Part shown: positions 1 to 64,000 of the stretch, piece after piece
How positions within the stretch are numbered: position 1 is the stretch's first letter
Layout of the letters: the number at the start of each line of letters is the position of its first letter
NCBI GenBank assembly: GCA_963785725.1
Contig: CAWAWS010000047.1
Span: 32,001-96,000 of the forward strand
DNA length: 64,000 nt
Reading direction: 5' to 3'
From: an uncultured delta proteobacterium
Lineage (GTDB): Bacteria; Myxococcota_A; Polyangia; Palsa-1104
Position numbers and translations under genes: made by a program
Notes under the pieces: model-generated
What the model was told of the DNA's origin: nothing
The model's input: only the letters and a program-made list of their open reading frames with translations
The model's database searches: none

Positions 1-809
1 GGATCTTTGCGATAGCGCGAATAGAGCCACGCGAGCAGCACGGCGCCGGCGCTGAACGTCGCGATGCCGATCGCCTGCGACGTCGACAAGGGGCCGATCG
101 CGCCGCGGCCTTCGTCGGCGCGCAGCGTCTCGACGTAGTAGCGCAGGACGGCGTAGCCCATCGTGAAGACGACGAACATCTCGCCCGAGAATTTACGGAA
201 GCGGCGCGTGAGCATCAGCAAGCTGAAGAGCACGAGGCCGTTGAGCGACTCGTAAAGCTGCGTCGGATGCACCGGCAAGGAATGCGGCGCCGTCGCGGCG
301 ATGAGGCCGTCGTGCACCTGCTCGTTGAACGCGGGTGAGCCGGCGGGAAAGATGATCGACCAGTGGCCGTCGAAGGGCTTGCCGAAGTCGCAGCCGTACA
401 TGAGGCAGCCGATGCGCGTGATCATGAGGCCCGTGCACAGCGACGGCACCGCGCAGTCGGCCCAGGCGAGCAGTCGAATGCCGTAGATGCGGCAGAAGAC
501 GAGCGAGCCTAAGAAGCCGCCGATGAAGCCGCCATAAGCGACGAGACCGCCCTGCCAGACCTTGAAAATGTCGATGAAGCTGTCGAAGTGGTCGAGGTTG
601 GTGAAGACGTAGAGCAGCCGCGAGCCGACGACGGCCGAGCCGGCGGTCCACATGTAGCAGCGGCCCATCAGCTCTTTGTCCATGCCGTCGCGCTCGCACA
701 GCGTGAGCGTGATGTACCAGCCGACGATGAGCGAGAGCGCCAGCATGAGCCCGTAGCTGTAGAGCGGGAGCTGCTGGATTCCGAAGACGTGGAACAGGAC
801 TGGGCGCAT
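1..809 (-). CDS. lgt: Prolipoprotein diacylglyceryl transferase (3' end outside window)
   Basis: Hand translation from ATG at 809: MRPVLFHVFG..LYSYGLM..GGLVAYGGFIGG..RIGCLMYGCDFGKP..HPTQLYES..LRYYVETLR, the Lgt signature motifs. Confidence 0.93.
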   Translation of the reverse strand, partial: MRPVLFHVFGIQQLPLYSYGLMLALSLIVGWYITLTLCERDGMDKELMGRCYMWTAGSAVVGSRLLYVFTNLDHFDSFIDIFKVWQGGLVAYGGFIGGFLGSLVFCRIYGIRLLAWADCAVPSLCTGLMITRIGCLMYGCDFGKPFDGHWSIIFPAGSPAFNEQVHDGLIAATAPHSLPVHPTQLYESLNGLVLFSLLMLTRRFRKFSGEMFVVFTMGYAVLRYYVETLRADEGRGAIGPLSTSQAIGIATFSAGAVLLAWLYSRYRKD

Positions 810-948
810 GAAGTTCGCGTTAGTATTGCCGAGCGCCTTGCAGCGTCAAGTGACGAGATTCGGTGCGGTTGCCGCGCATCGCTTGCTTGCCGTTCGGGCG
901 ACCGTCCGCCGCCTGCCTGATCGCCGCGCCGACCTACAGTTGGGGGGT

Positions 949-1446
949 ATGAGGAACCTCGCTGCCTTGGCACTCGTCATCGCCGGCTGCGCGACCGGCG
1001 GCACGCCTCACTCGGCGCTCGCCGGCACCGCCAACAGCTACGTCCTCGACGGCATCGAGCTGAACGGCGTGCGCATCGGCCAAGAATCGGCCGCACGCGA
1101 GTGGCAACGCCCGACGGCCAACCACGTCGTCACCCGCACCGACGACGCCAGGTTACGCGATCAATTGGCCAGCGATCTGGGCCGCGAGCTGACGCTGGAG
1201 CCGGACGCGCCGCTGCATCTGCGCGTCGCGCTCACGCCGCAGGACACCGCCGACTTCGAAGGGTTCGCCGCCGAGACCGCCGACCTCACGCTCTCGGCCG
1301 CCGTCCTCGATAAGGACGGCGTCGTCCTGCGCACGATTACGCTGCGCGAAGCGGCCAACGCGCCCTTGCAGCGCACGGCGTCGCAGCGCACGCGCTTCGA
1401 CGGCGCGCTCGCTCGCCTGAGCCGTCGCTTGGCCCAGCAGCTCTGA
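949..1446 (+). CDS. Hypothetical lipoprotein
   Basis: MRNLAALALVIAGC signal peptide with lipobox; start trimmed from ORF 808..1446. Confidence 0.65.
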   Translation: MRNLAALALVIAGCATGGTPHSALAGTANSYVLDGIELNGVRIGQESAAREWQRPTANHVVTRTDDARLRDQLASDLGRELTLEPDAPLHLRVALTPQDTADFEGFAAETADLTLSAAVLDKDGVVLRTITLREAANAPLQRTASQRTRFDGALARLSRRLAQQL

Positions 1447-1521
1447 CCTCGCCACAAGAAACGGAGGAGCTACGAGAAGTTACGGCAACGGCGCGCCTGG
1501 TGACAGCGCGCGCCTCGGAGG

Positions 1522-1908
1522 TCAGCCGTACGCTTTCTCCATTCGCTCCTGATCTTCCTTGCAGCGAATGCAGAGCGTCGTTTCCGGTCGCGCCTCGAGC
1601 CGTTTGACCGAGATGGGCTCATCGCACTCCTCGCAAATTCCGAACGATCCGTCGTCGATCTTGGTCAACGCGTAATCGATCTTCTTGAGGAATGTCTTTT
1701 CGCGTCCGCGCAGCCGAAACGTGAATGATTGCAGGTACTCGGACGACGCCAGATCCATCTCATCCGGCAGGTCGTCTTGGTCCAGCATCATGTCTTCGTT
1801 CAGCGTGCGCTTGGCGTTGTTGAGGATCTCGGCCTTTTTCTCGAGCAGCAGGTCGCGGAACCGCTTCAGTTCCTTCTTCTTGAGACCTTCTGGATGCTTA
1901 GCGGTCAT
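1522..1908 (-). CDS. dksA: DksA/TraR family C4 zinc-finger transcription factor
   Basis: DEMDLAS coiled-coil tip, CEECDEPI..RLEARPETTLCIRC zinc finger. Confidence 0.9.
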   Translation of the reverse strand: MTAKHPEGLKKKELKRFRDLLLEKKAEILNNAKRTLNEDMMLDQDDLPDEMDLASSEYLQSFTFRLRGREKTFLKKIDYALTKIDDGSFGICEECDEPISVKRLEARPETTLCIRCKEDQERMEKAYG

Positions 1909-1980
1909 AGCGGTGCCCCTTGGGGGAACAAAAACCATAGATCACCTCCGGTTCACCGTCAAGCGCTGGTCACACGCCCA

Positions 1981-2616
1981 TCAGACAAACAGCCCCTGCA
2001 GCGTGAACGCGATCAGCTCGCGACCGACGTGGCGCAGGTCGAGCTTCGTCGGATCTTGCTTCACGAACGCCCAGTGCATCAGCTCTTTGGCCGAGCCGAG
2101 GACACAGCGCGCCACCAGCGTCGCGTCGCATTTGCGCACGAGGTGCATCTTCTGCCCGTTGTTGACCGCCGAGACGATGAGCGCCTCCAAGCGACCGTAA
2201 AACTGCTCCAGCTTGACGTCGAACTCGTCGTCGATGCCGACCGCTTCGCGCAGGAGAATGTGCGCCATCTCGCGGTTCTCGAGCAGCGTGTCGAAGACAC
2301 GATCGACCGTGGCGTTCATCTGCTCGACCGGCGGCGGCGCGTCGGGGCCGATCTCGATGCGCCGCACCGTCGCCGCCAAGGTCGTGAACAGCTCTTCGAG
2401 CAGCTCGTCGAAGATGGCGCGCTTCGACTCGAAATATAAATAGAACGTGCCGCGCGCGATGCCGGCGGCGGCGATGATGCCGTCGATCGACGTCGCGTGG
2501 TAGCCCTCGGCCGCAAACAGCCGGCGCGCGACGGCGAGCACGCCGATGCGCCGCGCCTCGCGCGCTCTTTGCGCACGCGCCACTCGGCCATCTGCCTTCT
2601 CGCCATATCGCGCCAT
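1981..2616 (-). CDS. TetR/AcrR family transcriptional regulator
   Basis: HTH: ARRLFAAEGYHATSIDGIIAAAGIARGTFYLYFESK. Confidence 0.9.
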   Translation of the reverse strand: MARYGEKADGRVARAQRAREARRIGVLAVARRLFAAEGYHATSIDGIIAAAGIARGTFYLYFESKRAIFDELLEELFTTLAATVRRIEIGPDAPPPVEQMNATVDRVFDTLLENREMAHILLREAVGIDDEFDVKLEQFYGRLEALIVSAVNNGQKMHLVRKCDATLVARCVLGSAKELMHWAFVKQDPTKLDLRHVGRELIAFTLQGLFV

Positions 2617-2640
2617 CACGTGCTCGCATTTTAGCACGCG

Positions 2641-2669
2641 TTGACAGTGTGCCGCAGCGGTTCTATAGG
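2641..2669 (+). promoter_or_regulatory. Putative sigma70 promoter of peroxiredoxin
   Basis: TTGACA-N17-TATAGG, followed by AAGGGAGG SD before ATG 2698. Confidence 0.55.
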
Positions 2670-2697
2670 ATTTACCTCTGCGAAAAGGGAGGCGAAC

Positions 2698-3339
2698 ATG
2701 AGCATCCAGCTGGGCAGCACGGCGCCTGACTTCGAGGCCGACACCACCGAAGGTCACATCAAATTCCACGCGTGGTTGGGCGGATCTTGGGGCGTGCTCT
2801 TTTCGCACCCGAAGGACTTCACGCCGGTGTGCACGACGGAGCTCGGCACCGTCGCGCGCATCAAGCCGGAGTTCGACAAGCGCGGCGTCAAGGTCATCGC
2901 GCTCAGCGTCGATCCCGTCGACAGCCACAAGCGCTGGATCAGCGACATCGAAGAGACGCAGTCGATCAAGATGAACTTCCCCATCATCGCCGACGTCGAC
3001 AGCAAGGTCTCGAACCTCTACGGCATGATCCATCCGGAAGCGGCGGCGACGGTGACGGTGCGCTCGGTCTACATCATCGACGGCAACAAGAAGGTGCGCG
3101 CGACGATTCAGTATCCGCCGTCGACGGGGCGCGACTTCAACGAGATCTTGCGCGTCATCGATTCGTTGCAGCTGACCGACAATTACAAGGTCGCGACGCC
3201 GGCCAATTGGAAAGACGGCGGCGAAGTCGTCATCGTCCCCTCGCTCACCGACGAGACCGAGCTGAAACAGCGCTTTCCGAAGGGCTGGCGAGCGCTCCGT
3301 CCGTACTTGCGTTTGACGCCGCAACCGAATAAGCCGTAG
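2698..3339 (+). CDS. 1-Cys peroxiredoxin (Prx6 family)
   Basis: FSHPKDFTPVCTTE motif, YPPSTGRDFNEILRVIDSLQL, TPANWK. Confidence 0.95.
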   Translation: MSIQLGSTAPDFEADTTEGHIKFHAWLGGSWGVLFSHPKDFTPVCTTELGTVARIKPEFDKRGVKVIALSVDPVDSHKRWISDIEETQSIKMNFPIIADVDSKVSNLYGMIHPEAAATVTVRSVYIIDGNKKVRATIQYPPSTGRDFNEILRVIDSLQLTDNYKVATPANWKDGGEVVIVPSLTDETELKQRFPKGWRALRPYLRLTPQPNKP

Positions 3340-3405
3340 TATCTGTCTTAGCCCTACTCGCCCGCCTATTGGTCGACATCTTCACAGCCGCGCCGAGTTT
3401 CCGCC

Positions 3406-3435
3406 TTGACACTCTGGCTGTGCGAATCGTACGAT
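3406..3435 (+). promoter_or_regulatory. Putative sigma70 promoter
   Basis: TTGACA-N18-TACGAT upstream of GGAGG SD and ATG 3474. Confidence 0.5.
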
Positions 3436-3473
3436 AGGTGAGCACTTTCCTGAGACTAGAGAGCGGAGGCGCC

Positions 3474-3677
3474 ATGGCCGGTAGCGATAAGCGCAAACAG
3501 AGCCTGTATTTCCCCGAGGAAATGTTGAAGGAGATTCAGGACGAAGCGGCGCGACAGGATCGCTCGCTCTCTTGGATCGTCCAGAAGGCATGGAAGCTGG
3601 CGCGCAAGGACATTATGAAGTACCCGTCGGTCAATGAATTCCCGGGCGAAGACGACGAGCGCGGCGCCGCCGAGTAA
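3474..3677 (+). CDS. Small ribbon-helix-helix-like protein, myxobacterial MXAN_4361/MXAN_4362 (TIGR04563)-like
   Basis: SDKRKQSLYFPEEMLKEIQDEAARQDRSLSWIVQKAWK; good SD. Confidence 0.8.
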   Translation: MAGSDKRKQSLYFPEEMLKEIQDEAARQDRSLSWIVQKAWKLARKDIMKYPSVNEFPGEDDERGAAE

Positions 3678-3711
3678 CACCGCTTCCGGCACGGCTCTGC
3701 AACATCCACCG

Positions 3712-4590
3712 ATGATGGTCGACCGGCAAGGCTTCGCGGTCGGCTGCGATGGCACGCCAATTTACTACCGTGTGCGCGGTCCGGTCGACGCGCCCGCGGT
3801 GGTCTTTTGCGACGGCATCGGCTGCGACGGCTACGTCTGGAAGTACCTCGAGCCGGCGCTGGCCGCGACGCATCGCATCGTTCACTGGCACTATCGCGGG
3901 CACGGTCAAACGCCGATGCCGCACTCGCCCCGCCGCGTCGATATCACCGACCTCGCGGACGATTTGGCGGCCGTGCTCGATGCGGCCGTGGGCGATGGTC
4001 ACGACGCCGTGCTCGCCGGCCATTCGATGGGCGTCCAAGTGTGCCTGGAGACGTTCCGGCGGCACAAAGCGCGCGTGCGCGGCCTCGTGCTCATGTGCGG
4101 CAGCTACGGCACGCCGCTGCGAACGTTCAAAGGCAAACGCACGCTCGAGCAGGTGTTGCCGCTCGTTCGCTTCGCGGTCAACCGGCTGCCCGGCATCGCG
4201 CAGCAGATGGTGACGCGGCTCATGCCGACGGAGCTGTCGTATCAGATCGCGACGCGCTTCGAGATCAACGGCGAGCTGATTCGGCGCGACGACTTTTTCC
4301 CCTATCTCGAGCACATGGCGCGCATGAACGTCAGCCTGTTCCTCGAGATGCTGGCGGCGGCGGGACGACACAGCGCGCGCGAGCTGCTCGACCGCGTCGA
4401 CGTGCCGACGCTCATCATCGCCGGCGACCGCGACGGCTTTACGCCTTCGCATCTGTCGGAAGAGATGCACCGCCTCATCGCCGGCTCGGAGCTGCATGTG
4501 GTGCAGAACGGCTCGCACACGGCGCCGATCGAGCGCCCGGCCGAAGTCACCGAGCGCATCGCCGATTTCCTGCGCCTAAATCACGCCTGA
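3712..4590 (+). CDS. Alpha/beta fold hydrolase
   Basis: GHSMG nucleophile elbow, GDRDGFTP, GSHTAPIE catalytic His. Confidence 0.9.
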   Translation: MMVDRQGFAVGCDGTPIYYRVRGPVDAPAVVFCDGIGCDGYVWKYLEPALAATHRIVHWHYRGHGQTPMPHSPRRVDITDLADDLAAVLDAAVGDGHDAVLAGHSMGVQVCLETFRRHKARVRGLVLMCGSYGTPLRTFKGKRTLEQVLPLVRFAVNRLPGIAQQMVTRLMPTELSYQIATRFEINGELIRRDDFFPYLEHMARMNVSLFLEMLAAAGRHSARELLDRVDVPTLIIAGDRDGFTPSHLSEEMHRLIAGSELHVVQNGSHTAPIERPAEVTERIADFLRLNHA

Positions 4591-4640
4591 TTCGCAGCTT
4601 CGGTCGTTTTTCGGTACGGCGCTTGAAAGATGAAGCCTGT

Positions 4641-4919
4641 ATGAGAATTCTCATCGCAGGCTTATTCGTGACGCTGGTCGCGGCGTCGAGCGCGCGGGCC
4701 GATGACCAAGCGCCGAATGTCGCGCCGACGGCGCCCGCGCCGGCGCCGATCGGCACGTTGGCGGCGACGGCGTCGCGCGAAGTCGGACAGGTCGTCAGCG
4801 TCGTGCAGGTCGGCGATCCGCGCGAGCAAGCCAACGACGACCGCGAGCGCGCGGCCAACGCCGAGCGCTGTCGCCCGGCGTCGGAGCGCGATCCGTCGTT
4901 GATTCCGCTGGCGCCGTAA
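4641..4919 (+). CDS. Small secreted hypothetical protein
   Basis: MRILIAGLFVTLVAASSARA signal peptide, Pro/Ala-rich. Confidence 0.5.
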   Translation: MRILIAGLFVTLVAASSARADDQAPNVAPTAPAPAPIGTLAATASREVGQVVSVVQVGDPREQANDDRERAANAERCRPASERDPSLIPLAP

Positions 4920-4968
4920 ACGTCGCCGCCGCCACGGCCGCAAACGCGCGGCGTGCTATGGTTTTGGC

Positions 4969-5505
4969 GTGCGCGCGCAGTGGATCCTTCGTATCACTCG
5001 GCTCGTCATCGGCTTGACGTTCGCGGGCGCGATCGGCCTGCTCATTCACCGCTTTCGTCGCACGCCCGAGCAGCAAGAGCTGACGCACTACATCGAGAAG
5101 GAAGTGCCGTCGCTGTTCTCGCTCGAGCAGCCCATCGACGAGCGCATCGAGCGGCTCAACCGCGCGCCCGGGCTGCAGCCGGAGGAGGCGCGCGCCCTGC
5201 TCGTCAACGACATCATTCCGCGGCTCATCGCGCTGCGGCGTCAGGCCGAAGGCTTGCCGCTCGCCACCGACGAGGCCAAGAAGCTCAACAGCGAATACAT
5301 CGGGCTGTTGGCGCAGCTCGTCGACGCCTGCCGCGCGTGCGTGCAGGTCATCGACGATCCCAAGCTGCCCGACGGCGCCGGCTTGGTGCTGGTGCGCGAG
5401 CGCTTCGCCGATATTCGTCGCGCCTATCGAACGTGGAATGGTCATGTGCGCATGGCCTGTGTGCGCCATCGGTTGGCGCCGCCGACGATGCTGCCGCAGC
5501 CGTGA
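4969..5505 (+). CDS. Membrane-anchored helical hypothetical protein
   Basis: Single N-terminal TM, natural amino-acid composition, TGCTATGGT box 6 nt upstream of GTG. Confidence 0.7.
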   Translation: MRAQWILRITRLVIGLTFAGAIGLLIHRFRRTPEQQELTHYIEKEVPSLFSLEQPIDERIERLNRAPGLQPEEARALLVNDIIPRLIALRRQAEGLPLATDEAKKLNSEYIGLLAQLVDACRACVQVIDDPKLPDGAGLVLVRERFADIRRAYRTWNGHVRMACVRHRLAPPTMLPQP

Positions 5506-5525
5506 CGGCGGGCGCCCGTTTGACG

Positions 5526-6308
5526 ATGTCCGCGGCGCTGCGCGCGGGCTGGCGCGACCTGTGGCGCTGGCCGGCGCCGACGCTGCTGGCGCTGACGACG
5601 GCGATGGCCGGCATGCTCGCCTGGCGCGCCACGTGGACGGCCGTGCGCCTGGTCGTCGCGGCCGCGCCGCATCGCGCGTCACCGTCATTTCCGCTGCTCG
5701 CTCACGTCGTCACCGTCGTCGTCGCGGGCGGCGCGTTGGCGACGCTGCTCGTCGACGTCGGGCGCGCCGTGGCGCTGTCGGCCTACGCCGGCACGCCACC
5801 GCCGCTCGGCCGGCGCGGCACGCTCGTCGGTCCGTTGGGCCGGGGCCTTCTGCGAACGCCGGCGATGGTGAGCGTGCGCGCCGTCGAGCTCTTCGTGTAC
5901 GCAACGCTGGCGATCGCCGAGCTCGCGATCCTCGCGCACCTCGAGCCGCGGCTGCACGCGACGCCGGCGCAACGCGCGCTCGTGACGACGCTGCTCGTCG
6001 CGCCCGCCCTCGTCGTCGCGCTCTATCTGTTCGCGGCGGCGCGCGTGGCGCAGACGCTGATCGCGCGCGGTCTCGGCGCGGCGACGGCGCTGACGCACGG
6101 CCTCGACGTCGCGCTGCGCCGGCTGCACACCTTACTGCGTCTGGGCCTGACGGCGAGCCTGTGGACGGCGCCGCTGTGGATCTCGGCGCTCGTTCTGTCG
6201 TCGTGGGCGTCGCCGCTGGCGGCGTCGCTCGTGGCCTTGGCGATCGTCTGGAGCTACGCGGCGCTCGTCCGCGTCGTCGGGGCCGACGGCCGGCTGCGCG
6301 GCGGCTGA
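5526..6308 (+). CDS. Polytopic membrane hypothetical protein
   Basis: About 6 hydrophobic segments; follows the previous gene. Confidence 0.6.
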   Translation: MSAALRAGWRDLWRWPAPTLLALTTAMAGMLAWRATWTAVRLVVAAAPHRASPSFPLLAHVVTVVVAGGALATLLVDVGRAVALSAYAGTPPPLGRRGTLVGPLGRGLLRTPAMVSVRAVELFVYATLAIAELAILAHLEPRLHATPAQRALVTTLLVAPALVVALYLFAAARVAQTLIARGLGAATALTHGLDVALRRLHTLLRLGLTASLWTAPLWISALVLSSWASPLAASLVALAIVWSYAALVRVVGADGRLRGG

Positions 6309-6309
6309 A

Positions 6310-6990
6310 TCAGCTTTGGGCGGCGAGGTGCAGCGTCGCGCTGGTGCGCGCCGGCTGCGCGTAAAACAGGAAGTTCACCAGCGCCGGCTCGACGCCGTAA
6401 CGCTCGACGTAGTCGCCGCTGACGGCATTCGGATGCGGCTTGTCGACGAGCCCGAAGTCGAGATGCTCGATGTCGCTGGCCTCGATGAGATCGACCACGG
6501 CGCGCATGCGCTTGAGCAGCTTGCCGTCGTACACGCCGGGCTGGGGCAGCTCGCGCAGGACATAGCCGCCGTCGCCGGGCACGCGATCGAGCTCGAGGGC
6601 GACCTCTTGCACCGTCGCCAAGCGGCCGACCGTCGACAAATGCACGCGCAGGTAGCGCTCGCGCACGTGATCGTCCTCGGGCGGCGACAGACCATCGCGC
6701 ACCTCGAGCAGCGACGGCGTGCGACCCAAGCAGAGGATCCAAATGTAGTGACAGAGATCGTCGGGACCGCCCGGACGCAGCCACGTCGGCGCTTTGGTCG
6801 CCGTCGACAAGGCGCGCGTCAGGCCCTGCGCCTCACGCTGCGGGATGCCGGCGCGAAAGCGCGCTTCGTCGTCGGGCTGCCCCCACGTGTTGTCGGGATA
6901 GACGGCGCGCATCACGTCGCCGATCATTTGGCGCTGCGGTCCTTTGTGCGACTCGCAACCGCCCTCTAGCTTGCAACTGGAGCAGCCCAC
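6310..6990 (-). CDS. Hypothetical protein with N-terminal Cys/His cluster
   Basis: Start proposed at GTG 6990 (MGCSSCKLEGGCESHKG) because of TATGCT 6 nt upstream; alternative ATG 7008. Confidence 0.65.
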   Translation of the reverse strand: MGCSSCKLEGGCESHKGPQRQMIGDVMRAVYPDNTWGQPDDEARFRAGIPQREAQGLTRALSTATKAPTWLRPGGPDDLCHYIWILCLGRTPSLLEVRDGLSPPEDDHVRERYLRVHLSTVGRLATVQEVALELDRVPGDGGYVLRELPQPGVYDGKLLKRMRAVVDLIEASDIEHLDFGLVDKPHPNAVSGDYVERYGVEPALVNFLFYAQPARTSATLHLAAQS

Positions 6991-7156
6991 GCGACGAGCA
7001 TAGCGCATTGCCTCGAGATAGCCAGCGACGGTGCGGGCGCGAACGACGATGACGACGCAGCGCGGCAACCCAGGCGGGCCTCGAATTTCGCACCCGCGGC
7101 ACTCATGGCTGCCCGAACGATTGTCCCATCGGGTATTTTGTGGGCCGGAGGGCCGT

Positions 7157-10100
7157 ATGCCGAAGCACCGATCTAGCTTGCGCCAGGCTCTATACGCGAC
7201 GATCTTCGTTCTTCTCAGCGCTTGTGGTGGCAAGAGCTGTTCCTGTGTCGCGCCGATCAAAGGCGGCTTTCCCGTCGCCAAACGGCACGAGAATGCGATC
7301 CAGGTGCGCGCCACGGCGTCGGCCTTCGACTTCATCGGCAAGAACGGCGCGACGCTCATCCCCGGCATCATCGGCGGCAACATGTTCACCATTCCGCCGA
7401 CGTGCACGGGCACGACGCCGATCTGCTGCGCGACGCCCAACGAGGTCTGCCAGCTCAGCTTCGACTTCAAAGATCTATCGCTCACGCCGACGGCGCCGAG
7501 CTCGATCCACTTGTCGACGGATCTCGTGGTCAAGACGGTGATGCCGCTGCCAGTCACCATCCCGCTCGCCGGCGCCTGCACGATCACGATCGACACGACG
7601 CTGGGCACGCCGCAGACGCTGAACGCGACGGCCGATCTGACGTTCGCCGTCGACAAGACCAGCGACACGACGGCGCTGAGCGCGTCCAACGCCGCCGTCA
7701 CGGTGCAGGACGACGCCATCACCATCTCGGGTGGCATCGGCTGCGACGTGCTGTCGCTCGTCAAGCCGATCGTCGTCGACGTCTTGCAAGGCGTCATCGC
7801 CAACGAGCTGCAGACGCTCATCGGCGGCGTCGCCTGCCAGACCTGCACGACGCAGGACGATTGCAACGCGTTCGCCACCGCCTGCACCAACGGCAAGTGC
7901 GTCGAAGCGGACGGCACGACCTGCGTTCCGTCGCTCGGGCTCGAAGGCAACGTCGACGTCGGCTCGCTCTTGGCTTCGTTCGCGCCGACGCTGAAGGCGA
8001 ACATGGACTTCCTCGCCGTCACCGGCGGCTACGCGGCGGCCGACACCGGCCTGTCGCTCGGCCTGCTCGGCGGCGCGCAGGGCGATCCCCACAACGACTG
8101 CGTGCCGGTCACGACGCCGCCGGCGGTGCCGACGGTGACGCAGTCGCCGACGTTCTACACCGACGTGCTGCCCGACAAGGCGACGCCGTATCACGTCGGC
8201 ATCGGCATCCACGTCTCGGAGCTGAACACGATCGGCTGGGGCGCGTTCGACTCGGGCGCCTTGTGTTTGCAAGTGGGCACCAAGCAAGTGTCGCTCCTGT
8301 CGTCGTCGACGCTGGGCATCGTCATGCCGTCGCTGCAGGATCTGACGCACACGGCGAACGCGCCCATGTATCTGCAGCTGAAGCCGGCGGCGGCGCCGGT
8401 GTTCACGCTCGGCAAAGGCACGTTCACGACCGACGCCAACGGCCAAACGGTCGTCGCCGACGCGCTGCTCAACGTCGGCTTGCCCGGCCTCAGCATCGAC
8501 TTCTACGCCTTCGCCGACGACCGCTTCGTGCGCATCCTGACCTTGACCGCGGACGTCAATTTGCCGCTGTCGCTCGAGGTCGATCCGGTCGCCGGCACGC
8601 TCTCGCCGGTGTTCGGCAACCTGGGCACCGCGTTCCAGAATGTGCGGGTCACGAACTCGGACCTGCTCGCCGAGTCGCCGCAGCAGCTGGCGATGGCGTT
8701 CCCGACGCTGCTCGGCGTCGCCATCGGCGGGATCGTCGGCAACCTGAAGAACATCGCGCTGCCGGCGATCGCGGGGCTGCAGATTTCACCCATCGCCATC
8801 ACCTCGACCGATCCGAACGCGCAAGGCGTGGCGCAGTTCTTCGCCATCTTCGCCAACCTGGCGCTTCCGGCGACGACGCCGGCGCTTCGCCCGGCCGCGG
8901 CGCTGGCGACGACGATGACGACGGCGACGCTGTCGAAGCTGGAGCTGCCGCCGACGCGTGAGTTCGCCGTCACCGGACGTGGCACGACGCAGCCGACGGC
9001 GCACGTCGCGGTCGCCGCCAACGGCGCGGGCCCGTTCGAGTTCGCCTGGTCGCTCGACGGCGGGCCGTGGTCGCCGTTCACCGCCGGCGCCGAGCTCGTC
9101 GTGCAGCATCCGACGCTGTGGCTGCAAGGTCGCCACACGCTCGACGTACGCGGTCGCGTCGTCGGCGCGCCGAGCTCGTTGGGCGCGCCGGTGCGGCTGC
9201 CGCTCATCATCGACACCATCGCGCCCACCGGTCGCCTCGACATCGCCGGCGACGAGCTCGTCGTCGCGGACGCCGCCGACAACGTCTCGCCCGTCGACGC
9301 GCTGCAGCTGCGTTTTGCCGTCAGCGGCGGCGCCTTCGGCGAGTGGCAGACGACGACGCGCGCGACGCTGCCGGCCGGCACGAACGCCGCGCAGCTGCAC
9401 GTGCAGTTGCGCGACGAAGCCGGAAACGTCGCCGACCTGAGCGCGCAAGACAGCGGTCAAACGGCGGCGAGCGGCTGCAGCGTCGGCGGTCACGGCGGCG
9501 ACGCGTCCCTGCTGGCGTTGGCGCTCGTGGTCGTCGCCCTCCTCCTGCGTCGCCGCCGCGCGGCGCTTTCGGCAGCCGCGCTCGTCGTCTGCGCTCTCGG
9601 CTTCGTCGCCGGCGGCTGCTCGAGCAAGACGAGCGGGCTCACCAAAGGCGACTTCGCGAACCCGCAAGACGAGATTGGCCGCTACTCCGACGTCGTCGTC
9701 GACGGCGCCGGCACCATCCACGCCAGCGCCTACGACGACAACTACGGCGATTCCGTCTACACGACCATCCTGCCGAGCGCGATCTCCGTCACGCCCAGCT
9801 GGCAGGTCATCGACGGCGTCGACACGACCCAGCCGCCGGAAATGAAGGGCGGCTACCGCTTCGGCATCACCGACGCCGGCGACGACGTCGGGCAGTACAC
9901 GTCGCTGGCGCTGACGAGCGCGGGCAAGCCGCGCATCGCCTACTACGACGCCACCAACCACGCGCTCAAGTTCGCGCTCGGGCCGCACCCGTTCAAGACG
10001 TTCGCCGTCGACACCGCCAGCGGCAACGAGGACGTCGGCCGCTACGCCGCCCTGTCGCTCGACAAGCACGACGTGCCGTCGATCGCCTACGTCGCCACCA

Positions 10101-11013
10101 ACATCCCCGACGGCGACGGCTTCAAGTCCGAGCTGCGCGTGGCCACCGCCAAGTCGTCGAGCCCGAGCTCCGCGAGCGACTGGACCATCAGCGTCGCCGA
10201 CACGGCGCCCATCACCTGCGCCGGCTTGTGCGCGGCCGGCAGCGCCTGCATCACGCCGGCGATGGTCAACGGCATGACGAACACCGACGCGTCGCTCTCG
10301 ACGTGCGTGCAGATCGTCAGCGGCGCCTGTCCGACCGCCTGCGCGAGCACGCAAGCGTGCATCAACGCCGCCTGCACGACGTTCAATCCGCCCGTCGCCG
10401 CGCCCGATCTCGTCGAGGGCATCGGCCTCTTCGTCAACGCGCTCCGCAACGCCGCCGGCAACCTCGTCCTCGTCTACTACGACAAAGAAGAGGGCGATTT
10501 GAAGACGGCCACCGAGTCGAACGGCGCCTGGACGAGCAGCTTCCTCGACGGGCCGACCGCCGGTACGTCGACGTCGGCCAGTTCGCCTCCGCCGCGCTCG
10601 CCAGCGACGACACGCTGCACGTCTCGTACGTCGACGCCACCAACGGCACGCTCCTGTACAAGCAGGTCGCGCCCGGCGTCGCGCCTTCGGCGACCGCCGA
10701 GATTGTCGACGACGGCACGCGCAGCGACGGCACGCAACACGCCGTCGGCGCCGGCGTCAACCTCATCCTCGACGCGAGCTCGGTCCCGAGCGTCGTCTAC
10801 CAAGACCAAACCCTGTCCGACCTCGAGAAGGGCACGATGACAGGCGGCAGCTGGACGCACGCCGACTTGAACACGGGCGGCGCCGGCTACGGCTTCTACG
10901 CGCGCCAGATTCTGGCCGCCGGCAAGCTCTACTTGGTCGACTTCGTCTACGATCGCGACAACGGCGCGGCGTCGCCGCTCGGCACGCTGCAGTTCTCGAT
11001 CAGCGCGCCCTGA
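7157..11013 (+). CDS. Very large Cys/Thr-rich surface lipoprotein with internal MYXO-CTERM-like signal; one frameshift near 10568
   Basis: N-terminal LLSAC lipobox; GCSVGG..LLALALVVVALLLRRRR at 9473-9559; repeated DVGQY/DVGRY/DVGQF..SLAL propeller-like units that continue in another frame after about 10568 to stop 11013. Confidence 0.8.
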
Positions 11014-11608
11014 GCCCGTCGAGGAGCAGCGTCATCAGATGCTGCTTCCACGTCTGCGGCTGCGACCGGCGCTCGTCGAGGAACAGCGCGTGCGAGTGGC
11101 GCGCCGCCGTCAAGAAGCACACGATCGAAGTGACCGACAAGACCGTCATCGCCGGATCGAGATCGCGCAGCTCACCGGCCGCGATGCCGCTCTCGATGAG
11201 CTTACGCGCGTGATAGTGAATCTGCCGAAACAGCTCCGGCCGCTCCTTCCAGAGCGACTTCAGATGCTTCGCCCCGTCGAGCAGCTCGCGCACGAGCACG
11301 TCGGCGAAGCGCGGATGCTCGATGAGCAGATCGAAGTAGCGACCGAACGCCTCCAGCGTCTGCTGCTCGCCCGAGGCCGCCGGCAGCTCGTCGAGGATGT
11401 GGCTCATCTGCTCGTAAATACTCTGTAATACCGCGCGATACAGGCCCTTCTTCGAGCCGAAGTGATAGTAAATCATGCGCACGTTGAGCTTCGTGCGCCG
11501 CGCGATGCGATCGATGCGCGCGCCGGCAAAGCCAGCGCCGGCGAACTCCTCCGCCGCGCCATCGAGGAGGCGATCGTGGCTCGACTCTTTGTTCGCCGCG
11601 GAAGGCAA
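11000..11608 (-). CDS. TetR/AcrR family regulator (RutR-like C-terminus)
   Basis: AAEEFAGAGFAGARIDRIARRTKLNVRMIYYHFGSKKGLY; start uncertain (TTG 11608 follows TTGGCT-N17-TAGCAT). Confidence 0.88.
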   Translation of the reverse strand: MPSAANKESSHDRLLDGAAEEFAGAGFAGARIDRIARRTKLNVRMIYYHFGSKKGLYRAVLQSIYEQMSHILDELPAASGEQQTLEAFGRYFDLLIEHPRFADVLVRELLDGAKHLKSLWKERPELFRQIHYHARKLIESGIAAGELRDLDPAMTVLSVTSIVCFLTAARHSHALFLDERRSQPQTWKQHLMTLLLDGLRAR

Positions 11609-11774
11609 CGGGGCGATGCTATTCGCCAGGCGCGCGGAAGCCAACAGCAAATCAATTTCCGGGCAGAACCCCACACATGCGGGTGCTCGTAGGCGCTAGT
11701 GTGTAGATTTTATTGAATTTTTTGGCGTGCAAAAACACCAAAATCCGCTACTGTAAAATTACAGGAGTGATTCA

Positions 11775-12149
11775 GTGCGTGTAATGGCCCTCACCATGTT
11801 TCTCGCGCTCTCGGCGGCTGGCTGCGCCACGATGTCGTCGTCCTCGTCGTCTCCGGAGAGCGTGAACGACAAGCTGACGATCGCCGTGAAATCGGCGCCG
11901 CCGACGGACAAGGCCGAAGACGCCAAGCCCACCGCGCCCGGCTTCGGCTTCATCTGGGTCGCCGGCTATTGGGACTACCTCGACGGCAACTACATCTGGC
12001 GTGACGGCCGCTGGATGCAGGGCAAAGCGGACTACGAGTACGTCCGCGCCCGCTACGAGCACGACGGCCAGGGCTGGGTCTTCCACCGCCCGCACTGGAA
12101 GCGCCGGCACGCCGGCAACACGTCGATGCAGCAAGCCGCCGCGAAATAA
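11775..12149 (+). CDS. Lipoprotein with WxxGxW (YXWGXW) repeats
   Basis: LSAAGC lipobox; PGFGFIWVAGYWDY, YIWRDGRW, WVFHRPHW; AGGAG SD. Confidence 0.82.
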   Translation: MRVMALTMFLALSAAGCATMSSSSSSPESVNDKLTIAVKSAPPTDKAEDAKPTAPGFGFIWVAGYWDYLDGNYIWRDGRWMQGKADYEYVRARYEHDGQGWVFHRPHWKRRHAGNTSMQQAAAK

Positions 12150-12171
12150 TCGGCCGACTGTTTCGCGCGCC

Positions 12172-13515
12172 TTAGCTGTTGCGCCGCAGGACGGCGGCGA
12201 AGAAGCCGTCGGTGTCGTGCACGTGTGGCAAGAGGCGTAACCGTTGACCGTCGCCGATGGCTTCGGCGCGCGCTTTGCCGAGGATCTCCTTGGCGGACAC
12301 GGGCGTGAAGCTCGGGTTGGCGGCCAAGAAGGCGTCGACGATGGCGTCGTTCTCGGACGCGCCGACGGTGCAGGTGGCGTAGATGAGCCGTCCGCCGGGC
12401 GCGACCAAGGGCGCGTATCGCGTCAGGATTTGCCGCTGCTTCGCCGGCAGCTCGTCGAGATCGGCCGCGCTCAACCGCCAGCGCGCCTCGGGGTTGCGAC
12501 GCAAGGTGCCGAGGCCGCTGCAGGGCACGTCGCACAAGACGCGATCGGCGCGGCCGTGCAGCGCCAGCTCTTCGTCGACGGGGAGCTGCTCGTCGACGGC
12601 GACGGCGTGCACGTTGGTGAGCCCGGCGCGTCGCGCGCGCGTGCGGAGCTCCTCGAGCTTGCGGTCACCGATGTCGAAGGCGACGAGGCGGCCGCGATTG
12701 CCGAGCAGCGCGCCCATGGCCAGCGTCTTGCCGCCGGCGCCGGCGCACGCGTCGACGACGACGCCGCGGGGCGGCGGCGCGACCAGCTCGGCGATGAGCT
12801 GACTGCCCGCGTCCTGCAGCTCGAAGCGACCGGCCTTGAAGGCCGCGAGGCCGTAGGCGTTCACGTGCGTCAACAGCTCGAGCCCGTCGTTGGCCAGCGG
12901 CGACGGCTTGGTCGGCACGCGCTCTTCGGACAAGTAAGCGGCCAACTCTTCGCGCGTGTTCTTGAGCCGATTGGCGCGCGCCACGAGCGGCGCGCGGCGA
13001 TTCATCGCCGCCAACAGCGCCTCGGCATCGGCGCGACCGCGCTCGGCCACGAGGCGCTGCACGAGCCACGTCGGATACGACAGCGCCGTGCCCGCGCGCT
13101 CGTCGAGATCGGCGATGGTCGCCAAGCGATCGTCGACGTCGGCGATGCGCGCCGGATCGAGCCCGTTGACGCGCAGCTCGCTCTCGATCAGCGCCTCTTC
13201 GGGAAATTCCGTACGCATCCAGGCGAGATAGAGCTGCAGCGCGCTGGCGTCCGGCTTTCCCGTCGCGAACGCCAGGCGGCGCCGCCAGCGGATGAGGCCG
13301 TACACCGCCTCACCGACGAATCTTCGCTCCGCCGAGCGCAATTCACGTGCGCCTCGGAAAGCGCGCCCTAATGCTTGTGGGGCGAGCCCCCAATCACGGG
13401 CGGCGAGGGAGTAGATCTCGACGACGCGGCGTCGAACGTTACCGTCGCGTGCAGCGCCGGCGACGGCGACGCGGTGCGGCGTGTTTCCATCAGGTAAAAT
13501 CGGTTGACTGCTCAC
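12172..13515 (-). CDS. RsmB/NOP family RNA (cytosine-C5) methyltransferase
   Basis: QDAGSQL, DACAGAGGKTL, DVPCSGLGTLRRNPE, YATCT, TDGFF; start uncertain. Confidence 0.92.
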   Translation of the reverse strand: MSSQPILPDGNTPHRVAVAGAARDGNVRRRVVEIYSLAARDWGLAPQALGRAFRGARELRSAERRFVGEAVYGLIRWRRRLAFATGKPDASALQLYLAWMRTEFPEEALIESELRVNGLDPARIADVDDRLATIADLDERAGTALSYPTWLVQRLVAERGRADAEALLAAMNRRAPLVARANRLKNTREELAAYLSEERVPTKPSPLANDGLELLTHVNAYGLAAFKAGRFELQDAGSQLIAELVAPPPRGVVVDACAGAGGKTLAMGALLGNRGRLVAFDIGDRKLEELRTRARRAGLTNVHAVAVDEQLPVDEELALHGRADRVLCDVPCSGLGTLRRNPEARWRLSAADLDELPAKQRQILTRYAPLVAPGGRLIYATCTVGASENDAIVDAFLAANPSFTPVSAKEILGKARAEAIGDGQRLRLLPHVHDTDGFFAAVLRRNS

Positions 13516-13543
13516 GTATCGGCTGCTTAGAAAGGAACCCACC

Positions 13544-14887
<1,344 letters not shown>

Positions 14888-14895
14888 ATCGTCAG

Positions 14896-15543
14896 CTACT
14901 GCGGCGGCTGCACCAGCACCGACGGCTCGGAGCGCGGCGCGTAATAGGGCGCTTCGAGCCGGTCGGCGCTGATCGGCTTGGCCGTGCGCACGAACGCTTG
15001 CGGCGTCATCGGGGCATCGCCGCCGTTGCGCCCCGCCACCTCCGCCTCCGCCCGTAAACGCGCGAACCTGAGCGGCTCCATCTTCGGCAGCTGCGACGGC
15101 TGCAGCGTGTCGAGGCCGCGCGTCACCTGCACCAGCGCGTCTTGCACGCTCCACGGCGCCGCGGTCACCGCGTGCGGCGTCGGCGACGTCGCCAACGGCT
15201 CGACGAGCAGCTGACAGAGCAGCTCGGCCTGCGCAAAGATCTGCGCGCGCAGGACCCAACCCGGCGCCGGCAGCTCGACCGTTTGCGACCAGCCGTTTTT
15301 CGTCACCTCCGGCTCGTGCAGCTGTCCGACGACCGCGAGGTGATTGCTCACGATCGCGCCCAACGCTTCGATGCCCGCTTGCGCCGACGGCACGGCCGTC
15401 TGCAGCCGCGAGGTGTCGGCGATGATGCTGACGCGAATCGTCGCCGCCGGCTCGACCGCGTCGACGACTTCGGCGTCCTTGGCGTGCGCGCACCCGACGG
15501 CAGCGACAACGAATACGAACGCGACGAGCTTTGGCGTTTTCAT
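14896..15543 (-). CDS. Hypothetical lipoprotein
   Basis: MKTPKLVAFVFVVAAVGC lipobox; ATGA overlap with the upstream gene. Confidence 0.7.
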   Translation of the reverse strand: MKTPKLVAFVFVVAAVGCAHAKDAEVVDAVEPAATIRVSIIADTSRLQTAVPSAQAGIEALGAIVSNHLAVVGQLHEPEVTKNGWSQTVELPAPGWVLRAQIFAQAELLCQLLVEPLATSPTPHAVTAAPWSVQDALVQVTRGLDTLQPSQLPKMEPLRFARLRAEAEVAGRNGGDAPMTPQAFVRTAKPISADRLEAPYYAPRSEPSVLVQPPQ

Positions 15544-17535
15544 GGACGGTCGAGCTCCTTGCCGAGCGCGCGCGCCTCGGGATCGTCGGGGGACAGCTGT
15601 TGCGCCTGCTGCACGAAGCGACGAGCGGCGTTGTGGTCGGCGCGCGCTTGCGCCACGCGCGCCAAGCCCACGAGCGGCGCCGGATCGGCCGGAGCGCGCT
15701 CGTGCGCGGCGCTGAAGTCTCTGGCCGCGCCGTCGAAGTCGCCGAGCCGCAGGCGATAACGACCGGCGTTCAAGCGCGCCGTCAGCCGCTCCGGCTCGCG
15801 CTCGAGCACCTCGTCGACGAGCACGAGCGCGCCTTGCACGTCGCCTTGGCGGGCGCGCACGACGGCCAGATCGATCGCGGCCACGGCGTCGCCGGGACGA
15901 ACGGCGCGCGCGGCTTCGAACAGCGCCGCCGCGCGCACGATGTCGCCGCGCTGCAAGAACAGGCGCCCCAAGTTGCTCAGCTGCGACGACAAGAGCCGAC
16001 GCGCCGTCGGATCGCGCGCCGGCTGCAGCAGCTGCTCGATGCGCTCGGCCAGCGGACGCGCCGACGGCAGCGACGGCGGCGACGGGCGCAGCCGATAGAG
16101 CGGCACATCGGGCAACAGCGGCAACGGCGCCGGATCTTGGCCCGCTTCCCACAAGATCGCGCGGGTCGGCAGCGCTTCGTCGATGAGGTGGCGCAGCCGC
16201 GGGTCGGCGTGCAGCTCGTCGCCGCCGCGATGCAGGCGCGCCGCCGTCTCCGGCTGATCCCACACGGTCTGGCGCACGAGCACGGTCACGTCGGGGCGCG
16301 CGCCGGCGACGTTCTGCTCGTAGCTCGAGCCGGCGGCCAAGTCGTCGGACTGAAGGAGCACGAGCGCACGCGGCGGCGCCTCGTCAAGCGCGGCGTCGGC
16401 CCACGTCGACGCTTCGGGGCCGAGGCCGAATTTGCCGTCGGTGTCGGCGAGCGCGGCCGGCACGGTGACGAGCACGGCGAGCGCGCCGGCGGCCCACGGC
16501 GCCGCGCGTCCGAGCTTGCGCGCCGCGGCGAGCATGCCGGCGCCGGCGGCGATCGCCAGCGCCAACGCCGTCGGATGGCCGACTTGCAGATCGTCGATCG
16601 CCATCGGGTTGAGGCTCGCCGAATAGAGCGCGTCACCGACGAGGATGATCGCGAGGATGAGACCGAGCGGACGACGCGCCGGCGCCGCCAAAAGCCAGGC
16701 GATGCCACCGAGCGCGACCAAGATGGCGACGAGACCGAGCTGCCCTTCGGTCAGCCGCGCGAACGTCACGAGATGCGCGCCCACGTCGTGGAACATCTCG
16801 CCGGCGAAGGCGCGACGGATGCGCGCGGCGGCCAAGTGCGACATGACGCCGGCGAACGTGCGCGGGTCGGCCCAATTGGCGGCGGGCGCGCGAGCGGCGC
16901 GCAGCGGCAAGTAGCAGACGACGGCCGTGCCCAGCGCCATAGCCGTCGGCGCCACCAGCGGCCAGCGGTCTCCGCGACGCAAGCGCACGAGCGCCAACAC
17001 GATCGCCGCCGGACCGATGAGCAGCCGGACCTGCGCGTGCAGGCCGAGCGACAGGCCGCCGAGCAGCGCGAGCAGGAGGCCGGCGCGTCGATCGCCGCGC
17101 GCCGCCCGCGTCCACAAGATGAGCGCCGCCGCCAGCGCCGCCGTCGCCGTGGCATAGACTTCAGCGACGGTGGCGGCGCGAAACATCGTCAGCCCGAGCG
17201 CCGTCAACGCCGCGGCGCCGACGCCGGCCGCGACCGCCGCCGGCTCGTCGGGACCGAGGCTGACGACGGCGCGAAACGCCAGCCAGGCGGCCGTCGCCGC
17301 TGCCAAGGCCGACGCCAAATTGACGCGCAGTGGCCACTTCGCCGAGCGGGATGAACGTCAACGCCTTGACCCACAAGCACCACAGCGCAAAACCGGTCTC
17401 GTGTGCGACACCCAGCGTGAAGGCCGCCGTCGTCAGCTCGCCCGAGTCGCGCAAGTAGAGCCCGGGCGCGACCGCGGCCGTGTACAGGGCGAACGTGGCC
17501 ACGAAGACCACGCGGCCGGGCGAGAGGAGGCGCAC
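15540..17535 (-). CDS. DUF2723/TMEM260-like GT-C membrane glycosyltransferase with C-terminal TPRs; one frameshift near 17330
   Basis: DSGELTTAAFTLGVAHETGF, ATVAEVYA, YLPLRA..NWADP; many TM helices; TPR-like tail. Confidence 0.8.
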
Positions 17536-17671
17536 CGCCCGCCATCGTAAGCCCAAGACTCGACTGGGGCAAACCCCGCGGTCGCCCAATTGACAGTCAA
17601 TTACACCCACGTTACGACGAACCCGCTTGACGCTGCCCCGTCGGCGCTAATCTACTGGGGGCCGCACTCTG

Positions 17672-18619
17672 ATGGACACCTATCGCGGCCATAGCTCGCT
17701 GCCTCGGCGCTTGATTGAGCCGGTGGTGGCCATTGGGAACTTCGACGGAGCGCACCTCGGCCATGCCTTCATCTTCCGCGAAGCGCGACGGCTGGCTCGG
17801 GAACGCTCGGGTGAGACGGTGATCCTGACGTTCGATCCGCATCCGGCCAAGGTGCTGGCGCCGACGTTCGCGCCGCCGCTGATTACGACCTTGCCGCGCA
17901 AGCTCGAGCTCTTGGGCGCGGCCGGCGTCGACGTCACCGTGCTCGAGCCGTTCGATCGCGCGCTGGCGGCCAAGAGCGCCGAGGAGTTCGTGCGGCAAGT
18001 GCTGGTCGAAGGCTTGGGTGCGCGCCAAGTGGTCGTCGGCTACGACTTTACGTTCGGCGCCAAACGCTCGGGCGACGTGCACACGCTGGCGACGCTGGGC
18101 CAAACGCACGGCTTCGCCGTGACGGTCGTGCCGCCGGTGAGCGTCGATGGGCTCGTCTGCTCGTCGACGAAGGTGCGCGAGTTCGTGCTCGAAGGGCGCG
18201 TCGACGGCGCCGCCCTCTTGCTCGGCCGCGATCCCGAGGTCGAAGGCGAGGTCGTGCGCGGCGCCGGTCGCGGTCGCACCATCGGCGTGCCGACGGCCAA
18301 CGTCAACAGCGAGACCGAGCTGTCGCCCAAGAACGGCGTCTACGCCGGCTGGGGCGAGCGGCTGTCCGACGGCAAACGCTGGGGCGCGGCCATCAACATC
18401 GGCACGAACCCCACCTTCGTCAGCGGCAACCAAGTGAGCATCGAAGCGCACCTCTTGGACTGCGACGAGGACTTGTACGGGCAGCGCTTGCGGCTCGGCT
18501 TCACCGAGCGGCTACGCGACGAAAAGCGGTACAACTCGCGCGACGAGCTCGTGGCGCAGATCGGCCGCGACATCGAACAGGCGCGTGCCAATTGGTCGGC
18601 GCGCCCTAGGACGGGATGA
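17672..18619 (+). CDS. ribF: Bifunctional riboflavin kinase/FAD synthetase
   Basis: IGNFDGAHLGH, TFDPHP, VGYDFTFG, SSTKVR, GRTIGVPTAN, NIGTNPT, IEAHLLD. Confidence 0.96.
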   Translation: MDTYRGHSSLPRRLIEPVVAIGNFDGAHLGHAFIFREARRLARERSGETVILTFDPHPAKVLAPTFAPPLITTLPRKLELLGAAGVDVTVLEPFDRALAAKSAEEFVRQVLVEGLGARQVVVGYDFTFGAKRSGDVHTLATLGQTHGFAVTVVPPVSVDGLVCSSTKVREFVLEGRVDGAALLLGRDPEVEGEVVRGAGRGRTIGVPTANVNSETELSPKNGVYAGWGERLSDGKRWGAAINIGTNPTFVSGNQVSIEAHLLDCDEDLYGQRLRLGFTERLRDEKRYNSRDELVAQIGRDIEQARANWSARPRTG

Positions 18620-19725
18620 TGGATCGAGAACAGCTCGGCAAGTTGAAGCTGGAAGCGCTGCGGACGCTGGCGGCGGAGCGTGGCCTCGACGGCGCGCACC
18701 GGCTGGGCAAGGCGGAGCTGCTCGACCATTTGGCGCCGCTGACCGCTCCACAAACGCCGCCGACCGCTCCACAGACGATCGTGACGCGCGCGACGGAGGC
18801 GGTCACCCACGCGGTGGCGGCGGTCGAGCGCGAAGCCGCCGGGGTCGTCGCCATCGTCGAGAGCCAGGCGCACACGGTCGCCGCGCGGGCGGCGGACATC
18901 GTCGCCGCCGTCGGGCAACAGGCGCACAAGGCCGCCGAGAACGCCGCCGACATCGTCGCTGACATCGAGCACACGGCGCAGGATCTGGCGCAGCGCGTGC
19001 GCCATCATGTCGTCGACGCGCCCAAAGCCAAGAGCGGCAACGGCTTCGGCGTGCCGTCGGCGACGGTGCATCCGCAGCCGCAGCCGCAACCGCCGACGGT
19101 GTCGGAGCCCATCGGCATGCTCGACTTCGAAGAGCTGCCCGAGAGCTACGGCGTCGACGAGTGCGAAGTCCTCTATAAAGATCCCTTTTGGGTCTTCGCT
19201 TATTGGGAAGTCACCGACGGCGGCTTGGCGGCGGCGCGGGCACAGCTCGGGCTGTCTGCCGACGGCGCGCGCCTCGTCTTGCGCCTGTTTACGACGGTGC
19301 CCAAGCCCGAAGGCGTCGATCGTCAGCTGCACGACGTCGAGCTGCCGAGCCATCACGGGCGCCGCTACTTGCAGGCGCCGCGGCCGGGCGCGCATCTGCG
19401 CGTCGCCGTCGGGCTCTTGTCGCGCGAAGGCTATTTCGCGCCGATCGCGCACTCGTCGCTGGTGCGCGTGCCGCCGGCCGAGCCGCAGCCGGGCCCGGTC
19501 GAGTGGATGGAGGTCGTGCCGGCGCGCACGCGCGGTCGCGTCCGCGAGCCCATCGTCATCGTCCGTCGCGGCGCCGAGCACGCCGAGCGCGGCGTCAAAG
19601 ACGTGCACGCGCCGCTGACGACCGAGACCGGCGCCGGCACGTCACCGACCGCGACGCGCCCCGGTCAGCCGGGCTGGCCGTTCGCCGGCTCTTCCTCGTC
19701 GTCGCCCAGCCGCGGGACCCGCTGA
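18616..19725 (+). CDS. DUF4912 domain protein with N-terminal Rho-N/HeH-like helix
   Basis: ELPESYGVDECEVLYKDPFWVFAYWEV; LRTLAAERGL..LGKAELL; upstream of GH57. Confidence 0.78.
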   Translation: MMDREQLGKLKLEALRTLAAERGLDGAHRLGKAELLDHLAPLTAPQTPPTAPQTIVTRATEAVTHAVAAVEREAAGVVAIVESQAHTVAARAADIVAAVGQQAHKAAENAADIVADIEHTAQDLAQRVRHHVVDAPKAKSGNGFGVPSATVHPQPQPQPPTVSEPIGMLDFEELPESYGVDECEVLYKDPFWVFAYWEVTDGGLAAARAQLGLSADGARLVLRLFTTVPKPEGVDRQLHDVELPSHHGRRYLQAPRPGAHLRVAVGLLSREGYFAPIAHSSLVRVPPAEPQPGPVEWMEVVPARTRGRVREPIVIVRRGAEHAERGVKDVHAPLTTETGAGTSPTATRPGQPGWPFAGSSSSSPSRGTR

Positions 19726-21314
19726 TGTCGATCGGCGATCTAGCGCTGGTGCTGCACGCGCATCTGCCCTTCATCCGGCATCCCGAGCATCGCTTTCACC
19801 TCGAGGAGCATTGGCTCTACGAAGCGACCACGGCGACGTATCTGCCGCTGCTCGACGTCTTTCGCGGCCTGGCGCGCGACGGCGTGCCCTATCCGCATGA
19901 CGATGTCGATGTCGCCGCCCTTGTGCACCATGCTGCGCGACGATCTCTTGAAGACGCGCACCGCGGCCTATCTCGACAAGCTGCTGCGCCTCGGTCACGA
20001 AGAGCTGCGCCGCACGCAAGGCGATCCCACGTTCCACAAGCTGGCCGGCTTCTATCTCGATCGTTTCACGCGCCTAAAGGCGCTCTACGACGACATTCGC
20101 GGCGACGTCGTCGGCGCCTTCCGCCAGCTGCAAGACGACGGCATGCTCGAGATCATCACCGTCGGCGCCACGCACGGCTACTTGCCGGTCATTCGCGAGC
20201 CGACGGCGCGACGCGCGCAAGATGCAGGTCGCGTGCGAGAGCTATCAGCGCATGTTCGGGCGCTGGCCGCGCGGCATCTGGCTGCCCGAGTGCGGCTACA
20301 CCGAAGGGCTCGACACCATCTTGGCCGACGCCGGGCTGCGCTACTTCTTCGTCGACGCGCACGGCCTCATGAACGCGCGCCCGCAGCCGCCGCTCGGCAT
20401 CCACGCGCCGGTGTTCTGCAGGACCGGCGTGGCCGCGTTCGGCCGCGATCTCGAGTCGTCGAAGCAGGTCTGGTCGTCCAAAGAGGGCTATCCCGGCGAC
20501 GGCGTCTATCGCGACTTCTACCGCGACATCGGCTTCGATCGGCCGCTCGACTACATCGGACCGTACGTTCACCCCGACGGTATCCGCGTCAACACCGGCT
20601 ACAAATACTTCCGCGTCACCGGCGCCGACGTCGATCTGTCGGGCAAGCAGCCGTACGACCCGGACGCCGCCCGCGATCGCGCCGGCGCAGCACGCCGGAA
20701 ACTTCATGTTCAATCGCGAAAAGCAGGTGGAGCACCTGGCGAAGAACATGGATCGGCGCCCGCTCATCATCTCGCCCTACGACGCCGAGCTCTACGGCCA
20801 CTGGTGGTTCGAAGGCCCGTGGTTCCTCGATTTTCTCGCGCGCAAAATAGCCTTCGATCAGTCGACGATTCGGCTGGCGACGTGCGGCGAATATCTCGAG
20901 GAGAACCCGACCAACGCCGTGGCCGAGCCGTCGCCGTCGTCGTGGGGTGACGGCGGCTATTCGAGCGTCTGGGTCGACGACTCCAACGACTGGATCTATC
21001 GCCACGTGCATCGCGCCGAAGCCCGCATGCACGACCTGGCCCGTCGCTGGAAGGACGGCGCCGACGACATCACGCGGCGCGCGCTCAATCAGGCCGCGCG
21101 CGAGCTCCTGTTGGCGCAGTCGTCCGATTGGGCCTTCATCATGAAGACGGCGACGACGGTGAAATACGCCTGCGATCGCGTCAAGACGCACCTGGCGCGC
21201 TTTCGCCGGCTCGACCGCGAGCTCAACGCCGGCTTCATCGACGCCGCCTGGCTCGGCGACGTCGAGTCGCGCGACAACATCTTCCCCGAGCTCGATTACC
21301 GCGCTTATTCGTAA
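19725..21314 (+). CDS. GH57 (DUF1957) 1,4-alpha-glucan branching enzyme; three +1 frameshifts (about 19893, 20220, 20685)
   Basis: LVLHAHLPF, ATHGYLP, GIWLPECGY, YDAELYGHWWFEGP, LLAQSSDWAFI spread over successive frames. Confidence 0.9.
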
Positions 21315-21324
21315 TTCGAAAACG

Positions 21325-22020
21325 TCATTCTAAATCGTCGTTCAAGAATTCGTTTTCCTGCTCGCTGAATTCGGCGTCGGCGGCGCGGCGACGGTGGCGA
21401 CGGCGCATCCATAACGCGACGACCGCCAGCAAGATGAAGCCGTGCAGGCCGGCGGCGACGGTCACGAGCGCCACCCACAACACGCCGGGGCGCTTGCCTT
21501 TGGCGAGGACGGGCAGCTCGCTCGCGCCCTTTCCGACGGCGAGCGCGGCCGCGCTCGCTTGGTGGCGCGCCGAGTGGAAGCCGATGACGCCGTCGACGAT
21601 CGCCGGCACCGGCGGCGGCGCCACCCGGCGCTGATAGACGCGGCCGATGGTGTTGTCGAGGCCGTCGTCGTCTTGGATGAGCGCGTAAAGGCGGCGCGGC
21701 GCGCGCTCCTCGTCGCAGTCGTCGGCGGCGGAGAGCGGCGTGTAGACCAAATCCTCGTCGGAGGCGCCGGCGACGGTGGTGCCCAGCTTGTAGGCGTCGC
21801 CGTGGCGCGTGACGCCGACGGCCAGCTCGTGGCGCACGCAGCCGACGACGGCGACGAGGCCGCTCACCTTGGCGGGCAGCTCGACGGCGGCGAAGTCGCG
21901 CCGCGGTCCCGACCAGACGAGCCGCGCGTCCTCGAGGCCGGCGTAGACGAGGAAGCTCGAGGCGGCGACGAGGATCGAGCCGAGGAAGACGAAGAGCAAG
22001 CGGGCGCGCGACACGATCAT
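21325..22020 (-). CDS. Membrane hypothetical protein (two TM segments)
   Basis: N- and C-terminal hydrophobic helices around an extracytoplasmic domain. Confidence 0.6.
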   Translation of the reverse strand: MIVSRARLLFVFLGSILVAASSFLVYAGLEDARLVWSGPRRDFAAVELPAKVSGLVAVVGCVRHELAVGVTRHGDAYKLGTTVAGASDEDLVYTPLSAADDCDEERAPRRLYALIQDDDGLDNTIGRVYQRRVAPPPVPAIVDGVIGFHSARHQASAAALAVGKGASELPVLAKGKRPGVLWVALVTVAAGLHGFILLAVVALWMRRRHRRRAADAEFSEQENEFLNDDLE

Positions 22021-22051
22021 GAGCTTACGCCGACCGCAGCCGCGGCGCACC

Positions 22052-22645
22052 TCAGCGCGACTTGCGACGCGGCACGGCCAGGTCGGACACGGGCGCGTAC
22101 GGCAGCTCGACGCCGGCGCGCGCGGCCTTCAACAGCTGCGAGCCGCGGCTCATATCGCCGAGACCGACGAAATCGCGCGGATAATGCAGCCGCTCACCGA
22201 AGATCGAGGTCAGGACGGCCAGATACTTCGGCGACGCCAGCGAGCCCAGCAAAACGACCGACGTGCCGTCGAGCTTCTTCGCCAGCGCCTGGGCGTCGCG
22301 CGTCAGCGGCGCGTGATAGCGCGCGTCGTCGGCATCGATGTCGACCGCGCCGAGATCGAGGAGCGCGCGCTTGTCCAGGCGCGTATCGACGGTCACCAGG
22401 CCGCGGTTCGACGTGATGACGTAAGCGCCGGCGATGCCGGCGGGTGCGCGCGCGAACGCCGCGGCATAGGTGATCTTGCCGCGGAAATAGAGGCCCGACA
22501 AGAAGGCGAAGATCTCGCCGACGGGCGCGCCGCCGTCGCTGCGTACGCGCGTCGCCAGGTCGAAGGTGGCCTCGTCGCGCAAGAGGATCTGCGCGCGCTT
22601 GCCGCCGAGATGCGCGGGCGACAGGAGAAAAATCTGCGGCTGCAT
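22052..22645 (-). CDS. Hypothetical protein
   Basis: MQPQIFLLSPA..FLSGLYFRGK..VVLLGSLASPKY..FVGLGDMSRGSQLL; globular composition. Confidence 0.7.
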   Translation of the reverse strand: MQPQIFLLSPAHLGGKRAQILLRDEATFDLATRVRSDGGAPVGEIFAFLSGLYFRGKITYAAAFARAPAGIAGAYVITSNRGLVTVDTRLDKRALLDLGAVDIDADDARYHAPLTRDAQALAKKLDGTSVVLLGSLASPKYLAVLTSIFGERLHYPRDFVGLGDMSRGSQLLKAARAGVELPYAPVSDLAVPRRKSR

Positions 22646-22824
22646 GACGTTCGCAAAGCATACGCGATGCGGCGCAGACGACTTACACCTACCTCTTTGC
22701 CAGACGGGCACCGCATGCACATGAGGCCGCGTCAAATTGGCGCGGGTTTGCACAGCGAGCCCGGGCGTTCGCGACGTGAGCCACACACGACGGCGGGCAC
22801 GCTGCGTGCAGTCAGACTCAAGCG

Positions 22825-23259
22825 ATGGCCGAGACGACGCAGACAGTCGAATGGACCGATCTTCCGCCGACGCCTCGACTGGCGCGCCCGCCCCGCGTGC
22901 TGCTCGTCGACGATGAGGAGGACTTTCTCGAGCTGATGAAGGAGATTCTCGAAGGCGCCGGCTTCACGGTCGAGTGTGCGCGAGCGGCGGGCGAGGCCGT
23001 GGCGCGCGCCGTGGCCAATCCGCCCGACGTCATCCTGCTCGACATCTTGCTGCCGGGTTGTGACGGGCTCGAGATCCTGGAGACGCTGCGCAACGAGCCG
23101 GAGACGAGCGACGTGCCGGTGTTGGCGTGCACGGCGCTCGGCCAGCGCGACTCGGGTCCGCTGTTGGTGCAGGCGGGCTTCGACGGGCTCGTGTCCAAGC
23201 CCATCAACTGGCACGACCTCGAGCGGCTGTTGACGGCGGTCATCAACGCGCACGGCTGA
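22825..23259 (+). CDS. Single-domain response regulator
   Basis: VLLVDDE, DVILLDILLPGCDG, ACTA, SKP receiver motifs. Confidence 0.92.
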   Translation: MAETTQTVEWTDLPPTPRLARPPRVLLVDDEEDFLELMKEILEGAGFTVECARAAGEAVARAVANPPDVILLDILLPGCDGLEILETLRNEPETSDVPVLACTALGQRDSGPLLVQAGFDGLVSKPINWHDLERLLTAVINAHG

Positions 23260-23350
23260 CGCTCGCCCGCGGGCGGCGCGCGCTCGCAGCCGCTAGATAG
23301 CCGATCGTAATTCGCGATAGGCCGCGACTTTCGAGCGCGCGAAGCTCGCG

Positions 23351-23425
23351 TCGGCGCGGAGTCGCGCCGAGCGCAGGGAGAGGCCCCGAATGGGCTTTGC
23401 CCGTTCGGGGAGGGCGGCACGCCCT
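23351..23425. repeat. Cluster of three inverted repeats between convergent genes (REP-like or terminator)
   Basis: TCGGCGCG-gagt-CGCGCCGA; CCCCGAATGGGC-ttt-GCCCGTTCGGGG; AGGGCG-gca-CGCCCT. Confidence 0.55.
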
Positions 23426-23428
23426 GAT

Positions 23429-24199
23429 TTAGCGAAACGGCAGCGCGTGCTCGACGACGCGCGGCCCCTTGGTGCGGTGGCGCCCGACTTGGGTCAGCCG
23501 CAGCCGACCGTCGGGCAACAAGAGATCGATCGCATAGTTGTCCCACTTGCTCGGCGGCAGCTTCTTGCCCGCGTCGGCGACGTCGTCGCAGCGCTTGAGG
23601 TAACCGACGTCGTAGGAGATCGTCGACAGCTGGTTCGACGGACCGACGCCGTAGAGCATGAGCGAATCGCCGCAATCGACGTCCTCGAGACCTGCGCGCC
23701 GCACGCTGCGCTGGCGCACGCGGCCGACGACGCCGCGGCCGGTCGTGGTCGCCGTCGGCTGCGCGGCGACGAGCAGGTCACGGACGCGCGATTCGTAGCC
23801 GTTGCCGTCGTCGTCATGCCAGACGGACGGCTGAAAGTCCGAGTCCTCGTCGACGAACCAGCCGCTCGCCGTGCGCCACGCGAGCAGACACGCCGGTCGG
23901 CTCTCGCCTTTGCCTTCGACGAGCTGGAGCACCTTGGCCTCGACGAGGACGCCGCCGGCGAGCGGCGCAAAATGTGGATCGTCGCAGGTGGGCGAGTCCT
24001 CGCTGCCGTTGTCGCCAGGCTTGGGCGGGCGCGCACACGTGCGGCCGGTCTCGCCCTCGAAGTCGTGGGTCGGCACGACTCTGCAATAGGCCTCGAGGCT
24101 GGCGAACGGACCAACGAGCGGCCGCGCGTCCATGTCGCTCTCCGTCGCTGCCGCCGCTGTCGATAAAAACAAAACGAAGAGTGCGAGCCCGCGCCGCAT
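23429..24199 (-). CDS. Secreted Cys-containing hypothetical protein
   Basis: MRRGLALFVLFLSTAAAA signal peptide; TAGGAT 6 nt upstream. Confidence 0.65.
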   Translation of the reverse strand: MRRGLALFVLFLSTAAAATESDMDARPLVGPFASLEAYCRVVPTHDFEGETGRTCARPPKPGDNGSEDSPTCDDPHFAPLAGGVLVEAKVLQLVEGKGESRPACLLAWRTASGWFVDEDSDFQPSVWHDDDGNGYESRVRDLLVAAQPTATTTGRGVVGRVRQRSVRRAGLEDVDCGDSLMLYGVGPSNQLSTISYDVGYLKRCDDVADAGKKLPPSKWDNYAIDLLLPDGRLRLTQVGRHRTKGPRVVEHALPFR

Positions 24200-24325
24200 G
24201 ACCCCATCCTACGATCGGACGGCCGCCGGGCGCGTGTGCCCAGCGCACAGCGCGGACGCAGCGTGGCGAATGAACTACCGATTGACGCCATGGCTGGCGA
24301 GGGACAGCTATGTTAGCGTCGCTGC

Positions 24326-25204
24326 ATGTTCGTAGGAGCGATGACCGCGCTCGTGACGCCGATGCGCGACGGGCAAGTGGACGAGCCGGCGCTGCGGTCG
24401 CTGGTCGAGTGGCAGATCGCCGAGGGAATCGACGGGCTGATTCCGTGCGGCACGACGGGCGAGTCGGCGACGCTGACGGCGGCCGAGCACGCGCGCGTCA
24501 TCAAGATCGTCGTCGAGGCGGCCAAGAAGCGCGTGCCCATCATCGCCGGCGCCGGGTCGAACTCGACGGCGGAGGCGATCGCGCTCTCGACGCATGCGCG
24601 CGAAGCCGGCGCCGACGCGCTCTTGCACATCACGCCCTACTATAATCGGCCGACGCAGGAGGGTCTGTTCCTGCATTTTACGGCGATCGCGGCGGCGACG
24701 AAGCTGCCTATCGTGCTCTACAACGTGCCGGCGCGGACGGGCTGCGACCTCTTGCCGGAGACGATCGAGCGGCTGGCCCAGGCGTCGCCGCAGTTCGTCG
24801 GCGTCAAAGAGGCGACGGGTACGGCGCAACGCACGCAGCAGATCCTGGCGCGGCTCGGGGAGCGGCTGACGATTCTCTCGGGCGACGACGCCATCAACTT
24901 GCCGCTCTACGCCGTCGGCGCGCGCGGCTGCATCAGCGTCGTCAGCAACGTCGCGCCGCAGCTGGTGGCGCGCACGTGGGACGCCTGGAGCGCGCGCGAC
25001 GTCGACCGGGCGCGGGCGCTGCACTACGAGTCGCTGCCGCTGGCCGAGGCGCTGTTTTGGGAGGCGAGCCCGATTCCGTCGAAGGCGGCGCTGGCGATGA
25101 TGGGCAAGCTGACCAACGACCTTCGCCTGCCGCTGCATCCGCTGACCGACGCGCCGAAGGCCAAGCTGCGCGCGCTGTTGGAGAAGATGGGTCTCATCGC
25201 GTGA
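24326..25204 (+). CDS. dapA: 4-hydroxy-tetrahydrodipicolinate synthase
   Basis: CGTTGES, PYYNRPTQEG, LYNVPARTG, GVKEA, LSGDD. Confidence 0.96.
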   Translation: MFVGAMTALVTPMRDGQVDEPALRSLVEWQIAEGIDGLIPCGTTGESATLTAAEHARVIKIVVEAAKKRVPIIAGAGSNSTAEAIALSTHAREAGADALLHITPYYNRPTQEGLFLHFTAIAAATKLPIVLYNVPARTGCDLLPETIERLAQASPQFVGVKEATGTAQRTQQILARLGERLTILSGDDAINLPLYAVGARGCISVVSNVAPQLVARTWDAWSARDVDRARALHYESLPLAEALFWEASPIPSKAALAMMGKLTNDLRLPLHPLTDAPKAKLRALLEKMGLIA

Positions 25205-26025
25205 GCGAAGACGCGCAGAAGCTGCGGCTGGTCGTGCCCGGCGCGGCCGGCAAGATGGGGCGCATGATCGTCAAGGTCATCGCCGATACGCCGACGGCGC
25301 AGCTGGTGGCCGCGGTGGAACGGCCGGGCTCGCCGCTGCTCGGTCAGGACGCGGGCGTCGTCGCCGGTCTGGGCGCGCTGTCGGTGAAGATTCAGGCCGA
25401 GCTCGACGAGGCGCTGGCACAGGCCGACGTCATCATCGACTTCACGGCGCCGGCGGCGACGGCGTGGACGGTGTCGCGCGCGGCCGAGCACGGCGTGGGC
25501 ATGGTCATCGGCACGACCGGCCTCGGCGAAGCCGAGAAGCGCGCGGTGTGGCAGGCGGCCGAGCGCATTCCCATCGTGCTCTCGGCGAATATGTCACTCG
25601 GTGTCAACGTGCTGTTCGGGCTCATCGCGCAGGCGGCCCGCGCGCTCGGTAACGACTACGACGTCGAGATCGTCGAGCTGCACCATCGGCAAAAGCGCGA
25701 TGCCCCGTCGGGGACGGCGCTGGCGATGGCGTCGGCGCTGGCCGAGGCGCTCGGGCGCGACTTGGGCACGGTGACGCGCAACGGCCGCGCCGGCAACGTC
25801 GGCGCGCGCACGACCGAGGAGATCGGGATTCACGCCGTGCGCGGCGGCGACATCGTCGGCGAGCACACCGCCTATTTCTGCGGGCTCGGCGAGCGGCTCG
25901 AGGTCACCCATCGCGCGTCGTCGCGGGAGACGTTCGCGCACGGCGCCGTGCGCGCCGCCGAGTGGCTGCGCGATCGCGATCCCGGCCTCTACGACATGCA
26001 GGACGTGCTCGGCCTGCGACGGTGA
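25201..26025 (+). CDS. dapB: 4-hydroxy-tetrahydrodipicolinate reductase
   Basis: GAAGKMG, DFTAP, IGTTG, EIVELHHRQKRDAPSGTA, RGGDIVGEH. Confidence 0.96.
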   Translation: MSEDAQKLRLVVPGAAGKMGRMIVKVIADTPTAQLVAAVERPGSPLLGQDAGVVAGLGALSVKIQAELDEALAQADVIIDFTAPAATAWTVSRAAEHGVGMVIGTTGLGEAEKRAVWQAAERIPIVLSANMSLGVNVLFGLIAQAARALGNDYDVEIVELHHRQKRDAPSGTALAMASALAEALGRDLGTVTRNGRAGNVGARTTEEIGIHAVRGGDIVGEHTAYFCGLGERLEVTHRASSRETFAHGAVRAAEWLRDRDPGLYDMQDVLGLRR

Positions 26026-26957
26026 AAACGCGCGGGCGGCGGTTCGACTACGCGAAGCTGGCGACGGAAGCGCCGCATCCGAAGTCGGCGCAGCTGGAGA
26101 CGCTCTCGCTGGACGAGATCGTCGCGCTCTTGCTCACCGAGGAGAAGCGCGCGCAGAAGGCGGCGTTCGCGGCGCGACGTGACATCGCGCGCGCCGCCGA
26201 ACGCGTGGCGGCGGCGTTGCGCGCGGGCGGCCGGCTGTTCTATGTCGGCGCGGGGACGAGCGGGCGCTTGGGCGCGCTCGACGCCGCCGAGCTGCCGCCG
26301 ACGTTCGGCTCGTCGCCGGCGCAGGTCGTGGCCGTCGTCGCGGGCGGGCCGCGCGCGCTCACGCGCTCGGTCGAAGGCGCCGAAGATCGCGCGGCGGCCG
26401 CCACGCGACGCCTCGGCCGCCTCGGCCTCGCCGCCGGCGACGTCGTCTGCGCCATCGCCGCCTCGGGCGTGACGCCTTTTGCGCGCGCGGCATTGGCGTT
26501 CGGCAAGGAGCGCGGCGCGACGACGCTGTTCATCACCTGCGCGCCCGATCCGACGCACGCCGAATTGGCCGACATCGTCATCGCCGCGCCGGTCGGTCCC
26601 GAAGTCTTGGCCGGCTCGACGCGCCTAAAGAGCGGCAGCGTGACGAAAATGATCCTGAACGCGCTCTCGACCGCGACGATGATAGCGCTCGGCAAGGTCT
26701 ATCGCGGCCGCATGGTCGACGTCGTCGCCAGCAACGACAAGCTGCGCGATCGCGCCCGCCGCATCGTGGCCGAGCTCTGCCGCGTCGACGAGCGCACGGC
26801 GCGCTCGCTGCTCAAGCGCGCCGGCGGACGACCGAAGCTCGCCATCGCCATGCACGCGCTCTCGCTGCCTGCCGCCGAAGCCGCCGCGCGATTGGCCGAA
26901 GCCGGCGACGACCTGCATCGCCTGCTCGGCGCTACACGAAAACGTCGGCGACGGTAA
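26022..26957 (+). CDS. murQ: N-acetylmuramic acid 6-phosphate etherase
   Basis: GAGTSGRLGALDAAELPPTFG, EGAED, GPEVLAGSTRLK, MVDV..SNDKL. Confidence 0.93.
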   Translation: MKTRGRRFDYAKLATEAPHPKSAQLETLSLDEIVALLLTEEKRAQKAAFAARRDIARAAERVAAALRAGGRLFYVGAGTSGRLGALDAAELPPTFGSSPAQVVAVVAGGPRALTRSVEGAEDRAAAATRRLGRLGLAAGDVVCAIAASGVTPFARAALAFGKERGATTLFITCAPDPTHAELADIVIAAPVGPEVLAGSTRLKSGSVTKMILNALSTATMIALGKVYRGRMVDVVASNDKLRDRARRIVAELCRVDERTARSLLKRAGGRPKLAIAMHALSLPAAEAAARLAEAGDDLHRLLGATRKRRRR

Positions 26958-27882
26958 CGAGCCCGCGCGGCGCCGAACGCAGCCGGCACAGCGCGTTCAA
27001 CGCCGTGCCGACGGTAGCGCGGTCACCTTGCGTGCCGCCGGCGATCGTGACGTCCATCGGCGGGTCCGAGTCGAGCACGACGCGATCGTGCGGGTCGGGT
27101 GCGCCCACGTACATGTCGAGCGACAGCGTAATCCGCTCTTTGCCGCCGACGAACGCGCGCGCCCGCTGCTTGATGCCGAGCACCTTGCCGTCGCTGCCGA
27201 GCGCCGGCTCGATCGAATCTTCGTAGCGATCGATGCGCCAGCCGATGCCTTGCGCGATCAAGAGCGCCGATTCGCGCAGCCCGACGTGACCGATGCGCGC
27301 CTGCTTGACGCCCTCGGCAAACTCCTCGGGCGTCATCCCCTCGCCCACTTTCTTGCGCAGCGGGCCGCGCCGTTTCGCGGCGTCGACGACGCGCTCGACG
27401 CGCACGCTGTCGACGGACACGCAGGCGCCGGCCAGCGCCAACGGCAGCCGATCCATGACGAAGCCCGGGTTGACGCCGGTGCCGAGCACGGTCACGTCGG
27501 CGTGACGCGCGTGATCGTCGAGCCGAGCCCACGTCTGCGGGTCGACGCCGGGCGCCGACAGCTCTTCGCACGTCGAGACGATGTGCACGCGCCGCGCGAT
27601 CGCCAGCTCGATGTCGGGCACGATGCCGGCGAAGCGCGAGGTCGTCGTGAGCGCGATGCCTTCGACGCGACCGGGCACGAGCGCCGCCGCCAGCGACGGC
27701 TCGACGCGCACGTCCGCCGGCGCGCCCGGCACGATGTCGGCGAGCGAGCGGCCCGCGAGCGCCGGCGATAGATCGACCGCGGCGACAATGCGCAGCTCGG
27801 GCCGCGCCACCATCGCCCGCAACAGCTCGACGCCGATCGGCCCGAGGCCGACGATTCCCACGCGCAGTTGGCTCAGGCCCAA
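26932..27882 (-). CDS. NAD(P)-dependent oxidoreductase, DapB-like/2,4-diaminopentanoate dehydrogenase family
   Basis: GLGPIG Rossmann motif, VSTCEEL, GTGVNPGFVMD, RRGPLRKKVG, GDRAT. Confidence 0.82.
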   Translation of the reverse strand: MGLSQLRVGIVGLGPIGVELLRAMVARPELRIVAAVDLSPALAGRSLADIVPGAPADVRVEPSLAAALVPGRVEGIALTTTSRFAGIVPDIELAIARRVHIVSTCEELSAPGVDPQTWARLDDHARHADVTVLGTGVNPGFVMDRLPLALAGACVSVDSVRVERVVDAAKRRGPLRKKVGEGMTPEEFAEGVKQARIGHVGLRESALLIAQGIGWRIDRYEDSIEPALGSDGKVLGIKQRARAFVGGKERITLSLDMYVGAPDPHDRVVLDSDPPMDVTIAGGTQGDRATVGTALNALCRLRSAPRGLVTVADVFV

Positions 27883-27883
27883 T

Positions 27884-29827
27884 TTAGGCTCCGTGTCCGT
27901 TGCGCGAGCTCTCGGCCGCGCGTCGCACCGCTTGTTCGAGCGCGCCGATCCGCTCCGACTCGCCGCGCAGCTCGAGCTCGAGCCGCCCCAACCGCTCGCG
28001 CGCCACGTCGAGCTGCCGCTCGGCATCGGCCGCGCGCGCTCGCGCCGTCGCCGCGCCGTCGACGAGGTGGCGCTGCTCGGCCGCCATGCGCTCGGCGCGC
28101 GCGCGTTCGTGCGCCGCCGCCGCCGCCGCGCGCTCGACCTGCGCCTCTTTGCGCGCCAGCTCCTGCATGACGCCGCCGAGCCGCACCCGCGCCGTCGACA
28201 ATTCGGCCTCGAGGCGCTCCACCTCGTCCGACGGTGGCGACGCCTGCTCGAGCGCCGTCAGCTGCGCGTCGCGCTCGGAGATCTCGTGACGCAGGGCCGC
28301 CACTTCGCGCTCACGATCGCGCAGCGCATGGCGCAAGCGGACCGCGCTCTCCGACCGCTCCTGCGCCTCGGCTTCCATATCGGCCATCAGCTGCGCCGTG
28401 CGTGCGCGATCGGCCGCGGCGATGGCGTCGGCGTTGACCAGCTCACGCTCGAGCGCGGCCACACGACCGTGCACCTCTTCGTCGAAGACGGGCGGAGGCG
28501 GCGGCGCGACGACCGGCCGTTCCCGCAGCTCGACCAGCTCGGCGTTGAGCCGCTTGACCTCGACCGACAGCTCCTTGCGCTGACTCTCGGCCCGCGCCAG
28601 CTCTTCCTTGAGCGTGACGGCCTTCTTCATCGCCTCTTCGGTGGCGCGCGTCAGGTCGATCGACGCCAGCTTGCGCGCGTCCTTGAGCTTACGCACCGTA
28701 TCTTCGCGCACCTCGGCCGCCTGCGCTTCGGCGTCCGAGCGCATCTTGAGCGCCTTCCAGGCTTCGGCGCGCGCGTCCGACTCCTTCGACTTCCACTTCT
28801 CGATCTCGGCTTGCAGCGCAGCGACGTCGGGCGGCGCCGGCAACGCCGCCAACGCCGCGTCCGGCAACGGCTGCCCCGCGCGCAGCCGCACGACGAAGCC
28901 TTCGGTCTCGGCCAGCTGCTTGCGCGCTTTACGCTCGGCGACTTCGGCCTTGTCGGCGCGCTGCTCGGCCATCCACGCCGCTTCGCGCAGCTTGGCCAGC
29001 TCGCGCCGCTCGACGTCGTACTCGGCCGCATAGGCATCGCGCTCGGCCAGCTCCGACTTCAGCTTCAAGACGAACGCCTGCAGCTCGTCCTTGCCCTTGT
29101 GCGCCGCTTCCAACTGCGCCTTCAAGTCGGCATCGGTGACGACGACGGCCGGCTTGGCCGCGGCTGCCGGCGGCGGCGTCGCCGGCGCGGACGTCGGTAC
29201 ACGCGGCGGCGCCGGCACCGGCTTCTTCGACTCGGCGACGGGCGCGACGCGACGCTCGGACGGCAGCGCGGCGATGTCGGCGAGCGGCACCTGCATGACG
29301 CCGTAGCCGCGCGACTTCTCGCGCTTGGGCCCGGCGACCGCGACATACCACTCGACGCGCTCACCTTTGGGCACCAACGTCCCATCGAGCACCGGATCGG
29401 GATCGGCCACGCCATACTCGACCAGCGTCGCGCCTGCGAACGGCGCCTGCCCCACCATTTTCATGGACGGGAACATCGGCTCGAGCAGATCGATCAGCTC
29501 ATAATAGGAGAGCCCGCTGCGCGCACCCGGCCGATCGCGGCTCGGCACCGCCAAGACCAAGGTGCCGTTGGGCTTGAGCAGCCGGCGAACGCTCTCGGCT
29601 ACCGTGCGCGCCTGAGCCGGATCGACATCCAGCGCGAACGCGACGTCGAAACCGGGCGGCAACATCTCGAGGTCGGCCGCGGCCACGGCGCGCACATTCT
29701 TGGCCCCGCGAGCTTGCAAAACTTCGTGTCCACCCTCGCCGCCAACATCGAGAACATCTGCACCTACGAGGAGATCTTGCACGTACAAGTAGGTGGTCAG
29801 GCGGCGCAGACGCGCGTCGAGCAACAT
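27884..29827 (-). CDS. Methyltransferase-like N-terminal domain plus long coiled coil
   Basis: VLDVG..RRLLKPNGTLVL SAM-fold-like segment, Pro/Ala linker, E/R/A heptad tail. Confidence 0.7.
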   Translation of the reverse strand: MLLDARLRRLTTYLYVQDLLVGADVLDVGGEGGHEVLQARGAKNVRAVAAADLEMLPPGFDVAFALDVDPAQARTVAESVRRLLKPNGTLVLAVPSRDRPGARSGLSYYELIDLLEPMFPSMKMVGQAPFAGATLVEYGVADPDPVLDGTLVPKGERVEWYVAVAGPKREKSRGYGVMQVPLADIAALPSERRVAPVAESKKPVPAPPRVPTSAPATPPPAAAAKPAVVVTDADLKAQLEAAHKGKDELQAFVLKLKSELAERDAYAAEYDVERRELAKLREAAWMAEQRADKAEVAERKARKQLAETEGFVVRLRAGQPLPDAALAALPAPPDVAALQAEIEKWKSKESDARAEAWKALKMRSDAEAQAAEVREDTVRKLKDARKLASIDLTRATEEAMKKAVTLKEELARAESQRKELSVEVKRLNAELVELRERPVVAPPPPPVFDEEVHGRVAALERELVNADAIAAADRARTAQLMADMEAEAQERSESAVRLRHALRDREREVAALRHEISERDAQLTALEQASPPSDEVERLEAELSTARVRLGGVMQELARKEAQVERAAAAAAHERARAERMAAEQRHLVDGAATARARAADAERQLDVARERLGRLELELRGESERIGALEQAVRRAAESSRNGHGA

Positions 29828-29884
29828 GGTCGCGGACTCTACCACGAGTTGTGCAAGTGCTGCCGTCGCTGATAAAATGTGGCG

Positions 29885-31231
29885 GTGGCCGATGACCGCA
29901 ATCTCGTTTTGATCGACGCCGATGGGCGTCTCACGCTCGACCCGGAAGCGCAGCGGCGCTTGGCCGGCCGTCCCGGGCGCTTCCGCGTCGTCCCGACAAC
30001 CGGGGAAATCGTCATCCTGCAGCGCGTCGCCGATCAGCGCTCGAACAGCTCGGTGAGCACGATCGCCGTCGGCCGCGTCACACTCGCCGGCGAGATCGAT
30101 GCCGTCGGTGGCTTGGTCGACGTCATCAACTTCATCCTGTCGAATCAGTGGTCGGGACAGCTCGCCGCCGTCGATGGCTTGGCGCGTAAAACCATCCACT
30201 TCTTGCGCGGCGACGTACGCTCGGCGTCGAGCAACGTGCCCGAAGATCGCTTGGGCGCGATTCTCTACCGCTTCGGCGTCGTCAACGACGATCAATTGCA
30301 GACGGCGTTACGCGCGTCGGGCGGCTCGGCGCGGCTCGGCCAAGTGCTCGTGCAGCGCGGCCTCTTGTCTGCGCACGACCTCTACACCTACGTCCGCAAG
30401 CAGGTGGAAGAGATCTTCTTCACGCTGTTGACGATGCGCGTCGGCTCCTTCTATTTCTATCGCACCGACGAGGATCACGGCCCGGTGTCGCAGCTGAGCC
30501 TGCCGACGAAGCAGCTGCTCTTCGACGGCGTGCGCCGCATCGACGAGCTGTCCTATTTTCGCGCCAAGCTGCCGGCCAACGATCTCGTCCTGCAGCGACG
30601 TCATCCGGCGCCGCCGCAAAAGCTCGAGCATCGCGAGGAGCGGCTGCTCGACCTCATCGACGGCGCGCGCGACTTGGGCGCGGTCGCGCGCATGTCGCAC
30701 CTCGGCGAGTTCGAGACGACGAAGATCCTGTATCAGCTGCTGACGTCGGGCTTCGTCGAGCCCAAGAAACAGCCGGCGATTCAGATGCGCAACATCAGCG
30801 CCGGCGACTCGATCGAGGACATCTTCAGCAAGGTCGCCGACACCTTCAACGACGTCTTCATCAAGATCCACAGCGCCGTCTCGCAGCGCGGCAAAGCCGA
30901 GGCGCTGCAGGCCGGGCTCGAGTCGTTCTTCGGCTCGGTGGCCGAGTTCGCGCCGCTGTTCGTGGGCTTGGCGGTGGCGCCCGACGGCACGCTCAATCGC
31001 GAGCAGCTGCTCGCCAACTTGTCGATGGCGCCGACGGACGACAAGCTCGACTACCTGCATCGCGGCCTCAACGAGCTGCTCTTCTTCGAGCTCTTCACGG
31101 CCGGCGAAGCGGTCGATCGGCGCGAAGAGATCGAGCTGCATCAGCGGCTCAACCAGATCCTGCGCGATCGCTCGCCGCGCGTGCGCGAGATGACGGCCGA
31201 GCCCGAGGACGCCGGCGAACGCGCCGTATGA
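29885..31231 (+). CDS. DUF4388 domain protein
   Basis: LAGEI..DVINFI..WSGQL, RLGAILYRFG, RLGQVLVQRG, LLFDGVRRIDE; start GTG 29885 or 29879. Confidence 0.82.
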   Translation: MADDRNLVLIDADGRLTLDPEAQRRLAGRPGRFRVVPTTGEIVILQRVADQRSNSSVSTIAVGRVTLAGEIDAVGGLVDVINFILSNQWSGQLAAVDGLARKTIHFLRGDVRSASSNVPEDRLGAILYRFGVVNDDQLQTALRASGGSARLGQVLVQRGLLSAHDLYTYVRKQVEEIFFTLLTMRVGSFYFYRTDEDHGPVSQLSLPTKQLLFDGVRRIDELSYFRAKLPANDLVLQRRHPAPPQKLEHREERLLDLIDGARDLGAVARMSHLGEFETTKILYQLLTSGFVEPKKQPAIQMRNISAGDSIEDIFSKVADTFNDVFIKIHSAVSQRGKAEALQAGLESFFGSVAEFAPLFVGLAVAPDGTLNREQLLANLSMAPTDDKLDYLHRGLNELLFFELFTAGEAVDRREEIELHQRLNQILRDRSPRVREMTAEPEDAGERAV

Positions 31232-31297
31232 TGAAGTCACTTGCTCGGTGAGCGCGGCCACACCTAACATCCGCCGCTGAAAGCAGGTCGGCGGCGG

Positions 31298-31801
31298 ATG
31301 CGCGTTCTCCTTTTTCTAGTTTCACTCTCGACAGTCACCATCACATCGACGAGCAGCGCGCAGGCCGACCCGGCCACCGAGGCGCGACGCCATTTCGACG
31401 CCGGGAATGCCGCCTACAGCCTGGGCAAATTCGTCCACGCCGCCGAGGAGTACAAGGCGGCCTTCAAGGAAAAGCAGGATCCGGCGTTTCTCTACAACAT
31501 CGCGCAGGCCTATCGGCTCGCCGGCGACGCGAAGAACGCCGTCTTCTTCTACCGCTCGTATCTGCGCAATCTGCCGAAGGCGCGCAATCGGCGCGAGGTC
31601 GAGGATCGCATCACGAAGCTCGAGCGTCAGCCGAGCCCGCCGCCGCGCGCGGAGCAGCCGGCGCCTGGGCCGACGACGCCGCCGCGCGGCAAGCGCAGCT
31701 CGGATTCGCACCAGACGCCGCCGATCATCCCGCATCCGCCGGGAGGCGAGCCGCGCACCGAGCCGTCCGACGACGCGCCGGCGCCTGCGGTCGCGCCCTA
31801 A
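31298..31801 (+). CDS. Secreted TPR protein with Pro-rich tail
   Basis: Signal peptide, ARRHFDAGNAAYSLG, FLYNIAQAYRLAG. Confidence 0.75.
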   Translation: MRVLLFLVSLSTVTITSTSSAQADPATEARRHFDAGNAAYSLGKFVHAAEEYKAAFKEKQDPAFLYNIAQAYRLAGDAKNAVFFYRSYLRNLPKARNRREVEDRITKLERQPSPPPRAEQPAPGPTTPPRGKRSSDSHQTPPIIPHPPGGEPRTEPSDDAPAPAVAP

Positions 31802-31940
31802 GCCGGGCCGCCCGTCCGTCTACGGCAACGCCGAAGCCAACAAAGCCGGCAACGAGATCTGACCGCCCGCGCTTACGTAGTCCGGCGACGACGGCGAAAC
31901 GTAGATTGCGCGGCGTTCGGTCGAGGCTGGCGTGGGAAGG

Positions 31941-31980
31941 GAACCAGCAGCGCGGCCGTTTCCGACCGCGCTGCTGATTC
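31941..31980 (-). terminator. Strong hairpin downstream of the M36 gene (terminator or 3' stabiliser)
   Basis: Minus strand GAATCAGCAGCGCGGTCG-GAAA-CGGCCGCGCTGCTGGTTC with GNRA loop; pyrimidine tail but no long U run. Confidence 0.55.
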
Positions 31981-31990
31981 AGAGCAGAGA

Positions 31991-34900
31991 CTACGCGCTA
32001 CGCGTACGACGACGGAGCGCGAGGCCGAGGAGCATGAGGCCCATCAGCGGCAGCGCCGTCGTGGGAGCGTCCGAGCCGGTCGCGCTGCAGCCGCTGTGGT
32101 GCTTGCCGCCACCACCGCCGCCAGCTCCGCCACCGCCGCCAGCCGTGCCACCGCCGCCGGCCGCGCCACCGCCGCCGGCCGTGCCGCCACCGCCGGCCGT
32201 TCCACCGCCGCCGGCCGTTCCGCCGCCGCCGGCCGCTCCGCCGCCGCCGGCCGTTCCGCCGCCGCCAGCCGCTCCGCCCATGTCGCCCGGAGGCGCCGGC
32301 ATCGGCTGAACCGTGACGTTGCCCGTCGCCGGCGCGCTGATGCCCGTGCCGCCGTCATTGACGATGAGCTGGAACGTCAGGACCGTGTCCGCCGTGACGT
32401 CGGGAGCCGTGAAGGTCGGCTTCGACGCCGTGGCGTCCGACAGCGTGACCGCCGGGCCGGCCGTCTGCGTCCAGACGTAGTGGATCGTCTTGCCGGCGCC
32501 GGCGGTGCTGCCCGAGCCGTCGAGCGTCACCACAGTGCCTTCGATGACCGTCTGGTCGGCGCCGATCTTGGCCAGCGGCACGCTGCAGGTCGCCGACTGC
32601 GGACCGGTCGTCGGGAACGGCGTGTTGGTGATGCCGCTGAACGCCATGTTGTCGACGAACCAGCCGGTCCAAGCGCCGGGCCCGTTGAGGTCGTCGGTGG
32701 CGACGCGGAAGCGGATCTGCACGGTCTGGCCGGCGTAGGTCGAGCCCAAGCTGACCGTCGTGGTGACGTCGGCCGGATAGCCCGCGCTGGTGCCGGCGAA
32801 GGCCAGCTTGCCGCCCAGCGCCTGCGTGTCGCCCGTCGACGGGTCGATGAGCGTCTGCGAGTAGGCGTCGCCGCTCGAGATGCTGCTGCCGATGTCGGTC
32901 CACGTCGTGCCGCCGTCGCTGCTCAGCTCGATGACCGCGCCGTCGTAATAGCCGCCGGAGTCGAACTCGAAGCTGTAGTGGTGCGTGAAGGTGAAGCTGA
33001 ACGGATTGGTCGCGCTGACCACGAGCGGCGGCGAGGTGAGCCGCAGATCGGCCGGGGCGCCGGTGTCGTCGCCGAACCAGAGCTGGCCGAACACGCCCGT
33101 CGCCGGCACACGCGCCCAGTTGTCGACGACTTCGCCGTCGATGCTGGTGTCGTTGCTGGTGGTCCAGACCGTCGTCGGCGCGTCGTTGCTGTCGGTGGCC
33201 GAGGTCGCCGGCAGGCCGTCGTAGTTGCCGTAGTAGGTCGTCGTCGACGTGCGCACCGCCGGCGGCGTGAGCGCCGGGATGTTGGGCGTGTCGACGGTGA
33301 CGGTGATGTCGAAGCCCTCGAAGCTGGCCGCGCCGTTGAGCGAGACCGGGATCTTGACCGACGAGCCCGAGAACACCTTCGTCGACGGGAACGTATAGGA
33401 CGCGCCGCCCGGGAACGTGAGGTGCGGGTTCGTCGTGGCCACGGTGACCGTCGCCGCCGTCAGCGTCGTGGCGCCGATGTTGTTGATGCTGACCGTCAGC
33501 GTGCCGGTCTCGCCGTTGTCGAGGACGTGGTCACCGTCGCACGAGGCGATGTCGTCGTCGATGCCGACGCTGCCGAGCTCGATGTCGGGACCGGCGACGA
33601 AGCTCTCGGTGACGCCGTTGTTGTCGGCGGCCTCGCGCGGCGGCGCGACGGCGCCGGCGCCGATGCCGCGGCCGGCGAACGCCGTGAAGAACGTGGTGAA
33701 GTCGTTGGGCTTGGCCGTGTTGGCCAGCGCCGCCAAGAGCCACGCGTCACGCGCTTCGGTGAACGTCGGATTGATCGGCGTCAGCTTGAGCGAAGCCACG
33801 AGGTAGTCGCGCATCTGCTGGCTGGCCGTGTCGAACGTGTAGTCGGCCGTGTCGAGGAGCAGCGACGTGTAGAGATCCCACAGCATCGTCGTCCACACTT
33901 CGCCGGTGGCATGCACTTCGGAGTTGTCGCCCGCGAAATAGGTCAGCTTGGGCGCCGGCGTCGTCGGCTGCGCCTCGCTCTGCTGGATGTACTTGAACGT
34001 CAGCGGATTGATCGTCTGCGTGCGCGAATAGGGATAGCGACGAATGCCCGAGTAGAGCGCCGAGCCCGAGCCGCCCGTGGCGTACGCGCCTTCGGGATAG
34101 GCGCCGTTCCACTGGCTGTTCGAGGCCACGCTGGTGTCGGTCGGGCGGATATAGGTCAAGAGCGCCACGAAGTCGCTCCAGCCTTCGCCCATGCCGCCGG
34201 CCTGGTTGTTCCCGAGGCCGTTGCCGTCGCCGATGAGGCGGTTGGACAGCGAGTGACCCCACTCGTGCGAGACGATGGTGCCGTCGACCGAGCCGTCGCG
34301 GCTGGCGCTGCGGTGCATGGTGACGTTGGCGCCGGCGGCCGTCTTGAGCGCGGTGCCGACCGTGTGGCCGATCATCTCCGACGGGAACTTGGCGAGCGAC
34401 GCCGTCGAGCCGGAAGCGCCCATGTTCTTGGGAACGTCGGTGGTGGAGATGACGAGCATGCCGACGCCGCCCGCCTTCAGGCAGTTCTTGGCCTGCGTCG
34501 CGTAGGTGCAAGCGGCGTCGACGAGGCAGATGTTGCCGGACAGCGCCGCGGCGTTGGCGATCGTCGTGAACGCGCCGCAACCGGTGTTCGTCGGCGTCGC
34601 GCCGGCCGCGACCGTATCGACGAGCGCGACGACGTTGCCGGTGAAGTCGTAAATCTGCGGACCCCAGGTCGAGTAGCCGGCGGGCAGGCCGGTGGCCGCG
34701 TTGGCCGCGGGCGCGTTGACGTCGGCCGTCGGCGGGCTCGTCGTGTCCCATAGGTACATCTGAATGCGCGGCGAGGCGCCGTCCGCCGGCGTCGAGCAGT
34801 TGGCGTTGTCGATGCCCGAGTAGTCCTGCGACTCGGCCAACACCGGATCGGCCTCTTGGCCGCCGCGCCCGAAGTTCGACAGCTGCGCGTTGCCCGAGAC

Positions 34901-36154
34901 CTCGTCGTAGCCCGAGTCGTAGAAGAGGTCGTGCATGTAGTTGACGGTGAAGAAGAGCTGGGTCGTGACCGCTTCGATGTTGTTGTCGTTGGGCACGGCG
35001 ACGCTGCCATACGAGAGCGTCTTCGGATCCCACGTGCGATCGAACATGCCGGGCGACGTCGGCGTCACGAGGACGTCGGCGGTGTTGGGCGCGTAGCCAT
35101 CGGGCGGCGCGGCGTCGCAGTAGGCGTGAACGTTGTTGCCGCTGAGCTCGGGCGCGTTGTCGGGGAGCCAGGGATCGTTGGTCTTGAACTGCGTGCTCGA
35201 CAGCGTGACGAGCGACGGCGTGATGAAGCTCAGCTCGGGCGCGTTGTCATCCTCGACGCCGGTCGCGTCGGGCGTGGTGTTGCCGTACGGGCTGTCCTGC
35301 GGCGCCGCCGGCAGCTTGGCGCCGGTGTTGTCGGCCCACACGCGATACGAATAATCCGACTGCGTCATGTCGTGATGGAACAACGACGCGCCGTTCGCCG
35401 CGTCGACGACGAACGAGTTCAGCGTCGACGTCGTCGTGCGATCGTCGGCAACGTGAAGCTCGACGTAATAGGCCGGCTGCAGGCCGTTGGGCTTGGCGAA
35501 CCAGACCTTCTTGATGCGCGCGTCGACGTACGAGAGCTGCTCGGGCGTCTGCACGTTGAACAGGAAGCGATTGTGCCCGCTCTTGTCGACGCCGTTGGCG
35601 CTGAAGCCGGCCGGCGACACGGTCGAGCCCGTCAGCGTCTGGTAGGCGGCGGCGACGGCGGCCGGCGCGTCGAGCGTCCAGCCCTTGGCCAGCTGCGCCG
35701 TCGAGGGCGCGAGCGAGCCGGTGACCGCGAGCGGCGTCAGGTCGCGCTGCATGGCCACGTTGAGCTGCATGCGGAAGACGTCGACACCGCCGACCGTCTG
35801 CGCAAAGCGGGTGATGATGCCGCCGTGGCCGACGTCGTGCGTGGAGACGACGTGGGCGCTGGCGAGCGCGCCCGAGCTCAGCCGGAAGGTCGGCGCGACG
35901 GCGCGCAGCGTCCCCCAAGCGATGTCGGTGGACGTCGCGTGCGCCGGCGCCTGGAACTGGCTGTGGTCGATCCAAGCGAACGTCGGCACTTTCAGCGTGT
36001 CGTTGACGTGCGCGACGCGGGCGGTGACCCGGATCGACGGCGCGGTGGCCGCGCTCTTTGCCGCCGCCGGCGGCGTGCTGCCGCTCGGGCTGCCGTTGCA
36101 ACCGCCTGCTGCGACTGCGCCCAATAATAGGAGACCAGTTCGGGACAATGTCAT
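31991..36154 (-). CDS. M36 (fungalysin) family metallopeptidase with PA and PKD-like domains and C-terminal MYXO-CTERM
   Basis: FTP/PepSY-like prodomain, HEWGH, MGEGWSD, EVHATGEVW, SGCSATG..LMLLGLALRRR. Confidence 0.93.
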   Translation of the reverse strand: MTLSRTGLLLLGAVAAGGCNGSPSGSTPPAAAKSAATAPSIRVTARVAHVNDTLKVPTFAWIDHSQFQAPAHATSTDIAWGTLRAVAPTFRLSSGALASAHVVSTHDVGHGGIITRFAQTVGGVDVFRMQLNVAMQRDLTPLAVTGSLAPSTAQLAKGWTLDAPAAVAAAYQTLTGSTVSPAGFSANGVDKSGHNRFLFNVQTPEQLSYVDARIKKVWFAKPNGLQPAYYVELHVADDRTTTSTLNSFVVDAANGASLFHHDMTQSDYSYRVWADNTGAKLPAAPQDSPYGNTTPDATGVEDDNAPELSFITPSLVTLSSTQFKTNDPWLPDNAPELSGNNVHAYCDAAPPDGYAPNTADVLVTPTSPGMFDRTWDPKTLSYGSVAVPNDNNIEAVTTQLFFTVNYMHDLFYDSGYDEVSGNAQLSNFGRGGQEADPVLAESQDYSGIDNANCSTPADGASPRIQMYLWDTTSPPTADVNAPAANAATGLPAGYSTWGPQIYDFTGNVVALVDTVAAGATPTNTGCGAFTTIANAAALSGNICLVDAACTYATQAKNCLKAGGVGMLVISTTDVPKNMGASGSTASLAKFPSEMIGHTVGTALKTAAGANVTMHRSASRDGSVDGTIVSHEWGHSLSNRLIGDGNGLGNNQAGGMGEGWSDFVALLTYIRPTDTSVASNSQWNGAYPEGAYATGGSGSALYSGIRRYPYSRTQTINPLTFKYIQQSEAQPTTPAPKLTYFAGDNSEVHATGEVWTTMLWDLYTSLLLDTADYTFDTASQQMRDYLVASLKLTPINPTFTEARDAWLLAALANTAKPNDFTTFFTAFAGRGIGAGAVAPPREAADNNGVTESFVAGPDIELGSVGIDDDIASCDGDHVLDNGETGTLTVSINNIGATTLTAATVTVATTNPHLTFPGGASYTFPSTKVFSGSSVKIPVSLNGAASFEGFDITVTVDTPNIPALTPPAVRTSTTTYYGNYDGLPATSATDSNDAPTTVWTTSNDTSIDGEVVDNWARVPATGVFGQLWFGDDTGAPADLRLTSPPLVVSATNPFSFTFTHHYSFEFDSGGYYDGAVIELSSDGGTTWTDIGSSISSGDAYSQTLIDPSTGDTQALGGKLAFAGTSAGYPADVTTTVSLGSTYAGQTVQIRFRVATDDLNGPGAWTGWFVDNMAFSGITNTPFPTTGPQSATCSVPLAKIGADQTVIEGTVVTLDGSGSTAGAGKTIHYVWTQTAGPAVTLSDATASKPTFTAPDVTADTVLTFQLIVNDGGTGISAPATGNVTVQPMPAPPGDMGGAAGGGGTAGGGGAAGGGGTAGGGGTAGGGGTAGGGGAAGGGGTAGGGGGAGGGGGGKHHSGCSATGSDAPTTALPLMGLMLLGLALRRRTRSA
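32104..32280 (-). repeat. About 9 tandem 18-bp units encoding a (GGGG[T/A]A) linker
   Basis: ccgccgccggccgttccg-like units before the sorting signal. Confidence 0.85.
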
Positions 36155-36278
36155 TCGCGCACCTCTTGGTTACGAGCGTGCGCAGCGTTGCATGAGCGTG
36201 ACGACGATGACAATCGCGCTCTTGTTCCCAATGACGCTTTTATTCCCGACAAAATCCAAAATTATGCGTAACGATGGC

Positions 36279-36560
36279 TCAGCGCCGAATCTCGAACCTC
36301 TGGAGATCGTCCGAGATCTCTTCGTCCACGGTCGTGATGCGATCGACGCGCGCGCCGGGCGGCCCTTTCGCCGCCCAGGCCAAGAAGCCGTCGACGGCCG
36401 TCGCCGGGCCCTGTACGACGCCTTCGACGGCGTCGCCCGACACCGTGTTGCGCACCCAGCCGAACACCCCGAGCTCCGCCGCCGCGTCTACCGCCGAAGC
36501 CCGAAACGCGACACCTTGCACCCGCCCCACCACCCGAAACCGCACCCGCCGCTTCATCAC
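36279..36560 (-). CDS. acyP: Acylphosphatase
   Basis: [27 protein letters not shown]. Confidence 0.93.
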
Positions 36561-36574
36561 GCCCTCATTTTTGC

Positions 36575-36603
36575 TTGACAGGAATACGCGCGCCGCCTAG
36601 CGT
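36575..36603 (+). promoter_or_regulatory. Putative sigma70 promoter of rho
   Basis: TTGACA-N17-TAGCGT. Confidence 0.6.
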
Positions 36604-36703
36604 TTTCGCCGGACGCGAAGCACCAAATCGCATTTCCCCCCAAGTACCAACACCAATCCTACCTGACACGGCGCAACCAGCGCCCCTTTCGGAGACGACG
36701 TAC

Positions 36704-37951
36704 ATGAATTTGACCGAGCTCAAGCGCAAAAAGATGGGCGAGCTGATCCATATGGGATCGGAGCTGAATCTCGAAGGCGTCAATGGTATGCGACGCCAGG
36801 ACCTCATCTTCGCGCTGCTCCAGCACACGGCCGCCAATAAAGGTGAAGTCTACGGCGACGGTGTTCTGGAGACGCTGCCCGACGGTTTCGGCTTCCTCCG
36901 TTCTCCCGATTACAACTACCTGCCCGGCCCGGACGACATTTACGTCTCGCCGTCGCAGATTCGTCGCTTCGGCCTCCGCACCGGCGACACCGTCGAAGGC
37001 CAGATTCGTCCGCCCAAGGACTCCGAGCGTTACTTCGCGCTCCTCAAGGTCGAGAAGCTCAACGGCCAGGCGCCCGAGTCGGTGCGCGACAAGATCGCCT
37101 TCGACAACCTGACCCCGCTCTACCCCAATCGCCGCCTCCATCTCGAGCACGATCCCAAGAACTATTCGACGCGCATCATCGACATGTTGTGCCCGATCGG
37201 TCTCGGCCAGCGCTGCTTGATCGTGTCGCCGCCGCGCGCCGGCAAGACGGTGTTGTTGCAAGACATCGCCCATGCCATCACGGCCAATCATAAGGAAGTC
37301 GTGCTCATCGTGCTGCTGATCGACGAGCGGCCCGAAGAAGTCACCGACATGCAGCGTACGGTCAAGGGCGAAGTCGTCTCTTCGACGTTCGACGAGCCGC
37401 CCGCGCGTCACGTGCAAGTCGCCGAAATGGTCATCGAGAAGGCCAAGCGCTTGGCCGAGCACAAGAAGGACGTCGTCATCCTCCTCGACTCGATCACGCG
37501 TCTGGCGCGCGCTTACAACACGGTCGTGCCGCCGTCGGGCAAGATCCTGTCGGGCGGCGTCGACTCCAACGCGCTGCACAAGCCGAAGCGGTTCTTCGGC
37601 GCCGCTCGTAACATCGAAGAGGGCGGCTCGCTCACCATCATCGCCACCGCGCTCGTCGACACCGGCTCGCGCATGGACGAGGTCATCTTCGAGGAGTTCA
37701 AGGGAACCGGTAACTCGGAAATCCACTTGGACCGCAAGCTCATGGAAAAGCGCATCTTTCCCTGCCTCGACATCAACAAGTCGGGCACGCGTAAAGAGGA
37801 GATGCTGCTCGACGACAAGGTGCTCAACCGCGTCTGGATTTTGCGCCAGCTGCTGCACCCGCTCAACGTCATCGACGCGATGGAGTTCTTGCGCGACAAG
37901 ATCGCCAAGACCGACTCCAACGGCGAGTTCATCGCCTCGATGTCCTCGTAG
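36704..37951 (+). CDS. rho: Transcription termination factor Rho
   Basis: [51 protein letters not shown]. Confidence 0.98.
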
Positions 37952-38006
37952 CCAGTTGACTTCGCTCGTTTGCTGATTTAGATCAACCGTTCTTCGGAGG
38001 TGCAAG

Positions 38007-38246
38007 ATGCCCAAAGCTGGAATTCATCCCGCGTACAGCGCGGCCAATATCACGTGCGTTTGCGGCGCCAATTACGCCATGGCGTCGACGCGCGGTAACT
38101 TCGCGGTGGAAATCTGCGCGAGCTGCCACCCGTTCTACACCGGCAAGCAGAAGCTGATGGACACGGCCGGCCGCATCGAGCGCTTCCAGAAGAAGTACGG
38201 TCGCGCGGGCGAGGCGCCTGCCGCTCCGAACACGCCGGCCAAGTAA
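38007..38246 (+). CDS. rpmE: 50S ribosomal protein L31 (zinc-binding type)
   Basis: [31 protein letters not shown]. Confidence 0.96.
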
Positions 38247-38270
38247 CACTTTCCGTCATCGGCGCGGCGC

Positions 38271-39349
<1,079 letters not shown>

Positions 39350-39353
<4 letters not shown>

Positions 39354-39871
39354 TCCTCTCGCGCCTCGATGCTGCCGAAGCTGAGGGCGCGATCGAGGAG
39401 CTGGCGGCGCTGTTGGTCGACGTCGTCGCCGGCGGCGCGTCGGTCAACTTCGTGTGGCCGTTCGGGATCGCCGACGGGCGCGCTTTCTTCGAAAACAAGG
39501 TCATTCCCGGGCTGCGCGCGGACACGCGGGTGTTGTGGGTCGCGCGTGACGACGACGGGCGAATCCTGGGCAGCGTGCAGCTCGATTGTGCGACGCCGCC
39601 GAATCAGCGGCACCGCGCCGATGTCGTCAAGCTGCTTGTCTTTCGCGATCAGCGCCGGCGCGGCATCGCACGCGCGTTGATGGCGGCGATCGAGGACGAG
39701 GCGCGGGCGCGCGGTCGCTCGCTGTTGACGCTCGACACCGTGCACGGCAGCGCCGCCGAGCCGCTCTACCGCGCGCTCGGCTGGACGCCGGTCGGCGTCA
39801 TTCCCGACTATGCCGTGAGCCCGGCGGGCGTGCCGGAAGCGGCGATCTTTTTCTACAAGCGCATCGGGTGA
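39350..39871 (+). CDS. GNAT family N-acetyltransferase (Ttr-like)
   Basis: [38 protein letters not shown]. Confidence 0.9.
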
Positions 39872-41979
39872 AGCGCCTCACGCTGCGACTGCTGGCGCCG
39901 GCGCTCGTGCTGCTCGCGAGCGCGGCGTCCGCCCAAACGGCGCTGCGCGCGCCGGTCGCGCCGCGCCATCCGCATGTCGTGCAAGTGCACGGCGAAGAGC
40001 GGCGCGACGACTACTACTGGCTGCGCCAGCGCGGCTCGCCCGAGGTCATGAAGTACCTGCGCGCCGAAGCGGCTTACGCGGACGCGATGATGGCGCCGAC
40101 GCGGCCGCTGCAAGAGACGCTCTACCGGCAGATGGTGAGCCACGTGCAGGAGGACGACACGTCGCCGCCCTTTGTCGACGGTGATTGGCGTTATTGGGTG
40201 CGCGAGGACAAGGGCAAGCAGTACCCGGCCTACGTGCGCGCGCCGAAAGCGGGTGGTCCGGCCGAGGTCATGCTCGACCTCGATCGGCTGGCGCGCGGCA
40301 AGAAGTTCCTGGCGCTGCACGGCTGGGAAGTGAGCGACGACGGCCGCCGCCTCGCCTACTTGCTCGACGAGACCGGCTTTCGCGACAACACGCTCTACGT
40401 CAAAGACTTGGTGAGCGGCAAGATCTTGCCCGATCGTCTGCGCCACGTCAGCTCGCACAGCTGGTGCGGCGACACGCACACGATCTTCTACGTCGCCGAC
40501 AACGACGCCAAGCGATCCTATCGACTCTATCGTCACGAGCTCGGCCAGCCGCAGTCGCGCGACACGCTCGTGTTCGAAGAGAAGGACGAACGCTTCGAGC
40601 TCGGCATCGCGCGCACGCGGTCGCGCGGCTTCATCGTCGCCACGTCGCAAAGCCACACGGCGTCGGAGGTTCGCGTGCTCGACGCGCGCGATCCACGCGG
40701 GGAGTGGCGCGTGATTACGCCGCGCGTCGTCGGGCTCGAGTATTACGTCGAGCACGGCGGCGATCGCTTTTACGTGTGGACCAACGATGTCGCGCGCAAC
40801 TTTCGCGTCGTCACGGCGCCTACAGCCACACCCGATCGCGCGCACTGGCAAGAGCTCGTCCCCGCGTCGCCGACGACGATCGTGGAGAGCGTCACGGCGT
40901 TCGCGCATTTCCTCGTCGTCAGCGAGCGCGAGCAGGCGCTGTCGCAGCTGCGCGTCATCGATCTGCGCACGGGCGCGTCGCAGCGCATCGCCATGCCCGA
41001 GCCGGTGTTCGAGGTCGGCGTCGACGCCAACCACGAGCTCGGCAGCGACGTGCTGCGCTACAACTACGAGTCGCTGACGACGCCGACGACCTGGATCGAC
41101 TACGACATGGCGAGCCACGTGACGACGACCGTGAAGCGGCTGGCGGTGCCCGGTGGCTACGATCCGTCGCGCTACGTGACCGAGCGCCTGTGGGCCACGG
41201 CCAGCGACGGTGCGCGCGTGCCCATTTCACTCGTGCGCCGCATCGACGTGCCGCGCGACGGCACCGCCCCACTGCTCTTGAGCGGCTACGGCGCCTATGG
41301 AATGGCCTACGAGATCGAGTTCGATCCGGCGGCGATTCCGCTGCTCGATCGCGGCGTCGTGCTCGCCTCGGCGCACGTGCGCGGCGGCGGCGACCTCGGC
41401 AAAGCCTGGCACGACGACGGCCGCATGCTGCACAAACGCAACAGCTTCACCGACTTCATCGCCGCCTCCGAATACTTGATCGCGCAGAAATACGTGGCGC
41501 GCGATCGGCTCCTCATCACCGGCGGCTCGGCGGGCGGCCTACTCATGGGCGCCGTCCTCAACCTGCGTCCCGAGCTCTTCCGCGCCGCGCTCGTCGATGT
41601 GCCGTTCGTCGACGTCATCAACACGATGCTCGACGAGACGCTGCCGTTGACCGTGGGCGAGTTCGAGGAATGGGGGAATCCGAAGGAGCTGCAGGACTAT
41701 CGCTACATGCTCGGCTACAGCCCCTACGACAACGTGCGCGCGCAGGCCTATCCGGCGATGCTGGTGCGCTCGGCGCTCAACGATTCGCAGGTGATGTATT
41801 GGGAGCCGGCGAAGTGGGTGGCGCGGCTGCGCGCGACGAAGACGGACACGAACCCGCTGCTGTTCAAGATCAGTCTCGATCCGGCCGGCCATTCGGGCGC
41901 GTCGGGTCGCTACGATCGGCTGCGCGAGACGGCGTTCGACGACGCGTTCTTGCTACGGCAAGTAGGGATTAGCGACTGA
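39868..41979 (+). CDS. ptrB: S9A oligopeptidase B with signal peptide
   Basis: DDYYWLR, GGSAGG, DSQVMYWEPAKWVA, AGH; N-terminal signal peptide. Confidence 0.92.
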   Translation: MKRLTLRLLAPALVLLASAASAQTALRAPVAPRHPHVVQVHGEERRDDYYWLRQRGSPEVMKYLRAEAAYADAMMAPTRPLQETLYRQMVSHVQEDDTSPPFVDGDWRYWVREDKGKQYPAYVRAPKAGGPAEVMLDLDRLARGKKFLALHGWEVSDDGRRLAYLLDETGFRDNTLYVKDLVSGKILPDRLRHVSSHSWCGDTHTIFYVADNDAKRSYRLYRHELGQPQSRDTLVFEEKDERFELGIARTRSRGFIVATSQSHTASEVRVLDARDPRGEWRVITPRVVGLEYYVEHGGDRFYVWTNDVARNFRVVTAPTATPDRAHWQELVPASPTTIVESVTAFAHFLVVSEREQALSQLRVIDLRTGASQRIAMPEPVFEVGVDANHELGSDVLRYNYESLTTPTTWIDYDMASHVTTTVKRLAVPGGYDPSRYVTERLWATASDGARVPISLVRRIDVPRDGTAPLLLSGYGAYGMAYEIEFDPAAIPLLDRGVVLASAHVRGGGDLGKAWHDDGRMLHKRNSFTDFIAASEYLIAQKYVARDRLLITGGSAGGLLMGAVLNLRPELFRAALVDVPFVDVINTMLDETLPLTVGEFEEWGNPKELQDYRYMLGYSPYDNVRAQAYPAMLVRSALNDSQVMYWEPAKWVARLRATKTDTNPLLFKISLDPAGHSGASGRYDRLRETAFDDAFLLRQVGISD

Positions 41980-42466
41980 GCTCGTCGAGCTCTTGCTTGA
42001 ACTTGGCGACGTCGCCGGCGCCGTCGAAGCCTTCGTTGACGAAGCGGACGATGCCCTTCTTGTCGACGACGAACGACGAAGGCATCTTCGGCGGATCGTA
42101 GCTCGACGCCACCGACGCCGACGGATCGAGCAGGACGTCGAGCCCGAGGCCGAGCTGCTTGACCAGCTTCTCGGCGTTGGCGCGCTGCTTGTCGATGTTG
42201 ACGGCGAGGATGACGACGCCTTTGCCGGCGTACTGCTTGGCCAGCTTGTCGAGCTCGGGCAGCTCCTTCTTACAGGGCTCGCACCACTGCGCCCAAAAGT
42301 CGACGAGCACGACCTTGCCGCGCAGCGCCGCCAGCGACTGCGTCGGCCCCTTGAGCGTCGGCAGCGCGAACTCGGGCGCCTTCTGCCCTTTGGACACGCC
42401 GGCGAACGCCGACGTCGCCGTCAGCACGCTCAGCGCGAAGGCCGCGAAAATGGTCGCGACGCGCAT
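41969..42466 (-). CDS. TlpA/ResA-like thiol-disulfide oxidoreductase
   Basis: GKVVLVDFWAQWCEPCKKELP; signal peptide. Confidence 0.92.
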   Translation of the reverse strand: MRVATIFAAFALSVLTATSAFAGVSKGQKAPEFALPTLKGPTQSLAALRGKVVLVDFWAQWCEPCKKELPELDKLAKQYAGKGVVILAVNIDKQRANAEKLVKQLGLGLDVLLDPSASVASSYDPPKMPSSFVVDKKGIVRFVNEGFDGAGDVAKFKQELDELSR

Positions 42467-43272
42467 TACTTGTTCAGCTCCTCGTCGACCCAATCTTTGA
42501 GCTCGTCGTAAACCGGCGCGCCGTGGAACTTGCGGCCGTTGATGAACAAGGTCGGCGTCGAGTCGATGCCGGCCTTCTCGCCGTCGGCGCGGTCGCGGTT
42601 GACCTTCTCGGCGGCGGCGTCGCTGTCGCGCTTCCAGCGCGGGATGTCGAGCTTGAGCTCGCGCGCGTAACGCTCGAGATCGCTCGGCGCCTCTTTCTCC
42701 TGGTCGCCGTTCCAGATCTTGTCTTGGTACTGCCAGAACTTGCCCTGCTTGCTCGCGCCGATCGCCGCCTGCGCCGCCGGCTGCGCGTACGGGTGCGCGC
42801 GCGTGATCGGGTAATTCTTGAAGTACAGCTTCACCTGCGGATACTCCTCCAAGATGCGCTCGAGCGCCGGCTGCGCGTGCTTGCAGTGCGGGCACTGGAA
42901 GTCCGAGAACTCGACGATGGTCACGGGCGCGCCCGGATCGCCTTTGAGCGGCGCGTCGTGCACGTCGATGTTGAACTTGGGCACGTTGCCGAAGCGCTCG
43001 TCGTAATGCTCCTCGACTTCCGACGGCAAGAGGCCGAGCTTGAACAGCTTGACCATGTAGCGCGCGGCGAACACCGAGCGGCGGCACTTGGGATCGCTCT
43101 TGAGCGACGTGGCCAACGAGTGCGCCTTGCCGCAAGCCGAGGGATATTTGTCGAGCAGCTTGTAGAACGACGCCTTGTCGGTATCGCCCAGGCCGGACGT
43201 ATCGACGTTGGGAACCTGTGCCGCGGCGCTCAACGGCGCCAGCACGAGGCAGAGCAGGACGACATTTCGCAT
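42466..43272 (-). CDS. DsbA-family (thioredoxin-fold) periplasmic oxidoreductase
   Basis: EFSDFQCPHC, STPTLFINGR; signal peptide. Confidence 0.9.
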   Translation of the reverse strand: MRNVVLLCLVLAPLSAAAQVPNVDTSGLGDTDKASFYKLLDKYPSACGKAHSLATSLKSDPKCRRSVFAARYMVKLFKLGLLPSEVEEHYDERFGNVPKFNIDVHDAPLKGDPGAPVTIVEFSDFQCPHCKHAQPALERILEEYPQVKLYFKNYPITRAHPYAQPAAQAAIGASKQGKFWQYQDKIWNGDQEKEAPSDLERYARELKLDIPRWKRDSDAAAEKVNRDRADGEKAGIDSTPTLFINGRKFHGAPVYDELKDWVDEELNK

Positions 43273-43340
43273 GATTGGCCGGTTGTATTGCACGCCGTCA
43301 CCTACAGTCAAGACGCGCCTTTGTGTCAGGCCATTCACCC

Positions 43341-43368
43341 TTGACGGCGCCTGGCCGAAGATTATAAA
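43341..43368 (+). promoter_or_regulatory. Putative sigma70 promoter of the TetR-etfBA operon
   Basis: TTGACG-N16-TATAAA. Confidence 0.6.
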
Positions 43369-43375
43369 AGCAAAC

Positions 43376-43393
43376 TGAATGAACAATCATTCA
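43376..43393. promoter_or_regulatory. Palindromic operator resembling the B. subtilis FadR(YsiA) box
   Basis: TGAATGA-acaa-TCATTCA perfect 7-bp inverted repeat over the ATG. Confidence 0.75.
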
Positions 43394-44065
43394 GCGCGAG
43401 CCAAGGCCAAGTCGAGCGGCAGCCGCAGCAACGGCAGCCGTGGCAAGACGTCTGGCAACGGCAAGGGCGGCACGCCCGAGGCCGGCAAGCGCGAGCGCAT
43501 CCTCGACGCCGCCGTCAAAGTATTCGCCGCCGAAGGGTTCTACAACGCCAAAGTCTCGCAGATCGCGCAGGCGGCCGGCGTCGCCGACGGCACGATCTAC
43601 TTGTACTTCAAGTCCAAAGACGATCTGTTGATTCAGCTGTTCGAAGATCGCATGGAGCGCGTCAACTCGACGCTGCGCGAGGCGCTGGCGACGAATGATT
43701 CGGCCGCCGTGCGCCTGAAACGCGTGGTGCGCTTGCACCTCGAGCTGGTGGAAGCGAACCGCGACATGGCCGAGGTCATCTCGGTCGAATTGCGCCAGTC
43801 GTCGAAGTTCATTCGCGAATACGCCAACCCGAAGTTCGCCGAGTTCTTGCGCACCATCGCCGGCGCCGTCGTCGAAGGGCAGCGCGCGGGCGAATTGCGC
43901 TCGGACATCGACCCGTACATCTTCGCGCGCAGCCTGTTCGGCGCGCTCGACGAGATCGCGGTCGCCTGGCTTGTCAAACATCCCGGTTCCAAGGCTAGTA
44001 TCGACTTGCCGCGCGCTGCCGAGCACGTCGGCAACTTATTCATCGACGGGCTGCGCGCCCGTTAA
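43379..44065 (+). CDS. TetR family regulator, FadR/YsiA-like
   Basis: ILDAAVKVFAAEGFYNAKVSQIAQAAGVADGTIYLYFKSKDDLL, ELRQS, FGALDE; upstream of etfBA. Confidence 0.9.
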   Translation: MNNHSARAKAKSSGSRSNGSRGKTSGNGKGGTPEAGKRERILDAAVKVFAAEGFYNAKVSQIAQAAGVADGTIYLYFKSKDDLLIQLFEDRMERVNSTLREALATNDSAAVRLKRVVRLHLELVEANRDMAEVISVELRQSSKFIREYANPKFAEFLRTIAGAVVEGQRAGELRSDIDPYIFARSLFGALDEIAVAWLVKHPGSKASIDLPRAAEHVGNLFIDGLRAR

Positions 44066-44098
44066 ACGTCACCCGCCACTGCAACAAAGGAGACGATC

Positions 44099-44919
44099 GT
44101 GAAGATCCTCGTCACCGCCAAACGCGTTCCCGATCCCGAGCAGAAGATCAAGCTCAAGGGCAACGAGCTCGATCAGTCCGCGGTCAACTGGCAGCTCAAC
44201 CAGTTCGACGAGTACGCCGTCGAGACCGCGCTCCGACTGACGGAGAACGCGTCGGCCGGCGGCGCGCGCGACGGCGAAGTCATCGTCGCGTCGATCGGTC
44301 CCAAGGACGTGCAGCAGCAGCTGCGCTCGACGCTGGCCATGGGCGCGGACAAGGCCGTGCTCATCGCCGGCGACGACAACGAGCTCGACGCCGACATCGT
44401 GGCGCAGACGATCAAGAAGCTGGCCGAGCGCGACAAGCCGGACTTGATCCTCATGGGCAAGCTCGCCGCCGACTCGGAAGCGAACGACGCCGGTCAGCGC
44501 TTGGCCGGTCTGCTCGGCTGGCCGCAGGCGACGTTCGCGGGCACGATCGAAGTGACCGACGGCGGCAAGGCGCTGCTCGTCGGCCGCGAGGTCGACGCCG
44601 GCAACGAGATCAAGAAGGTGACGCTGCCGGCCGTGGTCACGGTCGACCTGCGCATCGTGGCGCCGACGGCGATCAAGAACGGCAAGACGGCGGCGACGCA
44701 CGCTTACGCCGAAGGGCCGCGCTACGCGTCGCTGAAGGGCATCATGGCGGCGAAGAAGAAGCCGATCGAGGAGACGACCTTGGCGGCGCTCGGCGTCACG
44801 ACGGCGAAGAAGGTCAAGACGATCGCGCTCGAGGCGCCGCCGGCGCGCAAAGCCGGCGTCAAGGTGGCCTCGGTCGAAGAGCTCGTGCAGAAGCTCCACA
44901 ACGAAGCGAAGGTGATCTG

Positions 44920-44920
<1 letters not shown>
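44099..44920 (+). CDS. etfB: Electron transfer flavoprotein beta subunit
   Basis: [48 protein letters not shown]. Confidence 0.95.
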
Positions 44921-45893
<973 letters not shown>

Positions 45894-45907
45894 CGTAAGC
45901 TCTGCCG

Positions 45908-46696
45908 ATGCGGCGGCTGCGCATCGGCGATCCTCCGAACCAACGTAGTCTCCGTGTCCGCGACGAGGGCGAGTCGAACCGGCCCGCCCTCGTTTGCGTC
46001 CACGGCGCCGGCTCCTCCTCGGTCATGTTCATGGATGTCGTGCGCCGGCTGTCGCCGCAGCGCCGCGTGGTCGCGCCCGATCTGCCGGGCCACGGCCAGT
46101 CGGATCCGTGGCATCCGCCGTCGGAAGTCTCCATCGACATGTACCGCGACGCCGTCGGCACCGTCTGCGCCGAGCTGCAGATCGCGCGCGCCGTGCTGCT
46201 CGGCCATTCGATGGGCGCGCTCGTCGCCCTGGCGGCGGCGGCGGCGTGGCCCGAGCGCGTCGCCGGGCTCGTGCTCGTCAACTCGGGCGCGAGCATCAAA
46301 GTCGCGCCCGAAGTGTTCACGCGCATCGAGTCGGATTTTCCGCGCTTCGGCAAGTGGTTCTCGCGGCTGGTGTGGTCGCCGACGACGCCGCTCGACACCA
46401 TCGAGCGCTGGGGCGCCGTCGCGCTCACGGCCGACCAAGCGACGACCGAGGCCGACTTCCGCGCCGTCGCGCGCTTCGACGCCACTGCCCTGCTCGACCG
46501 CATCCAAGCGCCGACGCTCGTGTTGGGCGGTGCGGACGATCGGTCGACGCCGCCCAAGCTGAGCCAGACCTTGGCGGCGGGAATTACGGGGGCGCGGGCG
46601 ATCATCGTGCCCAACGCCGGGCATATGTTGGCGCAAGAGCAGCCCGACATCTTCTTCGCCGAGCTGGAGACGTTCCTCGCGGCGTCGTCCAGCTGA
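45908..46696 (+). CDS. Alpha/beta fold hydrolase
   Basis: HGAG, DLPGHGQS, GHSMG, AGHM. Confidence 0.9.
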   Translation: MRRLRIGDPPNQRSLRVRDEGESNRPALVCVHGAGSSSVMFMDVVRRLSPQRRVVAPDLPGHGQSDPWHPPSEVSIDMYRDAVGTVCAELQIARAVLLGHSMGALVALAAAAAWPERVAGLVLVNSGASIKVAPEVFTRIESDFPRFGKWFSRLVWSPTTPLDTIERWGAVALTADQATTEADFRAVARFDATALLDRIQAPTLVLGGADDRSTPPKLSQTLAAGITGARAIIVPNAGHMLAQEQPDIFFAELETFLAASSS

Positions 46697-46807
46697 GCCG
46701 CCCGCGCACACCGGCACACCTTCATCCGCGCCTCTTTTGCGCGTTTAGTGCACCCAACGCGATAGCGAATTTTCGTAGACCGCGATACGATACGGCGGTC
46801 CCGCGCT

Positions 46808-48613
46808 ATGACGACGCGACGTAAGCCAACGCTGGGCTGGGTCGCCGCGGTGGGCGCATTGGCGCTCGCGCTCGGCTGGTGTGTCGTGTGCCCTTGGCTC
46901 ACGGCGCTCTCCTTGGCGCACGCGACGGCGCTGGTGCCCATCGAAGGCGCGGGCGCGCTCGTGGTCGGCCTGGCCGGCTGGCGCGCGGCGCGGGCGTCGT
47001 CGACGTTGGGGCCGCGCGGCGCCGTTCGCTTGGGCGGCGTCATGGCGCTGGTCGGCGCCGGCGCGTCGCTGGTGACGGCGTTGGCGCTCTTGAAGCCGCT
47101 CGGCCCCTCGGCCGCGGTCGCGCTCGCGCTCGCCGACGGCGGCTGGACCATCTGCGTCGCGCTCACCGTCATGTTGGTGGCGATGTGGCGCATCGGCCGC
47201 AAGCGCGGCGACGAGTCGGTCGGTCGCGCCGTGTCGCTGCGCTCGCTCTTGGCCGGCGCGTCGGGCCTGTTGGCGACCGCGGCGTGGGCGCTGGCGTCCG
47301 GCCACGTGCTCGGACAGCTGCACGCCGACGCCGATCGCCACGCCCTCGACGAGGCGCGCGACCTCGTCGCCATCGTCGCCGAGCGCGCGCTCATCTCCGA
47401 CGAGCTCGACGACATCGCGCCCACGCTCGCGCCCGCCGGCGGCTACTTGGTCTCGCTCGACGACGCCGGCCGCGTGCTCGACGGCGTCGGCGTCGGGGTG
47501 CCCGCCGGCGCCGAAGTCTTGCTGGCCGGCCGCGACGCCTGCCGCATCGGACCGCGCATCCTGCCCTGCGCCGTGCGCCGCCTCGTCGACGGCACCATCG
47601 TCGCCGCCGCCGTTCCCGCAGTGCCGCTCGCCCGCGGCGTCGTCCTCGGCTTCGCGCTCGCCGGCCTCTTCGTCGCCCTGACCGCGCTCGGCATCGGCGG
47701 GCTCATCGGCGCCGGCACGGCCCGCGATCTCTCCCGCGTGGCGCAGACGCTCGACGAGCTCGGCCGCAACGCGCGCGGCCTCGATCGCCTCGTCGTCGCG
47801 CTGACGCATGACGAAGTCGGCGAGCTGGCGACCGCGCTCGGACAGCTGCGCGCGCGCTTGGCGCCGGGGCTCGCCGAATACCAAGCGGCGCTAGAGAAAG
47901 CGCAGGCCGCCGATCAAGCGCGCACCGAGTTTTTGACGCTGGTCTCGGCGGAGCTGCGCACGCCGCTCGATCGCATCTTGGCCGGCGCGCGCACCTTGCT
48001 CGATCCCGCCGCCGAGCCGCTCTCGGACGAGCAAAAAGAGGACGTGCGCATCGTGCTCACGTCGACGACGCACTTGGTCGATCTCATCGACGAGGTGCTC
48101 GATATCTCGGCGATCGCGACCGGACAGGTGCAGCTCAAGCTCGGGCAGGTCGATCTCGGACAGCTGGTGGCCGACGTCGCCAAAGCGCAGCGACCGCTGG
48201 TGCAGCAAAAGGGCGTCGAGATCAAGATCGACATCGACACGCCGTCACCCGATGCGCGCGCCGACGAACGGCGGCTGCGCCAAGTCGTCACCAACATCAT
48301 CTCCAACGCCGTCAAGTTCACAGAGAAGGGCTCGATCGAAATTGGCGTGCATCGCGAGTCGGACCGCGTCGTCATCAGCGTCAAAGACACGGGGCCGGGA
48401 ATCGCCGACGAGCAGCTGCCCAAGCTGTTCTCGGAGTTCGTGCAGCTGGGCTCGTTGAAGCAGCGCGCGCGCGGCACCGGGCTCGGCCTCGCCATCTGCA
48501 AACGGCTCGTCGAAGCGCACGGCGGGCAGGTCGCGGCCGAATCCAAAGTCGGCGTCGGCTCCATCTTTCGCGTCATCTTGCCGGCGCGCGGACCGGACGT
48601 GTCGCGCGCATGA
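46808..48613 (+). CDS. Membrane HAMP-HisKA-HATPase protein lacking the phosphoacceptor His (His-less kinase subunit)
   Basis: H-box SAELRTPL (GCG at 47948-47950); intact N (NIISNAVKFT), G1 (DTGPGI), F (LFSEF) and G2 (GTGLGL) boxes. Confidence 0.88.
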   Translation: MTTRRKPTLGWVAAVGALALALGWCVVCPWLTALSLAHATALVPIEGAGALVVGLAGWRAARASSTLGPRGAVRLGGVMALVGAGASLVTALALLKPLGPSAAVALALADGGWTICVALTVMLVAMWRIGRKRGDESVGRAVSLRSLLAGASGLLATAAWALASGHVLGQLHADADRHALDEARDLVAIVAERALISDELDDIAPTLAPAGGYLVSLDDAGRVLDGVGVGVPAGAEVLLAGRDACRIGPRILPCAVRRLVDGTIVAAAVPAVPLARGVVLGFALAGLFVALTALGIGGLIGAGTARDLSRVAQTLDELGRNARGLDRLVVALTHDEVGELATALGQLRARLAPGLAEYQAALEKAQAADQARTEFLTLVSAELRTPLDRILAGARTLLDPAAEPLSDEQKEDVRIVLTSTTHLVDLIDEVLDISAIATGQVQLKLGQVDLGQLVADVAKAQRPLVQQKGVEIKIDIDTPSPDARADERRLRQVVTNIISNAVKFTEKGSIEIGVHRESDRVVISVKDTGPGIADEQLPKLFSEFVQLGSLKQRARGTGLGLAICKRLVEAHGGQVAAESKVGVGSIFRVILPARGPDVSRA

Positions 48614-50494
48614 GCCCGGGAGCGACGATCGCAGCCCGCACCGCGATGACGGCGCGCGTGCGCATCTTGGCCGGCTGCATGGTGCTGGCGATCGGCGTGG
48701 CGTTCCTACTGCCGTCACTGTTTCAGTGGGTGCTGCATCTGTCGCCGAACGAAGCCGAATACACGCGGCGCGCGTTCTGGGCCGGCGTGCCGCTCGATCT
48801 GACGGCGCTGACGACGACGGTGTGGATCGGCCTGTCGGGCGTCGATCGCGCGCAGCCGGGCGACGAGCGCGCCCGCCGCCGCGTGTTGGCGCTGCCGTTC
48901 CGCTTGTCGCTGGTGACGGTCGTGTTCGGCATCGTGATGGCGCTGGGCGCGATGGCCTTCGATCAGTACAAGACGCAGACGCCCTTGCCGATCGCGTTCG
49001 GCTTGACGCTGTGCTCGTGCGCGATGATCGCGCTCGTCGCCGTGCCGCTCTTTGCCTTGACGCGCGCGGCGCTCGTGCCGTTGGCGCAGCGGTTGGCGAC
49101 GGAGTCGCCGCCGATGGGCCGGCCCTTGTCGCTGCGCGTGCAGCTCGGCTACACGGTGTTCGCCATCGCCACGGCCGCGGTCGTGCCGGCAGCGGTCTTC
49201 GGCATGGCGCAGCTCGAAGCCGCGGCCGCGACCGAAGCGCACGCGCGCGCCGAGAAGACCGCGTCGCGGCTGGCGGCGACCGCGCAAGAGCTCGACGTCG
49301 TGGCCGCGACGCGCCTCATGACGCGCACGCCGTTGTCGGGTCGCGAGCGCGTCATCTTGCGCGCGCCGTCGGGCTCGCTCATTCCCGACGACGCCGCCGA
49401 CGAAGTGTCGTGGATGCCGTATGTCGAGAAGCGACTCGGCGGCTCGCTGGCCGGCGGCGCGCTGCGGATCTATTACGCGCCGCGCCCGATCTCGCCGGTC
49501 GCGCTGATGTTGGTGACGCTCGGCCTCTTGCTGCTCGCGCTCGTCGTCGCCTCCACGATCGGCACCGCCGTCGCCAAAGACGCGCACGGCGTGGCCGAGC
49601 AGAATCGCGCGCGTCGCCGCCGGCGAAGAGCCGGAGCCGCTCGGCGCCGTCGCCACCGCCGAAGTGCGCCGCGTGACGATGGCCGTCAACCGCCTGCTCG
49701 AGCGCATCCCGCGCTTGACGGTCGAGTCCTTCTTGGCCGTCGAGCGCGCCGAAGAGGCTCGCCGTCTCAAAGCGCAGTTCTTGGCCAATATGAGCCACGA
49801 TTTGCGCTCGCCGCTGAACTCGATCTTGGGCTTCTCCGAGCTGCTCTTGCGCAACTTGGAAGGCGAGATTTCGCCCGGCCAGCGCGTCGTCTTGGCGGCG
49901 GTGCACGCGACCGGTCTCAACTTGTTGCGATTGCTGACCGAGATCTTGGACACGGCGAAAGTCGAGAGCGGCAAGATGGAGCTGCATCGCCAGTCGACGC
50001 CGCCGGCCGAGCTGCTCACGCAGGCGCTGCAAGAGGCGCGGCGCGGTCGCGCGCAGGCCGCCACCGACAAGCTCGTCGTCGAGCTGCAGCCGGGAATGGG
50101 CCCGATTTACGTCGATCCGCTGCGCATGGTGCAGGCGATTACCCATCTCGTGAACTACGCGCTCGACGCGGCCGATGGCGGACGCGCCATGTTGCAAGCG
50201 AGCGAAGGCGAGATGGCGGAGTCGCGCGTGCTCCTGCTCGACATCGAGCACGACGGCGTCCTCGAAGATCACGAGCGCCGCGAGGTGTTCGACGGCTTCC
50301 GGCGCATCGCCGGCAAACAGGGTCTGAATCTGGCGCTGCCGCTGGCCAAGCGCATCCTCGAGCTGCACGGCGGCCAATTGGACCTCGTCAACGCCGGCCA
50401 ATCGGGGCAGCGGCCGCGCTTTCGCGCCGTGGTGCCGATCGGCGTCCGCCGCGAAAAAGCCACGCCCACCCGCGGCGTTCCCCGCATTCCGTAG
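48610..50494 (+). CDS. Membrane HAMP-HisKA protein with intact His and degenerate HATPase domain; one +1 frameshift near 49603
   Basis: MSHDLRSPLNSILGFS; N box HLVNYALDA, no DxGxG, G2 GLNLAL. Confidence 0.85.
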
Positions 50495-50563
50495 CTCATT
50501 TTGACGAATCCATAAATCGCGCGTAACGGAAGCTTGCGTAGGCGTAGCGACCAAATTGTCCTG

Positions 50564-50572
50564 TGATATAAT
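50564..50572 (+). promoter_or_regulatory. Extended -10 promoter element upstream of moxR
   Basis: TGATATAAT. Confidence 0.55.
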
Positions 50573-50587
50573 GACTCGCGAATCTCT

Positions 50588-51577
50588 ATGACCGTCTCAC
50601 CAGTTCCACTCGAGCCACCCGAACGGCCGCGCGATGCCCGCGCCGCGCTCTCACGACTAGAAACGGCCGTCGCGCGCGTCATTCACGGCAAAGGCGCGGT
50701 CGTGCGCATGGCCATCAGCGCGCTGGCGGCGCGCGGCCACGTGCTCATCGAAGACGTGCCCGGTGTCGGCAAGACCACGCTCGCTCGCGCCTTGGCGCGC
50801 GCCATCGGCGGCACGTTCCGCCGCATTCAGTTCACGTCCGATCTATTGCCGTCGGACATCCTCGGCGTCACCATCTTCAACCAAGAGTCGGGCCGCTTCG
50901 AGTTTCGCCGCGGTCCCATCTTCGCCAACGTCGTGCTCGCGGACGAGATCAACCGCACGACGCCGCGCACGCAGTCGTCGCTGCTCGAAGCCATGAGCGA
51001 AGGCCGCGTCTCGCTCGACAACTTCACGCACGAGCTCGATCAGCCGTTCATCGTCCTGGCGACGCAGAACCCGCTCGAGCACTTCGGCACCTATCCCTTG
51101 CCCGAGTCGCAGATGGATCGTTTCCTGTTGCGCTTGCGCATGGGCTATCCGTCGCCGGCCGACGAACGGCGCGTGGTCACCTCGGCGCAGCTCGAAGATC
51201 CGGTGGAGAGCCTGCAGCCGGTCGTCGACGCCACCGACATCGCGGCGATTCAGCACGCGGCGGCGCGCGTGCGCGTCGAAGATGCGCTCGTCGATTACGG
51301 CCAGCGCGTCGTCAGCGCCACGCGCGAGTCGCCGTTCTTGGCGCTCGGCGTGTCACCGCGCGGCTTTCAAGGCTGGTATCGCGTCGCCAAGTCGCGCGCG
51401 CTCATCGGCGGTCGCGACTTCGCCGTGCCCGACGACTTCAAAGAGACCGCGCTGCCGGCGCTCGCGCATCGCCTGGTGCTGTCGGGTGGCGGCGCCGGCG
51501 AGCCGCTCGGCCGCGCGCGTGAAGAGGCGGAGCGCGTCCTGACCAATCTCCTCGAGCGCATCCCGGTTCCCGCGTAG
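50588..51577 (+). CDS. moxR: MoxR family AAA+ ATPase
   Basis: EDVPGVGKT, RIQFTSDLLPSD, LADEINR, ATQNP, PLPESQMDRF. Confidence 0.95.
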   Translation: MTVSPVPLEPPERPRDARAALSRLETAVARVIHGKGAVVRMAISALAARGHVLIEDVPGVGKTTLARALARAIGGTFRRIQFTSDLLPSDILGVTIFNQESGRFEFRRGPIFANVVLADEINRTTPRTQSSLLEAMSEGRVSLDNFTHELDQPFIVLATQNPLEHFGTYPLPESQMDRFLLRLRMGYPSPADERRVVTSAQLEDPVESLQPVVDATDIAAIQHAAARVRVEDALVDYGQRVVSATRESPFLALGVSPRGFQGWYRVAKSRALIGGRDFAVPDDFKETALPALAHRLVLSGGGAGEPLGRAREEAERVLTNLLERIPVPA

Positions 51578-51583
51578 GCGAAG

Positions 51584-52711
51584 ATGCCGCGCCGCCGTAG
51601 CAATTGGGAGCGCGCCGCCGGTTGGATGCGCGTCGCCGCGTGGCGCTTTGGCCGCCGCCTGCGCAAGTGGTGGAAACCGCCGCGGCGCCTGCAGTTCACG
51701 CGCGAGGGCAAGTACTTCGTCGGCATCACCATCGGCGTCGGCTTCGCGGCCATCAACACCGGCAACAACCTGCTCTACCTCCTGCTCGGCATGATGCTGT
51801 CGCTCATCATTGCCTCCGGGATCATGAGCGAGCTGTCGCTGCGCGATCTGACGGTCACGCGCCAGCCGCCCTCGCGCATCCACGCGCGCCGGCCGTTTCT
51901 GATGGGCATCGGGCTCGCCAACGGCAAGAAGCGGCTGCCTTCGTTCTCGGTCGAGGTCGAGGATTTGGTCGGCGAGCGGCCGCTCGACAAGAAGTGTTAC
52001 TTCCTGAAGCTGCCCGCGGGACGACTGCAGCACACCTCCTATCGCCACACGTTTCCCCGCCGCGGCCGCTACACGTACTCGGGCTTTCGGCTGTCGACGA
52101 AGTTTCCCTTCGCGCTCTTTCGCAAGTCGCGCCTCGTCGATCGCGCGACCGAAGTCATCGTCTATCCGCAGCTGGCGCAGCTCGGTCACGCACAAGCGCC
52201 GCGCGCGCGCGTCGCCGGCCTGGAAGCGCAGAACCGGCGCGGCCGACAGGGCGAATTCCACGGCCTGCGCGAGTTTCGCGACGGCGACGATCCGCGCGAC
52301 ATTCACTGGCGCTCGACGGCGAAGGTCGGTCGCACGCTCGTCCGCGAGCACGAGGAGGAGGCCGCGCGTCGCGTCACGATCTACCTCGACAACGCGCTGC
52401 CCGAAGGCGAGCTGTGTCCCGACGAGCTGGCCAAAGACGGCCTCGAGCGCGCCATTTCGCTTGCCGCGTCGCTCGCCGCCGACTATCTCGAGCGCGGTTA
52501 TGCCGTGCGCGTCGTGACGCGCGGCGATGCCGTGCCGCCGTGGCTGCAAGGCCCGCCGCAGCTCGTGCGCCTATTGAAGACGCTGGCGCTGTTGCCGACG
52601 GCGACACCGGAGCAGCCGTTTCCGCCCGTCGGTGACGCCAGCGCCGAGCCGATCTTGATCGTGCGCAAAGGCGGACCGCGCGCGGCCTTCACGCGGGTGA
52701 TCGAAGCGTGA
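51584..52711 (+). CDS. DUF58 domain protein
   Basis: AAINTGNNLLY, EFHGLREFRDGDDPRDIHWRSTAK, LVREHE. Confidence 0.92.
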   Translation: MPRRRSNWERAAGWMRVAAWRFGRRLRKWWKPPRRLQFTREGKYFVGITIGVGFAAINTGNNLLYLLLGMMLSLIIASGIMSELSLRDLTVTRQPPSRIHARRPFLMGIGLANGKKRLPSFSVEVEDLVGERPLDKKCYFLKLPAGRLQHTSYRHTFPRRGRYTYSGFRLSTKFPFALFRKSRLVDRATEVIVYPQLAQLGHAQAPRARVAGLEAQNRRGRQGEFHGLREFRDGDDPRDIHWRSTAKVGRTLVREHEEEAARRVTIYLDNALPEGELCPDELAKDGLERAISLAASLAADYLERGYAVRVVTRGDAVPPWLQGPPQLVRLLKTLALLPTATPEQPFPPVGDASAEPILIVRKGGPRAAFTRVIEA

Positions 52712-52760
52712 GCGCGCAGGTTCGCGCCGCCAGCGCGCCGCTTGCGAGCGTGACCGGCGC

Positions 52761-54959
52761 ATGAGGTTCAGCGCCATCCACAAAGCGACGTCGTACCTCA
52801 TGGTCGCCGCCGCCTTCGCCACGCTCGCCCTGTCGCACGAGCTCTCGCCCGTCGTCGTCGGGCTGACGCTCGGGGCCGGCCTGCTCTCTTATCCGTTCGA
52901 GCCTGCGCGCCATCCGCGCTTGCGCGCCCGCGCCTGGACCGCCGGCTGGAACGCCGTCAGCCTCGCGGTCTTCGCGCTCACGCTCATCGACGCCATCCGC
53001 GGCGACGCCTTGCCCGCCGGCGTCCGCTTCTTGTGCTTTCTGCTCGTCAACAAGCTGTGGAACCGCAAGTCATCACGCGATTACTTGCAAGCCTACGTCG
53101 TCAGCTTCCTCATGCTCGTCGCCGGCGCCGCGCTCAACAACGAGCTCGCCTACGCCGGCTGCTTCTTGGCCTACGTCATCTTCGCCACCTGGACGCTCAC
53201 GCTCTTCCACTTGCGCCGCGAGATGGAAGAGAACTACCTCATCAAACATTCCGACGACGGCGCCGAACGCGTCGAGGTCGATCGCATCCTCAACTCGCGC
53301 CGCATCGTCGGCTGGTCGTTCCTCGGCGTGACCTCAATCGTCTCGGTCGGCGTCTTCGTTGGCGCGACGTTGGTGTTCTTCCTCATTCCGCGCTTCGGCT
53401 TCGGCTTCTTCGCCACGCACACGCGCCACGGCCAGATGACCGTCGGCTTCAGCGATCGCGTCGACCTGAACGGCTACGGCCTCGTCAAAGACAATCCGCA
53501 AGTCGTCATGCGCGTCGAGTTTCCGGGGCCGCTGCCGGCCGAGCCGCTGCGCTTCCGCGGCGTCGCGTTCGACAAGTACGAGAGAGGTCGCTGGACCCGC
53601 ACGTTGACCGCGCAATCGCCGATGCGTCGTTGGGGCGACCTCGCGTTCATCGGCGAGATGTCGCGTCATTTGAACGGGCCGCGCGTGCGCGACTTCTTGA
53701 GCCACGCGTTGGAGCAGCGCATCTACCTCAATCCGCTCGACACGGCCGTGCTCTTCGGCGCATCGCGGGCGGTGGCGTTCGAGATGCCCTCGGGCGGCGG
53801 TCTCGGCCCGGCGCCGGTCGTCGCCGAGCCGCGACCCGGCGACGAAGTCTATGCCGTCGAGCGCCGCTTCAACCGCGACGGCAACTACAGCTCCGTCGAG
53901 CGCCGCTCGGGCTTGCGCTACAGCGTCTACTCCGACGTGTCATCGCCCGACGAGCGCGTGTTGCGCCTCGCGCCCGACGCCGATCGCGAAGACGACGAGC
54001 TCGCGCCGTATCTCGCCTTGCCCGCCGATTTGCCGCCACGCGTCGCCGAGCTGGCGCGCCAGATCACCCGTGACGCGCACGGCCCGTGGCAAAAGGCGCG
54101 CGCCATCTCCGACTACCTCGCGCGCTATAAATACACGCTCGATCTCAAGCGCGACGAGCGCTACGAGCCGCTCGAAGACTTCCTGTTCGTGCAAAAGGCC
54201 GGTCACTGCGAATATTTCGCGTCGGCGCTGGCCGTGCTCTTGCGCGTCGTCGGCGTGCCGACGCGCTCCGTCAACGGCTTCTTGGGCGGCGAATGGAACA
54301 GCTACGGCCACTATCTCGCCGTCCGCCAAGGCGACGCGCACTCGTGGGTCGAAGTGTGGATCGACGGCGCCGGCTGGGTGACGATGGATCCGACGCCGCC
54401 CGGCGCCGCGCCCGCGAGCTCCGGCGGCGCGTGGAACGCCATGCGCCAGCTCGCCGACAACATGGAGCTGGCCTGGTTCAAGTACGTCATCGAGTACGAC
54501 CTCGGCAAGCAGGCCGACATCGTCAGCGGCGTGCGGCGCTGGGCGCAGCTCGCGTCCAAGCGCGACGCCGTCGACGCGGCGGTACGCCGCTATGCGGCGC
54601 CGCTCGTCGGCGCGGCCGCGGCGCTCTATGGTTTGTGGCTGCTCTTGGGCGTGTGGCGTCGCCGCCGGCTGCCGGCACAACGCATTCGGGGCGGCGCCGA
54701 GGCGCTGCACGCGTATGCGCGCGCGTTGAAAGCGCTCGAACGGCGCGGCTTTCAGCGCGGCGCGGGCGAGACCGGCCGCGAGCTCGCCGCGCGCGTCGAA
54801 CGCGCCGCCGATCCGGCCGCGGCGCCGTTCACCGAGCTCGTCGAGCTTTACTACGCCGCGCGCTTCGGCAACGTCCCGATCGCGACCGCCGAGCTCGAGC
54901 GGCTGGCGCATTCGGTGGCCGCCTCGCCGCCCGCACCAGAAGTCGCTGCCGCCGGCTGA
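52761..54959 (+). CDS. TgpA-like membrane transglutaminase (DUF3488, TGase, DUF4129)
   Basis: TM N-terminus; [22 protein letters not shown] triad; LYYAARFG tail. Confidence 0.92.
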
Positions 54960-54970
54960 CCACCTCCGCT

Positions 54971-54999
54971 TTGACGTCGCGCTGCCGAGCCATTAAGGT
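54971..54999 (+). promoter_or_regulatory. Putative sigma70 promoter
   Basis: TTGACG-N17-TAAGGT. Confidence 0.5.
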
Positions 55000-55118
55000 G
55001 TTTGACACTTTGGCTCAACATGGCTTTCGCTCGTGACGCGATGACGTCCTATCGGCTCCGTGCCGGTCGCAACCCGCGGGAATCACACGCGGCATTCCGC
55101 TTGCACACCCGCGCCCCC

Positions 55119-56696
55119 ATGCGTCTCACGCTCGCCTGCGCCGCGCTGTCGGCCTTTGCGTTCGCCGGAACCGCCCACGCGCAGACCGCTACCGCCTCCG
55201 GCACCTGCTCCGGCACCGACTCGTCGGGCGGCATGATCGCCGGAACGGTCGGCCTCGCCGTCCCCGGCAGTGACGGGACGACGTTCTCGAGCGTCGCGGC
55301 CGCGTCGGTCCCCTACGTCTTCGGCGCCGCCGAGTGCGAGTGCACACCCGACGAGAGCGACCAGATCAACCTGGAAATCCAGCTCACCTCGGCGTTCGGA
55401 AACTCGGACACGCCAGCCACCGTCGAGGTTTGGGTCGGCTCGGGCTGCGACACGTACACGACGCGCACGACCGTCGGCGAGACGGTATGCGAGAAGCTGA
55501 CGACCGGCATCCCGCAGTTCACCAACTTCACGACGGCGAGCAACGCCGGCCTGCTCATTCACATCCCGATCCCCGGCAACGCCCTGACCGCACCCGTGAC
55601 GCACCAGTGCACGACGGCCACAGTCAGCAACTCGATCTACGTCTTCATCTTCAACGATCCGACCATGCCGAGCGCGTCTTGCACGCTCACTGGCATCACC
55701 GAGCAGGGCCAGCCGCCGACCGCCGTCACCGGCATCACCGCCGGCTCCGGCGACGGCTCGGTCACCCTGACGTGGACCGCGCCGCCGCAAAACAGCTTCA
55801 GCCCGGCCGGATATCAGGTCCTCTGCACCGACGACTGCGGCAACGTCATCAAGCCCTCGCATTCGGCGGCGCAGTATTCGACCTGCGTCAACGGCGTTCT
55901 GCAGCGGCGCACGATCCCGACCGGTGGCTCGCTGCCGACGACGGGTGACGCCGGCGTCGCGACGACGGGTGACCTCGGGACCTTCTCGCTCACCGGCCAA
56001 ATCGACCCCGCAGCCGAGCCTGAAGCGACACCGGCCGCGGAGCCGGCCATGGGCTGCGGCGGCGACGGCGGAACCTCGTTGTTCAGCGGCGACATGGCGT
56101 CCGCGACAAACGATATGGGCACGACGGTCAACAACAACGGCCCGCTCACGAACATGGATCCGAAGTTCATCTGCTCGGGCATGATCGGCGCCACCGGCAA
56201 CTCGGCGCGCATCACCGGCCTGACCAACAACACGCGCTACCACTTCACCGTGCTCTCGTACGACTTCTACGGCAACGCGTCCGCCTCCGCCGTCGTCGAC
56301 GCCATCCCGCAGCCGACCGAGGATCTCTATCGCCGCTATCGCGACTCCGGCGGCGCCGCCGGCGGCTGCTTCATCGCCACCGCCGCGTTCGGCTCGTACG
56401 AAAGCGACTGGGTCTACATCTTGCGCGACTTCCGCGATCAGGTGCTCTTGCCGAGCGACACCGGCCACGCGTTCGTCAACTGGTACTACGCCAACAGCCC
56501 GCCCGGCGCCGCGTGGATCGCCGAGCGCCCGTGGGCGCGCGCCGTCACGCGCGTTCTCCTCTTGCCGTTCATCGCCGGCGCGTTCTTCTGGGTCTACTTC
56601 GCGGCCTGGCAAAAGGCGCTCTTCATCTTGCTGCTGGCGGCGTTGGTCATGCGTAAGCGCCTCGCGGCCGCGATCGAGCGAGGACAGCGCGCGTGA
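55119..56696 (+). CDS. Secreted Cys/Thr-rich fibronectin-III-like protein with C-terminal CFI-box-CTERM domain
   Basis: Signal peptide; GDGSVTLTW and ITGLTNNTRYHFTV FnIII strands; GGCFIATAAFGS..LRDFRD..FVNWYY..SPP plus TM. Confidence 0.8.
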   Translation: MRLTLACAALSAFAFAGTAHAQTATASGTCSGTDSSGGMIAGTVGLAVPGSDGTTFSSVAAASVPYVFGAAECECTPDESDQINLEIQLTSAFGNSDTPATVEVWVGSGCDTYTTRTTVGETVCEKLTTGIPQFTNFTTASNAGLLIHIPIPGNALTAPVTHQCTTATVSNSIYVFIFNDPTMPSASCTLTGITEQGQPPTAVTGITAGSGDGSVTLTWTAPPQNSFSPAGYQVLCTDDCGNVIKPSHSAAQYSTCVNGVLQRRTIPTGGSLPTTGDAGVATTGDLGTFSLTGQIDPAAEPEATPAAEPAMGCGGDGGTSLFSGDMASATNDMGTTVNNNGPLTNMDPKFICSGMIGATGNSARITGLTNNTRYHFTVLSYDFYGNASASAVVDAIPQPTEDLYRRYRDSGGAAGGCFIATAAFGSYESDWVYILRDFRDQVLLPSDTGHAFVNWYYANSPPGAAWIAERPWARAVTRVLLLPFIAGAFFWVYFAAWQKALFILLLAALVMRKRLAAAIERGQRA

Positions 56697-57553
56697 AACG
56701 TCTCGCTCTCGCTTCCTTCTTATTCTTGGCGCTCGCAGCGCCTGCGCACGCGCAGGACGAGAATTACGGCGGCGGTCCCGCCACCGAATTCGGCGAGAAC
56801 GCGCCGCACAACTACGAGTCCTCGCAGAACTTCGCGTTCGAGATCAAGCTCGGCCCGTACTCGCCCAACATCGATGGCTCGCCCGGATTGAACAAGCTCG
56901 GCGGCCATCCGTTCGCCGATCTGTTCTCGCCCGGCAAAGCGCGTCCGCCGGGCAAGCTCTTGACCCAGCTCGAGTTCGACTACGAGTTCTGGCACAAGTG
57001 GTACGGTAGCTTCGGTCTCGGCCACAACATCGGCTACTACCGCCGCACGGCGCACGCGCTCGAGTACAACGGCGGCAACCCGGCATCGCCCTGCGATCCG
57101 GTCGCGAACCAAAAGTGCGTCGGCTCGAGCGGCGACACGACGTCGCTCAACATCATTCCGCTCGAGCTCACGCTCAACTACCGCTTCGATCTGCTCGCGC
57201 GCCGCTGGCACATTCCCATCGTCCCTTACGTCAAGGTCGGTCTGGCCTACTACGTTTGGTGGATCGAGAACGGCGGCGGCTTCCTCTCGATCGCCAACTA
57301 CAAAAACGCCGCCGGCAAAACGACCGACACCGGCTGGGGCGGCACGCTCGGCTGGGTGCTCAACCCGGGCGGCATGTTCCTGCTCGATGTGCTCGACCCG
57401 ACCGCCGCGCACACGCTCGACAGCGAGCTCGGCATCAACCACACCTACCTCTTCTGCGAGCTGCACTACGCCGACATCACCGGCTTCGGCGCCAGCAACA
57501 AGATGAACCTCTCCGACGTCACGCTCAACGCCGGCCTCGGCTTCGAATTCTAA
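56693..57553 (+). CDS. Outer-membrane beta-barrel protein, MXAN_2562-like
   Basis: Signal peptide, FEIKLGPYSPNID, YRFD..IPIVPYVKVGL, LDSELGINHTYLF, C-terminal GLGFEF. Confidence 0.8.
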   Translation: MKRLALASFLFLALAAPAHAQDENYGGGPATEFGENAPHNYESSQNFAFEIKLGPYSPNIDGSPGLNKLGGHPFADLFSPGKARPPGKLLTQLEFDYEFWHKWYGSFGLGHNIGYYRRTAHALEYNGGNPASPCDPVANQKCVGSSGDTTSLNIIPLELTLNYRFDLLARRWHIPIVPYVKVGLAYYVWWIENGGGFLSIANYKNAAGKTTDTGWGGTLGWVLNPGGMFLLDVLDPTAAHTLDSELGINHTYLFCELHYADITGFGASNKMNLSDVTLNAGLGFEF

Positions 57554-57577
57554 ACATCGCTATATAAGGTTGTTTAG

Positions 57578-58321
57578 ATGCGCCTGCGAATGATCGTCGA
57601 GTATGACGGCACCGACTTTTGCGGCTGGCAGCGGCAAGAGAACGGGCCCAGCGTGCAAGCCGCGATCGAAGACGCGCTGGCGACGATGGTGCAAACGCCG
57701 ACCGTCATCCGCGGCGCCGGCCGCACCGACGCCGGCGTGCACGCGCTCGGGCAGGTCGCGCACTTCGACTCCGACGCGCGCATTCCGCCGCTCGGCTATC
57801 AGCGCGGTCTGAACGCGATCCTGCCGCGCAGCATCGCCATTCACTCGGTGGTCGAGGCGGCGCCCGACTTCGACGCGCGCTTCTCCGCGCGCGGCAAGCT
57901 CTACCGCTATCGCATCTGGAACAGCCAGACGCGCTCGCCCATGCAAGAGCGGTATGTCTGGCAGCTGCGTCGTCCGCTCGAAGTCGCCAGCATGCAGGAA
58001 GGCGCACGCGCGCTCGTCGGCCGCCACGACTTCGCCGCGTTCCGCGCGTCCGATTGCGAGCGCAAGACGACGGAGCGCACGCTCGCTCGCGTCTCGGTCG
58101 AGCGGTCGCTCGAGGGCTCGGGCGAGCTCATCACGATCGAGGTCGCCGGCGACGCGTTCTTGAAGAACATGGTGCGCATCATCGTCGGGACGCTCGCCGA
58201 AGTCGGCTACGGCAAACGCGCCCCGACCGACGTGCAACGAATTCTCGACGGCAAGGATCGCCGGCAGGCAGGCGTCACGGCGCCGCCGCAAGGACTGACG
58301 CTCGTGCACGTCGATTATTAG
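57578..58321 (+). CDS. truA: tRNA pseudouridine(38-40) synthase
   Basis: YDGTDFCGWQRQ, AGRTDAGVHALGQ, FDARFSA, FLKNMVRIIVG, APPQGL. Confidence 0.96.
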   Translation: MRLRMIVEYDGTDFCGWQRQENGPSVQAAIEDALATMVQTPTVIRGAGRTDAGVHALGQVAHFDSDARIPPLGYQRGLNAILPRSIAIHSVVEAAPDFDARFSARGKLYRYRIWNSQTRSPMQERYVWQLRRPLEVASMQEGARALVGRHDFAAFRASDCERKTTERTLARVSVERSLEGSGELITIEVAGDAFLKNMVRIIVGTLAEVGYGKRAPTDVQRILDGKDRRQAGVTAPPQGLTLVHVDY

Positions 58322-58339
58322 GTGATAGAATTTGGCGCG

Positions 58340-59236
58340 ATGAACCTGCGCAAGACCTTCTTCATCCTGCCCAACCTCTTCACGCTGTCGAGCGTGTTCT
58401 GCGGGTTCTTCGCGCTCACGCTGTGCTCCGGGCAGCCGACGATCGATAGCCTCTATCAGGCCGCCGTCGCCATCTGCTTCGCTTACTTCTTCGATCTCGC
58501 CGATGGTCGCGTCGCGCGCTTGACGAAGACGCAGTCCGATCTCGGGCTGCAGCTCGACTCGCTGGCGGACGTCATCAGCTTCGGGGTCGCGCCCGCGCTG
58601 CTCGTCTACAAATGGGGTCTGACGAGCTTCCATAAGTGGGGCATCTTCATCGCGTTCTTGTTCTGCGCCGCCGGTGCGTTACGGCTCGCGCGCTTCAATG
58701 TCCTCGCGATGCAGCACGACTCGGCCAAGCCCGGCAAGTTCATCATCGGCCTGCCCGTCCCCGCAGCCTCCGCCGTTCTCGTGTCGCTCGTGCTCTTGAA
58801 CCATCAGCTGGCCGGCTCCTACGTCGACGTCGGCCAGCCGGCGCTCGCGGCGCTCGTCGTCATCCTCGCGTATTTGATGGTGAGCCGCATTCGTTTCCGC
58901 TCGTTCAAAGACTTGCGCCTCACGCGCCGCACCATCATCGGCTTCGTCGCCATCGCCGCGTTCACGGTCGCCGTGATCGTCGGCCGCATGCACTCCGCGC
59001 TCATCTTCGTCGTGCTCATGGCCACCTATGTCGGCCTCGGATTGACCGAAGAGGTGTTCTTCTATCGTCGTCGCAAAGAGGAGGACGCGGCCGCCAAGGC
59101 CACGCATCCCGTGCACCTCGAAGCCGAAGGCGGCGCCAAGAACGACGAAGAAGTCTTGGCCGAGCTCGGCGCGTACGACTCCGACGAGGAAGAGCCGGCC
59201 ACACCGTCGTCGACGCTCGCGCCCCGTCGTTCTTGA
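58340..59236 (+). CDS. pssA: CDP-diacylglycerol--serine O-phosphatidyltransferase
   Basis: LPNLFT, DLADGRVAR, LDSLADVISFGVAP, RLARFN, GLPVPAA. Confidence 0.93.
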   Translation: MNLRKTFFILPNLFTLSSVFCGFFALTLCSGQPTIDSLYQAAVAICFAYFFDLADGRVARLTKTQSDLGLQLDSLADVISFGVAPALLVYKWGLTSFHKWGIFIAFLFCAAGALRLARFNVLAMQHDSAKPGKFIIGLPVPAASAVLVSLVLLNHQLAGSYVDVGQPALAALVVILAYLMVSRIRFRSFKDLRLTRRTIIGFVAIAAFTVAVIVGRMHSALIFVVLMATYVGLGLTEEVFFYRRRKEEDAAAKATHPVHLEAEGGAKNDEEVLAELGAYDSDEEEPATPSSTLAPRRS

Positions 59237-59670
59237 TGCATCCGAACATCATCAGCGACGACGAAGCGCGCGTGGCCGAGCTCGTCCGCACGAGCCGTCG
59301 CGTCGCCGTGCTCGGCATCAAGACCGAGGCGCAAGCGAGCCAGCCGGCGTATTACGTGGCTGCCGGACTTCAGCGCGCCGGCGTCGAGATCATTCCGGTG
59401 CCCGTCTACTACCCGGACGTGACCGAAATCTTGGGGCAGCGCGTGTATCGCCGGGTTGCCGACGTGCCAGGCGCGATCGATCTCGTCGACGTCTTCCGGC
59501 GCTCGAGCGACGTCGCCGCGCATTTGCCCGACTTGCTCGCCAAGCGGCCGCGCGCCGTCTGGTTACAGCTCGGCATTCGCGATGACGCGACCGCCGAAGC
59601 GCTGGCCGAGGCCGGAATTCTCGTTGTGCAGGATCGCTGTTTGCTCGTGGAGCATCGGCGCTACGGGTAA
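59236..59670 (+). CDS. CoA-binding protein (YccU-like)
   Basis: RVAVLG, IDLVDVFRRS, VWLQLGI, VVQDRC. Confidence 0.9.
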   Translation: MHPNIISDDEARVAELVRTSRRVAVLGIKTEAQASQPAYYVAAGLQRAGVEIIPVPVYYPDVTEILGQRVYRRVADVPGAIDLVDVFRRSSDVAAHLPDLLAKRPRAVWLQLGIRDDATAEALAEAGILVVQDRCLLVEHRRYG

Positions 59671-59889
59671 CGCTCCGCTGGGGGTGTGCTGCGGCGCACG
59701 GCTGCGCTGCGCGCGGCTGCGCTGGCGCGCGTATGCTTTGGTTCGGCTGTTGGGCGCGATGACTTCGACTGGTGCGCTGCGCGGGCTTTTCGCGCTGGGG
59801 GCGCCGTGAGGCTACGAGAGCGCGGGTCCGGGCAGCATTTCTGAGGATTGCGCTCGATTGGGAGCGCGCGGGGGATTGCGGCTGGACGG

Positions 59890-60324
59890 TTAGCTGCGCT
59901 TTTTGGCGGGCGGCTTGTCGCCGGCAACGGCGGGTGGGGCGGTCTTGCCGCCGCCGTCGTCCCATTCGACGAAGATGCCGTACAGCACGCCGACGATCGG
60001 GGCCCAGATCGCGCCCGAGCGTAGCGGCAGCTGGTCGACGCCGACCTGGAGCGGCTTGACGTAGAGCTCGGTGTCGGGCGCAAAGTGCAGCCCCAACGCC
60101 GCCAAGCCCACGCCGATGCCGGCACCGACGATCAGCTTGAGGACCGGCGTCCAGATCGTCTCGGCCTTCCACGGCGCGCGCCCAGCCACGACACCGACGA
60201 GCGCACCGACGAGCCCGCACGCCAGATACGCGAAGACCGGCGAAAGCAGGCCGAAGTGCAACAGCCCGTAGCCGATGCCACCACCGACGACGAGTCCCTT
60301 GAGCAAGCCAACGATGACGCGCAT
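59890..60324 (-). CDS. Small membrane hypothetical protein
   Basis: Four hydrophobic segments; TATACT and AAGGAGG upstream. Confidence 0.75.
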   Translation of the reverse strand: MRVIVGLLKGLVVGGGIGYGLLHFGLLSPVFAYLACGLVGALVGVVAGRAPWKAETIWTPVLKLIVGAGIGVGLAALGLHFAPDTELYVKPLQVGVDQLPLRSGAIWAPIVGVLYGIFVEWDDGGGKTAPPAVAGDKPPAKKRS

Positions 60325-60430
60325 GGGGAACGGCGCCTCCTTCGAACAGTATACTTGTTCTATAGCGCCATTATTCCCAGATGCACGGAGGAGCGAATTT
60401 TGCCGCGGAGAATTACGTGTCAGGAGCGTT

Positions 60431-61831
60431 TCAGGGCATCGGCGACAGGCCGTGCGCCAACAGCCGGTCAGGTGGCGGCACGACGGGGATCGCCGCCAGC
60501 GCCTGCAGCCGCGGCGCAATCACGTCGGCGAACTCCTGGCGATACTTGCCGTCGATCGAGGCTTCGCGCGCGGGTTTGAGCTTGAGCGGGTCCACGAACG
60601 CGCCATTGACGCGGACGCTAAAGTGCAAGTGCGGGCCCGTCGCCAATCCCGTCATCCCGACGTAACCGATGACCTGCTTCTGCCGCACCGACTGGCCGAC
60701 GGCCAAGCCACGCGCGAACTTCGACAGGTGCATGTAGGTGGAAGACATCCCATTCGGGTGATCGAGGATGACCGCGTTGCCAGCGCCGCCCCGCGGTCCC
60801 ACGAACGCCACGCGCCCGCCCGTCGTCGCCCACACCGGCGTGCCGAGCGGCGCCGCGTAATCGACACCAAGGTGCGCCTTTTCCGTGTGCAAAATCGGGT
60901 GGAAGCGATGGCGATCGAACGCCGACGACACGCGCACGTACTTGAGCGGCGTCTTCAGCATGCTCTTGACGATGCTCTCGCCGTGCTCGGTAAAGTAGCT
61001 GCCCTCTTGCGACCCGTTCGCCGGCTGGAACCAGAACGCGCGGAACGTCCCCGTGCGACCTGAATATTCCGCAGCCAACACGCGACCGTATTTGTAGAAG
61101 CGACCGCCCAAGAACTTCTTCTCGACGATGATCTTGAAGCGGTCACCGGCCTGCGAGTCGGTATAAAAGTTCAGATCCCACGCGAACGTGTCGACGAACC
61201 AGCCAACGAGCGTCGTCGATTCGCCGGAGCGCTTGATGGCTTCGTAGAGCGACGAGCCGATGACGCCGCCGATCTCGGCCTGGCGCACTTCGAGCGGCTT
61301 CTCGTCCTTCGTCGCTTTCCAGCCGTCGCCTTCGCGCACGACGTGATACGCGAGCGCCGGGCTGACGCGATACTCGAGCGAGCGCAGATGATCTTCGCCG
61401 TCGAAGCGCAGCGAGTAGCTGTGACCGGCGCGCACCGTGCGCAAGTCGAACAGCTTGTTCAGCGACGCGGCCACATCGTTGACTTGCTTCGGCGGCAGAC
61501 CATCCGCTTTCCAGCGCCGCTCGACGGTGTCGCTGTCGGCCATGACGCCCTCGACGACGCGCGCCTCCTCGGCCGTCGCGTCATCCGCCTTCGGTCGCTG
61601 CGCCGGCTGCGCGCTCGCGCCCGACGGCTGCGTCATGAGCGCCGACGCTGCCGACGGGTCATGCTTGGCCAGCTCCGTCGTCTTCATCAGCGCGCGCAGC
61701 GACGTTCCGCCACGTAGGAAGAAGAAGTAGACGTTCACTCCAATGAGCACGACGAACACCATGCCGAGGCGGACACTGCCCTGCCACGGGGATGCACGAC
61801 GTTTGCTGCGACGACCCTTCTGCGCGGGCAT
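60431..61831 (-). CDS. M23 family peptidoglycan DD-metalloendopeptidase (MepM-like)
   Basis: HLGVDYAAP, YMHLS, GYVGMTGLATGPHLHF; N-terminal TM. Confidence 0.93.
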   Translation of the reverse strand: MPAQKGRRSKRRASPWQGSVRLGMVFVVLIGVNVYFFFLRGGTSLRALMKTTELAKHDPSAASALMTQPSGASAQPAQRPKADDATAEEARVVEGVMADSDTVERRWKADGLPPKQVNDVAASLNKLFDLRTVRAGHSYSLRFDGEDHLRSLEYRVSPALAYHVVREGDGWKATKDEKPLEVRQAEIGGVIGSSLYEAIKRSGESTTLVGWFVDTFAWDLNFYTDSQAGDRFKIIVEKKFLGGRFYKYGRVLAAEYSGRTGTFRAFWFQPANGSQEGSYFTEHGESIVKSMLKTPLKYVRVSSAFDRHRFHPILHTEKAHLGVDYAAPLGTPVWATTGGRVAFVGPRGGAGNAVILDHPNGMSSTYMHLSKFARGLAVGQSVRQKQVIGYVGMTGLATGPHLHFSVRVNGAFVDPLKLKPAREASIDGKYRQEFADVIAPRLQALAAIPVVPPPDRLLAHGLSPMP

Positions 61832-61935
61832 GAACTGGTCCTTCTAGCGGTTACCACGCACGCCGGAGCGTCGCCAATTTTTGCCAAAGATTCGCATGTT
61901 TGAACACGCGTTCAGTGCACGAGATGCGGCAGCCG

Positions 61936-63666
61936 TCACGTTTCGGCGCGCGCCCCGCGCAACAGCTCCTCGGCGTGTGCGCGCGCTTTGGGCGTCACCT
62001 TGCCGCCCAACATGCGCGCGATCTCCTCCTTGCGCTCGCTCGCCGACAGCTCGCGGACGATGGTGCGCACGCGGCCGTCGCTCTCCTGCTTCTCGACGCG
62101 AAAGTGGGCCACGGCGTGCGCGGCGATCTGCGGCAAATGCGTGATGCACACGACCTGCTTGTCCTCGGCGACCGCCCGAATCTGCCGGCCGACGACGTCC
62201 GCGACCGCGCCGCCGATTCCGGCATCGACCTCGTCGAACACGTAGGTCGCGACTTGATCGGCGCGCGACAAGATGCGTTTGAGCGCCAACATGATGCGCG
62301 ACAGCTCGCCGCCCGACGCGATGCGGTGCAGCGGTCGCGGCTCTTCACCCTTGTTCGCCGCGAGCTGAAATTCGGCGCGATCCCAGCCCGTCGGACCGAG
62401 CCGTCGACCGTCGAAGACGAGCGCCGCGTCGTCGCCCTCGCGCGCCGGCGCCGCCGTCACGACGGGCACGAGCCGCGCACCCGCCATCGCCAGCTCGGCC
62501 AGCGCCGCGCCGACCCGCGTTTGCAGCGTCCGCGCCGACTTCTCGCGCGCCTCGGTCAACGCGCGCGCCAACTTCTCCGCTTCCTGACGCGCGGCGCTCA
62601 ACTCCGTCTGCAGCTGCGCGCGCCGCTCTTCATGCGACGTCAATTGCGCCAGCTCCGCCGCCAACAGATCGCGACGTCGAATCAGCCCCGTCACGTCGGT
62701 CGCTTCCGCGCGATGCTTGCGCAGCAACTTCGCCAATAGGTCGGTGCGCTCTTCGACATACGAGAGCCGCTCGGGATCGGCGTCGAGCCCATCGGCATAA
62801 CGACGCAGATCGCGCGCGGCCTCCTCGAGCGTCACCCGCGCTTCGTCGATCGACTTGCCCACTTTGGCGAGCTCGGGATCGATGCGACCGAGCTCCTCGA
62901 GCTCGCGACCGAGCGCGCCCAGCTCGTCGGTGACGGCGCCTTCGCGCGCGTACAAAATGTCTTCGCCGCGACGGGCCGTCGACAACAGCTTGCCGGCGGA
63001 GCGCAGCCGCTCACGCTCGAGGCGCAGCTTCTCGTCTTCGCCTTCTTGCAGCTGCGCCTCGCCCAGCTCCTTCAGCTGAAAGCGCAGAAACTCCTCGCGT
63101 TCGATGCGCGTGCGTTCGTCGAGCGTCGCGGCCGACAGCGCGCGCGCCGCCGTCTCGACACGCCCGTGCGCAGCCGCCATCGCCGCCAGCTGCGGCTCGT
63201 GCATGCCGAACGCATCGAAGATCGACAGGTGCTGCGAGGGATCGCCGAGCGTCTGATGCTCGTGCTGTCCTGCCAGCTCGATGAGCACGCCCGCGACATC
63301 GCTCAGCGCCGCCGCTGTAGCCAGCACGCTATTAATGTAGACGCGCCCGCGCCCCGATTTTTGGATCACGCGGCGCACGATCAGACCTTCGTCGACGGGC
63401 GCGATCCCGACGTGACCGAGCCGCTGCAACAGCGCGTCCGCAGCTGGTCCGTGCGGGGGCTCGAAGATCGCCTCCACGCGCGCCTCTTCCGCGCCTGCGC
63501 GCACGACCTCCGCCGACGCGCGTCCGCCGCGCAACAGCGCCACCGCCTCGACGAGCAGCGACTTGCCCGCGCCCGTCTCGCCGGTGAGCACGTTGAATCC
63601 AGGGCCGAGCTCGATCTCAACGTCGTCGAGCAGCGCGAAATCGGTGATGCGCAGGTGCGTCAGCAT
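61936..63666 (-). CDS. recN: DNA repair protein RecN
   Basis: [45 protein letters not shown]. Confidence 0.97.
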
Positions 63667-63708
63667 GGGGTCTTGGTTTTATCGGCTAGCGCGGGCGAAA
63701 GTTGCTGA

Positions 63709-64000
63709 TTATTTTTCGCCCCAGTTCATTTTCTCGCGCAACACGTCGAAGTAGCTCTGCGGCGAGCGAAACAGACGCAGCGGCTGCGTCGCCGCCGAGA
63801 TCTCGACGCGATCGCCGTCCGCCAACGACGTGCCCCACTGTCCGTCGATCGTCAACATGATGTGCGCCGCCGACGACGCCAGCCGCACCATCACGCGCGA
63901 CGTGGCGGGCACGACGACCGTCCGATTACTCAGCGCGTGCGCGCAGATGGGCGTGACGACGAACGCTTGTACGCTGGGCGCGACAATCGGTCCGCCCGCC
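63709..64000 (-). CDS. nadK: NAD kinase, C-terminal part (5' end outside window)
   Basis: AGGPIVAP..TPICAHALSNRTVVVP, TIDGQ, SYFDVLREKMNWG; upstream of recN. Confidence 0.9.
   Translation of the reverse strand, partial: AGGPIVAPSVQAFVVTPICAHALSNRTVVVPATSRVMVRLASSAAHIMLTIDGQWGTSLADGDRVEISAATQPLRLFRSPQSYFDVLREKMNWGEK

Follow-up and report, generated by a model that had tools for sequence, protein, structure and literature searches.

Two adjacent genes of soil myxobacteria, on the forward strand of the window (the whole 64,000-nucleotide stretch that was analysed), encode membrane proteins that the annotation names as ordinary kinases. Gene A (46808..48613) is an open reading frame encoding 601 residues and gene B (48610..50494) encodes a kinase-like protein of about 627 residues; the stop of A and the start of B overlap in an ATGA sequence (48610..48613). 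Each protein has six hydrophobic segments in a matching layout, with HisKA and HATPase_c domains behind the TM and HAMP region. For A, the order is five TM segments, a small extracytoplasmic alpha/beta domain, a sixth TM segment, HAMP, a DHp domain devoid of the phospho-His and an intact CA domain. Pfam scores for HisKA and HATPase_c are 41.7 and 109.9 bits in A, and 57.3 and only 34.9 bits in B. Among sensor-kinase models, TorS/ArcB/BarA-like ones are the best for both proteins, all far below the cut-off, and the sensor domains have no Pfam match above it. Whole-chain fold searches did not identify the sensors either, their hits being taken up by the kinase core. The profiles of A and B align over 492 columns, membrane part included. 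Their grouping as sister paralogues is weakly indicated, with a support of 50 in one analysis and no recovery in two others.

The sequence-only reading had proposed that the coupled genes carry complementary defects, and this proved right: neither protein joins a phospho-His and intact N, G1 and G2 boxes in one chain. In A, codon reading and homologue alignment place Ala381 (GCG, 47948..47950) at the phospho-His site, within the H-box SAELRTP. The ATP-site sequences of A (48293..48490) are unbroken and comprise the N box with N496 and N500 (NIISNAVKFT), G1 (DTGPG, in DTGPGI) and G2 (GTGLGL). From the codon, it had been argued that the Ala is no base-call error. His occurs in none of the 77 A homologues aligned at this position (Ala 40, Val 14, Gly 5, Thr 5, Ile 5, Ser 3, Glu 3, Asp 2), a number that overstates independence because the sequences are related. 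Each N, G1 and G2 motif residue is retained in every homologue where it is aligned (76-77). A is likely the ATP-using half of the pair. Its H+4 residue is variable (Ser 35, Asn 17, Thr 11, Gly 4, Ala 4, Leu 3, with Asp, Glu and Lys also found in the 77 homologues) and the exposed a1 face of A has drifted, which speaks against the suggestion that A provides phosphatase activity through an E-x-x-T motif. With Ser, Asn or Thr at H+4 in 63/77, a residual phosphatase role for A is nevertheless conceivable. The extracytoplasmic domain of A (approximately 47300..47632) contains a near-invariant pair of cysteines, C245 and C254, and a Pfam search with it gave no match. Compared with the Atlas, the A sensor shows weak matches (0.89-0.91) to GAPES4, CHASE and sCache clusters, to be taken only as Cache/CHASE-like leads.

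Gene B displays the reverse situation. Its phospho-His codon (CAC, 49796..49798) lies in a canonical H-box, SHDLRSP, within SHDLRSPLNSILGFSE, and the ATP-site motifs downstream (50144..50338) are degenerate. The N box reads HLVNY, with Tyr replacing Asn (50156-50158), G1 is reduced to HDGV where DxGxG is expected (50249-50260), and G2 has become GLNLAL (50321-50338). The phospho-His is present in 117/117 aligned B homologues, an invariance built in part by the search itself, which used H-box peptides and shared words as queries; B loci obtained from a whole-profile search likewise all carry the His. The Asn of the N box is found in only 1/115. Across the class, the HATPase_c score of B falls stepwise, from 93-97 to 63, 35 and 17 bits and finally to none. 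B is likely the phospho-accepting, regulator-docking half. In the present assembly, its frame is split by an extra base at 49603. In all four same-genus relatives, B is contained in one frame and is exactly one base shorter, and a 1085-nt contig from an independent run (X1; 97% identical, with 31 differences and 1 gap) also lacks this base. The extra base is therefore most likely an assembly error, in agreement with the indel suspected beforehand; the neighbouring etfA gene is likewise frameshifted in this assembly.

The genome holds 154 kinase-like ORFs. B has the lowest ATP-motif score (2/7) among the full-length ones that bear the His, and A is one of five aligned ORFs without it, 29 more having no alignable H-box. 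These defects exceed chance among the kinase-like ORFs of the genome. As the sequence-only reading had stated, no response regulator is adjacent: among 150 scored receiver matches, none lies within about 20 kb of the pair, the nearest being at window position 22897 and contig position 102589. A search for a cognate regulator by neighbourhood found a receiver at 7/108 loci, none of them conserved. A promoter scan of the locus returned no sigma-70-like site and was uninformative.

Within the order, A without its His was found in 17/42 genomes, and B lies directly downstream in 17/17. Nine B loci have no visible A, and all nine are at a contig edge. Class-wide, 109 pairs were collected; the stop/start overlap, in the frame of B, is present in 87/98. 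Of these 109 pairs, eight have both partners intact, in 78 only B is dead and A still carries its His, and 22 show both defects and are thus fully split; one pair is unreadable. A His-less A next to an Asn-bearing B was never observed (0/109). Counted on a quick mixture-model tree, the His of A was lost two to three times, every time next to a dead B. The expectation that the two defects co-occur is borne out in the order. Across the class, however, 86/108 readable A partners keep the His in a conserved H-box, an outcome that the sequence-only reading had set beforehand as counting against its proposal. The obligate split must consequently be regarded as a derived, lineage-restricted state. 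In most relatives, selection still acts on the His of A, which may function as a homodimer as well. The intermediate state occurs in cultured strains, namely Nannocystis exedens DSM 71, Plesiocystis pacifica SIR-1, Enhygromyxa salina SWB005 and Paraliomyxa miuraensis SMH-27-4. Outside the class, no orthologue was found among the six best matches from a 301-genome sample of the phylum, which are unrelated intact kinases. Two apparent A-B fusions (P0016 and P0073) run out of frame at their ends and appear to be artefacts of frameshifts.

The intact, half-split and fully split versions found in relatives are likely traces of the route by which such a pair comes about. This route would have started from two intact neighbouring kinases, perhaps paralogues in tandem, that were able to heterodimerise. 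The ATP site of B would then have decayed in several lineages, after which the His of A would have become dispensable and been lost two to three times.

Conservation along the two DHp helices is mirrored between the partners. In the 17 pairs with a His-less A, the entropy of exposed a1 positions is 1.83 in A versus 0.30 in B, and that of exposed a2 positions is 1.20 in A versus 2.17 in B. A separate clade of four pairs (f4) gives the same pattern, with values for A and B of 1.41 and 0.18 on exposed a1, and of 0.31 and 1.38 on exposed a2. Rough within-genus dN/dS estimates are 0.32 for A and 0.04 for B on a1, 0.03 and 0.09 on a2, and 0.20 and 0.43 for the CA domain. Positions +8, +11 and +15 of a1, offsets taken from the titles of HK853 PDB entries, are variable in A. 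It should, however, be noted that the mirror pattern is confined to the exposed N-terminal half of a2, since in its C-terminal half B is the better conserved partner (entropy 0.58 versus 1.01 in A). Retention of B a1, A a2 and A CA together with drift of A a1 and B a2 is what a trans-phosphorylating heterodimer predicts.

Reciprocal defects, conservation, co-occurrence, gene overlap and mirror-image selection are all established at the sequence level. Because each protein lacks what the other retains, A and B likely work only as a pair. We consider it probable that the ATP domain of A phosphorylates the His of B within an A/B heterodimer. The two proteins would form one membrane-bound complex, in which the CA domain of A acts in trans on the His of B and helix a1 of B docks a response regulator. 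The sole working face would consist of B a1, A a2 and A CA; the opposite one, made of A a1, B a2 and B CA, would be chemically dead and drifting, and neither homodimer would be active. This phosphoryl path had been put forward by the sequence-only reading. It gains support in this lineage from conservation, strict co-occurrence and the mirror-image DHp helices. A structure prediction of the A/B complex gave weak support (0.58, versus 0.00 for the best control, the controls being unrelated proteins). The mark used is reached by 116/157 solved and 2/215 mismatched pairs, and at values of 0.60 or below by only 18 solved pairs together with both mismatches. At least 60% of the contacts agree between runs and the partner pLDDT is at least 76; as kinase dimers have already been solved, this pass may reproduce known structures. 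By profile and fold, GacS, RetS and the RetS-GacS heterodimer (7Z8N, 6DK7/8, 7N0E) are among the nearest relatives with solved structures. An AND gate over two sensors, also part of the earlier proposal, finds no support here, because one dimer amounts to one composite sensor and the N-terminal part of A is reduced to about two hydrophobic segments in many relatives.

Other readings of the locus have to be considered. Myxococcus xanthus RedE, which has a His and is described as unable to autophosphorylate (PMC2755868), illustrates how B might instead be a RedE/ChpT-like phosphotransferase or phosphatase, its His being loaded from a phosphorylated receiver, with A an ATP-binding allosteric partner that transfers nothing to B. 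At least 150 receiver domains are encoded in the genome, and an A-receiver-B relay is possible in the 78 pairs in which A keeps its own His. However, in the 22 His-less pairs A could not start such a relay and yet keeps its N and G boxes, and its a2 helix, the would-be flank of the His of B, is the most strongly constrained region (dN/dS 0.03). Since, moreover, the locus has no conserved receiver gene and B, with six hydrophobic segments and a sensor domain, is not a soluble transmitter-only protein, we find this reading unlikely.

It seems quite improbable, too, that A and B are separate, co-expressed pseudokinases, A being a DivL-like scaffold or the partner of another kinase and B a His acceptor or RetS-like inhibitor of other kinases. 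DivL has a regulator-docking face on helix a1 that is conserved despite the loss of its His, whereas in A this face has drifted (exposed entropy 1.83), contrary to a DivL-like scaffold. DivL does head the whole-chain fold search with A (Z 22.0, rmsd 6.9, 222 aligned), a rank it shares with ordinary kinases, and the roughly 154 kinase-like ORFs offer candidate partners. Precedents are described for both roles, as RetS heterodimerises with GacS and thereby blocks it (PMC8498467) and DivL acts as a regulator without catalytic activity (PMC12189002). Nevertheless, A and B were never apart where the contig permitted checking, their genes overlap in most pairs, and A loses its His solely next to a dead B. 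Finally, the frameshift of B in this assembly and the class-wide decay of its CA domain could suggest a decaying or mis-assembled locus devoid of function. As the frameshift is missing from relatives and from the independent run, dN/dS is below 0.45 in every region of both genes and the same defects recur in dozens of homologues, this reading is already largely refuted and has hardly any probability left.

The preferred reading, a trans-phosphorylating A/B heterodimer, can be compared with known systems. In Mycobacterium tuberculosis, Rv0600c/Rv0601c divides a HisKA-type kinase between two proteins, one with the ATP domain and the other with the His; these are partial proteins with an adjacent regulator, unlike the two full-length sensors A and B. 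In Rhodobacter sphaeroides CheA3/CheA4, neither protein of which is reported to autophosphorylate alone (PMC3591291), and in Synechocystis Hik36/Hik43 (PMC7656254), the His and the ATP domain also come from two proteins, but these belong to the CheA class with HPt and the missing domains are physically absent, whereas A and B each retain the full length of a membrane HisKA kinase and carry point-level defects. RedE and Caulobacter DivL are, as described, kinase-like proteins that do not autophosphorylate (PMC2755868, PMC12189002). Neither is part of a reciprocal pair, RedE being soluble, with a conserved HATPase_c domain and a partner receiver within its system, and DivL a single pseudokinase. 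RetS-GacS resembles A/B in being a DHp-DHp heterodimer; in the accounts available, however, RetS acts as an inhibitor of GacS and each of the two forms homodimers as well, and A and B have no receiver domains. There the complementing pair was engineered: a GacS H293A mutant and a G2-box mutant (G472A/G474A), when mixed, are reported to autophosphorylate in trans (PMC8498467), a laboratory version of A/B in which a His-to-Ala subunit meets a G2-dead one.

CheA3/CheA4, DivL and RetS-GacS had been named from the outset as loose precedents, but the closest, Streptococcus pyogenes FasB/FasC, had been missed. According to the available text of the report (PMC12675982), it is a natural heterodimer encoded by two adjacent six-TM kinase-like genes, with a heterodimer and no homodimer in two-hybrid assays. 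His246 of FasC is required and its kinase domain is dispensable, FasB being proposed to phosphorylate FasC in trans; FasB retains a candidate His (H284), and the regulator FasA belongs to the Fas locus (PMC12675982). This corresponds to the majority state in the class, in which A carries its own His and B is dead; by sequence, B (His in 117/117, N-box Asn in 1/115) would be the partner that supplies the required His and can do without its kinase domain. A differs from FasB in having lost its His, and the A/B locus has no conserved receiver. In addition, A and B match HisKA/HATPase_c and TorS/BarA-like models, and an intact-to-split series is seen in their relatives. Literature searches, made without the taxon names of this group, returned no description of this myxobacterial pair.

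Sensor kinases are usually treated as homodimers. If the proposed mechanism is true, A/B would be a naturally occurring kinase that has only one active face, loss of the second His forcing phosphorylation in trans. It would go one step past FasB/FasC as described, where phosphorylation may also occur in cis because FasB keeps the candidate H284. A bolder view, possible but doubtful, is that the relatives alive today repeat one course, always in the same direction, from two intact kinases to a HisKA heterodimer that is obligate and half-of-sites (the ATP site of B going first, in several lineages, and the His of A two to three times thereafter). In this view, the differing extracytoplasmic domains of a fully split pair would form one composite sensor needing both inputs, a true two-signal AND gate within a single kinase dimer. 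Because the family holds all three states, with losses that recur in one order, the origin of obligate heteromers by complementary decay after duplication becomes directly testable, and the pair would offer a clean tool for studying asymmetry in kinase dimers.

A, the upstream membrane kinase (46808-48613, + strand, 601 aa), has intact N, G1 and G2 boxes and the H-box SAELRTP, with GCG (Ala) at the phospho-His position (47948-47950, + strand). B, its downstream partner on the same strand, starts in an ATGA overlap with the end of A; a stop/start overlap is found in 87 of 98 pairs. The H-box of B is SHDLRSP, with a CAC His codon (49796-49798, + strand), and in its ATP-site motifs Tyr replaces the N-box Asn, HDGV replaces DxGxG and GLNLAL forms the G2 box. 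The reciprocal defects described in the sequence-only reading agree with the sequence. Both proteins share a layout of six hydrophobic segments, the last of which is preceded by a small extracytoplasmic alpha/beta domain and followed by HAMP, a DHp domain (helices a1, with the His position, and a2) and the ATP-binding (CA) fold (mean pLDDT of predicted models, 85.3 for A and 88.5 for the B of genome G004).

B is broken in the window by one extra base (49603, + strand). It is uninterrupted, with one base fewer, in four same-genus genomes, and the run X1 contig (1085 nt, 31 differences) lacks exactly this base. Indel errors are present in the window's assembly, and the neighbouring etfA is also frameshifted there. 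Thus, the extra base is most likely assembly noise. The etfA gene is fragmented at 44920-45898, with single-base differences from public contigs near 45445 and 45794, and is unbroken in G004.

A protein search with A gave 78 homologues. None of the 77 reaching the H-box has His (Ala 40, Val 14, Gly 5, Thr 5, Ile 5, Ser 3, Glu 3, Asp 2), and the N-box, G1 and G2 residues are retained wherever aligned (76-77). Among the best 120 of 239 matches of B (118 analysed, two apparent fusions being tallied with A), the N-box Asn is found in 1 of 115 and the His in 117 of 117 aligned sequences, an invariance partly inherent in word- and peptide-based searches; B loci from whole-profile genome searches all keep the His as well. 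A clear A orthologue occurs in 13 of 40 relatives, with B directly downstream in 13/13 (one cut by a contig end). Within the order and counting the source genome, 17 of 42 genomes have a His-less A, all 17 with B; in 13 genomes fetched out of the other 25, the best A match is an unrelated His-bearing kinase. In the source genome, three further kinase-like ORFs (contigs C26:163283-165487, C15:193630-196827, C39:718802-721429) appear from their alignment to lack the His and to keep 6-7 of 7 ATP motifs.

The pair is spread over the class Polyangia, including cultured Nannocystis, Plesiocystis, Enhygromyxa and Paraliomyxa. In FastTree trees that omit the His column and include 133 other kinases for comparison, the A partners group together (support 98-99), as do the B partners (100). 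Both genes are visible in 99 of 108 distinct loci, A being missing in 9 solely because of contig ends; ten pairs from a further search bring the set to 109. As tallies of often closely related rows rather than independent events, both kinases are intact in 8 pairs, 78 combine a His-bearing A with a B lacking the N-box Asn (dead B), 22 have a His-less A with a dead B (one N box aligning poorly), one has a truncated B, and none has a His-less A beside an intact B. By this tally, A orthologues in the class usually keep the His, which the sequence-only reading had named as grounds for refutation; those in the order do not. At L144 (3453-5591, genome G090), A keeps the His with Ala at His+1 (SHALRTP), possibly an intermediate toward His loss. 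L178-L180 (G038, G031, G032) form a diverged His-less clade in which the B H-box is shifted to SHDLRNALS and the CA is barely alignable. At L030 (G011:C19), the extracytoplasmic beta domain of A and the N-terminal membrane segments of B are mostly gone; both kinase halves retain the split pattern.

The order of losses was studied on quick, unrooted trees. For A's His and for B's Asn alike, 3 changes are required on a tree of 59 thinned pairs from which A's H-box and B's CA were excluded. In AU tests (34 rows), a single clade of dead Bs is rejected (p 7e-7), as is a single origin of His loss (p 0.006; a marginal 0.037 without the long-branched L150, long-branch bias being possible). The ancestral kinases would have been intact; B's ATP site would have decayed several times, and A's His would have been lost 2-3 times, always beside a dead B. 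B's match to Pfam HATPase_c declines from 93-97 bits to 63, 35, 17 and none. Tree support for A and B as sister groups is weak (50), although the two profiles can be aligned across 492 columns.

In kinase dimers, the CA is suspended from a2, and loop handedness sets whether the His nears its own or the sister's CA (excerpts of PMC6798134). Regulator-specificity positions of HK853 are His+8, +11 and +15 on a1 and +34 and +37 on a2 (PDB titles). In a trans heterodimer, B-a1, A-a2 and A-CA would make up the live face and A-a1, B-a2 and B-CA the dead one; this predicted pattern is the one seen in residue conservation. At positions taken as exposed, entropy in 17 His-less pairs is 1.83 for A and 0.30 for B on a1, and 1.20 and 2.17 on a2. 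A separate clade of 4 pairs (f4) has the same pattern (A/B 1.41/0.18 on a1, 0.31/1.38 on a2). Rough dN/dS values from four same-genus, GC-rich sequences per gene, approximate values, are for A versus B 0.32 and 0.04 on a1, 0.03 and 0.09 on a2, and 0.20 and 0.43 in the CA. However, contrary to the prediction, conservation in the C-terminal half of a2 is higher for B than for A (entropy 0.58 versus 1.01). The kinase pair is genuine, and its reciprocal defects are conserved; we infer both the heterodimer and its phosphoryl path, and consider a heterodimer that phosphorylates in trans quite probable.

This obligate heterodimer model is confined to the His-less lineages, as it leaves the conserved A a1 found elsewhere unexplained. 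In 71 His-bearing pairs, A's a1 is conserved (entropy 0.73, with Thr in 92% at +4); A's own face is thus still in use there, perhaps within homodimers of A or for phosphatase activity. The phosphatase role proposed for A through E-x-x-T is not upheld in the window's lineage, since the +4 residue varies.

The closest solved relatives include GacS, RetS and the RetS-GacS heterodimer. Excerpts of PMC8498467 describe GacS phosphorylation in trans, restored by mixing a His-to-Ala variant with a G2-box variant. Complex prediction gave 0.58 for A/B (best control 0.00), with contacts agreeing to at least 60% and partner pLDDT of at least 76. Among solved pairs 116 of 157 attain this mark, and among mismatched pairs 2 of 215; at values of 0.60 or less, however, it is attained by just 18 solved pairs and both mismatches. 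The predicted complex supports pairing weakly and, because the controls are unrelated proteins and like dimers are already solved, adds little.

No receiver domain was found within about 20 kb of the pair among 150 scored matches, and none is conserved at the locus (any receiver in 7 of 108 loci). Of the 76 loci whose sequence extends far enough downstream, 37 have moxR there, 32 DUF58 and 30 a transglutaminase-like gene. This trio (50588-54959 in the window) comes after the pair in many of the class's families, in both-intact and His-less lineages alike. It may form a regulated operon, or may reflect plain synteny, as may etfB-etfA, upstream in 34 of 63 loci. A CFI-box-CTERM surface protein and then an MXAN_2562-family outer-membrane barrel are encoded at 55002-57553; an O-methyltransferase gene follows B at L102 (8362-9495) and about 20 Nannocystaceae-like loci. 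The N-terminal part of A is short in 16 of the 88 pairs that could be measured, with no more than 230 residues ahead of the His position, and has about 2 hydrophobic segments in many, which argues against a universal form of the proposed AND gate over two sensors.

In group A Streptococcus, excerpts of PMC12675982 describe FasB/FasC as a heterodimer in two-hybrid assays; FasC needs His246 and not its kinase domain, and trans phosphorylation is proposed, FasB His284 being untested there. The majority state, a His-bearing A with a dead B, would work in this way. The window's pair, whose A lacks the His, takes this a step further, and is not counted as a Fas member, as its locus has no regulator. 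Among other systems, CheA3/CheA4 and Hik36/Hik43 are CheAs split by domain; RedE is soluble and does not autophosphorylate, and RetS acts as an inhibitor. No published description of the myxobacterial pair was found in literature searched without taxon names. The split-kinase concept is already published; what is new is a HisKA kinase that would be forced to act in trans, together with the recurrent series from intact to split.
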